Shown: positions 1 to 64,000, numbered from the stretch's first letter. The stretch is 64,000 nt of DNA from Schizochytrium sp. TIO01 (GCA_004764695.1 SMSO01000037.1:1588747-1652746), one strand, 5' to 3'. The notes: generated by a model not told the origin, from the sequence alone. Numbers and translations: made by a program.

Positions 1-1771
1 CGCCTTGCGAGTACTGCGCACAAATGGTCTCTGCGCGTCCTCAACACTTGTGTCTGGTCTCGCTCACCTAGGAGACAGAAAGACTGAAGATGAAAGAAAA
101 CAATAAAATTTATAACTTACTGGTACTAGTATTAGTATATACCTATGAGGTATTAGTGTCATCATTCAAGATGATCTACCCATCTTCAGGTTGAACCACA
201 ACAGAAGATACAAGCAACCAAACAACTCGAGACACCTGCTCACCTGGGCCAGAGAATAAGAATGAGAAGGTCTTTGGGGTCATTTCCAGAGTTTCATGGT
301 TCGCATTACTTCTGCTGGTCTATGCTGAGCGGTCATAATATATATGATTGTATTTGTGTGGGCTTATTAAAAGTCTGTTTCTAGAGTGCCTTTTTCAATC
401 TTTACTCTAAAGGTATTTCATTTTCAATGATGGGAAACATCAGAGATACAATAATAGGCTACGGAAGTAAGTGCCCACTAAGTAATAACGGCGGCATAAT
501 CGTTTATATGTATCCAATTCTAAAAATGCAGCAAGTCAAAACATGGTGCCAATGAAGCTAGCTTGCTGTATCCTACCTACTGCCAAATGGCTTACTAAGA
601 TATCACTGGCAAGAGCAGAATGAATTCGTTGGCAGGCTTACAACCATAAGTATCATTAGAATGTATTTTCTTCTCTGATAGCAGCACTAATTCATATCTC
701 CTTGGAAAAGATAAGATTTCCATCGCCCTCAAGTCGTATCCATGGTCGCTGGTAGTAACTATGTGAGTCCTAATACAGACTTTTACTGAGGAGTAGGTGG
801 GCATTAGCTATTAATGTTAAATACTTGTACGGGTTACATCGAATTCCTTTGCATTCTCTACCTAATACTCCGTACCTAACTAGACTCTAGTGCTAGTTCC
901 GTAGGTAGGCAGATAGATAGTAGATACTTTACTTTACATTAACTTTTCCTCCTTGATTTTGAAAGTACGAAAACAACTTAGTTAGTAGGTAGCAGGTAGG
1001 TACTATTAAAGCACGTGTACGATATCGTAGCTTGGATCTCTTCTTATGACTGTTAGTAACAGGCTTTTAAATTTTAGAACATACTACCTCCAGAGATGAC
1101 TCGACAGATGTGGCAGGTTTCCTTTTCTTCATCTCTGAAGGAAAGATAAGGAATTAAAAGTTATCTCGGCTGAAATGTAGGTCTAGAAGGTTGCAGCAAA
1201 CACTGCACCTTTCTATTTTCTAAGGATAGCAATTCATGATACACCCTAAGAAGATAAAGTTGGGATGGAAGATACAGTATTCAGGCTAGTCTACAACTAG
1301 AAAATACTTTTGAATGGATTTTTTTTCTTCTTAATGTTGTTCTAAAGCAAATTTCAATGCGGCTTTAAATAATTAGCAATACTGACAACAGTATTCAACA
1401 TTTGATATGCAAATTTATGAAAAACTGATATCTGAAATGGGTGCTAGTGTACCACAAACCCTGTTCCCTTCCATAACTTTCATGAGAAGACAATCCTTGC
1501 TATTTCTAATATTTCTCCCACTACAAAGAGGTATAAAAGTCAAGAAGAACGCTATCAGTTATATGAGTCTACGACCTAGACGGCGAGACTCGCATAGTAG
1601 CACTTTAATTTTGGTCATCTTTATAAGAGAGTTATGGATGTGTCCTAATGTATCGAATCTTATCAGAACGTATATCAAAAGAGGAATATCGCATTTTTGT
1701 ATTTTGATGCTGACATTTTTTCGCTCTTAATGATTAGAATTAGCTCGTATTCCTTTAAGAAAACATCTGTT

Positions 1772-1919
1772 GTGAATAAAAACTCTTTTCTATTGACTGC
1801 TTGTATACTATACCCGCTAAATGAGCAAAATAGATCAAATCGTAGGTGAATAAAAACTCTTTTCTATTGACTGCTTGTATACTATATCCGCTAAATGAGC
1901 AAAATAGATCAAATCGTAG
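1772..1919. repeat. Tandem direct duplication, 2 x 74 bp
   Basis: 1772-1845 and 1846-1919 (gtgaataaaaactc...caaatcgtag) are identical except for one substitution (tacccg vs tatccg). Confidence 0.95.
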
Positions 1920-2611
1920 CGAAAGACGAGAACTTTCCATTCAACAGCCTCACAGAATTTCCTCAATTCCCGGTATCTTTCTGAAAAGAAATATTGTCGA
2001 CTATGTCCACAGGGTATGCTGTTATTGTGGGTCAACCTTTGTCTTTACAGTATCCAAGATAACTGCTTTCCTATTCTTTTGTTTTCTTTTTTCTAAAAAA
2101 GGGTCGCAAAAGTGGCTTCTGGGCCATTTTCTAAATGCGAAGTGGAAGTATTTCTTAGCCAAATAAAGGACTCACTCTTGCTTTGGTGAGGCATTTTCGA
2201 ATGGGATCTGGAGGTGTTGCATTTACTATTGACGAGGATCGCCCGAAGAGTAATTTCGAAAATTCGAAAATTCGAAAACTCTTTCAAGCCCCATGGTGGT
2301 TCTTGAACTTCAACCTAGCAACACGATTGATTGCGTTTCTTCGTGACATTTCGCAAAGTTCACCTCTATACCTTGGTCCAGAGCCTCTTCTCTTGTACCT
2401 TACTGTTCTACTGCGATGACGAGTTGGCACCATGTAGGATTCTGCATCATCTGTTAGAGACTCAGTATAACAGGTACACAAATTGCTTGTTATAGATACA
2501 GATTATAGCTACCTTATATCTCATAAATAGATATTTATTATTAGGTGGCGGTAGCTAATCCTAAGCCCAGCTAGTTGATAATAAGTCAATTGAGAATACT
2601 AGTAAAGAAAG

Positions 2612-2631
2612 GAGAGAGAGAGAGAGAGAGA
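2612..2631. repeat. (GA)10 microsatellite
   Basis: Read directly; lies upstream of the V-ATPase c gene. Confidence 0.9.
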
Positions 2632-2900
2632 TCAACAAGGGAAGAGAGAGACAAGCTAGCCTTGCTCTCGCAGTCCTGTTCGTTGAGCTGATATCTTGGC
2701 TCGCGAAACACATTCGCACTAGCGAGATCAAACTCCTCTCCCGAATCACGCTTACCGTTCGAACGCTATCGCGGCTGCGGCTTTTGGATTGCTAGGAGCG
2801 TCTAAGACAAGTAAAAGGCTTCATTGTGACCGCCTCTCCGCTAGTCCAGAGCAAAGCAAAAGTCAAACGGGCAGACAACTAAGCGCTCAAACTCTGCAAA

Positions 2901-3395
2901 ATGTCAGAACTTAACGTAGGCACGGCAATGCCGGTCTTCTTTGGCATGGGTGGTGCAAGCCTCGCACTAGTGCTTGCAAACGTTGGCGCTGCCTATGGTA
3001 CTGCTAAGGCTGGCGTGGGTGTTGCTGCTATGGGTGTCATGAACCCCGAAGCTGTGATGAAGAACATTATCCCCGTCGTTATGGCTGGTGTGATTGGTAT
3101 CTACGGTCTCATTGTTTCCGTATTACTTGCCTCAAACATTGACCAACCTGTGGAACAGAACGGTGTAGAGATCAATGTTTATGGCTGGGATGTGGGCTTC
3201 AAGAACTTTGCAGCAGGTCTCGCTGTAGGAGTAAGTGGATTGGGTGCTGGGTATGCCATTGGCGAAGTTGGAGATCTCGGTGTCAAGATGGTTGGCTTGG
3301 AATCTCGTTTGTTTGTTGGCCTTATCCTCATCCTTATTTTTGCAGAGGCTGTGGCATTGTACGGCCTCATTGTGGCCCTCATTCTGTCCACCTAA
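2901..3395 (+). CDS. ATP6V0C: V-type H+-ATPase V0 proteolipid subunit c (16 kDa), 164 aa
   Basis: Family motifs [30 protein letters not shown] and [18 protein letters not shown] (with the proton-carrying Glu); four hydrophobic helices. Confidence 0.97.
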
Positions 3396-5374
3396 TGTAG
3401 CAATGCTCTGCCAATCACTCTCGCAAAGTAGGACTCGCTTATGCGCAGTTTCCATTAAACGCCAAAGCATAACCTCGTTTTTTCACTCAAACCTTGCAAC
3501 CTCTGGCAACTCGCACAACAAATTCTAAGATTTCTCCGAATTCAATAACTACGATTACCAGTTTAACATAATCTAGCTATCTTCGACTGTTTAGTTTCAG
3601 TGTGAGGCTATACTCGTTTCCTTGGTTTTGCGTTTTGCTATTTCTTTTGAAAACGCAATTCAAGAAAGTCAACCAATCAAACTGATCTGATTTTCTAAAA
3701 CATTCTAAAAGAAATCAGTCTGAAGCATCCTTGATATAGATATTTATCGTCTTGGTTCTACTTAAGCTATGGTTTCGAGTCACTTGAAGGTTGCAGTTGA
3801 GCATCGAAAGATCTTGTTAAGCTATGTCTGAGGAACCACTATGAGTAGCAATTAGGCTTGAATGTCATTCCTGGAGCCGCTTCAAGCAAGTCACAGAACC
3901 TTTTGATACCTACATCATAGCGATTAGATTTAAAACAAATTATTTCAATAGTTTCTAATGTCATGTTTACCCTTGAAACAACATGTACAATTAGCTTTTT
4001 GGTTCTTATTCTTTTGAAAAAAGTGTTGTATAAGAATATCTTCGATTTTGAAAGAAAACATATTAATTTATGACTTAGACAAAAAACAATTTTTTATTTC
4101 AATAATGAAATTCTCAAATCAAGCGTTTAGCCTTGTCATGTCAACGTCGATAATCCAGACATCCTTGCCGAGAGAATTATTCAATTGTGGAGTGTAATAT
4201 CTCAGTGCGAAACTCAAAGATCAGACACCGTATTGAGTGCATTCAGGTCGTAGGTCACAGCTATAATTAGGTCAACGAATACATGGCTGCCCTCATAATG
4301 GTAAAAAAGTACGCAAACCCCCCCCAAACGGACGAAAGGTTTCATACTGATTCATCTAATTATTTAAGATTGTAAAATTTACTAAGCTACTGTGCAATCA
4401 CTACATACGCCTCAAGTCGGCTGCTTCCAAAAATTGCTCTTTCGAAGATTGTACATTCTCGCATAGAATCCTCTATGTATCTTGAGTAAGGAGTCAAAGT
4501 ATTTCTTAACCCTGAGTATTGTTTTTTTCTACACCTAAGGGAGTCTGCTTTTCAAATTCGCTCTTTTGATCTCTGCTTTTAATGCTCTTAAGTGTCTTGT
4601 GGAAACAATTTAGTTCTACGAAATATGATCCTGGCAAGGATATCCACCTTCATGTAGCTATGTTTGAGGATTGCAGTAGGCCAACAATGAACATCTTGTC
4701 ACACGTTTTCTTAGCCAATGTTAAGCTGTAGCGCTGGGCAGGTCCTTGTTAACTATCGCTATGAATTTTCTGTACTGAAACAGGTGAGACAAGAGTACTT
4801 TTTGTTCATCACCATCTTCTCAACTAAGATCATTCATGTTTTTAGAACATTTCTCCTGCTTAATTCTGTCTGGGATCTGTAATTGAATAATTAGCTTCAA
4901 CCTTCCCAATATATCATGTTTGCTCTATTGTTCGAATTTATTTATTTTTAAAAGGGGTCTCAAAAACCTTGGGTCGTAGCTTCAGTATTTCACAGATAGG
5001 TAAGGTGTAGGTCTTTGAATTATTTATCCGCGCTATGAGCACCATGATATGTTCTTTCATACAGGCGATAGTTATATATATATATTAGTTGTACCCACTA
5101 ACTAGTGTAATTTTCATTCTTATTAAAATTTGGATCATTTGGTTTTCACTTCAGAAGCTCATTGTCGGAAGCTGGGATCTTGCAGCTTTTCTTATCCTTC
5201 AAATCTATGAAGCTTAATATCCAATGGAGGATGCGGTCAGCTTTTTCACAACTTCAAAAGGACGACTGAGTACGCCGCCAGAGGTATGACAGGGACACAC
5301 TGAAGCTTTTCATCTAATCTGTATAGCTAGGGACTTCTATCTAGGTAGTTCTTGTTAGGTACCTAGGCTGCTAC

Positions 5375-5384
5375 CAGTATATAA
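5375..5384 (+). promoter_or_regulatory. Candidate TATA-like element CAGTATATAA upstream of the PQ-loop gene
   Basis: TATATAA core about 270 nt before the ATG. The same 10-mer occurs at 30876-30885 upstream of another + strand gene. Confidence 0.3.
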
Positions 5385-5656
5385 GTAGACCTAGGCCTAT
5401 ATCCAAAAGGCCCTATGCGAAATCATATGAATGTACAAGGTTATTGCTAAATCTTGATTAGTCTTCTGCGTGATCGCGCAGATACCTAAGCCACAGCGCA
5501 AGCTTTAGAGGAGCTTTTGCTTGGTGGGGCTCTCACGGGGCTGCTTCTACCTTTACCCAGCGCTAAGCGAAAGACGAAAACGTGTTCAAGCTGGCTAATC
5601 GAACGGTGAATAGGATCGGGGCCTTGCCCTTTTGAATAGTCTCAGGTATAGCTGCC

Positions 5657-7111
5657 ATGACTAGCAACGGCCCAAGCTGCACCTGCTATCCGGCTGTGAA
5701 GGATGGCCAGCACTTTAATGAATTCATTGCCTACCACCTGGGTGAATGTGTCTGGAGTGCTACGGAAATCTCATCTGTGATTATTGGATTTTCATCCATT
5801 GGATTTTGGCTTGCCTGCCAAATGCCTCAAATCATTAAGAACTATAGAAAACGCAGCGCAAGTGCTCTCTCAAAGTGGTTTCTTCTTGAGTGGTTCCTTG
5901 GTGATCTTCTCAATCTTAGTGGCGCATTACTTACGAAGCAGCTTCCTACGCAGCTTGCAACAGCGGTTCTCTTCATTTTCAATGATGGCTTCATGCTGTT
6001 TCAGATGATCTATTACACCATGTACGGCGTGCAAGAGCCCGCTATTGAGGTAGACGAATCTGACCTGGACCAAGCTCTCCTGCACAGTGACCAGCATCAT
6101 GAACAGAGCTCATTTTCAACCGGTGGACAGAGTCAGGCGGCGCGTGGGACTCGGTATTCTGCTTTAGCGGAAGCTTCCGAAGAAGAGAATGGTGATGACG
6201 ACAATGATGATAGCCACCATGGCTCTAATGGTAATGGAAACATGCGCTCTAAAACATCTCGCTTGCTTAGCATGGCTGCTCTTGTTGTCCCACTGTACAG
6301 TGCTGCACTCATCCAAACCCAAATGCAGACCACAAGCAAGTTTGGTGGTGCTGATATCATTCCTGTGCACATGCCAAACACCACTTCTTCCTTGTTCACT
6401 AATTTGGCAAAATTCGAAGACCTTCCTGACTGCGGCGCTCATGCCGAAGACGTAAGTCCTTTAGCCAACCAAATCGGCACAGCTATTGGATGGGTATCCG
6501 CAGTTATTTACTTGAACAGTCGTCTTCCCCAGATTTTTAAGAACTACCGTCGCAAGTCTGTGGAGGGTCTTTCCTTTCTCATGTTCTTTTGTGCTGTAAT
6601 GGGCAACACAACCTATGGTCTTGGTGTCTTGCTTCGCGATGCCTCGTGGAAGGCCATCAACAAGGCCTTGCCTTGGCTTGTTGGTAGCCTTGGCACTTTG
6701 GCACTTGATTTTTGCATTCTGTTGCAGTTCTGGTGCTACAACGAAACAACCAAGGACGAAGAGATTGCAGAGCTGGAGGAGGCTGATGCTATGTATGTTG
6801 CAGCCGTAGATGCTGCAGATGCTGGAGACTCTTCGGCACGTGCATTTGCTGCACAAGCTCGTGAACGTCGTCGCCATGCGTTGGAAGCGCTTCAACGCAG
6901 TCCTAAGCGCGGCATTTTTGGCATCAAGGCCTGGAATACCTCACCATTCTTCAAGCCCATGAAGCCAGGAACTCCAGGACACAGTCGCCACTCTTCAATG
7001 CCGCCTCTGAACCTTCAAGACTCTACTTCGCTTGGTGTTTTGCCTTCCGAGTCCGAGTCCGCGGCGCAATCGAACGTTGGAAACCGTCCCACATCTAGCT
7101 CTTTTCAATGA
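5657..7111 (+). CDS. PQ-loop repeat lysosomal/vacuolar amino-acid transporter (PQLC2/Ypq-like), 484 aa
   Basis: Two PQ-loop units (CQMPQIIKNYRKRSASALS..W..GD and SRLPQIFKNYRRKSVEGLS..F...GN) with TM helices and a long acidic loop between them; ends in LPWLVGSLGTLALDFCILLQF as in the Ypq/PQLC2 family. Confidence 0.92.
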   Translation: MTSNGPSCTCYPAVKDGQHFNEFIAYHLGECVWSATEISSVIIGFSSIGFWLACQMPQIIKNYRKRSASALSKWFLLEWFLGDLLNLSGALLTKQLPTQLATAVLFIFNDGFMLFQMIYYTMYGVQEPAIEVDESDLDQALLHSDQHHEQSSFSTGGQSQAARGTRYSALAEASEEENGDDDNDDSHHGSNGNGNMRSKTSRLLSMAALVVPLYSAALIQTQMQTTSKFGGADIIPVHMPNTTSSLFTNLAKFEDLPDCGAHAEDVSPLANQIGTAIGWVSAVIYLNSRLPQIFKNYRRKSVEGLSFLMFFCAVMGNTTYGLGVLLRDASWKAINKALPWLVGSLGTLALDFCILLQFWCYNETTKDEEIAELEEADAMYVAAVDAADAGDSSARAFAAQARERRRHALEALQRSPKRGIFGIKAWNTSPFFKPMKPGTPGHSRHSSMPPLNLQDSTSLGVLPSESESAAQSNVGNRPTSSSFQ

Positions 7112-7566
7112 ATCACGATAACGAATGGTAGGGCATAGCTGAGACGGACTCTATTTTCATACTTTTTCTACATAATAGGATAAAGTACATCAGCATACTA
7201 CATCTGGAACAAAGAAACAGCAGTCCGTGAACATTATATTAGAAAAAATAAAAATCATAAGCATAATCATAATAAAGTAGAACATGGATTTAACATGACA
7301 TCTTGAAAGATCATGGATGTATTGACAAAACGATTTGGAAATTGATAATGCATTCAGGGTTTTCCCGCACATTAATCACTAAGAACCAAGCCTTCTAGTT
7401 TCTTTGCATCCCAGACCATATTTGTTCTTTTTTTTTTTTTCTGTTTACTTTTCAAAATCTTAAAAGCAAGCCAGCAACGAGTTTTGTAGGCTTTTAAAAA
7501 ATGAGGGCATAATTCATGAATTATGTCCTGAATGTAGGAAGAATCAGAGTTTATCGATAAATTGAA

Positions 7567-10500
7567 TCACACTGATTCTGAGTCACAGGATTCGGTGGAC
7601 CATGCTGCAATGGCACGATGGAGCTTGTTTGGGAAAACGTCTGGTTCAACATGAACATTGGTGAAATCCATTCCTGTTACAATCCAGCGATCTAGTAATT
7701 CTGGTAACTCCCAGGGCCCACGTCGATCAAAGATAACTGGTTGATCCATTGGCTCTCCACTAAATGCCCGGAGGCTGAGCCGCTTCGAAAGTCTGTCAGT
7801 CGGCAGGTCTTCGTACTTGATCGTTTGAGCAACCTCTGAGCGAATTTGGCGTTCCCACTCTGGCCAAGATACCAACCACTGCTCGAACTGCTCGTCCGTG
7901 ACGCTCAATGCAGCTTCTTTAGCCACGTTAATGTCCTCTTCCGTGACGTTCACAAACGAACGGTAGAGCATAGCTACAGCGGAGACTGGAAGATCAAGCT
8001 CTTCCCGAAGTGAAATTTCATAGCGAAGATACACACATACATCATCTTGAGTAGCACCCGGATGGTGCGCAGCATGTTCTCGAACGATTTGAAGCCTCAT
8101 TACCCTTTTCCCTAAAGCGCGAAGAGCCTCACGGTCTCCTCTTGCATTTATAACAAGGGTGATTAAATACATATCATTGAGCGCCCAGATAGGTTTGTCT
8201 GAACAAGAATCGATTGCGTCAGAGATTCGGGACAAAAGCTCTTCACGAACACCATCAGGATCATCTTGCAAAGTTTGAAGAAGTTCCACCACCCGCTTAG
8301 CTAGTCCTTCTCGTAGATCTGGACGACGAAACTCAGCACTTCGCAACAGAAGGTTCAAGAAGGCTAATACAGAGGAGTGATAAAAGGAATCTAATACTTC
8401 TTGAAGAGACAAATGAGATTCTAGGTGTGCTTCATCTTCCCAAAACTTCACAGCCTCTTCCAGAGTCTGGTGTTGTCGTGGTCGACCACCCTTCGAGTCA
8501 CCGAGATCGAGCTCAAGCAAGGTAAATAAAGCGCCGCACCTCGCACGGAGAATCTCAAGATCGAAATCTCTACCAATAGGAGAGGTTTCATCTACTACAA
8601 TACTCTGTGCATGTCGAATAACTGAGTCAGGAAGAGTGTCCAAGCTGCTGCAATTAGTGATCTTGATGCTGGAGGTCACACGGACGGACTCTGGGACTAC
8701 TTGCAACTCAGGGTTATCTTCCATGGTAAGAATACGGACTCGAAGGCGCTCAGGAAGGTGAACAAGACGTGTACAATCGCAAATATCAAGTGATTGACGA
8801 ACTCGAATATTCGGCGGGAGTTCGACAAGTGATGGTAGTTTTCGCAACGCAAGCGAGCCTCTCAGGTTTATCACGTCTGGCAAAAGCTCCAAACTTGGAC
8901 AAGAGTCAACGCGAAGGTTGCCTCGGCAGACCAAATCAGAAGGCAAACTGATCAGATTGAGGCATTGGTATACCACGAGGTCGCCAACTTGAATACCATG
9001 AGGAATCGTAAGCATGCCACACTGCTCTATACGTAGAACTCGCTTCACCTTGAAAGTTGAGCCTGAGGTTTCGAGTTGCGAGCATTGTACAATATGACAC
9101 ATGTCGACATTCATTCCTTCCGGAAGCTTCATGAGCCCAACATTTCTTAACGAGACACTTTGCCTACCACTTGGATTAAAAAATGAACTTGGGAGTGAAT
9201 TCAGATTTGTACAGCTGTATATAGAGCACTTTTCACGAACTTGTACTCCCTCAAGAATATGCGTAAGGGAGGGCATATTCTTAATATAAATAGTGTCAAC
9301 ACGAACACCTGATGGAATTGCTTCAAGGGGGCAGCGTTTTGCTTTGAACAAATTTCGTACTACCAAATCTTCAGGTAAGTCATACAGTTCAGTACAACCT
9401 GCTATAATCAGTTCAGACACCTGTAGGCCTTTTGGTAGTGTACGCAAGGGAGTGCTGCGAATACGAAGGTGCTCATTGATGCGTAAATGTCCCAGTTCAT
9501 TTAGGCTCTCGCAATGTTCAATAACGAGTTTCTCCAACTGTAAGATGTCAGGCAACTGTCTGAGAGATTTACAATGGGTCAACACGAGTGTCTCTGACAC
9601 TTGTATACTTTCAATACTTTCGAGATGAGCGCAGTGGTGTATCTCAAAGTGGAGAAGATCGATTACAGTTGGCAATTCCGTAATTAACGGCAGACCGTCC
9701 AAAACCAGCATTGTGCTGATCCGCATATCTGCGGGAAGGAACTGGAGGTTTGGACAACGTTTGACCACTAGTGTTGAAAGACTCAGGTTAGCTGGGAGCT
9801 CTGATATTTCGATGCAATCTTCAAGATGAATACCTATACCTTGCCATGGAAAGTTTGATGAAAAATGTATTGCGCTTGGCCACTTGCGTAAGGTAAGTTG
9901 ACCACAAAATCGTATTCCCTTTCCAAGGGTGAGGGTTGAGGATGTATGATGTTCGAGTTTCAAACCATCAATTGTAACTGTGTTCGAAATATCTACTGAT
10001 CCCTGACTTCGGTGATGGACTTCGAGATGAATCCACTTAAGTAATGCAGTGAGAACAGCAAGGTCTGAGTGGACCAGCTTTAGGCCCACGGCTGTAAGAC
10101 GGAAGCTTTCAAGATCAATAGCAGTCCCATGTAGTAGAATTTCCCTGCAACGCTCAGCTCGGTGTTCAATCGACATAGATAAGAGAAAAGTAAAGAGGCT
10201 CTCCAAAGTCTTTGACGCATCATTGCCTTGAGAGAAAGCAATTGATGTCAGCGTGTTGGACTTGGCAACTAATCCAACGAGCGGTGTAAGTTGTTCTGAC
10301 GCCAAATTGCATTCTTGAATGCGCAGTTTCTGAATGCTGTTATGCTTTTCTAAGGCATTTGTAAGTTTTCCCATTGTGCTTAGAGACATCGGAGTGCGTA
10401 CGAAATCTAGTTCCTGAAGCCCAACATTTCTTCCAATGCTCTCTGCGAAGGATGTAAAGCCGCTAACTGACATCGTCTTTTCAGCTTCCTCTGTGCAGAA

Positions 10501-12786
10501 TCTTAATTTCTCTACCCGTAAAGACTTGAGTTCTTCCATTGCAAGCGTGTCACAGAGACCTGCCCACGGCATACCAAGATCACCCGCTGATACTTTGATC
10601 TCGAGCTTCCTCAAAGTAAACGGTGAGGTGGCTGTAATTGCCCCAAGCATTGCATCCAACAGATCAGTAGAGCTGGTTACTTCTAGTTCGTGGATTCCGC
10701 CCAAGCCAGATCGAAAGGCACGCATGAAATGCTGCTTGTGCGAAGTCGAGTCAATGCATACACAAAGTCTAGATGATGATCGGGATGCCAGCGACTTCAT
10801 GAAGCGTTGAGCATAACCAGCTCTCTCGGCTGCTGTACAAGCTGGTGCCGACGAAGGACCCTGACTAAGATTCAACCGGCGAAGTTTAGATATTGTCCCA
10901 TCTTCAGTTCCGAAAGCAGGTAAGTCACGTAATGCTTCCTTGTACAAATTGTTGCTACCAAGATCAAGCGATTGTAGTGAAACATTTTCCTGTAATGCTG
11001 CAGAAATAATATCCCAACCTTCATTAATTGAATTGTAACTTAAGTCGAGGTGCTTAAGCACAGCATTTTGGCGTAGCATGTGTTGCAAAGAATCAGTAAA
11101 GTCCTCAGTGAGGCAGTTTGATGCTAAATTGAGGCCTATAAGACGATGATTTTCAGAGAGCTGCACCATTGCAATTCGCCCAAGAAGGTCGTTGATTTCG
11201 TTTGCAGAGAGGTCCAAAAATAATAATCTAGAGTCCGGACCTAGGAGATCTATCCATGGTGGTGCCACTGTGTCTTCAGCATTTCCAGCAGGGACAATAC
11301 CTGAGATACCAACCAAATTTTTACTCAGGTTGAGAGATTGCAGATCGCCTTTTCGATAGACCAGAGCAGCAGCTAAGTCTCCAGCGCCGCGGTCCGATAT
11401 TCCAGTGTCACTGAGATCAAGAGAGATAAGGGACGGTAAAACCCCGTTAACAAGCTCTTTACATAGCGCCGTGCAGCCGGAGTCCCCAAGCTTGCTCTGC
11501 GAAAGATCGAGATGCCGGACACCATGAAAGGATCGGCAAAGAAGAGTTACGCTATGTGGCCTTTGGTTACTCTCCAGGCATGTCAGCCCAGAGAGCAGCA
11601 ACGAGCGCACTGAATTATTACTACGTCTTTCGGAAATCTTCCGCAGCGCTGAGCGAAATGAATTCTCCTTTTGACGTGCCAACCAGCTAGAAATAGGGGT
11701 CGCCTGGGCATATGGTTCGAATGTGAAATTTGGCCCAAGGTTGACTGTTACCGATGAAACATGGTGACGTGCAGAGGCCACTGAAAGTGCAGGGACAATA
11801 CCTTTCCAAAGAGCAAAGTCGTTAAATGCAAGGCCACACGGTTTCTGCCATTGACCATTTACGCTGAAATACATGACTTTTTGATCCAGGTCAACATAGC
11901 AACCAATAATATCGCCCGTTTTGCATCGTCGGCCAAACTCTTCCGCACGAGAATCGGCGATAATCTGAGCCTGAGAAGGGTCGTAAGCCCAACTGTAGAG
12001 GTTGTCGCCAACACCAGCCCCATGACCATCTTCAAAAGATGTTGCAACCCACCAAGTATCTGTCCACCCGATTCGGGCAGATGCCCATGAAGCCTCTCCA
12101 CACCACCCTGAGAGATCAACTTCGTAGTAAAAGCACCCTCGCCCTGTACGAAGTGGAGCCATTTCTTTGAGTGCTACAGTTGTAAAAGCCCCAGAAAAGG
12201 TGATATGAACTTTGCCATCTCCAGAACGCTCAAATTCGGCAGATCCAGACAGAACTTTGAACGGAGCCTGTCCCGATACCTCGTATGTTGAGGATAAATT
12301 AAGGCCTTCGCATGACGAGGTTCTATTTGCATCGATCAAGAGTGAAGCAAGGGTTTGTCCACTGAGAAACTCAGCGCCCTCAAGGTTAATAATGCGAGGA
12401 GCGTGATTTCCGCGTAGCGTTTTGGACAACTGCGCACTAACTTTTGTGGACAAAGTGCACCGTGAAAGATCAAGAAGATCAAATGTTTTTGTTTTGCGTA
12501 ATGCTGACCACAATTCGCGGCTATCAAGAAATCGGACTAGAAGATCATCTGGGCTTACAATTGCACCAAATTCATCCTGTGTGAGCATATAGAGGATTGC
12601 TCGCCGCAGGTGGATGTCCTTTTCGCCTTCAAGTTCATGGACACCATCGCCAAGGCCCAGTCGATCTTTATGACGTGATTCTGTAACCATGAGAGCTCTT
12701 TCACCAAGAAATCGTGCAACACCTGCAACTATACTGTTGCGTGTAAATGTAACGCGACGACTTCGCCGCTTTGACCCGTCGCTCAT
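7567..12786 (-). CDS. 1739-aa LRR-SPRY-LRR-LRR protein with C-terminal NEL-type (IpaH/SspH-like) E3 ubiquitin ligase domain and U-box-like tail
   Basis: Uninterrupted ORF. SPRY motifs (FYYEV, RIGW, GVGDNLYSWAYD, GDIIGCYVDLD, FSVNG, VNLG) at about 11720-12150. RI-like LRRs (LDLSQSKLGDSGCTALC, LDLSDTGISDRGAGDLA) at about 10230-11620. A second LRR class (LPxxLxVxxLxIxxCxxL) at about 8600-9930. NEL motifs (LEEAVKFW, DAIDSCSDK, ALGKRVMRL, DDVCVYLRYEISLREELDLPV, MLY, WPEW) at about 7830-8466. Confidence 0.88.
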   Translation of the reverse strand: MSDGSKRRSRRVTFTRNSIVAGVARFLGERALMVTESRHKDRLGLGDGVHELEGEKDIHLRRAILYMLTQDEFGAIVSPDDLLVRFLDSRELWSALRKTKTFDLLDLSRCTLSTKVSAQLSKTLRGNHAPRIINLEGAEFLSGQTLASLLIDANRTSSCEGLNLSSTYEVSGQAPFKVLSGSAEFERSGDGKVHITFSGAFTTVALKEMAPLRTGRGCFYYEVDLSGWCGEASWASARIGWTDTWWVATSFEDGHGAGVGDNLYSWAYDPSQAQIIADSRAEEFGRRCKTGDIIGCYVDLDQKVMYFSVNGQWQKPCGLAFNDFALWKGIVPALSVASARHHVSSVTVNLGPNFTFEPYAQATPISSWLARQKENSFRSALRKISERRSNNSVRSLLLSGLTCLESNQRPHSVTLLCRSFHGVRHLDLSQSKLGDSGCTALCKELVNGVLPSLISLDLSDTGISDRGAGDLAAALVYRKGDLQSLNLSKNLVGISGIVPAGNAEDTVAPPWIDLLGPDSRLLFLDLSANEINDLLGRIAMVQLSENHRLIGLNLASNCLTEDFTDSLQHMLRQNAVLKHLDLSYNSINEGWDIISAALQENVSLQSLDLGSNNLYKEALRDLPAFGTEDGTISKLRRLNLSQGPSSAPACTAAERAGYAQRFMKSLASRSSSRLCVCIDSTSHKQHFMRAFRSGLGGIHELEVTSSTDLLDAMLGAITATSPFTLRKLEIKVSAGDLGMPWAGLCDTLAMEELKSLRVEKLRFCTEEAEKTMSVSGFTSFAESIGRNVGLQELDFVRTPMSLSTMGKLTNALEKHNSIQKLRIQECNLASEQLTPLVGLVAKSNTLTSIAFSQGNDASKTLESLFTFLLSMSIEHRAERCREILLHGTAIDLESFRLTAVGLKLVHSDLAVLTALLKWIHLEVHHRSQGSVDISNTVTIDGLKLEHHTSSTLTLGKGIRFCGQLTLRKWPSAIHFSSNFPWQGIGIHLEDCIEISELPANLSLSTLVVKRCPNLQFLPADMRISTMLVLDGLPLITELPTVIDLLHFEIHHCAHLESIESIQVSETLVLTHCKSLRQLPDILQLEKLVIEHCESLNELGHLRINEHLRIRSTPLRTLPKGLQVSELIIAGCTELYDLPEDLVVRNLFKAKRCPLEAIPSGVRVDTIYIKNMPSLTHILEGVQVREKCSIYSCTNLNSLPSSFFNPSGRQSVSLRNVGLMKLPEGMNVDMCHIVQCSQLETSGSTFKVKRVLRIEQCGMLTIPHGIQVGDLVVYQCLNLISLPSDLVCRGNLRVDSCPSLELLPDVINLRGSLALRKLPSLVELPPNIRVRQSLDICDCTRLVHLPERLRVRILTMEDNPELQVVPESVRVTSSIKITNCSSLDTLPDSVIRHAQSIVVDETSPIGRDFDLEILRARCGALFTLLELDLGDSKGGRPRQHQTLEEAVKFWEDEAHLESHLSLQEVLDSFYHSSVLAFLNLLLRSAEFRRPDLREGLAKRVVELLQTLQDDPDGVREELLSRISDAIDSCSDKPIWALNDMYLITLVINARGDREALRALGKRVMRLQIVREHAAHHPGATQDDVCVYLRYEISLREELDLPVSAVAMLYRSFVNVTEEDINVAKEAALSVTDEQFEQWLVSWPEWERQIRSEVAQTIKYEDLPTDRLSKRLSLRAFSGEPMDQPVIFDRRGPWELPELLDRWIVTGMDFTNVHVEPDVFPNKLHRAIAAWSTESCDSESV

Positions 12787-13101
12787 TTTTGTTTGTCTCT
12801 CTTGAGTTTCAAAGATGTCCTATAGGTGGTCTCAATATTGCAGCCCTGCTCCTCTCGTACAGACCGATGACAGTGACTTGAGTGGCAACCTTCACGTTTA
12901 TATTGTGCTACTCCGGTAAGGACCTACTTTTGGGACGTCTCAAAAAATGAAGCAGTCACTTCTTCGAACTGCTGAGTTAATGCCGATGAGTTGAATACCT
13001 TTTCCACGGCACTGACAACACTTGACCTTCAAGCTGTTGTCCCGGATTTGTGTTCTGCAATGTTGTTCTTTTCACGGGTCTAACTCAATGGTTTGCTGCT
13101 T

Positions 13102-13143
13102 TGCTTGTTTGCATATGTGCTTGTTTGCATATGTGCTTGTTTG
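13102..13143. repeat. Short tandem repeat, 16-bp unit tgcttgtttgcatatg x about 2.6
   Basis: Read directly. Confidence 0.85.
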
Positions 13144-14610
13144 TCGTCACCAACTTGCAGAAACACAGTCCGCAAATTTGACGGATTACCTGTTTTTCCT
13201 TACCAATTTTTTAATTTTTTTAATTTTATTTATTTATTGTTTTTTTCTTTTTGAAGTCGAATAAGTGAGTGATGATGAGAGTGACAAATAACCCAAGGCC
13301 TGAATTAGACTTGCGTTGCTGGGATCATCGAAGCACGAAGAAGACCTTTCATTCGGGCGGGGAAAATCTCAACCTAAACAGCAGATGGGAGAAGGTGATG
13401 AAGATGACGATTATGCTGACATGACTTGCTGCATTTGTTGAGAGCGATTTGCTAGGGAATGGGGGGAGAACGTCCTCCCAGCTCGAGCGAGTGAAGAAAC
13501 ACAACGAGGTCGATCGACAGAATTGATTGGCTCCCTCGCGCGACCGTGGCCTTGAAACTTGCGCGCTCACCTGGCCACTTCCTTCTTTTGGAATGCACAC
13601 CTTATCCCATCTCAACTAAGAACACTAGGTACTATGATGATGCCTCAGAACGACACATTAACATTACCAGGAACTTCGGATTGAATACGTACGCGTGTTC
13701 GAGTCTACTCCCCCTAAGTGGGTATCTATCTATCTACCTACCTACATACATACATAAATACATTACATACATACCTACTCACCTCATACCTACTCGGCCT
13801 ACCACATGGCCATCATGAAAGGATTTGAGGCTTATGATGGTGCAACATTCAAGTTGGTGTTTAAGTTCCTTTTCTTTTCTGATCAATTTATTACTCTGTC
13901 CGAGTCTGATTCCACAGTAAGCCTTTTTTTTCTTTTCTCTTTCCTTTGATTGATGTTTATAAAAAATTAACTCAGTGATGGGTAGGGAAACAGGTAGCAG
14001 CATTAGAGGATAGCTTGCAATACTAGAGCTAAGTTATGTCACCCTCCTTTGAAATACAAAGTTAAAAGCAACACCGTGACTACCACCAGTAAGGGAAAGT
14101 AGTGGTAGGAAACAATGTCAGGGTTGTCCAATTTGTGAAATACAATGAATCAAGACCAAATAGAGTCCTGGAACGCTGCTTGCGGCGGCTAAAGGGTGAC
14201 GGCGATGCTCACTTCCCTAGGTAGCAATTTCTGGATGACTCTAGAGCTAAAAAATCTATTAACTTCAAAATAATCTATAAGTTTTTATCTGGGAGTGAAG
14301 ATAGTTCACAAAGTACCTACTACTACTGTTTGCAGTAATGACCACCATTGTTAACTAGCGCCCGACACTGATCTGCACGTGCTGGATCACTATTTTAAAA
14401 AGTTGATGGTAAATATGAGATGTTGCTGGTTTTTGAATAATATAAAAGAAATCGAGGTGCAAAATGGTTCTCTGGCGCATCACCGCTTTATGTGATGCAG
14501 CCTATGAAGATCACGGATCATCAGGCATCACGGTTGCGGGTGGCTTACTCAGAATTTGAGGAGGACTTGTCTTACCGTTCTGCCACCCTCTCACTCGAAT
14601 AGTAGGTATC

Positions 14611-14653
14611 TACCTACCTACCTACCTACCTACCTACCTACCTACCTACCTAC
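14611..14653. repeat. (TACC)10 tetranucleotide microsatellite
   Basis: Read directly. A related mixed TATC/TACC/TACA tract lies at about 13724-13795. Confidence 0.92.
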
Positions 14654-16643
14654 TCTTTTTAAATTTAAAACTTATTTCTAAAAAAACAAAACAAAAAACG
14701 CTACGTATAAAGCTGGCAGGCTGCTCGTCTCGTCATAAAGTTATGGGCTGTTGGTAAGGTAGCAGTCGCTAGTAGACGCCTACCTGCCTCGTAGCACTTT
14801 AGGTAGGAATTTTAAAGCTTAGCCTATGCATGTATAGAGAAACCAGAGTATCTTGTTAGCGGCTTGTTTGAACTGCTCACACACCTTCTTTCCTACTAAT
14901 ATGATGATTCTCGACACTTAAGGGAGAGCAGAATAGCTTGAATCTTCGGTGAGCAGAGCTATAGCATTAGCGAAGGTCCATAATACTTTATGCCTCTTCC
15001 GATTTAAGGACTTTATGGAGTTAATTCCAGCTTTTGAACAACATCATGATTTCCTCAAATAAGGAGACCTGCTCCTATGCAATACTAGATAGTTGTGGGT
15101 TGCGCATTGGTCAATTAAACATATCCGAGCACTTGCATCTACAACTGCAAGTCTATACTATTCTTTTAATAGTGGACTAGTAGATAATGCTTACGTACAC
15201 TAGTTAGGACTCATTTTTATCTTTCTTCTCATTTCTCAAGTTTGAGCGTGCGCCAATAATTTAATTTGCAGATTGATATGTTTTACTCCGAAAAACTTAG
15301 ATCCGTCTGCTATTATGCGAACCATCATGAGATCCCTCTTTCAATGACCAAATGGCATCTGCATTTTTTACTTGACATTTGGCGTTAACTGCAAGGTAAT
15401 CGTCGTGCAATAGAGTTATAGAGTTTTCTGTTTTGCCCAGAAGTTCACCTCATAAAAGGTTTGCCAACAAAGTGATCCCAACTTTGAAGATGCCATTGGA
15501 AAAGAAGAGCTGCGTAACTTGCAAATACCGTACACTTACCTCCTTATGGGAGACTATCGAACACTAATGATCTCCCAATTGCACCAATTAGAATTGTTGG
15601 CTGATTGCAAAACTAAGAATAGCCCTGAACTATATTTAATGTCAAGTCGTTCTCACTGAGATATCTAGTACTACCTACTTGAAGGTGTAGCGAGTGAGCT
15701 TATTGGTTGTGTGCAATTTGCAAGTTAAAGTGAAATTTTGCAAGGAAATGTCTGCCTTATTGGTCTTAAAAGTGAATTACATGGAAACTCTGTAGGGTGC
15801 AATATTGGAAATTAAAGGTATCGGGGTACCAGGCCATGAGCAAAACTTGAATTCCTTCGTGTGCGTGATCTCTACTTTGAGACCTGATTTGAACTCGTCT
15901 TTTAAACTCTAAGCATGCGTTTTACAGGTCTCGGTTACTGCAAATGAATAGTATTCTTTGTGGTCATGAAGATACTTTCATTTGAGTGTATGTTTGGCCC
16001 AGGGAGTTCGAGATCGTGCGACAAGGAATCTGCATTTGGTTTGCGTCATTTCAGAATATTCATCGCTGTCATTATGCAAGAAGACTCGCACTACAATGAA
16101 AAAAAGCATCTTGCTATTCCCCACACGAATTTAGTCACAGATCATTCTCTTATTTAAAGTTGATTGACAGAGGCATACAATTTATTCTACTCAGCATATC
16201 GCGTTTTAAAATGATGAAGATAGAGTATACTCTTCTGTTATTTCAAAATGTATAATCCATCGATGGCGCTAGATATTAACAGGTAGTATTTAAAAGATAC
16301 AGTGATCACTATATAAATTTGCCGCTGCACTGACCTACTTGTCGTACTTTATTTTTTAAATACACCTTCAATAGAGATTTCGTTTTGGAACTGGCTAGGC
16401 AACTTAACCAACGTGACTGTGTATGTAGCGTATAGTCGAAAACAACGACAACGATTACAACGACAAAGGCAACTAAGGTCCTAACTACTGCTAGTAATGG
16501 GTATGCACTGCTAAAACGTTACATTAAAAAAATAAAATAAGTCAGGATTTGAAAAGCCCAAGCCCATAGCAAAGGAAAGGCAATTTAAAATACTCAACAG
16601 ATACGAAAGATCCATCCAGGAGGATAATAGACACTGTCACACA

Positions 16644-17566
16644 ATGGCGCCTGCCGCGCTGCAGGAGGCAGCAGATGCTTTGGCTTCCGTCTCAGAAAAC
16701 GACAAGTGGAATGCAGTAAAGGTACGTGAGGCAAAACCAGTAGAGTATTTTATACTGGATTCAACCACCAGGAAAGGAGACTTGCGAACAGCCAGCCCTT
16801 GGCAGAGAGAGCCTGGTTTGTTGAGACTCAGCTCACGTGCATACCTCGATCGAGGCTTTTGCATTACTACAGCCCATTGAAGGTTCAGATTGCTGTGCTA
16901 TAGTGCGCAAAAAGCATATATCTTGATACCGTGCTTCTTCAAATAAGATCACTAACATTTTGCGCAAGTTTATTGAAAACACAGCTCACTCTATTATTCA
17001 ATGCAGTGATTGGTTTCGGGTTCTTCATTGGATCTCTATTTCTAGACTCGAAATGGGGCAGTGGAGCATCTTTTCAAGCTGTTTTCACCTCTATGATTCA
17101 TGAAGTTTACACTTTGTATGTGCTGCATCTAGTAAACCGTCAAGATATTGGAGGTCAAGCTGATTTCCTGGGAGGAATCAATGTAATGATGAACGTTCTT
17201 CTTCTGCAAACTGCGGCCCTATGGGGGGACTTAGCCGGCGGACTTAACATTACCAACGGGACTATCTGTATTGTAGAGGCTTCTACTTCAGAACGCTTTA
17301 TTGCTGTAGTCTCAACCCTCCTTTTTATTGTTCATCTGGCCCTTACAGGTATGGTCGTCTTTTGGAGGAATGATCTTGTGCGTAACACAACATATGTTCA
17401 ATACAACCAGCCTGCAGATTTTGAAGCTGGTCATCACAGCAGGGTAGATGTGCAAGCTAACATAAATGCATCCCCGAGTTACCAAAGCGGTGGTCACCCC
17501 GGAAATCAGCAACATCCCAAGAGACAATTTATTATTGATGATGAAGATGCAGACGCAGAACTGTGA
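16644..17566 (+). CDS. Two-exon gene (16644-16721 + 16985-17566) for a ~219-aa four-TM membrane protein of unknown function
   Basis: Donor AAG|gtacgt at 16722, branch-like cactaac at about 16950, acceptor acag| at 16984. The phase-0 join gives ...KWNAVK-LTLLFNAVIGFG... Four hydrophobic segments and a hydrophilic C-terminal tail. Confidence 0.75.
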
Positions 17567-18754
17567 ATCAAGGCAATGGTCTGTACGTAGCTACCAAAGT
17601 CTCTCTCGAAAGAGTGCTTGGAACTACTTGCTCACTCAATGTTCTCGTAGGAAAGTAACTCGAAATCAGCATTGTGTAGTTAAAGATTGATTATGACAAG
17701 CAAGTTTTCTTAACGCTATGAGATGGTCCAACATTGTATCACGGTAGGAATGTAATTTCTCTGTGAGAAGTTGCTCGATCATTCGCTTTACAAGAACAAT
17801 TCGGCACTTGGCATAACTTCAGCATCATGTTTACTTGGCCAAGTATTATAAAGTCGAAAGGTCTATACTCCTTGAGGCTGTTAAGTTTCGCACAGGTTTT
17901 TAATTTGTCTCCATTTTGGTCGCGCACAGAGGTCTAACTGCTACGAAAGTCCAATCTATATTACCATATTGCACCGCAAGAAGGCCTCCAGTTTCCATAA
18001 TGATCATTTTTCTATATGATAGATTTTAAAGAAGCAGATAATTTCAGGCCCTTGGCGCTTCCAATTGCGTTCGACGTTATTACGTTATTACCTTTTGCCT
18101 TCTATGGTAGTCTGAGAATGGTAGTGACGCGTTTGTCCTGGTACGTGTTTAACCACTTGGTTTTGGAAAAGTACAATTGATGAAGGTGATGTCAATTGAA
18201 AAAGTAGACTCTACTTCACCAATTATCAATCTAATACAAACGGAATTTTGATGACAAACGGGCATTATTGTGGTGAAATGCGGTACCTATATCGGAGGTT
18301 TATTCTCCATACCAGATGTTAGGCCCACTTGAGCAACAAACACCCTTTCTTTTTCCCTTTACTCAATTAGAATTACAAGTCATGATAGACCAGCGAAGTT
18401 CAAATACTTCGTGTTTAGCTGAGCAAGCTATTACAATTGCCTCCTGTCCGATTGCCACTCTCTGGCTATAGCCAGAGGAGAATACTTTGCAAATTATTTC
18501 TCTAAGTATAGTTCTTTGGGAATACTCCCCGTGTTCCCTGTATACCCGTTTCGCCTTATTGAAATCGCTATGTGGTAGTAATAAATAGACAACGTCAAAC
18601 TAGCAGGTGTACTTAGGCAAGAGCGCATTTTAACCTGAAGATTCATCAAATCAGCACATAGAGGGCATCGGCCTCATATATAGAACCACGTGGCAAGGTA
18701 TTACTGCTCGAAATACGCTGTTGCGGAGCTTGGGCAAGTACTCTTGCAAACACA

Positions 18755-19279
18755 ATGGACCAGAGTTTGCGAGAAATGGAAACTGGGCTACAGCTCTTGG
18801 ACCTCGTTGTGGAGCAGAATCGGGCCCGCAAAAGAGAGGCTTCCAGGAGAGCAGCCTGGGCTATTGAAGATGTGAACAAGTACTCAGAGCAACAATGTTG
18901 CGTTGAACACGATGAAGAGTCTAAATACTTATCTGGTCGGTTGGATGGAGCATATAAGCAGTCTAATTCTGCAAATAATACTCACCACGAAGAAGTCAAG
19001 AGCGAGGAACGTGACACTCAGACTTTATCCTGGGTCGCAGCAAGCCTCACTAAATCTGATCCTATCCGAGGAGAAGAATTCACAGTATATGCACCCAAGC
19101 AACTGTGTTTATCAGATGTGATGGCGCGCCGATCTCGGGTCAAGCAATTAGCTTTAACGCCCCCACCTGTACAGCTGCGTAAACCGCAGCCAACCCCATC
19201 TCTCATAGAACGTAATGAGGCCAGAAAAAAGCAAGAGGACAGCTTGCCCGAGTGGGTGCAATCTCGCCTTTTATCATAG
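18755..19279 (+). CDS. Hypothetical protein, 174 aa
   Basis: ATG-initiated ORF with protein-like charged composition, convergent with the next gene; no recognisable domain. Confidence 0.5.
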   Translation: MDQSLREMETGLQLLDLVVEQNRARKREASRRAAWAIEDVNKYSEQQCCVEHDEESKYLSGRLDGAYKQSNSANNTHHEEVKSEERDTQTLSWVAASLTKSDPIRGEEFTVYAPKQLCLSDVMARRSRVKQLALTPPPVQLRKPQPTPSLIERNEARKKQEDSLPEWVQSRLLS

Positions 19280-19440
19280 AAATTTATTACGAAAGGGACG
19301 AATTCTACGAATTTCATTCTAGAATTGACACTTGTCCTCTCTAAAACTAAATGCGAGCATTATGTCACACTTCCATTTTACCTAGATTAACAAAGGATGT
19401 GAGTGGCGAAATTATTAATAATGTAACATATTATTATTTC

Positions 19441-22400
19441 CTAAAAGTCTATCGCAGGCTCGTGCTTTTGCTTCGCGCTTAATTGATGAGGGCGATTAGG
19501 GTTCTTTGCATGCGACATGTTGTAACATCTTCTGCAATAAAAGTCAACAAGTCCACACTCAATGCAGAATTTGCTTGCAATCTCTTTTTTACACATAACA
19601 CACATTTCGGGTGAGTCTTTGACAAGGCGAGCGTACGGTTTCCGCACGATTGTATGATCCACAGGTCGTGGATGAGCTGCTTCAAAGCAGTCAAGACAAA
19701 AGTGTTTTGCGCATGTGTCACAACGGATTATTGCCAGCTGCAAATTGCAGGTCAAACATTGCAAAAAACCCGGAGGTTTGGTTGAACTACTGGTCCAAGG
19801 TGTTACATTATTCTGATAGCTCCATTGACCGTCTGCATCGCAACGTACAACCCACTCAGGTACCCGTAAATCTTTGCGAGGTCCTAAGTTAAGCGGTTTT
19901 GTCCATGAAGATTTCCGAGATTGAGTATTATAGTAATACATTTTCCCGGTGTAAGGATCAACACGCTTCATATATACTGACTTGATAAGCTCATGAACAG
20001 CCATTCGAGCCTTTCGTACCCGCCATGCTGCCTGCACTTTCCGACCAGCCCAGATCAGGCGCTTTTTATCAATTTCTTGCTGTTTGAGGCGCTCGACTTC
20101 GTCTTTTGCAACCTGAACCATTGAAGCTACATAGTTGGTTCGCGCAATACTCATAGCTTCCTTCATTGATAGAGAAGATGCTGTTACCTTTTCTCCGGTC
20201 TCAGGATTGTAAAAAAAGTATGTTTGAAAGACTGGATCAAACATTTTTTTCCACTCTGCTCCCTCTTCGTTAGCGGTGTCTTCTGTACCATCTTTTCTTG
20301 CCAGTCGATCAGCATCATTTTGAATTTTTTCAGCTTCACGCTCAAGTTGTTCTTTTCCATCCCTTGTTCTAGCGAAAGTTTCAGCTTCTCTTTTCGCATC
20401 TTGAATTGCTTTTTCCATAACGGTGGCAAATGCATCTTCAATATCTTTCTCCTCACGAGCAAGAATATCTGCTTTATAGTTTGCCCGGTTCTCCTCTTGA
20501 CGACGCAATATTGTGCGACGTTCATAGCCAGCAAAGGCTCTTTCGCGCTCCCGCTCCCATCGCATTTCTTCTTCTAGGGCTGCTTGACGCTCTTGCTCTA
20601 ACGCGTCTTGCAGTGCTTGTTCTTCCTCAGCCTCCCGTCTGCGAGCCTCGGCAATTTGGTGATCAACCTCCTCAAGTTCTTTGGACAGAATTTGTTGGCG
20701 CATCAGTGATCTTTCCTCCTCAAATTTCCTTTTGTCAACGATCGTGCGAACATTGTCCCTCCATGTTTCGTATACACGTCGTTCGAGGCGTCTGTGCCAA
20801 ATCGTTCGCAGACGTCTAAACTGCCGCCGCAAGTGTGCTTCTCGACGCCAGCCGTGCAATATACGTTCCAGTTGCCATGTTGAATACAAGCGCTTTGCTT
20901 TGCGAACTTGAACTATTTGAAACCTCTTTTCGCGTTCATGAGCCTCTTTCCATAGGTGCATAGATTGAGTAAACAATACCCGAGCGGCAAATCGGTCAGC
21001 CATAGAGTTTCGCCATCGATCAAACTTCTTCCGCTCAGCGAACAACTCTAAAGACCGCAACCCAATCTGCTTTCGTCGAAACATATAAAAAGCCGCGCCT
21101 TGCTTAAGTCTTATTCGTGAAATTGCAACAGCTTTCCACCTGTCAAAGCGCATCTGCAAAGTGTTTGGCCGGACGACCCGATTCCAAAAATTACGAGCCT
21201 CCATCCAGCGAATCTTTAAATTGATTTTCTCAAAAGAGTCGTGCGTTTCCTCAACGCGCTCCGCCCGAACCCGAACTCTAATTTCAGGAGACAAACGATC
21301 CCAAGCGAGTTTGCTGAGAAGTGTTTGTAGTGTTCGGTGTTCGTAGTTGGCAACAATATTTCGAACCACATCGTCTTCCGTGAGTTCTACTTGTACCGCA
21401 GCTCTTATCCATCGAGTTTCCTCTTGGCTGGGGCCTGTGTGAAATGAAAGCATCAAGCCATGCCCCCCGCCATGTACTTTATCATCGAGTGGGTCTTCCT
21501 TAAAGTCCCTGTACCTTCGCACCTGGGCCACTCGAAGAAAATCCAGAAGACGACACGCGTCTGTTTCGTCAGACACAATTACACCGTGCGTTTGTGGTGA
21601 CAAGGTGCAAAATAATGGCCATGCCTGACTTGCTAGAAACTCTCGCTGGTGTGGAAGAGCAAAAGTACAGAGCATTGCCCAAAGCCTATCCAACGTAAGC
21701 AGTTGTCGATGGTCTGTAAGACAACGAAACATTGCGCTTAATCGTTCTCGCAGTGACCGTCTGGGCAAATACACCACTTCTAAATGGCACAAGAACTCCC
21801 TCCAATCAACCAAGGTATCTGCATCTTCGTCCATAGCCAAAAAACAAAGTTCTAACGCTTCCATCACTTGTTGACGCTGCTCCCGGTCGAGCGCAAAATT
21901 ATCCACGTATGCATTTCTCAAAGATGCCGAGTTGACGTGATATCTCGGCATAGCCTTGGAGAACGCTACATCTAGAGGCGGGGCGAACCGATGTTCAGGC
22001 GAGGAGCGCAAGTTGTGTAGAAATTGAAGCGCCTGCCACTTTCTGTGGCTAGCATCTCGCCACGCTGCACGACGAGCAGCTGTGCGCTGGTAACGACGGT
22101 CACGTAGAAATGATGCATAGCCCCTTGACTCATTTTGTCGATGGTAGTCTCTTCTCAGGGATCCAAGGAGCTTACTTTGGTAGACCTGGTAAGAGTGAGC
22201 TGCGTTTTTTACTCTATGCTGTGCGGCAAAAGCTCCCTCACTCTCATGTATATGTCCGTCATGGAGTTGTGGTGCCCTCTGCCGCTTACAATTCTTATCT
22301 ACAAGTATTGGGAGGCCAGTAAACCCTGATAGTCGCTCCTCGAATTGATTTGATGCTATTGCTTCGGGAAAGTCGCGTCCAATAGGTACTAGATGTGTTT

Positions 22401-22560
22401 TTTTTAGCACCAAGTACGAAGACTTCTCTGAAGCAGAACATGTTGCTCTGCTCGGGTTGGCGTCCATAGTCGGCACTGAAAGCTTCTTTGCCATATTTGA
22501 GCTCGAGGGCAACGCCTTCCAGGGCGGTTGTGGGAGGATTTTATCCAACTCATCGGGCAT
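19441..22560 (-). CDS. 1039-aa EF-hand / Sfi1-like repeat / coiled-coil / WW / IQ / tandem B-box protein
   Basis: EF-hand-like DEDADTLVDWREF; Trp-periodic helical repeats; long coiled coil; WW-like WKKMFDPVFQTYFFYNPETG and KRVDPYTGKMYYYNTQSRKSSWTKP; IQ motif VQAAWRVRKAR; two B-box-like motifs CLTC..CDTC..CLDC..H and CVMC..CIEC..CRRC..H. Confidence 0.85.
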   Translation of the reverse strand: MPDELDKILPQPPWKALPSSSNMAKKLSVPTMDANPSRATCSASEKSSYLVLKKTHLVPIGRDFPEAIASNQFEERLSGFTGLPILVDKNCKRQRAPQLHDGHIHESEGAFAAQHRVKNAAHSYQVYQSKLLGSLRRDYHRQNESRGYASFLRDRRYQRTAARRAAWRDASHRKWQALQFLHNLRSSPEHRFAPPLDVAFSKAMPRYHVNSASLRNAYVDNFALDREQRQQVMEALELCFLAMDEDADTLVDWREFLCHLEVVYLPRRSLRERLSAMFRCLTDHRQLLTLDRLWAMLCTFALPHQREFLASQAWPLFCTLSPQTHGVIVSDETDACRLLDFLRVAQVRRYRDFKEDPLDDKVHGGGHGLMLSFHTGPSQEETRWIRAAVQVELTEDDVVRNIVANYEHRTLQTLLSKLAWDRLSPEIRVRVRAERVEETHDSFEKINLKIRWMEARNFWNRVVRPNTLQMRFDRWKAVAISRIRLKQGAAFYMFRRKQIGLRSLELFAERKKFDRWRNSMADRFAARVLFTQSMHLWKEAHEREKRFQIVQVRKAKRLYSTWQLERILHGWRREAHLRRQFRRLRTIWHRRLERRVYETWRDNVRTIVDKRKFEEERSLMRQQILSKELEEVDHQIAEARRREAEEEQALQDALEQERQAALEEEMRWERERERAFAGYERRTILRRQEENRANYKADILAREEKDIEDAFATVMEKAIQDAKREAETFARTRDGKEQLEREAEKIQNDADRLARKDGTEDTANEEGAEWKKMFDPVFQTYFFYNPETGEKVTASSLSMKEAMSIARTNYVASMVQVAKDEVERLKQQEIDKKRLIWAGRKVQAAWRVRKARMAVHELIKSVYMKRVDPYTGKMYYYNTQSRKSSWTKPLNLGPRKDLRVPEWVVRCDADGQWSYQNNVTPWTSSSTKPPGFLQCLTCNLQLAIIRCDTCAKHFCLDCFEAAHPRPVDHTIVRKPYARLVKDSPEMCVMCKKEIASKFCIECGLVDFYCRRCYNMSHAKNPNRPHQLSAKQKHEPAIDF

Positions 22561-23470
22561 GGGTTTGGCTCGTCTGGGCTTTCTTAAATTTGCAAAACTC
22601 TAACTCATTTTGAAGGGGTTTGTCCCGATATCTCCATATATACTTTTTAACGGAAAGAATTAGATCAATCAGTAATACTGGGAGCATTGGTTAGTGAACC
22701 ATAGCCAGCTACTATGATAGGTATAGTAGTCAAGAATGACTCCTTGTATATTATTATTATTTATATTTTTTTATCTCAAGGGGTTGGATTCTACGATAAA
22801 TTTGAAGACGACCCGTCATCAACGATAATTGAAGATTCACTTTGAGTTCGACCTTGAAGTTGTCAAGCTCTCCCCACAATTCCTTAAACAAAACCAAGTT
22901 TGACACCCTACTTTCTTCAAGCCAATAAATTCCAAACATGATGGAGGGATGAGGAACAGCAACAAGGTGAATTTGATCAGGGAGCCTGAAGAAAGGCACT
23001 TCTGTATTGAAATTCTAGGAGATTATTCTCATATATTATTTTTATTTGGCTACGTAACGATTTTCAATTTACCAAGAAACCAAGGGAATTTTCGTGAAAA
23101 AGGAAGACAAAGTTTTGATGCGTTGTTTACGTAGGTATGAGAGTTATCAACATATCCTGATACGATATCAATCCGTTTGGGGATATGCAAAACAGGACAG
23201 AAAACAGTGAAGAAAGCGCCTTTGTTCGTTTGAATATCATATGAAAAAGCTAGCCTTCATACCTCATAGCTATTGAGAAAGGTAGTTATCGATCCTGCGT
23301 CACAAACCTCTTGATAAAGGAATCGACTCAGATGGAAGGGAAGACATGTAGATTGGTGTATTCTGAGAATTCACTATAGAATTCAGAAGTCGCGTTGCAG
23401 TGTAAGATTCAATTCAGCGGGAATCTTATTGAAGACGGGAAGATAGGAGACTTGCCTATTTTCGCCAGAT

Positions 23471-25669
23471 TTACACGCGAATCGTTGCGCCCTCAAACAA
23501 GTAGAGCAGGAAGATGGATGTGAGGGCGACCATCAGAACAGCGCCCAAGAGAAATGGGCCAACCTCATCGTGGAACTCTCCCTGGCGAGCGTGAAGGTTG
23601 CGTCCACGCCAGTAGTACGTAGCCAGGGCATAACCAATGAAAATAATAGCAACAGGCAGCAGCAGCATACCAACAATCCGTGCGCCTTCATGACCCATGG
23701 AAGTGGGGTCATCGCCGGGGGCCTCGCCACCACCAAAACCAAGCAAAGCAGCACTAATGGAGCCCATAGTAATAGCCATCGAAAGCCAGTTAAGAAGGGT
23801 GCGCTCGTTGGCAAAGAAGACCTTGGGTTCAATCTTGGTGGGCACCTTGCGTGGCTTAGACAGAGTCTCTGTCTTAGAGGAACGAAAGCAAGGGCCGCAA
23901 ATCCAAGAGAAAAATCCAGTAGGACGGTGGACAAAGACAAACTCCTCGGAGGCATCATCGCCATTCAAAGGATGGGACTCAGACGGGTTGAGAGTTCCAT
24001 AACCCGCAGCCTTGTGCTTAGCACCAACCACAGAGTCTTTACGCTCCATGAGCTGAATAGTTTCCGCAGGACCGAAGGCAAAGGGGTATTTCTTTCGATC
24101 GTTCTTGCCATTAGATGCCTCTCCAAGGAGACTACGGCGCTTTTGCACAGGTTGCGAGCGAAGCATGGAGGGACGGATTGATTCATCATCCACCCAGTAC
24201 GGTACAGCTTGGACATCCTCAGAGAGAAGAGTGGCTACACCATGTACAAACTTGGAAAACTTCGCAACGCGGGTGCAAAGCCCAGACTCAAGAAGGTCAG
24301 TGACCCATGCAGGTGCTTCTTCGCCCTCCTTGAGAGAAAGCTTCACCTCCAGAACAGCGTGCGGGAACTGAGTGTACTCAGTGGGCGGGAGTACGAGAGA
24401 GGGGTTGCGGTACCAACGCTTTTCCGTAGCGCAGTCCGGGCCAACCTTGGGGTTTTCAGTAATCATGGCAAGGTTGGTATCCAAGGAGATGCGCACGGTG
24501 GGGTCAAAAGGAATCTGGTAGGCCACACGGTTGTAGACAGTGCGCATGGTAGGGCGCAGCTGCTTGGAGTCGATTTGCTGGTAAATTTCGGTAAAGAGAC
24601 GACGGACGTTCTCCATGTCAGCCTCAGAGGAGTTCTTGGCACGCATCTGGGCCAGCTTGTCCTCCACGGTGAACTCTCCGCGAAGAAAAGGCATAACTTC
24701 GTGCTCCTTGAGGGTGAAACGCTCCTTCACAGAAACATCACCGGTCCAGGAGTCACGATGCGTCTTGCGCTCAACAAAGACCAATTCAGGCTCTTGGGTA
24801 GCATACCAGCGGAAGCGGATTGCAATGGCGTTTGGCGTTTTGTCAAGGCGGCCGTGGTAGAGCTCCAGCTGAGTGTTGTCAAAGTACACCGAGGAGCAGA
24901 ACTGAGAGTCGCCTTGCAAGGCGTCAAGGTTATGCTGAAAGACCGGCAAGTGCTGCAGCACAATGTGCTTAACCTTAGAGATATCCTCGGTACGCACCCA
25001 GTATTTGGTGGTACTACGGACAAAGTTTTGCGCAGTGGTACCTTCATTCTTACCTGAACGGTCACCACGAAGACGGGCATGAATCTGACTCAGGTAAACA
25101 AACACCTTACTGTAATCATGGCGCACCCAGCGCTGGCTATGCAAGCGCATGATGTAGAAGCGGCGGCACGGTGTGGGTAGCTGCTTATCGTGCTTCTTCA
25201 GAATCTTGTGGAAGCCGAGGTAATTGAGGTTGGCAAACTTTTCAATGCGAAGAAAGTCATCTCCAAGCTTGGTGGCCTCCTCAAGGCATTTTTTGCGGTC
25301 CTCCTCGCTAAGCTTGGAGATATCAATATCAACGCCAACACGGGCTTCAAGAGCGTCTGTCTTCTTCTTGATAGATTGTAGCTCTCCATGAGTGAAGTCA
25401 TCAATCTTTTTCATCTCGGCCTCGAGAAATGTAAAGAAGTCAGCCTCGGTGATGTCTTGACCCTCGAACTTGCCATAGATCCCCTGGTTGGGAACCGTAC
25501 TAAGCGAGGTAACACGCTCACCGTAGCCACTCTTTCCGATATCAACGTCCAGGCCAGTAGACTCCACAGCAGCCAAAGCCTTGATCATGGCTTTGAGCCG
25601 CTTGTAGTCAACATAATATGACTCCCATCCTTCAACGCGCTGCGCCTCGAGGTACTGTCCGAACTTCAT
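23471..25669 (-). CDS. VTC4: Vacuolar transporter chaperone 4 / polyphosphate polymerase (SPX + VTC + DUF202), 732 aa
   Basis: SPX domain (MKFGQYL, YVDYKRLK, NYLGFHKILKKHDK). VTC catalytic domain (FVRSTTKYWV, SVYFDN, AIRFRWY, FVERKTH, KERF, RISLDTNL, FPHAVLEVKL, KFSKFVHG). IEPKVFFANERTLLNWL followed by three TM helices. Confidence 0.95.
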   Translation of the reverse strand: MKFGQYLEAQRVEGWESYYVDYKRLKAMIKALAAVESTGLDVDIGKSGYGERVTSLSTVPNQGIYGKFEGQDITEADFFTFLEAEMKKIDDFTHGELQSIKKKTDALEARVGVDIDISKLSEEDRKKCLEEATKLGDDFLRIEKFANLNYLGFHKILKKHDKQLPTPCRRFYIMRLHSQRWVRHDYSKVFVYLSQIHARLRGDRSGKNEGTTAQNFVRSTTKYWVRTEDISKVKHIVLQHLPVFQHNLDALQGDSQFCSSVYFDNTQLELYHGRLDKTPNAIAIRFRWYATQEPELVFVERKTHRDSWTGDVSVKERFTLKEHEVMPFLRGEFTVEDKLAQMRAKNSSEADMENVRRLFTEIYQQIDSKQLRPTMRTVYNRVAYQIPFDPTVRISLDTNLAMITENPKVGPDCATEKRWYRNPSLVLPPTEYTQFPHAVLEVKLSLKEGEEAPAWVTDLLESGLCTRVAKFSKFVHGVATLLSEDVQAVPYWVDDESIRPSMLRSQPVQKRRSLLGEASNGKNDRKKYPFAFGPAETIQLMERKDSVVGAKHKAAGYGTLNPSESHPLNGDDASEEFVFVHRPTGFFSWICGPCFRSSKTETLSKPRKVPTKIEPKVFFANERTLLNWLSMAITMGSISAALLGFGGGEAPGDDPTSMGHEGARIVGMLLLPVAIIFIGYALATYYWRGRNLHARQGEFHDEVGPFLLGAVLMVALTSIFLLYLFEGATIRV

Positions 25670-28521
25670 CGTGCTAAGGACTCTGCCCTATCCACCACGC
25701 TTCACCTGACGGTGGCCTTTATGTCTTGTGCTGCTCTACCTTGCAGCCGCGTGCTCGTCCGGAAGACAAGCGACAACAAGGATCTGCTTTTGCCTTTTGT
25801 CGCTTCAAGTTGTCTCTTTATTTTTTTGATATCTACTCTTTTCTATCAAAAATGCTTATGACTCGAAAGGATTTTTATTCCATTTGAATTTTTTTAAATG
25901 TTTAAGATAAGAGAGATGTAATCACTTCATCTTGAAAGCTGTAAAAAAACACTACACTATTAGGTAGGATAGAATAGATAGGTACATATTACTGTATGCT
26001 ATATATTTTTGTCTGCCTTAGTTTTAATTAAACAAATAAGTAGAAGGAAAGAAAAAGGTAGTGGTGGGCATCTATGTAAATATTTTAATGAAAGTTTTTT
26101 TAAAGCTCGTTGCTACTGGTTGATTACATACTTGATTAAGTACATTATTTGAGCCTCTACCAATCGCTCCTACCAGGCTTTAATTTTATAAAATCGATAA
26201 AACTTTTAATAATTAAAATAATAAGACCCGGTCATAATATTAATTGCCTTGTTACTAGCATAATTGGTATAAACCTCATTCGGGCGGCTTTATTCCTTTC
26301 AGATGCTTATTCATCGATTTCTGTTTTTTTACGCACAATCAATAAGTGTCAGACTGTGTTTGATCCCCCACTTTGATCTACGAATCATGTTTTGTGTATC
26401 CCCAAGCCCGCGCATCACAATTCTCTAACAATGGCAAGGCATCAGCCATTCTAGATGGGTATCTTCGCATACTATATTCTACATCAGTCAGCTCCTTACG
26501 TTGATTCTTTTAATTAAACAGAAAATATTTATCATTTCGTCAGAACACTCGCAATCCTACTACCTTTGAAAACTAAGTGGGTGATTCAAACCCATGCTTG
26601 TTAGAAAGGGGGGGGGGCTATGAAAGAAACTATTGAATAGCTCCCTCCATGATAGAAATATAGTCCTTCTCCTTGCAATATTCAATTGATTCTCTTTTTC
26701 CATGTGCATTCATCTCTGAGCAAATCGAAATGATTCATAGCTGTTGATCAATCCATTGATCAGGGAATCGATCAGTGAGTCAGTCTGAATGCATGAAAAT
26801 GAATGAATCATAGATACAGGAGGTTTCCTTTGTACTTGTTAAAAGAATGTTTTGATCCTCGATTCGCCCCAGAGAAAAAGCCTCCTCAAGTTCGAGTAAT
26901 AATATACCTATGTTGTTGTCTTCGAGTTGAAAAATAATAATAAACCTTTAAAAACGATAATAATAATAAGAACAAATGTTCTTAAAGCCAAAAACTAACC
27001 CTAATAAAAAAGAATAGGTATAAGCCGATTTTTTTATTTTTATTTTTAAATTTAAAAATTAACTTTGAATGAATTACAATGCTATACTATAGATACTAAC
27101 TGGGTTTTTATCAACTGTTTCGTACATCTTGATAGAGCTGCTGCCCGTACTTAAGGCCTCGATTTTCTGAATCAGTCAAAACGTTTTGACGTCCAAAGGT
27201 TTCCCACGAAGAGCACGATATAGAGTCTAGGAGACTTGAGGTAACCATCAAAGTTAAGAGTCACAATGGCTAAAGCAACTGACGCAAACTTTCTTGCATT
27301 TGATCGTTTAAGAATGAGAATGCCGTGACTGATTGATGATGAACGATGCCTTTTTTCTCCACTTCGAGTTCACCCTCCTCACCATATTCAAGATTATCTT
27401 ATTTCTTCGTTCTGAGATGATTTTTTTAAAATAAATATTTTAATTAAAGTAAATATATGTATATATAGGCCTATACATTGAAGCCATGGTAGCCAAAAAT
27501 ACTATTTGAGCTTAGCTGCAGCCCTGCAATTACGACTAATGATAAATGTATTTATAGTGGTATGTTATTTCATATGATGTTGGCAAAACCATAAAAATTG
27601 TTGCTAGTCATTATAAAATGCCAATGAATTCCTCGTTGGGGTTTTAAGTCCTAAGCATAGTTGTGGACAATAAGTTGGCAATGATTTAGTTTTAGAGTAT
27701 TTCTATAATATTCAAGCAGCACAGGTAAAACGAGATCCCTTGAAATAGTTGGTCAGGGTGACCTTGTTCAAGACTCTTCAAGATTATCAAATTTTGTCTT
27801 TAAACAAGATTTTTTTTAAAATAGGGAAGGTTGCAGCAACCTTAGTACTCCGACTCGAGCTTCTTTTGAAAAGCATGTGTACTAGGCCTAGTCTCCAAAT
27901 GAAAGAAATACAGACCATGTAAGCAAAAAAGGTCGTTTCTCGTTCATCTTGAATAGCTTCCCCCATATCCATGAGTAAACAAAGCTTCTCGGTTCAAACA
28001 GTCATGACATGATCCATATCTTTTTTCTGAGTTTCGATACAAGTGTCTCCCATTTTTCTTTTTCATAGACAGATCATCACAATCACACCCAAAGACCCCA
28101 AAACAATCGAAAAACCACGACTCTAAGATTAAACACCCTGTGGTCTGTGTGGCTTACGCAACAAATTCCCCTCCATTGTAAAGTTGCACACCTCAACTTC
28201 AATTGCTTGCCATGGCTTAGCTTAGAGGACAGCCGACGCTGTTTCCAATTAGAACAACTAGAATAACGATCAATGTCTACTCTACATTTTGCCATGCTTT
28301 TATCTGCAATTATATATATACATTTGAGAGATAGGCATACGTTTTTACTTGAGTTATTACTCAAGTGAAATGTCTAATTTTAGATTTTTAAAATTAAAAG
28401 GCTGGCTCGTGAGGGAGTACTACAGGCCACATCCCTCTGCACTTTCTATCAAATTGCAAGAAATAAAAATGTGAAGATTTACTAGTACCTGCCTAGTAAT
28501 TAAGTATTAAATAAATTTATT

Positions 28522-28543
28522 AAAAAAAAAAAAAAAAAAAAAA
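28522..28543. repeat. Poly(A) tract (~22 nt)
   Basis: Read directly. Confidence 0.85.
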
Positions 28544-30875
28544 CTGAAATGATGGTTGGCGAGGGAGAAGTGACCTTTAAAAAAAGGAAGATGAGAAATT
28601 CTGATGCACTGAAAGTGAAGAGGGACTAGATTCGATTTCCATTTGATTGTGAATAGTATGGACGATGAACTGCATATGCAATTTGTGGTATCGTGGAACC
28701 TGGGACCTAGTCAGAGCTAGCTAGCATGCAGAAAAGCTCAGGCAAGGACTCAGAGAGAGAGAGAAACTTGAGCTACTTGAACGCGAAAGCTGCGATTGCA
28801 GATAGCCATTGTGCCCAAGCCCTTAGGTTCGGAGCCAGCACCTTTGCAATATCATATTGTGCGATGACGAAACCAAAACAACAACTGCTCCTAGTAAGGA
28901 GCGCGTGGTCGCAAGCATTGAATCTTCTCCGCAGGAATTTGTTGGCCATCCACGGCAGTCCAATGACAAGTTGTCAGCCTACGCTCAGCTCTTTCCGAAG
29001 CTGGGGGCATCAAGAATTGACTGAGCGCGAGAGAGGAGCATTGCTGATTTGACTGACGGTGGCTTATAGAATGTTGGCAGTGGAAACCTTGACACCACGA
29101 ACACCTGGAAATTAAGAAGCACTTGGCAGACGCGACTAGATTCCATGGTACCTTGGAAGCTAGCTTTTACAGGGCAATCAGTGGCATAGAAACGCGGAGG
29201 GCCCTTTGGTGTGAATAGATCAGTGCCGAATCGCAATCGCCGAAAAGGACATGGAGGCCGCGGCACCGCATCGCTGCCAGAGAACGCCACTCAACACTAC
29301 CTAAACTATTGGGAACCTCTGGAGAACTTCAGCCACAAAGAAATGAGTGAAGGAGACCGACCACTGAAGCGCCTGGTGTCCTCATGAAAGAAAAAAGAAG
29401 ATTACAGTGCTCAAGAATACTGCTAAAAGGACGCAACCCTTCGATGTCATTCTAACTCTCACTACTTGGATGTATATGTATATATATATATGTATGAAAA
29501 TTAAAGATTTGAATGAGACCATGGTGCCACAGGAATTATGAGCATGGAAAGAATTAGGAGGGGGAAAGGTATGGGAACTTTTTCCTTTTGCTTGAGCCTC
29601 CTTCCTTGTAAGAGCATGCCCACAGAGACCAGCGAGAAAAAACAAAACATATATTCACTCCTGTTTATTAGCAGAAAGAACTTGCGAAATGCCAGGAAAT
29701 TAGATGATTAGAGCCATACTAGTAAGTTTCTGCTTTTGGCTAACTATATAGGTAAGTAGACATCGTCGTATTCGGCGAAACCATGGTTGCCTTCACTTTT
29801 CCCCTTTTCGCTCCTCCCCTCGCGAATGCGAGTAATTTTGTTTGAGGATATCTTGTTCAGAAATTTAGGGAAGGCGAGACTTGAGTTTCTCAGTCAGGTA
29901 AAGCGTTTGTTATTTATGCCCCCTGCATGAGCTAGCTGATTTTACTTTCTCTTTGCCAAAATCACCCTCTGTAAAATTTAAACTTTTAATCTGAGGACCA
30001 CAGATTTATTGCTGATACGCTGTTAGTTTTGACTTCTCCACATATGCAATATGGGTAAATTCTTGAGTCAAACGATTGATGGGTATAGTCTCTAACTAGC
30101 GAGAGTGTCACATATATGACGAGACTCATATATGTAAGTGGGTATGGTTATGGTGTTATCATATTTTTCGTTGTAGAGCTATTATGGAGCAAGAGCAGAA
30201 GCTAGAAATCAATTGAAATCGCCAGTAAAACCTAGACGCTATGTTGATTTCCACCAAAATAAGAATAAATAGCAGGGAGAGTGGTACTTCAATCTGAGAT
30301 ATGTATAATGCATAATTCTTCTGCTAATTCAGACTACCTGCATCATATTTGAACTTGTACTTGTTTTGAGAAAAAATATTGAAAGATGCATTGTCTGCTT
30401 CTCCAGATTTAACCGCAATAGTATGTTAGGTTAGGCAATTAATGTTCCTTCCTACACAAGACGGGTGATCTGGACTCAACAATGTAAGACTTAATATCAC
30501 AAATAAATTAATCCCATCAATATCAATGTGCTGCCACTCTTATCTGTCTATTGCTTAACGGAAGCAACCGTTTCTGAGCTTCTCAACAAAAATCTTAATT
30601 TACGCCTTGTCCCTTGCTATTTCTTGCAACTGCCTTATATTTTAAGAGCAAGCAGAGTATAGGAGATTTAGCCAGCTCTGTACCTGATAATCATTTGAGA
30701 GCCATTTACCATTCAGCGAAAAACGATAACGCTTCATGGGCAGGAAAAATCAAGACATAGTCCATTGGCATGCTGACAGAGTCGGTCGTGACCATTTATT
30801 AGGTAACTAATCAACTTAAAGATAAATAGATAGGCACGTATGTATAGTACTCTACGAACTAAAAGGTAGGTAGTA

Positions 30876-30885
30876 CAGTATATAA
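30876..30885 (+). promoter_or_regulatory. Candidate TATA-like element CAGTATATAA upstream of the TFIIA-gamma-like gene
   Basis: TATATAAAT about 90 nt before the ATG at 30975, preceded by AGGTAGGTAG. Confidence 0.35.
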
Positions 30886-30974
30886 ATGCTGCAGATACAA
30901 TATTCTATCAAGCTATCACTTCTGCAAGCGCAGCTTTACTTGCAGAGCAAACTCGCAAGCAAACTCGCCTTGCA

Positions 30975-31775
30975 ATGACAGGTGAGTCGGTAGAGGCAAA
31001 ACCAGAACGGCCGCTTGCACCCTTTGGCTGGAATCTTGTCGGGGTGACCCTACGTGAGGCTTTACGAGGGCTCCAAGACGACGATGGACTTTCTGACGAG
31101 GCCTCTCGGCTCGCCGAAGACCAGCTAGAACTGTCGATGCAAGCAGCAGTATCGCAAGCCGTGGCTGCTGACTTTGCAGCACAAGAACAAACTGCAGAAG
31201 CTTTGCTTGGAGAACGCCCTCGCAAGCGAAGACGTGAGCGAAAAGGAACGATGCGTGAGGCACCTGCAGGGCATCGTGTGAAGCTTCAGCCCGCTGCGAA
31301 CTTGCAAGCGCAAGTGAAAACATTCAAGATACTTAACGGAGACATTGCCTTTGAATTGAAAGATGTACGATTAACTACCCACCATTGCGGGATCTATCAT
31401 TGTGAAGAGGCTGGGTTAATAGCCGCAAACCCCCATAAGAACAAGCAAGACATCTCACATGGCCTTGGTCTGTGGACACCTGTCAAGATGCACAATGCAG
31501 GTTCAAAGACCAACCAGACAGGTCTTGTTGAAAGTAAAAATATAGCATCTGCTTCGTGTTTGAGTTCAAATAATAAGGAAACGAAAACAAGAGAAGATAA
31601 TATCCATAATTCTGATAGGAACAGCAACAATAAGAACCTTACCAATCACAAAGATGACACTGATGCTGGTGGACCATATAATAGCAGAGATGACAACCCA
31701 GTATCTCCATCATCTGCATCTTCACCGGAATCGTCTCCAGGGTCTTTGCGTGGTGTTTTTGTAGATTCTGAGTAG
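30975..31775 (+). CDS. Divergent TFIIA small (gamma) subunit-like protein with internal basic insert and disordered C-tail, 266 aa
   Basis: NLVGVTLREALRGLQDDDGLSDEASRLAEDQLELSMQAAVSQAV matches the pattern of the TFIIA-gamma helical half. LQAQVKTFKILNGDIAFELKDVRL...EEAGLIAA matches the beta half. The CDS itself is well supported; the family call is by eye. Confidence 0.6.
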   Translation: MTGESVEAKPERPLAPFGWNLVGVTLREALRGLQDDDGLSDEASRLAEDQLELSMQAAVSQAVAADFAAQEQTAEALLGERPRKRRRERKGTMREAPAGHRVKLQPAANLQAQVKTFKILNGDIAFELKDVRLTTHHCGIYHCEEAGLIAANPHKNKQDISHGLGLWTPVKMHNAGSKTNQTGLVESKNIASASCLSSNNKETKTREDNIHNSDRNSNNKNLTNHKDDTDAGGPYNSRDDNPVSPSSASSPESSPGSLRGVFVDSE

Positions 31776-31827
31776 AGCAGCTTTGATTCTGGCCTCATCC
31801 ATCCCCATTCTTTTAAACAGTTGTCTG

Positions 31828-34686
31828 TTATACCTGAATATATGAACTGTAGACTATTTCACGAACTTTAAAGTATGTTGCTGAAACAGGCCCTTCAACA
31901 AGAACCTGTTGTCCTCCATTTTCCAACAAGACTGTTACAGAATCCTTGCAAACAATGTAATTGTCCACCAGTCTTGGGTCGACCTCGTCTTTAAACTCCT
32001 CAAGTTTCTTGAAGATCTCATACTTTGATACTGAAGTGAATACCAACTGCGGTTCTTCTGACCGAGCCTTTGGCTCAGGAAGCGGACGTATTACTGGCAT
32101 TCGTGCGCGGCCTGTATTGAGCATAGCTGTGCCTGAAACAGTACCGTCAAGAGCAGTAGCGTCCTCCAGGGGTTCAACAAGCCCCTCTACATAACGAATG
32201 CCGATGCGAGTCGGACCAACATTTCCAGCTCCCCTGGATCGACGAGCCTTTTTGGTGTCACCAAGCATCAACGCACGCGGCGCACTGTATAGAGGATAAG
32301 CTGAGTCAAAGAGACCACGATCAAGCTCAACACGCCACATTCCTACATCAGATGAAACGTCCACGGTCTCGCTAATTTGTGGGCCCACTGCAGTTTGAAT
32401 TGCACTATCTAAACAACGTTGAACCATATTTTTCGTATCTTCATCGGTTCCATGGACGATGACAACCTTGCGTAGACCTGTAGGCTTGAGAAGCCCGACA
32501 ACATGCATAATATCAAGGCCACTTGCTCGTCCTTCCATATCTACGAATGCAAGAGAGCATCGCAAATACAATGGCACATCTTCCGTTACGCATGTTCGTG
32601 GGAGATTTTGCCGCCTTTCCCGAGGAAGGAGTGCGTCCATAAGTGCGTTGCCTTGCTCACGGCGACGCTTACGTCGTTTCCGAACTGGCTCCCCTTCACC
32701 TCCTGCTCCAGGTTCACCGCCCTCAGTACCTTCCACAGTGGCACCTCCGCCTGCAACAGACTCGCTATCGAGATCATCATCACTTGCTCCGTAAGGGTCA
32801 TCATCATCATCATTGATAGCCCCGTTACCAGCCTCATTTCCATCCTTTGCCTCGGCAGTACCAGTACCTTCAGCTGTACCAGTGCCACCAATCATATAGT
32901 CTTCGTCTCGAATAACCTCGCCATATTCATCCCAACGCTTTGTTCGTTCGGGCTCGTAAGCGCTAAACATGCTTCGGCTCGCATCAGAAGAGCGACTCGC
33001 AAATACTGCGAAAAGGCCTCCGCCAGTGCGCGCAGCATCATCACTGGTAGCTTGAGTTGAACTTTGTTGGCGAACCAAAGCTGCAGTTGGGCGGCCATTG
33101 TTTCCAGTATCACCAGGTGCCCCGAGAGCAGCTCCGTTCGTAGCGACCTCACTGGAAGCTGGGACGCCTTCTTCCTCTGCTCCACCATCTTGCTCAATCA
33201 TTTTATCGATGTCAAGATCCTCTTCCATACCATCCATTGCCATATCATCACGAAGTGCCTTGGCCTCCTCTTCTCTGTGCTTGCGACGCATTTCTGCCTG
33301 GACTCTCTCGCGCTGCTCCATGCGCCAACGTACGAGGTCCTGACCAGTTTTGTACTCCCAGTGTGGCATTGCCAGCTCTACTCGCATGTTGGCTGTCTGG
33401 AGCTGGTCTGTTCGTTGAGACTGTAGCTCATCATAGAATCGTCGGGCCAAGGAATCACGAACCATTGAACGATCCGTAAGAAGAACCATGTGGCCCTCAG
33501 TGGATCCATAGTAAGCCAATAGTTGGCGGGCGGCACCGCTTTCGAGAGAGCTTGAGGATGCCAGGACGACCTTTGGGTCGCGGATGTTATGGACTTGCTC
33601 CACTGTAGCAACGACTTGAACGTGACTTAATTCAAATGGGTTGCGGCGGGTTTTTTCAAATTCCGCTGCAATATCCTTGTGCATATATTCGATATTAGTT
33701 CGGGCAAAGTCAAGAACAGAAGCGGCAGAAGTAACGAGAACGATAGGGTAAGTGAGCTTGTTCTTAGTAAAGTACGAGTCAAGAACATAAAGAAGCTCAA
33801 GCAAACGGCCACCACTATCAACAGGCATGAGAACGTTGCGGTTACGGCGAAGTACAGTAAGGACTTTACGCCAGAGGTCTTCGCGCCGCCGCATCATATC
33901 ACGTGCTGGTCTACGAAAGTTATATGCGTCTGTAATCATAAGAGTAGGTTTGAGACGATCAATCTTAGAGAACATGCCTTCAAGGTGACTATCACGGGCG
34001 TGGTTAAAGTCTACCGCATATAGAATAACGTCAGGTTCGCGACGAATACGCCACATGGCCCCACCGAGGATTCGTCCTGCAGCAAGAGCGTCGATCTCAA
34101 TTGGGCTGACAGACTTACCACGGACGGTAATTGGGAACTCGTAACCGATGTCTTTGATACGTTGCTCGAGCACGTCCACGTCATCGAGGTCAAAGGCATC
34201 GAAGGGGCGCTCCCTAGCGCGAGAGATGTAAGCATCATAGAGGAACTGAATTCCCAACTGTTTTGTCGGATTTGTCATGTAGATTGCAGCAGATTCGTTC
34301 AATTTGAACTCTTTCATGACGTATGGAAGACCTCCCATGTGCTCGAGATCAGCGAAGCTGATGAGAACGAGATCAACAGTGGGAACCACAGCGCGAAGAG
34401 GTTCAAGAATAGCAGGGTCAAAGTTGTCATTCCATCCGCAGTCCAACAGGATGCGAGTGTCATCGATCTGCAAAAGATACGCCAGAGGGTCTTCATTGTG
34501 GGCTCCGCACAGCGGCGTGAAAAGCACGCGCTCGTCCATAGAGCTCGGCTCCTGATCATGGCCACGGGCCTCCACAAGTGCATTGCTTCCACCCTGGGCA
34601 GCAGTGCTCTCCTCACGCGAAGGAGCAGGAGGAGAGCTCTCACGAGCAGCACCGTTGCTGGTCGCCTCGCCATCCTCAGAAGCCAT
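31828..34686 (-). CDS. CPSF2: Cleavage and polyadenylation specificity factor subunit 2 (CPSF100), 952 aa
   Basis: Degenerate metallo-beta-lactamase/beta-CASP motifs: YLLQIDDTRILLDCGWND, LISFADLEHMGGLPY, AGRILGGAMWRI, YAVDFNH, VLMPVDSGGRLLEL, PKVVLAS, WDEYGE, DMEGRASG, VIVHGT and terminal EGPVSATYFKVREIVY. Confidence 0.95.
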   Translation of the reverse strand: MASEDGEATSNGAARESSPPAPSREESTAAQGGSNALVEARGHDQEPSSMDERVLFTPLCGAHNEDPLAYLLQIDDTRILLDCGWNDNFDPAILEPLRAVVPTVDLVLISFADLEHMGGLPYVMKEFKLNESAAIYMTNPTKQLGIQFLYDAYISRARERPFDAFDLDDVDVLEQRIKDIGYEFPITVRGKSVSPIEIDALAAGRILGGAMWRIRREPDVILYAVDFNHARDSHLEGMFSKIDRLKPTLMITDAYNFRRPARDMMRRREDLWRKVLTVLRRNRNVLMPVDSGGRLLELLYVLDSYFTKNKLTYPIVLVTSAASVLDFARTNIEYMHKDIAAEFEKTRRNPFELSHVQVVATVEQVHNIRDPKVVLASSSSLESGAARQLLAYYGSTEGHMVLLTDRSMVRDSLARRFYDELQSQRTDQLQTANMRVELAMPHWEYKTGQDLVRWRMEQRERVQAEMRRKHREEEAKALRDDMAMDGMEEDLDIDKMIEQDGGAEEEGVPASSEVATNGAALGAPGDTGNNGRPTAALVRQQSSTQATSDDAARTGGGLFAVFASRSSDASRSMFSAYEPERTKRWDEYGEVIRDEDYMIGGTGTAEGTGTAEAKDGNEAGNGAINDDDDDPYGASDDDLDSESVAGGGATVEGTEGGEPGAGGEGEPVRKRRKRRREQGNALMDALLPRERRQNLPRTCVTEDVPLYLRCSLAFVDMEGRASGLDIMHVVGLLKPTGLRKVVIVHGTDEDTKNMVQRCLDSAIQTAVGPQISETVDVSSDVGMWRVELDRGLFDSAYPLYSAPRALMLGDTKKARRSRGAGNVGPTRIGIRYVEGLVEPLEDATALDGTVSGTAMLNTGRARMPVIRPLPEPKARSEEPQLVFTSVSKYEIFKKLEEFKDEVDPRLVDNYIVCKDSVTVLLENGGQQVLVEGPVSATYFKVREIVYSSYIQV

Positions 34687-34729
34687 GACGAAGGCAAGAG
34701 AAAGGGTTGCCTGAAGAAGTCTAACGAAT

Positions 34730-34732
<3 letters not shown>

Positions 34733-34760
<28 letters not shown>
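34733..34760. repeat. (AT)14 microsatellite just upstream of CPSF2
   Basis: Read directly. Confidence 0.9.
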
Positions 34761-36122
34761 CGCTCCTGACTCGCACGCCTATCCAGATATGCGAAGAGAG
34801 CAGGGCACGTAGTTGCCCAGACTGAGATTGAGATTGATTGAGGTTGAGTTTGATTGAGGAAGTCACCAAATTATAAACAATGAAATCAGTAAGCAATGAA
34901 AAAATGAAAAAAATGAGAGGTGTCTAGCTATGTATTAGTGGCTACATACTACCCAGGGAGGAACCTATCCTATTAGTAGCTATTCTTATAGTCTTGCTTC
35001 ATATGAATTTTTATTAGGCCAAGGCGTCTCACGGAGTGCCTGGAAATCAGCACAACAAAAGCAGGCGACAATTACTTTAGAGTTTAGGAGACACTCATTG
35101 ATAAATTGAACTTGGGTATTAGTCTAGTTTTGATCCGGCAGTTATTGTATTGATGATGAGAATGATGATATCTGATGCATAACTCACTTCACACTTATCC
35201 TCTTCAGGAAAACGTTCACATTCACGTTTAAGTATTTCTTCATCAATCGCGTATAGGCCATACACGATGCATTTTCAATCTTGAACCATATTTGGCAGGA
35301 CCCTATGACAATACCCATAAAGAATAATATATGGACATGAACAGTAGTGCGAAATGTTCTATTTGCTTGATGTACATTTATTTAGGAGAATTAGCTTTCA
35401 AATTCAAAATCGAATTTTCAGTAAAGATGAAGTTCTAACCACAAGTTTTCGCAGCTCATAATTTCGATGTCATGATGGCAATAACTTTGCGCGTCTTTGA
35501 ACTTCATGCGAAGCCATAATCCAGACATCTCTAGGAGTTATTGCAAGATTTGGAATGTTGAAGGCAGTGAATCAGAAAATGAACATTTAGAATAGCAAAC
35601 GACAAATGACCTATTACTGATCATAAAATTGCGGCAATTAAGTGGCTATCTTTGCGTACTGGCTTTGAACTCATTCTGTAATACTGTTCATTACAATATC
35701 ATACAGTTCACGAGAATGCAATTAGAATAGAACTTAACTACCGATTGGTAGCCATAATAGAGTCTTGATTCACACATTTGCTTACATCCCTCTATGTTGG
35801 GTTTCCCTCCGCAAGGGTCTAAATGTAACATGTTATTGTCAGTATATTCCTCTTTCGCATCTGCCGCCAATATCAGATTCAGTTTCTCTATTATAGACTT
35901 TGCATCTTTTTCACACAGTAAAAGGTAAGCCTATATGAAAATTAGGAATTGCAGACCTCACTGTTAACTTGTAGTACGTGTTCATTGGATAAGCACAATT
36001 CTTAATGAAGGAGTTCCACGGTGCCACAACACCTTAATGCCGAATTCTGATATAGTCCTATGCAGGTCTTACTATTTCATTAATAATCTCGCTTCCAACC
36101 AGCTGTGCCATCCCCTTAGACT

Positions 36123-36152
36123 AAACCAAACCAAACCAAACCAAACCAAACC
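36123..36152. repeat. (AAACC)6 pentanucleotide microsatellite
   Basis: Read directly. Confidence 0.9.
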
Positions 36153-36233
36153 AATTGGGCCTATATTTCTGTCTCACAAACTTCTCTTGGCTTGATCCCC
36201 CTTTCCCTGTCTCATAATTCATATTTCTTCGCA

Positions 36234-36617
36234 ATGTCTGCTTCTGACCGTGAGATGGCTGCCATGGCACGTCGTTTGCGTGCCCTTGGTGTTCAAGATG
36301 GTGTTGCTGCGGAAGAGACTGACAATGCGGCGGTGGACGCTGCCTTCGACGCAGGCTTTGGTCCTGCCTTTGCACGTGCGGCTGGTGTGGGCAGAGCACT
36401 GGGAAGGTTGCGTGTGGTAGCAAACCCGCCTTCACATGAGGCGAAACAGCTGTATGCAGTGGCAGCACAAAGAAGGTTCACGGAGGGTCAAGACGCAGAG
36501 AGAGCGCTAACGGAGAAAGTACCTGCGCTTAAAGCGCTGAGGGAAGGTCTTGGAGAATGCAGCAGCGGAAATAGTGGCTGCAAGATTACTCAAGTCGAGA
36601 CAGAGAACATTGCGTGA
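36234..36617 (+). CDS. Small Yae1/Lto1-like (Yae1_N) protein, 127 aa from the first ATG
   Basis: GC-rich ORF; the track's start at 36192 is a TTG and the first ATG is at 36234. REMAAMARRLRALGVQDGV...AFDAGF...GRALGRL follows the Gly-periodic GxxDG...GFxxGx...G pattern of Yae1. Confidence 0.55.
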   Translation: MSASDREMAAMARRLRALGVQDGVAAEETDNAAVDAAFDAGFGPAFARAAGVGRALGRLRVVANPPSHEAKQLYAVAAQRRFTEGQDAERALTEKVPALKALREGLGECSSGNSGCKITQVETENIA

Positions 36618-37276
36618 GATGACAACTTCATGCACGACAGCGAATCTGCTCGGGTAAAATTCCTAGCTATCGGAACGAGTTGTCAGTAGTTTAACGCGAA
36701 GGTCCATGATTTCTTATTCATCGCACTTTTTTAAACACATGTCGAATATGGCATACATGTCAATGAGTCTGAATGGATTCCTCGAAAGATGGATGCCAAC
36801 AAGAATATTACCATGAGCTCAAAGAGCTGGGCCAGGTAATCGTAAAATTTATGCAGATGTAGAGACCTTGTGGGTGATGAAAATGTGGAAGCAGTGAATG
36901 GATGAATGATTGAGTGTACGGTGTTTTGACTGCGAAAACGCGCGGGAGTTGTGGCATATTAGAAACAAATGCAATTGCAGACAATATTCGCGTATACCAT
37001 GAATAAATGTCAACAGCGAGGAAACTCAAAAGTTTTATCCTCATGCCTAGTCATTGCAATATTTTGTTTCATTTATTTATTCGGCTACTAGCTGGCGTGC
37101 AACGGGAACTGATGCTATTGACTGTTTACTATACAATTCATGCTGGGTTCTACCTTAAGTCATCGCACCATGCTTGATCAAGATGTTTGGAAAAAACAAA
37201 AGCTTATCACAAGAGGATCAAGCTATCATTTCTTTTGTTTGGATATCATTGTAAATCAAAGGTACTCAGCAAGATT

Positions 37277-39613
37277 TTAATGAGGAATAATCTCAGCCAG
37301 AGGAGGCTGCAAGATTTCCTTTAGCCACTTCGCCAACCCATGCATACTCCATGAATTGGAAATAGGCATTGACACCCCATTGAGAATTCTCTTCAACACT
37401 TCGTCTTCCACTTCTTTGGTGGGGTCATAAAGGCAAGTCTGGGCGAAGACTATGGCCTCCTCAATAGTAAGCCTCTCACAGCCAGGCCACTGGCTCATCC
37501 TTTGAGTCTTATTTTGGTTCCATATTGCGCTGCGCTCAGCAGTATTTAATGCTTGTAATAATGGAAGTAAAACTTTTTGTGCAGGCAACAGTTTCTCTTG
37601 GAATGTCTTCATATCTATATCCTGTCGCCAATGAGAAATACAAGCTCCTTTTAGCGGTAATGATTTGTCTAGGACTATAAACGAACACTGGACATAACCA
37701 TTCCCTAGGCGAGATGAACGAGTAACTTCTGCTTGATTAATGATGTCTGCGAGGTTCCACGCACTTGACTCCTGGCTGTCTTGTATACTCGGAGTAGCTA
37801 ATACAATTAACAGCGAGTTGTCTGCTTGTGTGTGAAGCAAGTCCCAAATCAGTGCTCCCCTCCTTTCATACTCTGGAATAATAGTCAAAGTTTCAAAATT
37901 TTCAAGACTAACTCGCTCAAATTGGTGTTCTTGGAGTTTTGTGCGTAATTCCGCACGAAACTCGGGTGACGGGAAGGGACTATGCTCGCCCCGAAGCTCA
38001 CAATCGAAACGCCTTGAGTTCAGTGTGTCTTCATTAATGTCCCTGCCCTTATCTACAATAGTAGAATTACCACCAAGCTCCCAAACTACACACTTGCCGG
38101 GGTATACACGCGCACAATACTCCACTTGTTTTAAAAAGTGCATATCGGATTCACATAATGGCGTTAATAGCAGTATAATTACATGTGCAACTTGGATTGC
38201 TTGGTGACAACAATCGTCTAATATCTGCGAGTGAGTTACTGTCGAGCCACTTGAAGACAGTGCCTGCGCACATAAACTCAAGGGTTTTGCATCTAGTTCT
38301 GCACTGATGAAGTGCACTTTGGATACCGGAATAACTTTGAATTGATGACTTGCAGGTCTACATGAAGCATCAATACAAGCTAGAATTGGCCCCTGCTCGC
38401 AAAAAGCCCGAAGAAATATTTTATCGGACGTTGATTTTGTGAGAATACGGACGTTTGATTCACTGTGCGCACAAATCACACGAGGTAAACACAGAAGTGG
38501 TGCACCTTCCCGAGCCGTCAAGTACCAGAACATTCCCTCTGGAGGTGTGCAAAGCAATCTAATTTTGATTTCATACCATGGGCCATCGGTTCTGTTTAGC
38601 TGAATGCATTCTATCTCCATCAATGAACAGGGGTTATCATTGGATAACCTACCATTACTTGCGTGTGGTTTGTTTACCTTTACAATTTGGTCCGATGAAA
38701 CTAAAGGTGTCCTTACATTTCCATTTTGGTTGCCTTCTTGCTTCGTATAGTTTGTTTTCTCATCTTTTCTTTCAGGTTGACTCGGTGCAACTCTATGAGC
38801 AAAGTTCAGGCCACTATTATTTTTATGATCCTTAGGTTCGTCTGAAGGGGTCTCAATTTGAGCGAGTATGGATTCCGAAGGTTCGCTTGTATCAGTAACA
38901 TGGACTAAATTCTGTCGTGGCGGTGGCTTTCCCAAAACTTTAGGTCTTCCTTGCGGTGGTGGACGATCGCGCTTGAGAACAGAAGCTGTAGGAGGGCCAG
39001 GGGGAGGTGGGGGTTGCTTTTTTAAGTTTGTGACAAGATTCTTTCCTCCACTATGCAATGCTTTAGACATGTTTAACAGAAAATAATGAAATGTACGAAC
39101 CTCGGGTTCAGTGAAGTCTTCAAGAAAAGGGAGTCCACACGACTTCAGTGAGTCAATAAGCTTCTCAATGCGATCATGCTTCTCAGCATTTGTTAACTGC
39201 CCTCTACGAATCCTGGATCGTGGTATAGCAAAGACTTGTTCTCCTGAGTCTAAGTCTACATCGTATGAATTGTCTGCGTTAACCCTTCTCACTACTCCAG
39301 GTTGCCATTTGCCGATGACACCATGGCGTGTTTCGACCTTTTGGTTGGTCTCAAACGATCTGATAGTAGCATGCTGGTCTTGGGAAATCTGAATCTTACT
39401 TTTCGTGGTTTTGTTGAATTTAGATGATGTAGATTTATTCGACAAAGATGAGGAAGAGGATCCTAGCGAAGACGAAGATTTAGAGTGCTCCAGGTTAAAT
39501 TTAGACTCTCGTCTCCGGATTGTCTCTTGTTGCCTTGCCTGGGGCGATGGCAAAACGTCAATGCTATACTCTTGCGCCCAAGATCGTAAACTCTTTGGCC
39601 GCATTAGAACCAT
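37277..39613 (-). CDS. Hypothetical protein (~778 aa from the first ATG) with a Tudor/Agenet-like domain and a Pro-rich segment
   Basis: Long ORF; the track start at 39727 is TTG and the first in-frame ATG is at 39613. FETNQKVETRHGVIGKWQPGVVRRVNADNSYDVDLDSGEQVFAIPRSRIR is Tudor/Agenet-like; contains QPPPPPGPP. Confidence 0.75.
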   Translation of the reverse strand: MVLMRPKSLRSWAQEYSIDVLPSPQARQQETIRRRESKFNLEHSKSSSSLGSSSSSLSNKSTSSKFNKTTKSKIQISQDQHATIRSFETNQKVETRHGVIGKWQPGVVRRVNADNSYDVDLDSGEQVFAIPRSRIRRGQLTNAEKHDRIEKLIDSLKSCGLPFLEDFTEPEVRTFHYFLLNMSKALHSGGKNLVTNLKKQPPPPPGPPTASVLKRDRPPPQGRPKVLGKPPPRQNLVHVTDTSEPSESILAQIETPSDEPKDHKNNSGLNFAHRVAPSQPERKDEKTNYTKQEGNQNGNVRTPLVSSDQIVKVNKPHASNGRLSNDNPCSLMEIECIQLNRTDGPWYEIKIRLLCTPPEGMFWYLTAREGAPLLCLPRVICAHSESNVRILTKSTSDKIFLRAFCEQGPILACIDASCRPASHQFKVIPVSKVHFISAELDAKPLSLCAQALSSSGSTVTHSQILDDCCHQAIQVAHVIILLLTPLCESDMHFLKQVEYCARVYPGKCVVWELGGNSTIVDKGRDINEDTLNSRRFDCELRGEHSPFPSPEFRAELRTKLQEHQFERVSLENFETLTIIPEYERRGALIWDLLHTQADNSLLIVLATPSIQDSQESSAWNLADIINQAEVTRSSRLGNGYVQCSFIVLDKSLPLKGACISHWRQDIDMKTFQEKLLPAQKVLLPLLQALNTAERSAIWNQNKTQRMSQWPGCERLTIEEAIVFAQTCLYDPTKEVEDEVLKRILNGVSMPISNSWSMHGLAKWLKEILQPPLAEIIPH

Positions 39614-40943
39614 GATGCATGTGGTATTGACTGGAAGGAAATAAACTGTCTTTCTTGCAACCCTTAACCCTGCCTGGCGAAGAGTGTCGTTGTTCTGACA
39701 GCAGCAACAGTTTTCGCCACAAGCCAACCTTCTCCGCTTCTCTTGCAGCGTCGAACTTTATAACATTTCAATTTTTCAAATCGCAGAGTAAATACTATGA
39801 AAGTTATCCGTTGCACGCTTCCCGCATATGAACAACGTTTGATTAAGGTATCTCGATAGTCACCAATAACCACTGATTTCTAGCGCCTGTTTCCGAGGGT
39901 TGCAGGGCCCTATTCCATAGGATATATATTTCCCAATTGTGAAGTAAAGGAAATTGGTTACATAGATAACGCGAGCCTCAATGAGAGCCTAGAGGAGAGG
40001 AGCGTAATGAAAAGAAAAGAGACCTTTCAATTTTTAGCATGTTGTTGTTAGGAATACACTGCATCAAACAGTACTGGTACACAATCGATGTAGCACCTAG
40101 GTACTATCATCCTCATCCTTGTACCAAACCTGCTTCTTCTACCTGCCTACCTCAGCAGTACCATAACGTCCAGGATGAGCCTGGCCGAACGCCATCTTTA
40201 GTTAGACTCAAGATCGCTCCGAATTTCAAGGAAATGAAATGATAACTAACATTATCCCGCTTCCTGAGCGGGGGTAATGGCAGGGAGGACACACGGAGAT
40301 GCTCAACTCTTCAATCTCACGTGGTAGATAGGAGCCTAAATAGCTAATGAATTGCGGCTAAAATTTCATATCAAAGTCATCAGAGAGACGAAAACTTCGC
40401 GTAACCTCTTAATATTTAGTGCGATACAATGATCGGACTCGGCCAAGTCCTTCCTCCCTTTTCACCAGGTGTCTTAGTCATTACTACCCACCCACCCAAT
40501 TTGATCTGCAAGAGAGGTTATGAAAACAGGACCGATGAGCTCCGTAGAATAAATGTGAGGGCTTCGAGTCAAGCCTCGCAGATAGCTGGCAGTGCAGAAG
40601 CCTCAACGTTGGCGTTAGATTGCGCGCGCTGTGCTTATCATTATCCATTCTCACAACATGCATATTTTTACAAAAAGTTTTATTCCTCTTCTTCTTCGAA
40701 TGGGGAACTAATGAGTTCCTTTTATACTTTGCATGAGACATATAATAGGCTAGGTACTACCTACAATAGAGGTGTAAACTTTTGTAGGTTTCTATCTAAG
40801 ATAGAGATGCTCGACAAGAGCAACATATCTGCAAGCAGAAATTAAAGCAAACCTCGAATTAGGTGGTGCGCTTAGCAAGCCTGTTTTTCACGTCGCAAGA
40901 GGAAAGGGAATAACGTGTATAGCGTTTGCCATATTTGGCCATA

Positions 40944-42523
40944 ATGCTGGCCAAGATCTCGCTCCGAACTCTTCAGAGTTCGATCGTGCAGCGATCTAGA
41001 CAAGTATCACCCTCGGTTACTGCAGCTTTTAGCCTGGGAACTCCTGCTATGGGAGACCGCACGATGTCAACTTCAAGCGCAGGCTCGCAAAACAGTGAAG
41101 TGCCCCTAATGATGGAAGGTATGAGGGTTATTGAGGTAAGTACAAAACAGGTTGGATACCACATGATGCACAACTGAGATGGGGATTTTACCCTTTTAAA
41201 TCAAGCACTAACATACTCTCTACTCACGTTGACTGCTTGAGTTTTTTTGGCCCCGCTGGATGCTTTGAATGGAAAATAATTTCCTTTATTTGTATACAGG
41301 TTGCAAATGTTCTGGCAGGACCTAGTGTTGGCCAATTCCTTGCTGAGCTTGGAGCTGAAGTGATTAAGGTTGAGTCTCCTGTGACAAATGGAGATGTCAC
41401 GCGCACTTGGCGCTTGGGTAGTGAACCCCTTGAGGAAGATGTCACGGCTTACTTTTCAACATGTAATCTTGGTAAGAAGAGCATGGTTGTGGATCTCAGT
41501 AAAGAGGATGGACGCCAAATCCTTCGTGACCTTGCTCAGAATGCGGACTGTTTTCTAGCGAGCTTCAAACCCGGAGACGCTGAAAAGCTTGGTGTCGATG
41601 CAGAGACACTTTGCAAGCTTAACCCCCGCCTTGTGTATGCCCAGATTACTGGGTATGGCCTTGACAACCCACGTGCTGGCTACGATGCTGTTATTCAAGC
41701 CGAATCTGGGTTTCAATTTATGAATGGCACTCCTGATGGAGAACCAGTGAAGATGCCAGTTGCCTTGATTGATGTTATGACTGCTCATCAACTCAAGCAA
41801 GCAATTCTGCTGCAACTTTGGCGTCGCGAGCGTACTGGCAAAGGAGGAGCTGTCAATGTATCATTGATTTCATCTGCAGTATCTGGACTTGCAAACCAGG
41901 CAATGAACTATTTGAAAGAAGGAGTCATCCCTCAACGTATGGGCAGCGATCATCCTTCGATTGCGCCATATGGTACTCTGTACAAGAGTCAAAACCCTGA
42001 AGAACTCCTTACTCTTGGAGTTGGCACAAACAGTCAATTCCGTGCCCTATGTGAAGTCCTTGGCCATTCGGAATGGGCAGATGACATTCGCTTCAGCACA
42101 AATCCCAATCGTTGCGCCAATCGCACGGAGCTCAATACGTTTTTGCAGTCGGAGATGTCCAAATGGGACCGAAAAGAACTTCTGACTCAGCTTCAAGCAA
42201 AGAAAGTACCCTGTGGAGGAGTTAACAATATGCAGGCAGCCTTTGACGCCCCGGAGGCTCAGGAAGTAGTTGTCATGCGCCCAGCCACCGATGAAGAGCT
42301 AAAAACCAAGAAGCATTTGCATCAATTCAAGGGAAATCAACCAATTGGACTTCGCCAAGCTGTATGGAAGGGAGCTGGCAACGAGGGCTTAGATGCGTTC
42401 GCTAGAAAGTTCTCATCCCCACCTAAATACGGCGAACATACTGAGGAAATCTTGAAAACCATCCTTGGCAAGTCCGAAGAGGATGCTCAGCGTCTTAAAG
42501 ACATGTTCCATAGTAAGAAGTAA
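40944..42523 (+). CDS. Family III CoA-transferase (CaiB/BaiF; SUGCT-like), two exons (40944-41135 + 41300-42523), ~471 aa, probably mitochondrial
   Basis: Donor GAG|gtaagt at 41136 and acceptor tacag| at 41299; the join restores the family motif RVIE-VANVLAGP. Also LAELGAEVIKVESP, NLGKKS, GYDAVIQAESG (catalytic Asp) and GEHTEEIL. The Arg/Ser-rich N-terminus resembles a transit peptide. Confidence 0.92.
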
Positions 42524-42822
42524 TTCTGTTAGTGTCTAGAGCTGTACATGGCCATGACTTTGACTACTTTCCTAGACTAAGAATTGAAAGAACGCCGCAA
42601 CGGGGGGTACACGTTCAAGAAAACAAACTTGCGAGGTTAATAGATCTTTTCTGTTAGCTTTATCAGTGTGATGTGGCACTTGAGCCTTTAAAAAAAAAAT
42701 AAGTTTACAACACATACAACAAGAAAGTTCTAATGTCGTGTGATATACGTTATTGAACATCTTAACTTCTCACATGCAAAACAACAATTTAAAAAACATA
42801 TATATAAGTTCCTAAACTTAAT

Positions 42823-45800
42823 CTACGCATAGCATCGCCGCATTTGATCCAAAAGTCCTACCCAAACAGAGACCTTTCCGGCAGCAAGTTCCCTCTCTTT
42901 CCACAGATAATCAGGAGGCATTCGTTTATTCTTTTGAAGCTGGGAAAGTGCGCTGCGCAGGTTGTTAAGACTTGCAGCAGTAGTTTTAGGGCGCTGCTGA
43001 ACACCAGGAAGGCCGCCGCGTAGCCGTGTTAGCTTTTCTACCAAAGCGCACAAAACAGTGCCATCATTTAGAGTTGGGATTACACCGTTAACATCTCGTA
43101 AGGACTCTATATCTCGCACTGGCACCGGACAAACACGCTGCAACCAGTGAATGATAGCATCAACCTGTCCCTTTGAATGTTCATCTGTCCTCTCCGGCTC
43201 TGTATTCGGCCTTGCAATATCTCTTGAAGGATTCCAAGAATGGATGTCAGAGTGTTGGCGTTGCGATGTACTTCGACCAGTACTTGGCCGGGGCACGATA
43301 TCCTTCGTATATCGAGTCGAAGACTCTCCTTTTGGGGCCAAAATACTGCTAGCAGATGATTTCTTTGATGCTTCGTTCTGTTGATTATTGTACAATAGAT
43401 GTCCCCAGGGGCTAGGATGGGTAGATTCATCTCTCAAGTCTACCGAATCAGAGACTGTGGAAGGCACGATTTCCCTAGCAACAGTCTTTTGAAAATTATG
43501 ACGACTGTAAAGAGCTACATCATTAGTTGTGAATGGTGATGGCCAAATATCTGCCCCTGCATCTCTTCGAACCTTAACCGACAGGTCTGAAAATCCTGAT
43601 GTAACTTCTGGAGGTATATTTGCACTCTCAACCAGGTCTTCAGTTATAACTTCATGTTTTCGAGAAGATTTCGCTTCCACATTGTCATAGATACCGAGGA
43701 AAGGAGATTCACCAGGCACCGACCCAGAAGGGCGTGGCAAAGCACCAGCATGAAAACGATGTAAATCCTCAAGGATTCCCAAAAGAGCCAGACGATCGGC
43801 ATTAAAAAGGCCATCGCCAGCAAAAAGAAATCTTCGACCCATTGAATTTTGTTTGCGTAAGAAATCAAGTATCTTCTCAACATTCCCTCGTTCAACTTGC
43901 GGAGTACAAGCTGGAAAAATCAAACCTCTGATGTTAGGGGATTGACCACCTTGAATAGCACGTATTACACTTGCCAACATGGCTCCATCGGAGCAAGCCT
44001 TCCGAAGCGCAGGCGGCCCTAGCAAAGACTTTATTTGTCCACTTACTCCAAACTCTTCAAGCACCCCAAGGCCATTAAGCCACTTAATTAGAGCAGTCTC
44101 TAATTCGCCGAGTTGGGCAGCGCTGTACGGAAGCAATCTCTGGAGGTATTGGTCTGCGCCTTGAGTAACTTCCACCGTCGGTTGTTTACTTTTATCTGCC
44201 TTGCTTGCAACAAGATCTGAGCTAGAATTTCCAGAAGGCACAATATCTTGGTGACGACGCCGATATGTGCGATCAAGGCGCTCTGTTTGCGTCTCAAATT
44301 GTGTGTCATCATCTTCCTCGAGTTGCTTGTGAATGTGTTGATCCCGCTCTCGAGCTCGGACTGCCTTTTTTCGCTTGCGTTCAACGTCCACACTACTCTG
44401 TATCTTAGAAAAGGCTTTACGCAAGGTCCTCACGAGATACCAGAAATCTTGCTCTCGACCGCGTACAAGGTTAACTGCATCCACCTCAAGAAGAGCTTCG
44501 AGAAGCTTTGCCTTTGAGGACTTAAGTCGAGGTTGCATATTAAAAACAGCCTCACGCATAGCATTGATGGCAGCAGTATTAAGCGAGATTGCGTGTTGCA
44601 ATGATGTGATCTGAAGTTCTTGCAGCTTAGACTTTTCTATGAGAAGTCGCGCGTCATCGCTCAATAAGGAAAACAAACTGACTAGGAGCCTGCCGTTGAA
44701 TCTTGGATCCTCTAATAGTGAAATCTGACTTGCTTCCCCGGGCACGCTAAGACCCAAATCTCGCATCCATGAAGCTAGTTCAGATATCGTTTCAGGGCTC
44801 AAATGTTCGCGTGGCTGCTTTTGTATCGAAGAAGAGTTTGTGCTTGCCGGAAATTGGATCTGTGGAGGCACTACAGGTGGTATTACTGGGTTTACCTGCG
44901 AAGCTTGCCTTGAAGCAGTCTTTTGTTGATAAAGTTGTGAAGGCATCATCGAAACCTTCATAGTCTGAGATTTGGCATGGAAGCCGTTTCCTGCAGTGAG
45001 AAGGACTTTGCGTCCTTTCGTAGGCATCTGTGCAACAACTTGTTTATCCTTCTGGTTTTGGCAATACGCTCCTCGCTCCTGGTCAATAGAGGTTTGTTCT
45101 TGGAAAAGGGGAATCGTTGAGGTTTGATGTTTCGCAGCAGGTCTCGAACTAGAATATTTGGTAGCTTGCTCTCTATGTTCTACTCCTTTACTAAATTTGG
45201 ATTTCGATTCGAAAGGTAGGTCTACACATGAGCGAAGGTCCTCTAGAAGTTCCCAAATAATAGCAGGTGGATCCATGCGAACAATTTTCTCCGCAGAATA
45301 AAGATGACGATAGTTCATTTTGGGAATCGAGCGAAATACTTCTAGAGCGATATTTACATTTTTGATACGCGCAGCAATAGTTCTTGGGTCTAAGTTAACT
45401 CCACGATAGAAGAGTTGCTTAATAATGTTGCCACCAGGTAACACAAAGACCTTTTCTATAGCTGGATGTTTGTGCTTGCTTACAATCCCCCCTATACAGT
45501 GTATCTCGATAAGACGAGCAAGTTCTGACAGAAGGATTCCATCACTAAAGATCGCTCCAACATACTCTGTGGCACCATATTTCTTGTTTAGTTCAAGTCC
45601 AGGTGCTCGGAGAGGTACTTGAGACTTTTCTAATCGACGTAAAAGTTTAATAATAATATTTGGCCTCAGAACCCAATCAAACGAAAGCAAGTACCCAGCA
45701 TTCAGCCCACGGGCATTTTGTCTGAGTCTTTCAAGTTGCGTACGAACTGCCCCTGGATGTGTAGCTATCAGATGCTCAGGTCCACAATAATCCTCATCCT

Positions 45801-46587
45801 TTGCGCAAATTCTGGAATTAGTTCTATCTGACAAAACGTCGCTTTTCTTCGCACCAAGGTTATTCTTTTCACGCTGTGTTTTTGAGATAGAATCTGGTTT
45901 CTTCGACATCCTAATGGGTGATGTTTTGTTTGGTGAAGTTACATCGCCCCCCCCAGCCTCATCAACAGCTACAGATGCGTTCCACGCAGGACGTGGGCCC
46001 AAGGGTTTAGTTGTGAATTGCATGACTGGCTGAGCACTTTGCTTACCTGCATTTCGAGCGACACTGCGAGACTGTTGATTCCGAGTCGCTTCAGTGGTAT
46101 GTCTAGGGTCTTTGGCTGATGCCATTCTATGTTGTTGCTGACGGACGCTGGCTTTAGGAGGCGCCATAGGAGGCGCCATGTTTGCGTGACTTTCAGATTG
46201 AAGGAGGAGTTCGTCATGTAATGCTCTCAGCAAAGCGACAACAAGTTTCTCCCAGGACCCCCCAAACGCGTGTGCAGCAATTTGAGAAGGATGTCCAGCT
46301 CCTCTGCATGCCTGCGCCACACGCTCATCAAAACTTGCCACGATTCGCATGGCAGCGCTGAGGTTCTTGATAGCATCCTCCTCATTAAAAATTGGTTCAA
46401 CAACCTTGATCTGCACGCCAGGTTTTGTCAAACATGCCAAATGACACAGTAGAACTCCGTCCCTCAGATCCTCCAATTCGTCCACGAGAAGTGCCTCAGG
46501 AATCACAGTGCCGAGACTGTTGATCCAGTGGATCAGTACCGCGGCAGAGGTCGGTGGCCCTTTTTTCCCAGCGCTTTTTGCAGCCAT
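42823..46587 (-). CDS. 1254-aa protein with about five calponin-homology (CH)-like domains
   Basis: Repeated CH signature (W-I/L-x-x-L ... DG-x-x-L-x-x-L ... N-x-x-x-A-L): LIHWINSL/DLRDGVLLCHL, FSDGILLSEL/NVNIALEVFR, LASWMRDL/FNGRLLVSL, LIKWLNGL/CSDGAMLASV, IIHWLQRV/LNDGTVLCALV. Confidence 0.85.
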   Translation of the reverse strand: MAAKSAGKKGPPTSAAVLIHWINSLGTVIPEALLVDELEDLRDGVLLCHLACLTKPGVQIKVVEPIFNEEDAIKNLSAAMRIVASFDERVAQACRGAGHPSQIAAHAFGGSWEKLVVALLRALHDELLLQSESHANMAPPMAPPKASVRQQQHRMASAKDPRHTTEATRNQQSRSVARNAGKQSAQPVMQFTTKPLGPRPAWNASVAVDEAGGGDVTSPNKTSPIRMSKKPDSISKTQREKNNLGAKKSDVLSDRTNSRICAKDEDYCGPEHLIATHPGAVRTQLERLRQNARGLNAGYLLSFDWVLRPNIIIKLLRRLEKSQVPLRAPGLELNKKYGATEYVGAIFSDGILLSELARLIEIHCIGGIVSKHKHPAIEKVFVLPGGNIIKQLFYRGVNLDPRTIAARIKNVNIALEVFRSIPKMNYRHLYSAEKIVRMDPPAIIWELLEDLRSCVDLPFESKSKFSKGVEHREQATKYSSSRPAAKHQTSTIPLFQEQTSIDQERGAYCQNQKDKQVVAQMPTKGRKVLLTAGNGFHAKSQTMKVSMMPSQLYQQKTASRQASQVNPVIPPVVPPQIQFPASTNSSSIQKQPREHLSPETISELASWMRDLGLSVPGEASQISLLEDPRFNGRLLVSLFSLLSDDARLLIEKSKLQELQITSLQHAISLNTAAINAMREAVFNMQPRLKSSKAKLLEALLEVDAVNLVRGREQDFWYLVRTLRKAFSKIQSSVDVERKRKKAVRARERDQHIHKQLEEDDDTQFETQTERLDRTYRRRHQDIVPSGNSSSDLVASKADKSKQPTVEVTQGADQYLQRLLPYSAAQLGELETALIKWLNGLGVLEEFGVSGQIKSLLGPPALRKACSDGAMLASVIRAIQGGQSPNIRGLIFPACTPQVERGNVEKILDFLRKQNSMGRRFLFAGDGLFNADRLALLGILEDLHRFHAGALPRPSGSVPGESPFLGIYDNVEAKSSRKHEVITEDLVESANIPPEVTSGFSDLSVKVRRDAGADIWPSPFTTNDVALYSRHNFQKTVAREIVPSTVSDSVDLRDESTHPSPWGHLLYNNQQNEASKKSSASSILAPKGESSTRYTKDIVPRPSTGRSTSQRQHSDIHSWNPSRDIARPNTEPERTDEHSKGQVDAIIHWLQRVCPVPVRDIESLRDVNGVIPTLNDGTVLCALVEKLTRLRGGLPGVQQRPKTTAASLNNLRSALSQLQKNKRMPPDYLWKERELAAGKVSVWVGLLDQMRRCYA

Positions 46588-47995
46588 TCCACCAACGGCG
46601 ACAGAGCGACGGCACTTCTCACGTCCGGCCCAAAGAGTCTTGTGGTTCTGGACGCCCTCCTATCAGGGATTTTCGGGAGGACCGGATCGTCTGGGCTTTG
46701 CCAGAATTGCACGTGGTGGTTGTGTCTCGTCAGAATGGGAGTAGGTATTTAAACATGGTCTGCCAAGTGAATACTGGCGAGTACTAGTAAGCACCTAGCC
46801 TCTCCTCTCTAAGACCACTATTACCTACTACTATACTCATGATAACGAACCGGAAATAAAAAGCAGAGGCTCAAGTCTTACTCGTGGGCAAGTTTTCAGA
46901 AAGTCTCCTTACTCAAGAAACTAGACACTTATTAAATCCGAAATCAAGGCATATTGAAGACGCAACTGTATAGGATGTAAAATCGCATAGATTACGCATG
47001 TGTGAAGTGAATTTCTACCGTGGTATGTGTCTTGTTGCAACATCTACTTTTAAGCATTTGTGGAGGCTTCTAAAGGTAAAATGCAAACCTATATTAGAAT
47101 TTAGATCATCAGAACTTGTGATCGCAAATACAAGTCAGTCTAACCATCCATCTAATATCCATTCCTTAAAGCATGATGGTTCCCTTTGACACAGTGAACA
47201 TAATTTTTTCTACATTCAAGATTTGAGGGCTTCCTATGCTCGGTTTGTTTTTCTGTATTCCCTGGGTTCCCATAATTATTTCCGTTCATTCGCACACCAT
47301 GTTTAATTGTTATTGTTGTTTTCAAAACATTAAAAAATATATATATATAACAAAAATGTAAAATAAATATATCATTGAACTGACAACTTACAAGAACTCA
47401 ATCACGCTGAGAAAAGTATGTCAGCAGTATCATGCTTATGCCATCTTGAATTATATTGAACAACTTTTGAAGTCTGCAGGCCGCTGATTTAAAATAAAAG
47501 ATGTTTTCATTGTTGTTTTAGTTTTGGTCCTATTGTACCATGAATCTAGTAAAAATGCTAATACCCTTAACAGTTTTAGGCTTCACAAAGCTTAGACTGT
47601 GCTCGTAACACAAACTTTTACAGAGCTAGCATGATGCCAAAACAATGGCATATCAGTGTGTACTATGGTTCTCAGGACCTAAGTGAAGGCCTGTTGCACG
47701 CAAAATGAAGAGGGGAAAGCAGCCAAGACGAGGAGAAGTTGCCTATGCCTGAGGAGAGGCCAGATCGGAGTTTTGGTAAATAATTGTGGCATCAAAGCAA
47801 ACATCTGTTTGAAAGGAATCTCTGTTGCAAGCAGCAATTGTGCCGAGAAATATTACATTCTGGCAGATTAAATCGTTGCAAACGATTGCTATAGCACTTC
47901 GAAAAAACCAGACGGCGTGATTATTAGCTGGCAGGTACAGCGCGAGGCGTGAACAAATCAGTGCAGGAAAACAGGTGACTTAGACATTTCCTGCA

Positions 47996-50900
47996 ATGAT
48001 GGAAGGTTTATCCTCGAACGTCAACGATGTGGATGAAGCCATTCAGTTGCGGCACGTCCATGATGTGGGAAGAATTCTTTTGGATGTGGAAAACGAGTTT
48101 GGCAAGCTACGAGATGCAATTCGCCACTCAAGTGGTTCTGATCAGACCTCTGATGATATTGATGATATTTTGTCGAAGGCAGAGCATGAGCTTCGTCAAA
48201 AAGCAGACCTTATTCTCTCAAGTTCACTCAATTCGAAGCTTGCCAAAATTTCCACCCCCTCACCAGGGTCACCAGGTGGATTTCGCAAGTCCCGAGTCCG
48301 ACGCTCTCCACGGACTCACAGCGCAGAAGAAACTTACCGACCTGGAGTTAAAACTACAACAGCCTCGCATCATATGACTGACATGGACCATCTATTGAAT
48401 GAATTTCGATTACAACATGAGAAACAAAAGAAAGAGCTATCACAACAAATCGGTAGCGCAGGCACTGTAAGACAGGAAGGAGATTCTCGACAAGGACGGG
48501 CTCACGGTGGACAAAATTCTATTGTAGGAAAGCAAAGGCCAGTCGGATCGAGTCTCGCCAGGCGTAAAGTAATTGTTGATGCAAGCGGAGAGAACAGTAG
48601 AACTGGTGAGTCAAACGAGCGAGACAATAATAAAGAGCTTGCAACATCGATCACTCATGATCCTGCACAACTCTATCCATGGTCCCAGAACCACGCCAGC
48701 TCAAAGGCCAAGGTAGCGATGGCGTGTGAAACGACAGAGATGAATGCCAGCTTTAAACTCGACTTAGACAGTGCACTTCAGACAAAGGCCTCAACCTTGC
48801 AAGGGGGCAAGGATGGAAGCAAGAACGGAGGTCAAACATCTGTGCAAGCTGTAAAGCTGAATCAACAGCTTCAACTTAATGGTCCCTTGGATGTTAGCAA
48901 TCAAAAGAGCAAGCATGAAGTCATTATGGCTAAAGAGGAGAGCTTAGGGGATAGTGTCTTACGAATTTACGAATATGAAACGAAAATGAGAGCTAATGGT
49001 CTCTATGCGTTTATGATTCGCAATGGGGCCACTATGACAAGAACGTCAGGTTTCTTAGCCTACAAACGCATGTTTGAGTCGGAGTGGGGTGCTATTAGTC
49101 AATTAATTACTCAAACGGAGCGTTTACTGTCAAAATATGCTGTAGAAATCGCATACATTAATGGCGGGAAGCTTGCAGAACTTGCGAAGGATCAAATGTC
49201 AAGACATACAGAATCCGAAATTTTGGCTTGCGTTTTCAACGAAGATCAGGTTCGCAGTACCGTAACGCTTCCTGGAAGGGCGTTTACAACAGGCACAGAA
49301 GAAGCCAGCGAGCTTGCAGCCTCTGCTATACAAGCGGCCTACCGAGGTAGTTGCGATCGTAGAAAGTACGAAGCTCATAAGTCACGCGATCATGCGGCCC
49401 GAATAATTGTGAATATTATTCGCGTATCTGCTTTGAAAAATAAACTTGCACGGAGATTATCACGCAAATGGGCCACAGAGGAAGCAGTCTTCCAAGCTCG
49501 ACAAAGAAAATTTATCGAAGACTGGAAATCTATACGACAGTCTAAGCGTACGATTGTACACATTCCATCGCTGTCGTATGCAGAGCACTTACGCCTGCCT
49601 ATTAATCGTCTTAGCATTCTTCAAAACCTTCAGCTAAGTCGTCTATGTGACTTGGCAATTCGTGATGTAGATATTGTATATGTATCGCCTTTTCCTTTGC
49701 CGTCTGAGATCCGTACTTACTACGAGAATCTTTTGCAACTACGCGGTGTGTCAAATGTTGCTGGTAGGCTTCATATCGTGGTGCCAGAGAATGCCCACCG
49801 CTTTCCTCAGCATATGTCACTTGCATCCACTTTGCGATATTCTCCCAAGGCCATATCCAGAATTCGCGCACTTGTTGAGTCGAAGCCTGCATACATTGTT
49901 CCAAACCATGTTGGTGAGGAAGACCGAACCCTAGCGTTAGCGCTTAATCTACCCCTCCTCGCTCCCGAGCCTGATGTCGCAGCATTGTACAGCACAAAGT
50001 CGGGTGCAAAGCAAGTTTTTGTGGAAGCAGAGGTCAACGTACCTGTTGGAGCGTATGATATTTTTGAGGAAACTGAGATTTATAGCACTTTAGCAAAGCT
50101 AGTGGCGGCAAATCTCGATGTCGATCGCTGGCTGTTGAAGATTGACGATGAAATTGATGGTCGGGGTATTGCCCTGCTTGATATGAACAAATTTCGGGTA
50201 GTTCAAAGGGTTCGTGTTGAACGTTCTCAGCAAACAGCAAAAAGTCAGATCGGCAAAGCTTATTGGAGCAGAAGTGATGTACAAGAGCGAGCAAGGGCCA
50301 AACTTGAAGAGGGCTTCAAACAGGAGTTGCGAGTTCGGGCAGAAGTTAAATGCCCAGCGGTATATAGAACATGGGGTGATTTTCTTTTAGCTTTTACTCG
50401 CGTCGGCGGTGTAATTGAAGCAATGCCAGAGCAAGTAGAGAACGTCGTGACAGTATCGGTACTTATTGAGCCCGATGGTGCAACACGATTTATTTGTGCT
50501 CAAGATAAGATTCACTCACGGCAAGCGCCGTTTCAAAGTGTAGGTTCTGTCTTTCCGCAAACCCAAATCCCTCATGCCGCTCTTCGTAGTGCTTCTTATG
50601 CAGTTGCGAAGGTTTTGCACCAACGGGGAGTGCTGGGAAATGTGTCGATCGACTATCTAGCATTCTTAGACCCAAATGTTCAGTCATTGCGTTTATGGGC
50701 TCTCGGACTAAACCTCCGAGTTACTCAGCCTCTAGCTTCCTTTCGCTTCTTCGACTTCTTGCTTGGTGGATATACAGAAGAGACCGGACAATATAAAATT
50801 TCAATGGAGAAGCAGTCTCCAACCAAAGGCGAAACTAGTATTAAGGAAACACAAACACGCGCGTTCGCAATGATTTGCCCATTGCATCACCCAAATTTAG

Positions 50901-51325
50901 CTACAATGTCCTACTCTCATTTTTTCAATGCTTGCCGTCGACACGGGATAAGTTATGACCTCCGAGCCATGCAAGGTATAGCCTTCGAATTAGCGGATAG
51001 CCTTTCTGCTGGGGTCATAGGCGTTTTGAGTATTAATAAAGACGCTACCCAGGCAGGTATTCAACTGCAACGCAGTTTTAACTTTATGTACAAGTTTGCT
51101 GGCTCATATGTTCAACAGAGTTTAGAGGATCAAATTTTTGATGGCACATGCACATTTTCTGATGCGTTAGCAGTTTCCAAACGACTTGTCGCCAACGCTG
51201 AAGCTCGGTTTCGCCAAGAAGTAGAAAATCAAAGAACTCTGGAGCGTACACAACAAAGACTATTAAAGCAGCAACGTGCAATCAACCCGGACTCCTCAGA
51301 TGGAGATGACGGAGAAGACTTGTGA
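47996..51325 (+). CDS. IQCH: IQ motif-containing protein H (IQCH)-like, 1109 aa
   Basis: IQ motif IQAAYRG followed by blocks typical of IQCH: RTIVHIPSLS, QNLQLSRLCDL, DIVYVSP, IVVPEN, SLASTLRYSP, STKSGAK, KIDDEIDGRGIA, GGVIEA, FPQT, HPNLATM and GISYDL (ATP-grasp-like region). Confidence 0.85.
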   Translation: MMEGLSSNVNDVDEAIQLRHVHDVGRILLDVENEFGKLRDAIRHSSGSDQTSDDIDDILSKAEHELRQKADLILSSSLNSKLAKISTPSPGSPGGFRKSRVRRSPRTHSAEETYRPGVKTTTASHHMTDMDHLLNEFRLQHEKQKKELSQQIGSAGTVRQEGDSRQGRAHGGQNSIVGKQRPVGSSLARRKVIVDASGENSRTGESNERDNNKELATSITHDPAQLYPWSQNHASSKAKVAMACETTEMNASFKLDLDSALQTKASTLQGGKDGSKNGGQTSVQAVKLNQQLQLNGPLDVSNQKSKHEVIMAKEESLGDSVLRIYEYETKMRANGLYAFMIRNGATMTRTSGFLAYKRMFESEWGAISQLITQTERLLSKYAVEIAYINGGKLAELAKDQMSRHTESEILACVFNEDQVRSTVTLPGRAFTTGTEEASELAASAIQAAYRGSCDRRKYEAHKSRDHAARIIVNIIRVSALKNKLARRLSRKWATEEAVFQARQRKFIEDWKSIRQSKRTIVHIPSLSYAEHLRLPINRLSILQNLQLSRLCDLAIRDVDIVYVSPFPLPSEIRTYYENLLQLRGVSNVAGRLHIVVPENAHRFPQHMSLASTLRYSPKAISRIRALVESKPAYIVPNHVGEEDRTLALALNLPLLAPEPDVAALYSTKSGAKQVFVEAEVNVPVGAYDIFEETEIYSTLAKLVAANLDVDRWLLKIDDEIDGRGIALLDMNKFRVVQRVRVERSQQTAKSQIGKAYWSRSDVQERARAKLEEGFKQELRVRAEVKCPAVYRTWGDFLLAFTRVGGVIEAMPEQVENVVTVSVLIEPDGATRFICAQDKIHSRQAPFQSVGSVFPQTQIPHAALRSASYAVAKVLHQRGVLGNVSIDYLAFLDPNVQSLRLWALGLNLRVTQPLASFRFFDFLLGGYTEETGQYKISMEKQSPTKGETSIKETQTRAFAMICPLHHPNLATMSYSHFFNACRRHGISYDLRAMQGIAFELADSLSAGVIGVLSINKDATQAGIQLQRSFNFMYKFAGSYVQQSLEDQIFDGTCTFSDALAVSKRLVANAEARFRQEVENQRTLERTQQRLLKQQRAINPDSSDGDDGEDL

Positions 51326-51727
51326 GGCTGAATTCAAGGTCTACGCATTAATTCTCTCAGGGCATTAGTCGGAGTTCTTCAAGGCAAGGAATAGGAAAAT
51401 ATTCATGAAAATAATCCAATACCCATCGCATAAGAAAATATAGGCAATCTATGAACATCGTAACGTTGATGCATAAGTGAAAGATGATAGATATATTTTG
51501 TACTTTTTAGCTTGCTAGACCATAATACCAAAACAAAGTAGGCCAAAGCCGCGACCTCAAAACAGGCGCCTTGCTGCAGGGTATCTTCTACAGATGCAAG
51601 TGGCACTGACTAAACATGTAAGGCTGGTTAAAAAGAAAGAATGTGTACTACAGGGTAGAGGAGGATACTTTTATCGTCCAAGCGAATCAGCTGGAAAGAG
51701 ATCTACGTGCTAATGCAATCCATGAGT

Positions 51728-52468
51728 TTAAACTTTGCACTCAGGAAGAATGAGGCCGCGGGCATCCATGGCAAGCTTGCGAAGATCTTCGAGAAGAGCA
51801 GCAGTGCTGGCGTGATCCATGGCGACCTTGCCAAGGTCGTAAGCGAGCTTGACACCAATGTCCTGAAGCATCTTGTTGCATGTGGCCTGAGTTTGGCAGC
51901 AAAGAGCACCTACTGAGATAGGGTAGATACCTCCACAAGGCTCAAGACAAATGGGCCCCACGCCCTCACCACCTGTTGCGCACTTAGGGTAGCAAATTCC
52001 GAGCTGATCATCCTCAGTGACGTTGTTGCAAGGGTACATGTGAATGCCCTTGACACGTTCAGTGAATTGACGCCAGCACACGCCAGAGTAAGTGCCTACA
52101 TTCTCGAGGTGGTCAAAGACATTGTTGACTCCAGAGTTGCGGCTCTGCATATGGTTCTCAGCGAGTTGCTTGTTGCCTTCCTGGCCATACACGTCAATGT
52201 TTTGGAAAAGCTCATCCTTGCTGATGTGATGCGAATAGCCAAAGTCATTGCAGGATCCTTGTACAACCTTTGCATTCTTGTAGCAAGGGTTCATCGGGTC
52301 AGAACGAGAGATGTGAATCACATCATCTCGGGCGCCTTCATAACAGAGCTTAACAGGCGACTCGCATGCTTCGGTAGGAACCCAGACATACTTGGTTGAG
52401 GCCTGGACCACTTCGACACTGCTCGCAATTACAGCAGCAGCTACAAGAATAACGGGAGCAAGCTTCAT
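51728..52468 (-). CDS. Secreted cysteine-rich protein, 246 aa
   Basis: Signal peptide MKLAPVILVAAAVIASSVEVVQA; Cys-rich module GICYPKCATGGEGVGPICLEPC...GALCC. Confidence 0.85.
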   Translation of the reverse strand: MKLAPVILVAAAVIASSVEVVQASTKYVWVPTEACESPVKLCYEGARDDVIHISRSDPMNPCYKNAKVVQGSCNDFGYSHHISKDELFQNIDVYGQEGNKQLAENHMQSRNSGVNNVFDHLENVGTYSGVCWRQFTERVKGIHMYPCNNVTEDDQLGICYPKCATGGEGVGPICLEPCGGIYPISVGALCCQTQATCNKMLQDIGVKLAYDLGKVAMDHASTAALLEDLRKLAMDARGLILPECKV

Positions 52469-53515
52469 GGTTTAAGTTATGCGTGGAGCTCTCTAGCCTT
52501 GTGTGGATTTCGGGTGTTGCACAGTCCTGTTCTGTGGGTGATTTTTGAAAAAGTGTTTTGGTCAGGTTAGTTTCTGTTTGTCTACACTCGTGTGGCACCA
52601 CGACATCTTTCTCAATCTGCATTGAAACACGAATCATCACCACTCGTTTGAAGGCGAAGGCGAGCAGTGCTTGCAGATTCTATCTCCATGTCGCTCTTCA
52701 ATCTGGCAGAGCAACATGTATATCTTATACCAACAAGGTACGAACGAGCGAAGCCCGGGTAACGAATTCTCCTCGTCTCGCGTCCCTGGCACTGCAGAAC
52801 CTTGCGTGAAGGGCCAAAGCAGGTTGGGGACCTCATTGACGCAAGGTGACCCTTACATTCAACTGGGTAGTGCTTCAGAACCATCGTCGATACTCACCTG
52901 TTCACGTGTAAATCGTCAAGGTCGGAGAAGAAGATTTGCATATTCTTTTCTTGAAGAAGAAGAAAAGAAAAGAAGAATCCCTCAAAGAAAGAAAGATTGA
53001 AACTAAAGAAAGAAAAGTTCCTAAGTATCTATTACTACTTACTATTGTACACTAAGAAGCTTGCTATCTCGAATTACTCTTCTGCTCTCTAGAGTACCAT
53101 AGCAACACGTGGGTAAAGATTTTTTGACTAGTAGGAGGAGAGAGTAAGACAAACTGAGGATTTTGGGGCCTTTGAGCGCCGAAAAAGATTGTGCGTTATG
53201 GATAAGAATTCCTTCCCAAACTTTATACATCTGGCAAAGTGGGGGATAGTAGCACTGGTTTCAAACTTTCATAGAGGCGCACTGCGAGGATGTTCAAAAG
53301 TAGAGCAAGAAATTTATGAACACGTGTGAAAAAAGTAAAGTACTGAGATTTGTAATTCGGATGAGAGAGATGCAGGTGGAATGGAACCTTCAAAACCAGA
53401 TTTTTATTAAATGGACTCACACTGGCTATGCAATGGGTTGACGTGGACAGTGTGGCGCTGAGCTTTATTCATGGACCTGTTTAGTTTTAGAAATGCAGCA
53501 CTCAGATTGAGATAA

Positions 53516-54415
53516 TCAAAGTCTAGAATTGATTGCCTTTGGTTTCTTTTTGTTACGGAGACTCTTAAAAAGATCTTTTCCGCCAAATTCATTGATAGAG
53601 AGTTGAATTTGCTCATTCTCCATGAGAAGGTGTTCATCCAACTTTTGCCTGAGCTGATAATTGAGAACCTTTTTTGAAATAGAGAGCTGGTTAGCAGGCT
53701 TAGAAGCGAGCTTGTCTGCGATTTCCAAAGTTCGGGGAAGGAGCTGTACTGGAGATACTACATCGTTAATGAGACCCCAAGACTCTGCCTTCTCAGCAGT
53801 TAACCAGTCTGTGGTGTAGATAAGCTCCTTAGCACGAACAGGTCCAACGACAAATGGAAGCACAAGGGAGGAGCTCAGCTCTGGCGTGAAGCCGATATCA
53901 ACAAATGGCCACTTAAATTTTGCATTTGTACTGCACACGACCATGTCAAAGTAACATAAGGCAATGTTTGCGCCCCCGCCTACAGCAATCCCATTGATAG
54001 CCCCGATGATAGGTTTAGGAAAATCCCAAAACGCCCTTGACTCTCGTGTGAATGCGTTATCTGTCTTCAGGTTGGGAGTTAAACCCCGACGACCATACTC
54101 CATAAATATATCTTCTGGAATATCAGGCTTATCGCTGCCACCTAGCGATGCTCCACTGCTAAATGCTCTTTCACCTTGGGCCGTCCATACTACAACTTTG
54201 ACATTAACATCCCTTCGACAGTGCTCCAGCAAGATAAACATTTCCTGGCGTGAGACAGCCGTCAGAGCATGCAAAGTTTTGGGTGTGGCAAATCGAACAA
54301 TGGCAACACCATTTACTCTCATCTCAAAAGTAAACGCCTGAAGGTTGTACTCTACTTTCGAGCCATCCTCACGATACAAAAACACCTTCGTTGCCTCTTG
54401 CGAAAAGCTATCCAT
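53516..54415 (-). CDS. Peroxisomal enoyl-CoA hydratase/isomerase (crotonase family; delta3,delta2-enoyl-CoA isomerase-like), 299 aa
   Basis: AFSSGASL, FPKPIIGAINGIAVGGG, PFVDIGFTPE, AKELIYT and AEKAESWGLINDVV; C-terminal PTS1 tripeptide SRL after a basic stretch. Confidence 0.92.
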   Translation of the reverse strand: MDSFSQEATKVFLYREDGSKVEYNLQAFTFEMRVNGVAIVRFATPKTLHALTAVSRQEMFILLEHCRRDVNVKVVVWTAQGERAFSSGASLGGSDKPDIPEDIFMEYGRRGLTPNLKTDNAFTRESRAFWDFPKPIIGAINGIAVGGGANIALCYFDMVVCSTNAKFKWPFVDIGFTPELSSSLVLPFVVGPVRAKELIYTTDWLTAEKAESWGLINDVVSPVQLLPRTLEIADKLASKPANQLSISKKVLNYQLRQKLDEHLLMENEQIQLSINEFGGKDLFKSLRNKKKPKAINSRL

Positions 54416-56072
54416 CGTCTCTCTGAGTATTTAAGTCTGGAAGTCTCGCTAGATTAAGTTTATCCAGAACCTCTGTGATTGTGAGCACTGTTGGCTCGCC
54501 AATCTCTTGCAGTTGCGCCTTCCCTGGCCTCCAGGCCTCCCTTCAGATTTCGCCTGAGTGAACTAAGTGGCAACGTTCGGGTTTTGCTTTCTTACAGCGC
54601 CGAAACAAAACATCATAAGGGGGGCGGACTCAAAGATAGAGAACCAGAACACTTCCTCCATTTTGATGACTGTGAGTCTTCAGTAAAATCTGAGCCAACT
54701 TGAGTACCTAGTGCCCATAAACCATGTGCAGAACAAGAGGTGTTACTTGAACCATTTTTGACATGAAGTAGCCCAGAAGAAGAATATCAAAGGTAGCTTT
54801 AGTTACTGTGATTATCCGAATTCTATCGAGTTATCATCTACTTCACAAATTATTCCCAACTCTTTGCTACTTGAATTCAATTACTATTCTACTGTTCTTA
54901 TTTGGCCTGGGTACCTACATATATATATAGGACAAAACCAAAAGCAAACCAAAAACCAAAAATCAAAAACCAAAACATGACTAGTCTGTGTTCTTTTGTA
55001 ATAATACATAGTCAATGTCATAACAAAAACTTTAAAGACTACTAAGCTTTGATAGGATAGGTCAGCATTCCTAGCTGCATAGTATATGTTACGTACTTCA
55101 TAGTACTTACTTTTTTTTATTTTCCCACACTCAATAAGTCTTAAACTTTAAACTGCTTAGATAGACCCCTAATGTGGGTACCTAGGAAATAATAATAGTA
55201 GGAGACAACTTAGTACAGACTACTAATGGACTTTAAAATTAAAAACAGTAAATACAGCCCTCAAAGAAACGAAGATCACATCCATACGCATATTTATATC
55301 CACCGAGCGAGGAGGCCGCTGCACTCGCGCGGCACTGGCGACAGCGCTGCTAGCGGTACCGGGCCGTGAGCACAGGCCTGATCATCCCTCAGTACGCTGG
55401 GAACTCGCGCTTATCGCTGACCGTGCGCCTCCCAAGAAGGCTTGCAGGCTGCGAAGGCGTCGTGAGCCCAAGTCTCTGCTCCAACTCATCTCTTATTAGT
55501 AACTACTATTGTGTAAGTAGCCTAAACATTGATAGTACAACCACTATTCGACAAATAACTCGCATAAGGCTAGTGCTAACGGGACACTCTTATTCGATAT
55601 CTACGGGTATCAATAGGAGTCTATTCTGGAGATTGATTAATTAATCGATTCATATTGTGGAGCAGAGGCGTCGGCAGTGCCTTGGTTGAATTCGCTTCTC
55701 TTGGCTTCGGAAAAGTTCTTCGTTTGGTTGGAAGCACCCAGTGCGAAGGCGGAGGAGGCGATCCCGATAGGCTACTTGTTTAATTGATTGGCATCGACCA
55801 GTTAAGTGCATTGCAATTGAAGGGGAATCGCGAACCTATCAATTCTTGTGGGCTGCAAGGCTGAGATAACCTTCAACTGGTTTGACGAATTTATATGTAG
55901 ACACCTTCACCGTAGCAGGACGTGGCATTAACAAAGGTAATAAGCATAAATTAAGCTTAATCTTGAGGTGTACGGCCTAAGAGGAGTCAGTACCGCCAAG
56001 GTATATTAATACAGGCGCAAGGGGAAAGAAGAAGCGACAGCGATCACGGTTTATTGTATTTTAGATTGCAAG

Positions 56073-59000
56073 ATGAACATGGACGATATGGAGCTGCTCG
56101 ACGTGGACTTTTCCATGACAAAAGAAGAACAAGAGCTTCTTGAAGCTGTTGAGGCTGATGGTGAATATGGTGAAAACGTTTTTGAAGATTCTTTGGATCC
56201 AAACCTTGCTTTTGATGCGCATTCCCGCCCTGGCGAAGACGATGATCTCGATATGCTTGACGACACGCACGCAAAAGATGAAAGTATCGAGCAACCACTT
56301 CAAAACCTTGCAGTCGATATAGCTCCTCCAGCTAGCTCAATCGATGACAATAAAACTGCTGCCTTCCGAAGTCAGCATGAATCCCTCACAAATTTCCCTA
56401 AAAGTGGTAAATCTTTGAAGATGCCAAACTCCTCCTCTTCCTCCTCTTCCTCTTCCTCAATCACTATTAAACCTGAAGAAATTGAATCTCTCCGCAAATT
56501 AGAACCTGTTATGGGTTTTAACTTGCAAATTGATGCTGCTCGTATCACCAGAAATGTTGGGGAGGCTAATGATGAAAGCACTTGGGAACCTTCAGACTCA
56601 GTCCACGCAATTTTGGAAAGTGCTGACGTTTCAACAAAAGATTCGCCAAGCTCTTCCGTTGCGCTTGCTGAAGCAGAAAAGCGCTTTACAGATATTATTA
56701 CTACTAGTTCTGATCCTTCTATCAAAGAATATGCTGACGGTGTCTTGCAATGGCGGACACGTGGGGCTGGACTCTTAGAGGTAGCAGCAACTCGAGGCTT
56801 TGTTCCTGCTCCAGCAGTTGCATCTTTAGTCTACGATTTTGTACAAAACGAGGAGATGAAATCTGTCCCATTATGCTTTGTTCCAGAAATTGAAGAACTG
56901 CTTAAAAATGTGAAAGCATATCAGGCTTGGGTTCGGGAATATCAAAACATCTTACCATATTTTCGAACCTCTCGTGCTGGGCGAAGAGGCACGAGGTCCC
57001 ATGATATTCCTAACTCCAAAAGAATGTCATGGGAAAGGTTTTGCGTAATGAGAGAAAGGGTTAAAAACGAGTTTCCATTACTTGATAGTGAACATTTGCG
57101 AAACCTGCGATCATTATCATCATTGGCAACCAGTTTAGCTGATGCAATTAGTGATGTGGTTGAGCGCTCCGGAGGTGCTTACCCTGCACGCCCTAGTTCC
57201 CGTGTCTTAGAACAACATTATCAGGAGGTAGACGAGAAATGCATTGCTATTGACGATATTCCAATCCTTGTACGAGGAGCTACTGACTTGATTCGATTGT
57301 GCAAAATGCGTAAATGGAGGCAATTAGCAAGGCGTAGCCTTTTACATCACAACTCTCGAGGGGCTGTGTCTTCTCTTGACGACGGAGCGGACGAGGAAAT
57401 GGTGCGTGCTAAATTAGTCTGGGCGGACCCAGGCGACCTTGCCATTGAAGACCTACAGGAACTTCATGATCTTGGCTTAGCTTGTGGAGCATTCCAGCGG
57501 GCTCCTACGGTTCCATTCTCCGGCAAACATCATCTTGTTTCAGAGTGCAAGGAGGAGCAGGTTCTTACCGAACGTTTGAGTGATTTGCGGGCGAAAACTG
57601 ATATTGCTCAGAAGAAGTACACTGATACTTTCCAGAAAATTGCTGAGATCTATAAACTACCTGAACGAACAACCGACAACAACTCTGCGGGCCATGTAGA
57701 CCGTTATAAGGGACCATCTGACGAAAGTGATGAAAATGCTATGGATATGGTTCAAGAGCTTTTCAGAATTGAGGAGTCATCATCTGGTATGTGTAGTGAA
57801 GCTGGAACTGGTCCAAAACAGGGACGGCACAGCAGCCACGTTCAGCATCTTGTTTGGTTTCCTGAACGTAACCAGGCTCATGTGCTGCTTGCATGTCTGC
57901 AATGGTACAAGATTTCGAAACCTCTCTTGGGTGAAATTCGACCAATACTCGAGGCTTGCATTACTGAAAACACTGAAGGTGCGCCTAGTAGAGAAATTGG
58001 AGAGTCCTTAGAAAAGCTGGAAACTGTCCTGCGTAACGGAGAAGAGGTGGGTCTGGGCTCAGCAAATCAAGCCAAAGCCCTGGCCCACGTTGGCGCAGAT
58101 CAGGATCGTGATGCAATTGGGGCTGCGCGAAGCTGCATAGAGTTTTTGGTTGAAGAGTATCATCTCGCAAAAGTTCTGTGGAATCGGGTTGACACAAAAC
58201 TTGCTTACGAAGTGGAGCGCTGGCGGCGCTCGCTTAAAGGTCATATACTTGAAGTCGAATGGGAGGAAAATGATTGGTATTTAGCTAAGGTTGCAGAATA
58301 CCGAAATCTCGATAAACTTCATTTTCTGGTGTATGACACTGGTGAAGTTGAAGCTATTCTTGTGAAGTGGGATGGCGAGGCACTATCAATGGATGGCCAA
58401 GACCGCATTGTGTGGCGTGAGGCACCACCTGATCGTGAATTTATAGTTTCAGCAGAGCAAGAAAAGGAGTTCAAAAAGCGCATTCGAAGCATGGTGCGGG
58501 AGCTTGACCGGGCCCATGCCAAGGCTCGTCGGAAAAATCCTAAACTGACCGATGCTCAAGATGGCGACCAAGATTCGTTGAGGATGGATACTGCGGGAAG
58601 AAATTTGAAGAATGGATCAAATGAGCAAGATCATATGTTGGAGAGGAACGTCGACAAATCACAGGAGGACAAGTCCCACGATGATGATGACGATGTCATG
58701 CAGAATGCATCCTCTTTCGAAGACCTTATTGTTGGTGATTTTATTAAAGTTGAATGGAAAGATGAATTTTGGCTCGGTGTTGTTCGAAAATTTGATAAGG
58801 AACATGGTTTGCACTGCGTGCTGTACGAGGATGGGAACTCTGAATATATGCGTCTTCATGAAGATGGTACAGCGCAGTCAAAAGATGGCGCAGAATCATT
58901 TTCATGGATCAATACCTCTGAGTCCTTCCACGTGAAGAAGAATGAACCCATTCCTGAGTTCCAAGAATCTGGGTCTGATGAGGAGGATGAGGACGGAGCC

Positions 59001-61982
59001 GAAGTAGGCGAGCAACAGAGTAATATTGAAGATAATATTGACGATGAAAATGTCAGTAAAGCCACACCTGTTTCAAGAGCCGAAGGCAATGAACAGGACA
59101 ATGAGGACGGGGAGTCTTCCCCCTCTGCCTCTGCTACAAAGGGTAGCCATGAGGAGGCTGGGGCAAGCGAAGATGAAGAGAACGAGGAGGAGGCTGATGA
59201 CAAGCTTGATGGAGAGGAGCAGTTACTAGGTCGCGGTAAACGTAGGAGGAGCAGTGTTGTTTTGTCTACTTCTTCAATAAAAAGACGTCTTCGCTCTGGA
59301 TCGCCTGGCAAGACTCAGCAAATCGAGAACATTACGAACAAGACTGAGAATAAGAAAGAAAAGAAACGCAAGTCTAAAGACAAGGAAAAGAAAAAGCGTA
59401 ACAGCAAAGACAAGGAGAAAAAATCGTTGAAGAAGTCAAGCGGACGTCAGATTATCCGCAAGGTACCACTTTCTTCCGTGGAGACCATGAAAAGATTACC
59501 ATCACAAGGTGGTAACGCAGTTGACCCAGCAGACTGGTTAGCACATATTCCTCGTGCAGGCGACCCTGCATCTAAAGATAGCGTGCTCGAAAAGAAACGC
59601 AAGTTGGGCCGTAAAGTGATTCGAAAAATAATCCAAGGTGGTATTACGGGCCCGCAACTTGCGGGAACTTCGGTGCTTGTGAGCATGTTATCTCGTGATG
59701 TGGAGAAAGCTATCTTTGTGAAATGTAACTTCTACTACTGGGATGAGCCTTCAACAAGATGGCGTCGTCGTGAGAATGCCAATATTGATTATGGGCAAAT
59801 GGTGCGTACAATCTGCACGAACTTGAAACAGAATGAGTCTTTGCTTAGGTCACTCGTCAACCGTGACCTGACCCCTACAAAACTTGTGCATATGAAAACC
59901 TCCGAACTTGCCGTTGAAGCTGTCCGACGCAAATTCGAACGCGAGGTCCAGCAAGTACGTCAGTCCAAGGTGGTAATTCCTACAAATGTTGTGGTCAGTT
60001 CCAACTTTGACAAGAAAACTCGTGCCTCAGAGAAACAAATACAAGACGAGGTAGCATCTTCAGAAGATCAAAGTTTGGCTAAGGCTCCCGCTCAGACTAA
60101 TTCACTCAGTTCTTCTCCTATTTTACCGGTGGCAAATGGCGATGAGGCAAAGCAAGACCACATTAAGCCTGCAACGAAATCCAGTCATCCGATTGACCTC
60201 AAGATTGCGGAAGCATATAAAGCTGAGACACAAGCGAGATTGCTTTCGCAAGAAAACAGATTCACGAAACTAAAACGTGCTTCATCTGTTTCAAATGCTG
60301 AGGCCTTGCCTTCTTTGCGGGAGGTGCTTCGAGAAGCCACTGAAAAGAGTACTTACAACGACAATGAGGAAGACAATGGTGGCGTAGCCAACATTAGCGA
60401 ATCTACAGCCACCTCCGAGAAGCTACAACGGAAGACGTGGCAAGGGAGATATCGGCACGAAAAGACCATTTTTACCCTCCGTCCCGACTCTGCCATCTAT
60501 GGGCCTGGAATTTCATTGCGGAAGAGGATTTTACCTAGTGTGATGCTAGGTACTCTTGGGCGTCAAGGTCAGAATCTACGCTTGCATGGTAACATGAAAC
60601 CTGAGAAAGTGTTAACTTATTTGCGTACAGTCGAAACACACCCACAATCCTCTCGACAATTCGTTGTGGCAGAGATGCAGGCTGGATCATCAAATGGCAC
60701 TTCGTTATGGAAAGAGTTAGTCAAATTGGATCGTGTTGGTATTGTAGAGTTCAGCAGCGGGGTTCAAGCGTATCTTATTCCTCCGCGTATGGTGTCTCAG
60801 TTCCCGCAAGTTCGGCCGTACATCCGCGATACAAACATGGGCGCTGCGGTAATTGTTGTGAAACCAGCTTCTATGCCAAATTTAACAGCACTTCTCTCGT
60901 GCTCGCCGCTCGAGATCGAGTCGGACCCGAAAACCCATGTTGGGCTTAAACAGGGGGACAAACCACAAAGTGGACCGTTTTCTACTGGTGGCACTGATCC
61001 TAAAAAGCCTTTAATGAACACTCGCGACCTTGCAGATCTTGTGAAGCGAGCTAAACGTCAGATGAAAGAGCCTTCTCTTCACACGAATTCTAACTTTGAC
61101 TTAGAGAAAGCAGAACATTCTAACACCCCTGTCTTGGTTGGCGGGGCTCAGCCTCCTGGTTTGCCACTGATTCCGCCACAGATGGCACAGTCATCTCCGG
61201 GAGCATTGCCACCTACTCTTTCAAGGTCTCCTGTGGCTCTAGTACCTCCTATTATTCCTTCACCTCCACCCAGTGCATTGCCACCTTCGATACCTCAACC
61301 CCCACTCGGAGTAATGCCTCCCTCAGGTCCCCCGAGTCTCCCTTCAGCTGCTGGCTTACAAGGGCTTTTGTCGTCTCTTCGTAAGTCGAGCCAGGTTCAA
61401 AAACAGAGCTCAGAACAGAGTTCGCACTCGCCTTCCGGTCATCCGAATTCGCGTGTGGCGGGATCATTGGAGTCAGATACTTACAAGTACTCTCGTCAAG
61501 GTAGTCGGGAGATGGATTCAAATACTACTGGTACCGCACACTCTGACCAACAGCATCATGGTTATTCACGCTCCGGCCCCTCAGACGCGGAGCGAGACTT
61601 TATTGCACAGACTGCGTCATATTGTACGCAGAATCAGGCACACGATGGCCCGAGTGCTTACCATCTACTTTCGCATCGTTTGCACGAATATCCATTTGCT
61701 AGACATGACCATTCTGACCATGGTGTTTTTCTGCATTATTTGAAATACTATGGCGAAAATTCTCCTACCAATGCTGTTCCTCCCTCAAACCCACGACAGT
61801 ATAGCCAACGTAGCGGATATAATCAGCATCAGCAACACCAGCGACAAGGTCAATATCGTGGTCAGCATTACAACCATGCCCAGCAATTTCAGCCGCATCA
61901 AGGTAACGGGCGATATCAACAGCCCAATCATCATCCACGCCAGCAACAGTTTCCAAATCACCAGCCCCGCCATCGCTATTAA
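56073..61982 (+). CDS. 1969-aa nuclear protein with two Tudor-like domains, a TFIIS central domain, a SPOC domain and a SURP-like domain (PHF3/DIDO/Bye1-like)
   Basis: Tudor-like GHILEVEWEENDWYLAKV..HFLVYDTGE and GDFIKVEWKDEFWLGVV..HCVLYEDGN. TFIIS-M YGQMVRTICTNLKQNESL..LTPTKLVHMKTSELA. SPOC LHGNMKPEKVLTYL..DRVGIV..AYLIPP. Lys-rich NLS-like tract; Pro- and Gln-rich tail. Confidence 0.85.
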   Translation: MNMDDMELLDVDFSMTKEEQELLEAVEADGEYGENVFEDSLDPNLAFDAHSRPGEDDDLDMLDDTHAKDESIEQPLQNLAVDIAPPASSIDDNKTAAFRSQHESLTNFPKSGKSLKMPNSSSSSSSSSSITIKPEEIESLRKLEPVMGFNLQIDAARITRNVGEANDESTWEPSDSVHAILESADVSTKDSPSSSVALAEAEKRFTDIITTSSDPSIKEYADGVLQWRTRGAGLLEVAATRGFVPAPAVASLVYDFVQNEEMKSVPLCFVPEIEELLKNVKAYQAWVREYQNILPYFRTSRAGRRGTRSHDIPNSKRMSWERFCVMRERVKNEFPLLDSEHLRNLRSLSSLATSLADAISDVVERSGGAYPARPSSRVLEQHYQEVDEKCIAIDDIPILVRGATDLIRLCKMRKWRQLARRSLLHHNSRGAVSSLDDGADEEMVRAKLVWADPGDLAIEDLQELHDLGLACGAFQRAPTVPFSGKHHLVSECKEEQVLTERLSDLRAKTDIAQKKYTDTFQKIAEIYKLPERTTDNNSAGHVDRYKGPSDESDENAMDMVQELFRIEESSSGMCSEAGTGPKQGRHSSHVQHLVWFPERNQAHVLLACLQWYKISKPLLGEIRPILEACITENTEGAPSREIGESLEKLETVLRNGEEVGLGSANQAKALAHVGADQDRDAIGAARSCIEFLVEEYHLAKVLWNRVDTKLAYEVERWRRSLKGHILEVEWEENDWYLAKVAEYRNLDKLHFLVYDTGEVEAILVKWDGEALSMDGQDRIVWREAPPDREFIVSAEQEKEFKKRIRSMVRELDRAHAKARRKNPKLTDAQDGDQDSLRMDTAGRNLKNGSNEQDHMLERNVDKSQEDKSHDDDDDVMQNASSFEDLIVGDFIKVEWKDEFWLGVVRKFDKEHGLHCVLYEDGNSEYMRLHEDGTAQSKDGAESFSWINTSESFHVKKNEPIPEFQESGSDEEDEDGAEVGEQQSNIEDNIDDENVSKATPVSRAEGNEQDNEDGESSPSASATKGSHEEAGASEDEENEEEADDKLDGEEQLLGRGKRRRSSVVLSTSSIKRRLRSGSPGKTQQIENITNKTENKKEKKRKSKDKEKKKRNSKDKEKKSLKKSSGRQIIRKVPLSSVETMKRLPSQGGNAVDPADWLAHIPRAGDPASKDSVLEKKRKLGRKVIRKIIQGGITGPQLAGTSVLVSMLSRDVEKAIFVKCNFYYWDEPSTRWRRRENANIDYGQMVRTICTNLKQNESLLRSLVNRDLTPTKLVHMKTSELAVEAVRRKFEREVQQVRQSKVVIPTNVVVSSNFDKKTRASEKQIQDEVASSEDQSLAKAPAQTNSLSSSPILPVANGDEAKQDHIKPATKSSHPIDLKIAEAYKAETQARLLSQENRFTKLKRASSVSNAEALPSLREVLREATEKSTYNDNEEDNGGVANISESTATSEKLQRKTWQGRYRHEKTIFTLRPDSAIYGPGISLRKRILPSVMLGTLGRQGQNLRLHGNMKPEKVLTYLRTVETHPQSSRQFVVAEMQAGSSNGTSLWKELVKLDRVGIVEFSSGVQAYLIPPRMVSQFPQVRPYIRDTNMGAAVIVVKPASMPNLTALLSCSPLEIESDPKTHVGLKQGDKPQSGPFSTGGTDPKKPLMNTRDLADLVKRAKRQMKEPSLHTNSNFDLEKAEHSNTPVLVGGAQPPGLPLIPPQMAQSSPGALPPTLSRSPVALVPPIIPSPPPSALPPSIPQPPLGVMPPSGPPSLPSAAGLQGLLSSLRKSSQVQKQSSEQSSHSPSGHPNSRVAGSLESDTYKYSRQGSREMDSNTTGTAHSDQQHHGYSRSGPSDAERDFIAQTASYCTQNQAHDGPSAYHLLSHRLHEYPFARHDHSDHGVFLHYLKYYGENSPTNAVPPSNPRQYSQRSGYNQHQQHQRQGQYRGQHYNHAQQFQPHQGNGRYQQPNHHPRQQQFPNHQPRHRY

Positions 61983-62387
61983 AGTCTGAAGAGACGTATC
62001 AATAGCTTTATTGAGATGGAATCCTGCATTTTAAAACAAAATAGCGCCAAGTCATATTTCATTTCTCATTAGATGAGAGATATAGCCTGAAAGGAATTAA
62101 TAATCTTAATCTTATCTAATTTTCTTGATTTGATCATTGTATTTCCATTTAGAAGAGTAAGCTGTACGGCAGTGAGTAAGTTCTGGAGAGTTACAATAGC
62201 AAAGGTGACTTTAATTATTTAAAAGTGGCCTAGTCGATGTTTTCTGTCAGTTCTTGATGCTGCAATGGCGCTGCCATGCTTTCTTGTTTTTATTTTTTTT
62301 CCTCTTCGGACTGAACTCGATTAGCTAGCTAACAGCTTTTTGAAAAACCTACTGAGAGACGCCTGGCTGTTCATCTGGTTGTCGGTT

Positions 62388-64000
62388 CTACTTAATAAGT
62401 TCCTTGAGCCATTCACCACGGATTCCATTTTCAACAAGATCATCAAGCTCAGCGCGGACCTTCTCAGGATCACTACCGCCCATTTCACAGTAGTACTTGA
62501 GCTTAGGCTCGGTACCACTCATGCGCAGAGTAACTACACAACCGTTCTCAAAAGTGAATGTGAGCATACTACTGCTTGAGGAAACAGGTAATGTTGGTTT
62601 GTTGTCTGGCTGGGAATTATCAAAACCAGGGCTGAGAAGGTCCCGCACGTACTTCACTTTGTACTTGCCACACGTTTCTACATATTTACCGTTGCCGCCA
62701 AGCGCGGCAAAAACGCGTTTGTTGGCCTCTACATCGCGGCTCAAGACATAGCCATTGTTGGTGATAAAGTATCCGTACTTCTTAGAGAGGTCGTCGTAGT
62801 AGTCTGCACATGTTTTGCCTTCCTTCTTCAGCTGGTTGGCCATTTCTGCAAACACTGCCATGCCCGAAATGCCGTCCTTATCTGGAACGATGTCTCCAAG
62901 GCAAAATCCAATGGCCTCCTCAAAACCAAAGATAACGTCGAATCCTTCGTCACGAAGCTCAATAGTGTGGTTTCCAATCCACTTGAAGCCCGTGAGGCAC
63001 TCATCGAAGCGGAACCCTTCCTTCTCACCCACTGCGCGAAGCATCTTGGAGGACACGGTGGAAGCAATCATTGCGACACCTTTGTCGTGTTTGACACGTT
63101 TCTTGGGCACGTCCTTTTCTTCCCCATCTTCATTAGTATCATCGCTCCCACTAGCTACCACATTCTGCTTATTTTTTTGCCAGTTAGTCCATTGCCACAC
63201 ACCAAGAAGGGTACCGATTTCGTTACCTGTGAAGACGCGCCAACCAGAGCCGTCCGTTTTCTTTTCTGCAACAGCGAGTCGATCTGCATCTGGGTCATTT
63301 GCAAGAATTAGAGTGCAGTCTTCGCTGTCAGCTGCTTCGATAGCCGGGTCTAGAGCGCCCTTCTCCTCCGGGTTCGGGAATGGGGTTGTTGGGAAGTCTG
63401 GGTCTGGCTCAACCTGAGCTGCCACAGGGACAAATGGGGGTAGTCCAAATGCCTCAAAGCTCTTGCGGGCCCACCTGTGGCCAACGCCGTGCATTGCTGA
63501 GTACGCAATCTTGAGCTCCGATGCAGCATTGTCTTCCTTAAACCTGCACAGCTTCCTCGCTACCTCCTCAAAGTACGCATCTGCCACCTCATCCAGCACG
63601 TCCTCTACAGCGCCCAAACTTTGGTCACCATTCGTTTTGTCGGCATCTTGGTCTTTGGCGGCCTCGAGCAGGTCCTCGAGCTTGGCTTTGCCAATTTGCT
63701 CGTCCCATGGTTCAAGATTGTCTTCGATAGACTTGGCAATACCTACATCATGGGGTGCGAGCAATTGTACGGCGTTTTCCCAGTAGATCTTAATGCCTCC
63801 ATCGGGCCTCGGGTTGTGGCTGCAGGTGACCATGATGCCAGCTGCAGCAGTGAAGCGCTGCACTGCGAAGGGAACCATAGGCGTGGCGACGATTTCACGC
63901 AGCAGAATCACCTTGACACCACGAAGTCTACACGCAGCGGCCATAATAGCTGCGAACCCGCGTGAGGTCAGTGTGCCGCGCTCGCGGTGGTCAAAGCCGA
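62388..64000 (-). CDS. PGM2: Phosphoglucomutase-2/phosphopentomutase-like alpha-D-phosphohexomutase, 5' end beyond the window
   Basis: The frame stays open to the window edge (GFDHR...SRGFA). Catalytic Ser loop TCSHNP, YSAMHGVG, FPNPEE, metal loop DPDADR, TGFKW, FEEAIG, DKDG and RMSGTEPKLKYY. Confidence 0.92.
   Translation of the reverse strand, partial: GFDHRERGTLTSRGFAAIMAAACRLRGVKVILLREIVATPMVPFAVQRFTAAAGIMVTCSHNPRPDGGIKIYWENAVQLLAPHDVGIAKSIEDNLEPWDEQIGKAKLEDLLEAAKDQDADKTNGDQSLGAVEDVLDEVADAYFEEVARKLCRFKEDNAASELKIAYSAMHGVGHRWARKSFEAFGLPPFVPVAAQVEPDPDFPTTPFPNPEEKGALDPAIEAADSEDCTLILANDPDADRLAVAEKKTDGSGWRVFTGNEIGTLLGVWQWTNWQKNKQNVVASGSDDTNEDGEEKDVPKKRVKHDKGVAMIASTVSSKMLRAVGEKEGFRFDECLTGFKWIGNHTIELRDEGFDVIFGFEEAIGFCLGDIVPDKDGISGMAVFAEMANQLKKEGKTCADYYDDLSKKYGYFITNNGYVLSRDVEANKRVFAALGGNGKYVETCGKYKVKYVRDLLSPGFDNSQPDNKPTLPVSSSSSMLTFTFENGCVVTLRMSGTEPKLKYYCEMGGSDPEKVRAELDDLVENGIRGEWLKELIK

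Follow-up and report, generated by a model that had tools for sequence, protein, structure and literature searches.

A thraustochytrid gene family for predicted NEL ubiquitin ligases with LRRs, a U-box-like tail and eukaryotic fusion domains

In a 64,000-nucleotide stretch of the genome of Schizochytrium sp. TIO01 (here named the window), we identified a single-exon gene that encodes a protein of 1,739 amino acids with a NEL domain, the catalytic domain of bacterial effector ubiquitin ligases, and an intact catalytic motif. The gene is very probably a resident nuclear thraustochytrid gene for a large, cytosolic, multidomain NEL ubiquitin ligase of predicted activity, whose LRR-NEL-U-box cassette would have come anciently from a relative of the Rhabdochlamydiaceae-like NEL carriers, been fused to eukaryotic domains and been duplicated to about 19 loci.

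Results

The gene occupies positions 7567 to 12786 of the window on the minus strand, and all of its features given below, with coordinates in the window, are on this strand. Its open reading frame, taken from the ORF listing and its translation, runs over 1,739 codons plus the stop codon without a single internal stop. From the N to the C terminus, the protein consists of ribonuclease-inhibitor-like (RNI-like) LRRs with an embedded SPRY domain, a short-LRR array, the NEL domain and a U-box-like module. The SPRY domain (residues 219 to 342; positions 11761 to 12132) was identified by Pfam PF00622 with an E value of 8e-13 (49 bits against a cutoff of 26.3). The RNI-like LRRs, of about 28 residues each, were recognized by their periodicity, which is readable in the sequence at residues ~400 to 640 (positions 10867 to 11589), and like repeats run on to residue ~960; the matches of this part to Pfam LRR_6, LRR_8 and LRR_4 are weak, each being under its own cutoff. 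About 20 short LRRs follow at residues 985 to 1400 (positions 8587 to 9834), with the consensus L.v..C..L..LP..l.v and LxxLP anchors spaced 20 to 21 residues apart or multiples thereof. This array sits directly upstream of the NEL domain, as an LRR substrate-binding domain would, and bears out the original prediction, which had been made from the sequence alone and had placed an LRR array ahead of the NEL. A Pfam scan of the protein found no RING, B-box or coiled coil, and Rfam and tRNA scans of the window returned nothing.

The NEL catalytic domain comprises residues 1438 to 1655 (positions 7822 to 8475). Pfam NEL (PF14496, IPR029487) matched residues 1472 to 1654 with an E value of 1.8e-28 and 99.9 bits against a cutoff of 24, covering profile positions 28 to 222 of 223. 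A phmmer search against all PDB sequences returned NEL ligases only, namely, IpaH7.8, IpaH9.8, IpaH3, IpaH1.4/2.5, SspH1, SspH2 and SlrP (E values of 1.5e-11 to 7e-7), aligned over residues ~1431 to 1663. Every block that had been claimed as shared with IpaH and SspH effectors is in register in these alignments: LEEAVKFW with LADAVTAW of IpaH, DAIDSCSDK with DATESCEDR, LGKRVMRLQIV with LGREMFRLEIL, DDVCVYL with DEIEVYL, MLY with MRF, VTEEDINVA with VTANDLRTA, and FEQWLVSWPEW with FTDWFSLWGPW. The catalytic Cys1528-Ser-Asp1530 (C-x-D motif; positions 8197 to 8205, with Cys1528 at 8203 to 8205 and Asp1530 at 8197 to 8199) aligns with ESCEDR of IpaH, and Asp1581 (positions 8044 to 8046), in the DDVCVYL block, aligns with the first Asp of DEIEVYL, so that all three residues are intact and lie where they had been predicted. 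Across a family alignment of 32 sequences, the catalytic Cys and Asp never vary, and the conservation of Asp1581 is at least 90%. The domain also has the all-helical NEL fold; profile, fold and catalytic motif thus all place it in the NEL family, as had been proposed. The region originally flagged (7830 to 8466, residues 1441 to 1652) spans the NEL core and stops short of a conserved module that follows it.

Searching the whole genome with PF14496 revealed that the gene is not a lone one. The search gave 19 matches on 11 contigs, 17 of them with E values of <1e-20 in long open frames of 517 to 3,468 amino acids; three NEL copies lie within 17 kb on one contig (C24), and another copy (L018, C31:2872556-2873105) is truncated and split by a TAA stop codon. 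The motif D-[AST]-C-x-D-K/Q-P/V, which includes the catalytic Cys-x-Asp, is kept in all 18 local copies read. These copies match the query with E values of 1e-46 to 1e-79, compared with ~1e-11 for IpaH.

Beyond this genome, a HMMER scan covering all of 1.84 billion cluster representatives yielded 713 matches at an E value of ≤1e-3, of which 77 were below 1e-30. We distinguished a first tier, with the motif C-x-D-K-P-I-W-A-L-N-Q, E values below ~1e-27 and an alignment that runs through the C-terminal tail, from a second tier, with the motif S-C-x-D-R-V/I and E values of ~1e-28 to 1e-17, in which many matches are limited to the NEL core. The D-x-C-x-D-K-P block is kept in nearly all of ~80 cluster representatives, the short-LRR repeat type is also seen in the consensus sequences of both tiers, and some LRRs of the family match plant R-protein LRR models. 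Named tier 1 members come from Hondaea fermentalgiana, where they are annotated as "Ryanodine receptor," "Disease resistance protein TAO1" and "RPP5," and from JGI eukaryote sets. One of them, Hondaea P0002, carries the misleading name "Ryanodine receptor" and is a full-length, collinear orthologue of the query with 48% identity over 1,768 columns (3% gaps); conservation between the two is highest in the NEL core, at 77%. The family is thraustochytrid-wide, and a further tier 1 member was found in the MMETSP0199 transcriptome of Thraustochytrium sp. LLF1b. The poly(A) selection used for MMETSP libraries means that mRNA is made from at least one gene of the family. Three tier 1-type proteins also occur in Durusdinium trenchii records, on contigs of 11 to 28 kb; either the family is wider than the thraustochytrids or these contigs are contaminants.

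The domains joined to NEL vary within the family. SPRY is also present in members P0004, P0008, P0010, P0011 and P0031, P0043 (3,458 amino acids) combines NEL with SAM repeats, and in P0023 NEL occurs with TPR_12/TPR_10 and is followed by a protein kinase domain (Pkinase). These SPRY, SAM, TPR and Pkinase partners are eukaryotic-style fusions.

Past the Pfam NEL boundary, about 70 residues are conserved in all paralogues, with the consensus tDL.G.p..DPV......W...dLl.hWv.TG.Df.N; in the query, they form a module at residues 1669 to 1735 (positions 7582 to 7782). In the structural model of the NEL region, this tail has a confident fold of strands and helices, in contrast to the helical tail of IpaH, and when modelled alone it reached a pLDDT of 84 and a pTM of 0.70. 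The best Foldseek matches of the tail are U-box domains, i.e., LubX U-box 2, Prp19 (TMt of 0.70, root mean square deviation of 2.9 Å) and E4A/E4B, with weak E values of 0.2 to 2, as expected at a length of ~60 residues. Profile comparisons point weakly in the same direction: hhalign of the tail against the genome's own U-boxes gave 57% probability, and the family tail profile matched the UBE4B U-box at an E value of 0.82, with DPV placed on DPV and TG.DF.N on PTDPFN. Pfam U-box (PF04564) had no match at an E value of ≤10 in 10 paralogue tails and 10 bacterial or tier 2 proteins, and a PF04564 search of the whole genome found nine loci, none of them at a NEL gene. No Cys or His column is conserved in the tail, as would be expected of a U-box and not of a zinc RING, and its predicted fold is that of a RING/U-box domain without zinc ligands. 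The tail is thus U-box-like by predicted fold and is not filed under PF04564. It was also matched in the Rhabdochlamydiaceae and tier 2 proteins, in which it is more canonical (RCPITLEPL...SPV... and DICPYLQD.P.RPV...YDYDAF), and was unmatched in Salmonella, Yersinia, Bradyrhizobium and Pseudomonas NELs. The genome encodes a UBC4/5-type E2 (L031:1489-1929); a complex prediction of the module with this E2, run without controls, scored 0.00 and bears on binding in neither direction.

The alternative that survives best, although we regard it as unlikely, is that the NEL is kept as a pseudoenzyme or scaffold, the LRRs and SPRY binding partners without any ligation of ubiquitin. It would accommodate the Gln that the query carries where most paralogues have the Asp of the DPV motif in the U-box-like tail, as well as the strain differences within the gene, five nonsynonymous to three synonymous, which are too few to measure selection. 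An idle domain is, however, hard to reconcile with an invariant Cys-x-Asp, with the retention of the surrounding motif across cluster representatives and local copies, and with a NEL core that is the most conserved part of the orthologue pair; the truncated copy L018 exemplifies what decay looks like.

A phylogeny of 115 NEL domains was inferred by maximum likelihood with IQ-TREE (LG+C20+F+G4 by PMSF, with SH-aLRT support) and is unrooted. The thraustochytrid-type sequences, among them all 17 local copies that are intact, form one clade (SH-aLRT of 100) on a stem of 1.31 changes/site. This clade is nested in a larger one (97) with tier 2 and two Rhabdochlamydiaceae proteins, and the classical NELs of SspH2, SspH3, SlrP, Yersinia, NopM, Noviherbaspirillum and Pseudomonas are on the other side (97). 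A tree of the NEL core (202 columns, LG+G4), likewise unrooted, gave the same topology with a classical split of 95, and the eukaryote-type clade received only 67 with a long-branched Durusdinium record included. Local paralogues are interleaved with sequences of Hondaea and other thraustochytrids, so most duplications are older than the split of these genera.

Tier 2 stems mostly from metagenome contigs, on which the genes are often tandem paralogues, and its proteins of 550 to 870 amino acids are without eukaryotic fusion domains; by tandem layout, size and lack of such fusions, it looks bacterial. Scanning 185,579 bacterial and archaeal species genomes with the tier 2 pattern returned one Myxococcales MAG (28% identity), and the same scan of metagenomes returned three loci. 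One of these (L021), a ToxA_N-LRR-NEL gene of the classical type, is clearly bacterial, a second (L022) has an identical NEL domain, and the third (L020) lies on a 6-kb marine contig, where its M17 peptidase context is uninformative.

These sequence relationships would fit an old transfer from a bacterium to a protist, followed by expansion. Named eukaryotic holders within one order and a broad bacterial spread argue for this direction, on trees that are unrooted. The original prediction had suggested acquisition from an intracellular bacterium; the nearest named bacterial relatives, the Rhabdochlamydiaceae, are indeed intracellular, which makes such a donor plausible, the tree that points to donor and direction being unrooted. 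Rather than recent, the transfer seems to be an old one with complete amelioration.

Slightly less probable again than a pseudoenzyme is a transfer in the opposite direction, in which NEL arose in eukaryotes, or at least in protists, and the LRR-NEL-U-box cassette passed from a host into bacteria. The unrooted trees would permit it, as would the tier 2 proteins being without named source organisms; a U-box fold and LRRs of the C-x-x-L-x-x-LP type are, moreover, otherwise typical of eukaryotes, and the matches to plant R-protein LRRs point the same way. What speaks for the bacterium-to-protist direction is that the named eukaryotic holders are Thraustochytrida only, plus the doubtful Durusdinium contigs, whereas the bacterial ones range over Enterobacteria, Bradyrhizobium, Pseudomonas, Noviherbaspirillum, Myxococcales and Rhabdochlamydiaceae, and that within this bacterial diversity the eukaryotic sequences make up just one branch, with a long stem.

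No signal peptide or transmembrane segment was predicted in the 1,739-amino-acid protein. Together with its size and with the SAM, TPR, kinase and SPRY partners found in the family, which are intracellular signalling domains, this makes it very improbable that the protein acts like an effector of eukaryotic make, exported by the thraustochytrid to work on prey or host cells. Thraustochytrids feed via an ectoplasmic net and some are parasitic, and a large, diversifying family would suit such a use.

The window lies on a contig of 5.0 Mb in an assembly of 64 Mb in 37 contigs. Other long ORFs in the window encode PQ-loop, SPX-VTC (VTC4-like), CPSF-type beta-CASP, CH-domain, IQCH, TFIIS-domain, WW/B-box, CoA-transferase and phosphoglucomutase (PGM) proteins, in agreement with the initial view of a eukaryotic chromosome with housekeeping genes around the NEL gene. 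The GC content of the gene (0.465) and its GC3 (0.404; 0.394 for the NEL part alone) are within the range of the neighbors, and its codon preference matches that of the pooled neighboring genes (RSCU r of 0.84). NEL is in frame with SPRY and the RNI-like LRRs within one ORF. Between 93 and 97% of the sampled words of the locus are present in six contig sets from four studies; for the DNA-like run X16, the figure is 95%. Contigs of three further runs cover positions 7597 to 12772 at ≥99% identity with neither joints nor indels, which gives no sign of an intron or misjoin; as these runs are only guessed to be RNA, the tiling is compatible with low-level transcription of the gene but is not proof of it. 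With a resident gene, host codon usage, eukaryotic neighbors and eukaryotic fusion domains, the protein does not belong to the secreted-effector class of IpaH and SspH. A bacterial contaminant or chimeric assembly, which might be suspected in a family otherwise known only from bacteria, is effectively excluded by the eukaryotic flanks on a 5-Mb contig, the host-like codons, the orthologue in another genus, the independent assemblies and the in-frame fusion.

Discussion

In known NEL effectors, the E2 passes its ubiquitin to the catalytic cysteine of the ligase, and the LRR domain both binds the substrate and autoinhibits the enzyme (PMC9320238, PMC13720258). The NEL module described here would be of the same HECT-like, cysteine-dependent E3 type as Shigella IpaH and Salmonella SspH/SlrP. 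By analogy, a UBC4/5-type E2~ubiquitin would charge Cys1528 as a thioester, from which ubiquitin would pass to a substrate lysine, and the short-LRR array may bind the substrate, the ligase staying autoinhibited until it is bound. We infer on these grounds that the protein may act as an active, substrate-gated, transthiolating E3. The half formed by SPRY and the RNI-like LRRs could provide a second recognition surface, and E2 might find an additional docking site on the U-box-like module. The most likely history is that the LRR-NEL-U-box cassette was taken up in the distant past from a bacterial relative of the present-day Rhabdochlamydiaceae-like NEL carriers, was later joined to eukaryotic domains and was copied to about 19 loci per genome.

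Compared with the IpaH, SspH1/SspH2 and SlrP effectors, the thraustochytrid protein is encoded by a eukaryote, is devoid of a secretion signal and is three times longer. It has SPRY and RNI-like LRRs in front and a U-box-like module behind NEL, where the effectors have helices only; identity to them is only ~21 to 25%, and C-x-D-K-P stands in place of their C-x-D-R-V. The NEL-type proteins of the Rhabdochlamydiaceae (P0176, P0178) and the LRR-NEL proteins of tier 2 share the same cassette of C-x-x-L-x-x-LP LRRs, NEL and U-box-like tail and come closest to the eukaryotic clade in the trees. They differ in their length of 500 to 870 amino acids, in their lack of eukaryotic fusions, in being often arranged in tandem on short contigs and in a U-box signature (CPITLE...PV, DICPYL...RPV) that is more canonical than the thraustochytrid one. 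Bacterial U-box/RING mimics, i.e., the C-terminal domain of AvrPtoB, LubX and NleG, have no Pfam-detectable sequence similarity to the thraustochytrid module, which, unlike them, follows another E3 domain, one that depends on a cysteine. The plan of animal TRIM ligases is the same in that recognition by SPRY is paired with an E3 module in a family that has expanded and is diversifying. The resemblance goes no further than analogy: the tripartite motif of TRIM proteins (RING, B-box, coiled coil, with PRY/SPRY) is absent here, their E3 works by another chemistry and the two kinds of ligase have separate origins.

Reviews up to October 2026 describe NEL as purely bacterial, with no eukaryotic counterpart, and as belonging to proteobacterial pathogens (PMC9320238, PMC13720258). 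A 2019 paper mentioned NEL-like domains in NLR-like genes of the alga Klebsormidium, found computationally and read as horizontal transfer (PMC7145615). Those genes, which we compared by description only, are from a different lineage, have an NB-ARC context and were reported without family-level, structural or catalytic-site analysis. The statement in the original prediction that no characterized eukaryotic NEL ligase is known agrees with the literature searched, the Klebsormidium mention being computational only, and our search found no paper on thraustochytrid NELs or on a combination of NEL with a U-box. Precomputed PF14496 matches on Hondaea proteins are already public, so the raw match is not new; the family, its architecture, the tail module and the phylogenetic placement appear to be undescribed.

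From the size of the family, its diversification and the variety of its sensor-type domains, we would speculate that it serves in regulated proteolysis or in immune-like surveillance. A bolder version, which we offer tentatively and consider possible rather than likely, is that a captured bacterial effector chassis underlies a surveillance or regulated-degradation system endogenous to thraustochytrids, in which diversifying LRR-NEL-U-box ligases with variable sensors (SPRY, RNI-LRR, TPR, SAM, kinase) would be functional analogues of TRIM and NLR proteins. NEL and the U-box-like module might then form a two-site E3, one site docking the E2 and the other carrying the thioester, a mechanism undescribed for any ligase.

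The findings correct the misleading public names "Ryanodine receptor," "TAO1," "RPP5" and "Importin subunit alpha" of family members. A NEL subclass with a U-box-like tail, present also in chlamydia-like bacteria, raises the question of how E2 is recruited. Thraustochytrids are culturable and some are genetically manipulable, and the family would offer a nonpathogen system for the study of NEL regulation, including autoinhibition by LRRs. If native to this group and intact in its catalytic site, such an expanded, conserved family would show that an effector enzyme can be taken over by a eukaryote, diversified and put to its own service.

Genomic surroundings and related loci in Schizochytrium sp. 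TIO01

The region directly upstream of the NEL ligase gene (window positions 12787 to 19440, 6.6 kb) is ORF-poor, which is unusual for the window, and its sole ORF of at least 200 amino acids encodes 211 amino acids at positions 16931 to 17566. Elsewhere in the genome, we found a local tandem cluster of three NEL genes (L005, L007, and L016) within 17 kb (G000:C24:1949952-1966773), of which L005 and L007 are closely related to each other in the maximum-likelihood tree of NEL domains. A further NEL copy, L018 (G000:C31:2872556-2873105), is probably a paralogue in decay: a TAA stop splits it, and it is cut short beyond the LECELKDR block.

Domain architectures and taxonomic assignment of NEL proteins

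The precomputed domain listing contains the Pfam entry PF27087.1 for both the protein studied here (P0001) and its Hondaea fermentalgiana orthologue (P0002). Among the thraustochytrid-type (tier-1) proteins in public sets, two show unusual architectures: P0023 has the domain order TPR_12/TPR_10, NEL, protein kinase, and P0043 (3458 amino acids) carries SAM repeats N-terminal to the NEL domain. The bacterial protein L021 (1688 amino acids; metagenome contig Ga0207655_1002431), whose gene adjoins one for a penicillin-binding protein, combines a dermonecrotic-toxin N-terminal domain (ToxA_N) with LRRs and a NEL domain; this protein belongs to the classical type and lacks the U-box-like tail.

Several NEL proteins are filed under other eukaryotes. 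Three thraustochytrid-type proteins, located on contigs of 11 to 28 kb, stem from an assembly of the dinoflagellate Durusdinium trenchii: P0064 (CAK9112590.1), P0071 (CAK9112310.1), and P0133 (CAK9086939.1), recorded as "Importin subunit alpha," "SlrP," and "ipaH4.5," respectively. They represent either labyrinthulomycete contamination or true dinoflagellate genes. Furthermore, the record P0098, assigned to the tree "Acer saccharum" and located on a 30-kb contig, is a tier-2 LRR-NEL protein with a U-box-like tail, probably originating from microbial DNA within the plant assembly.
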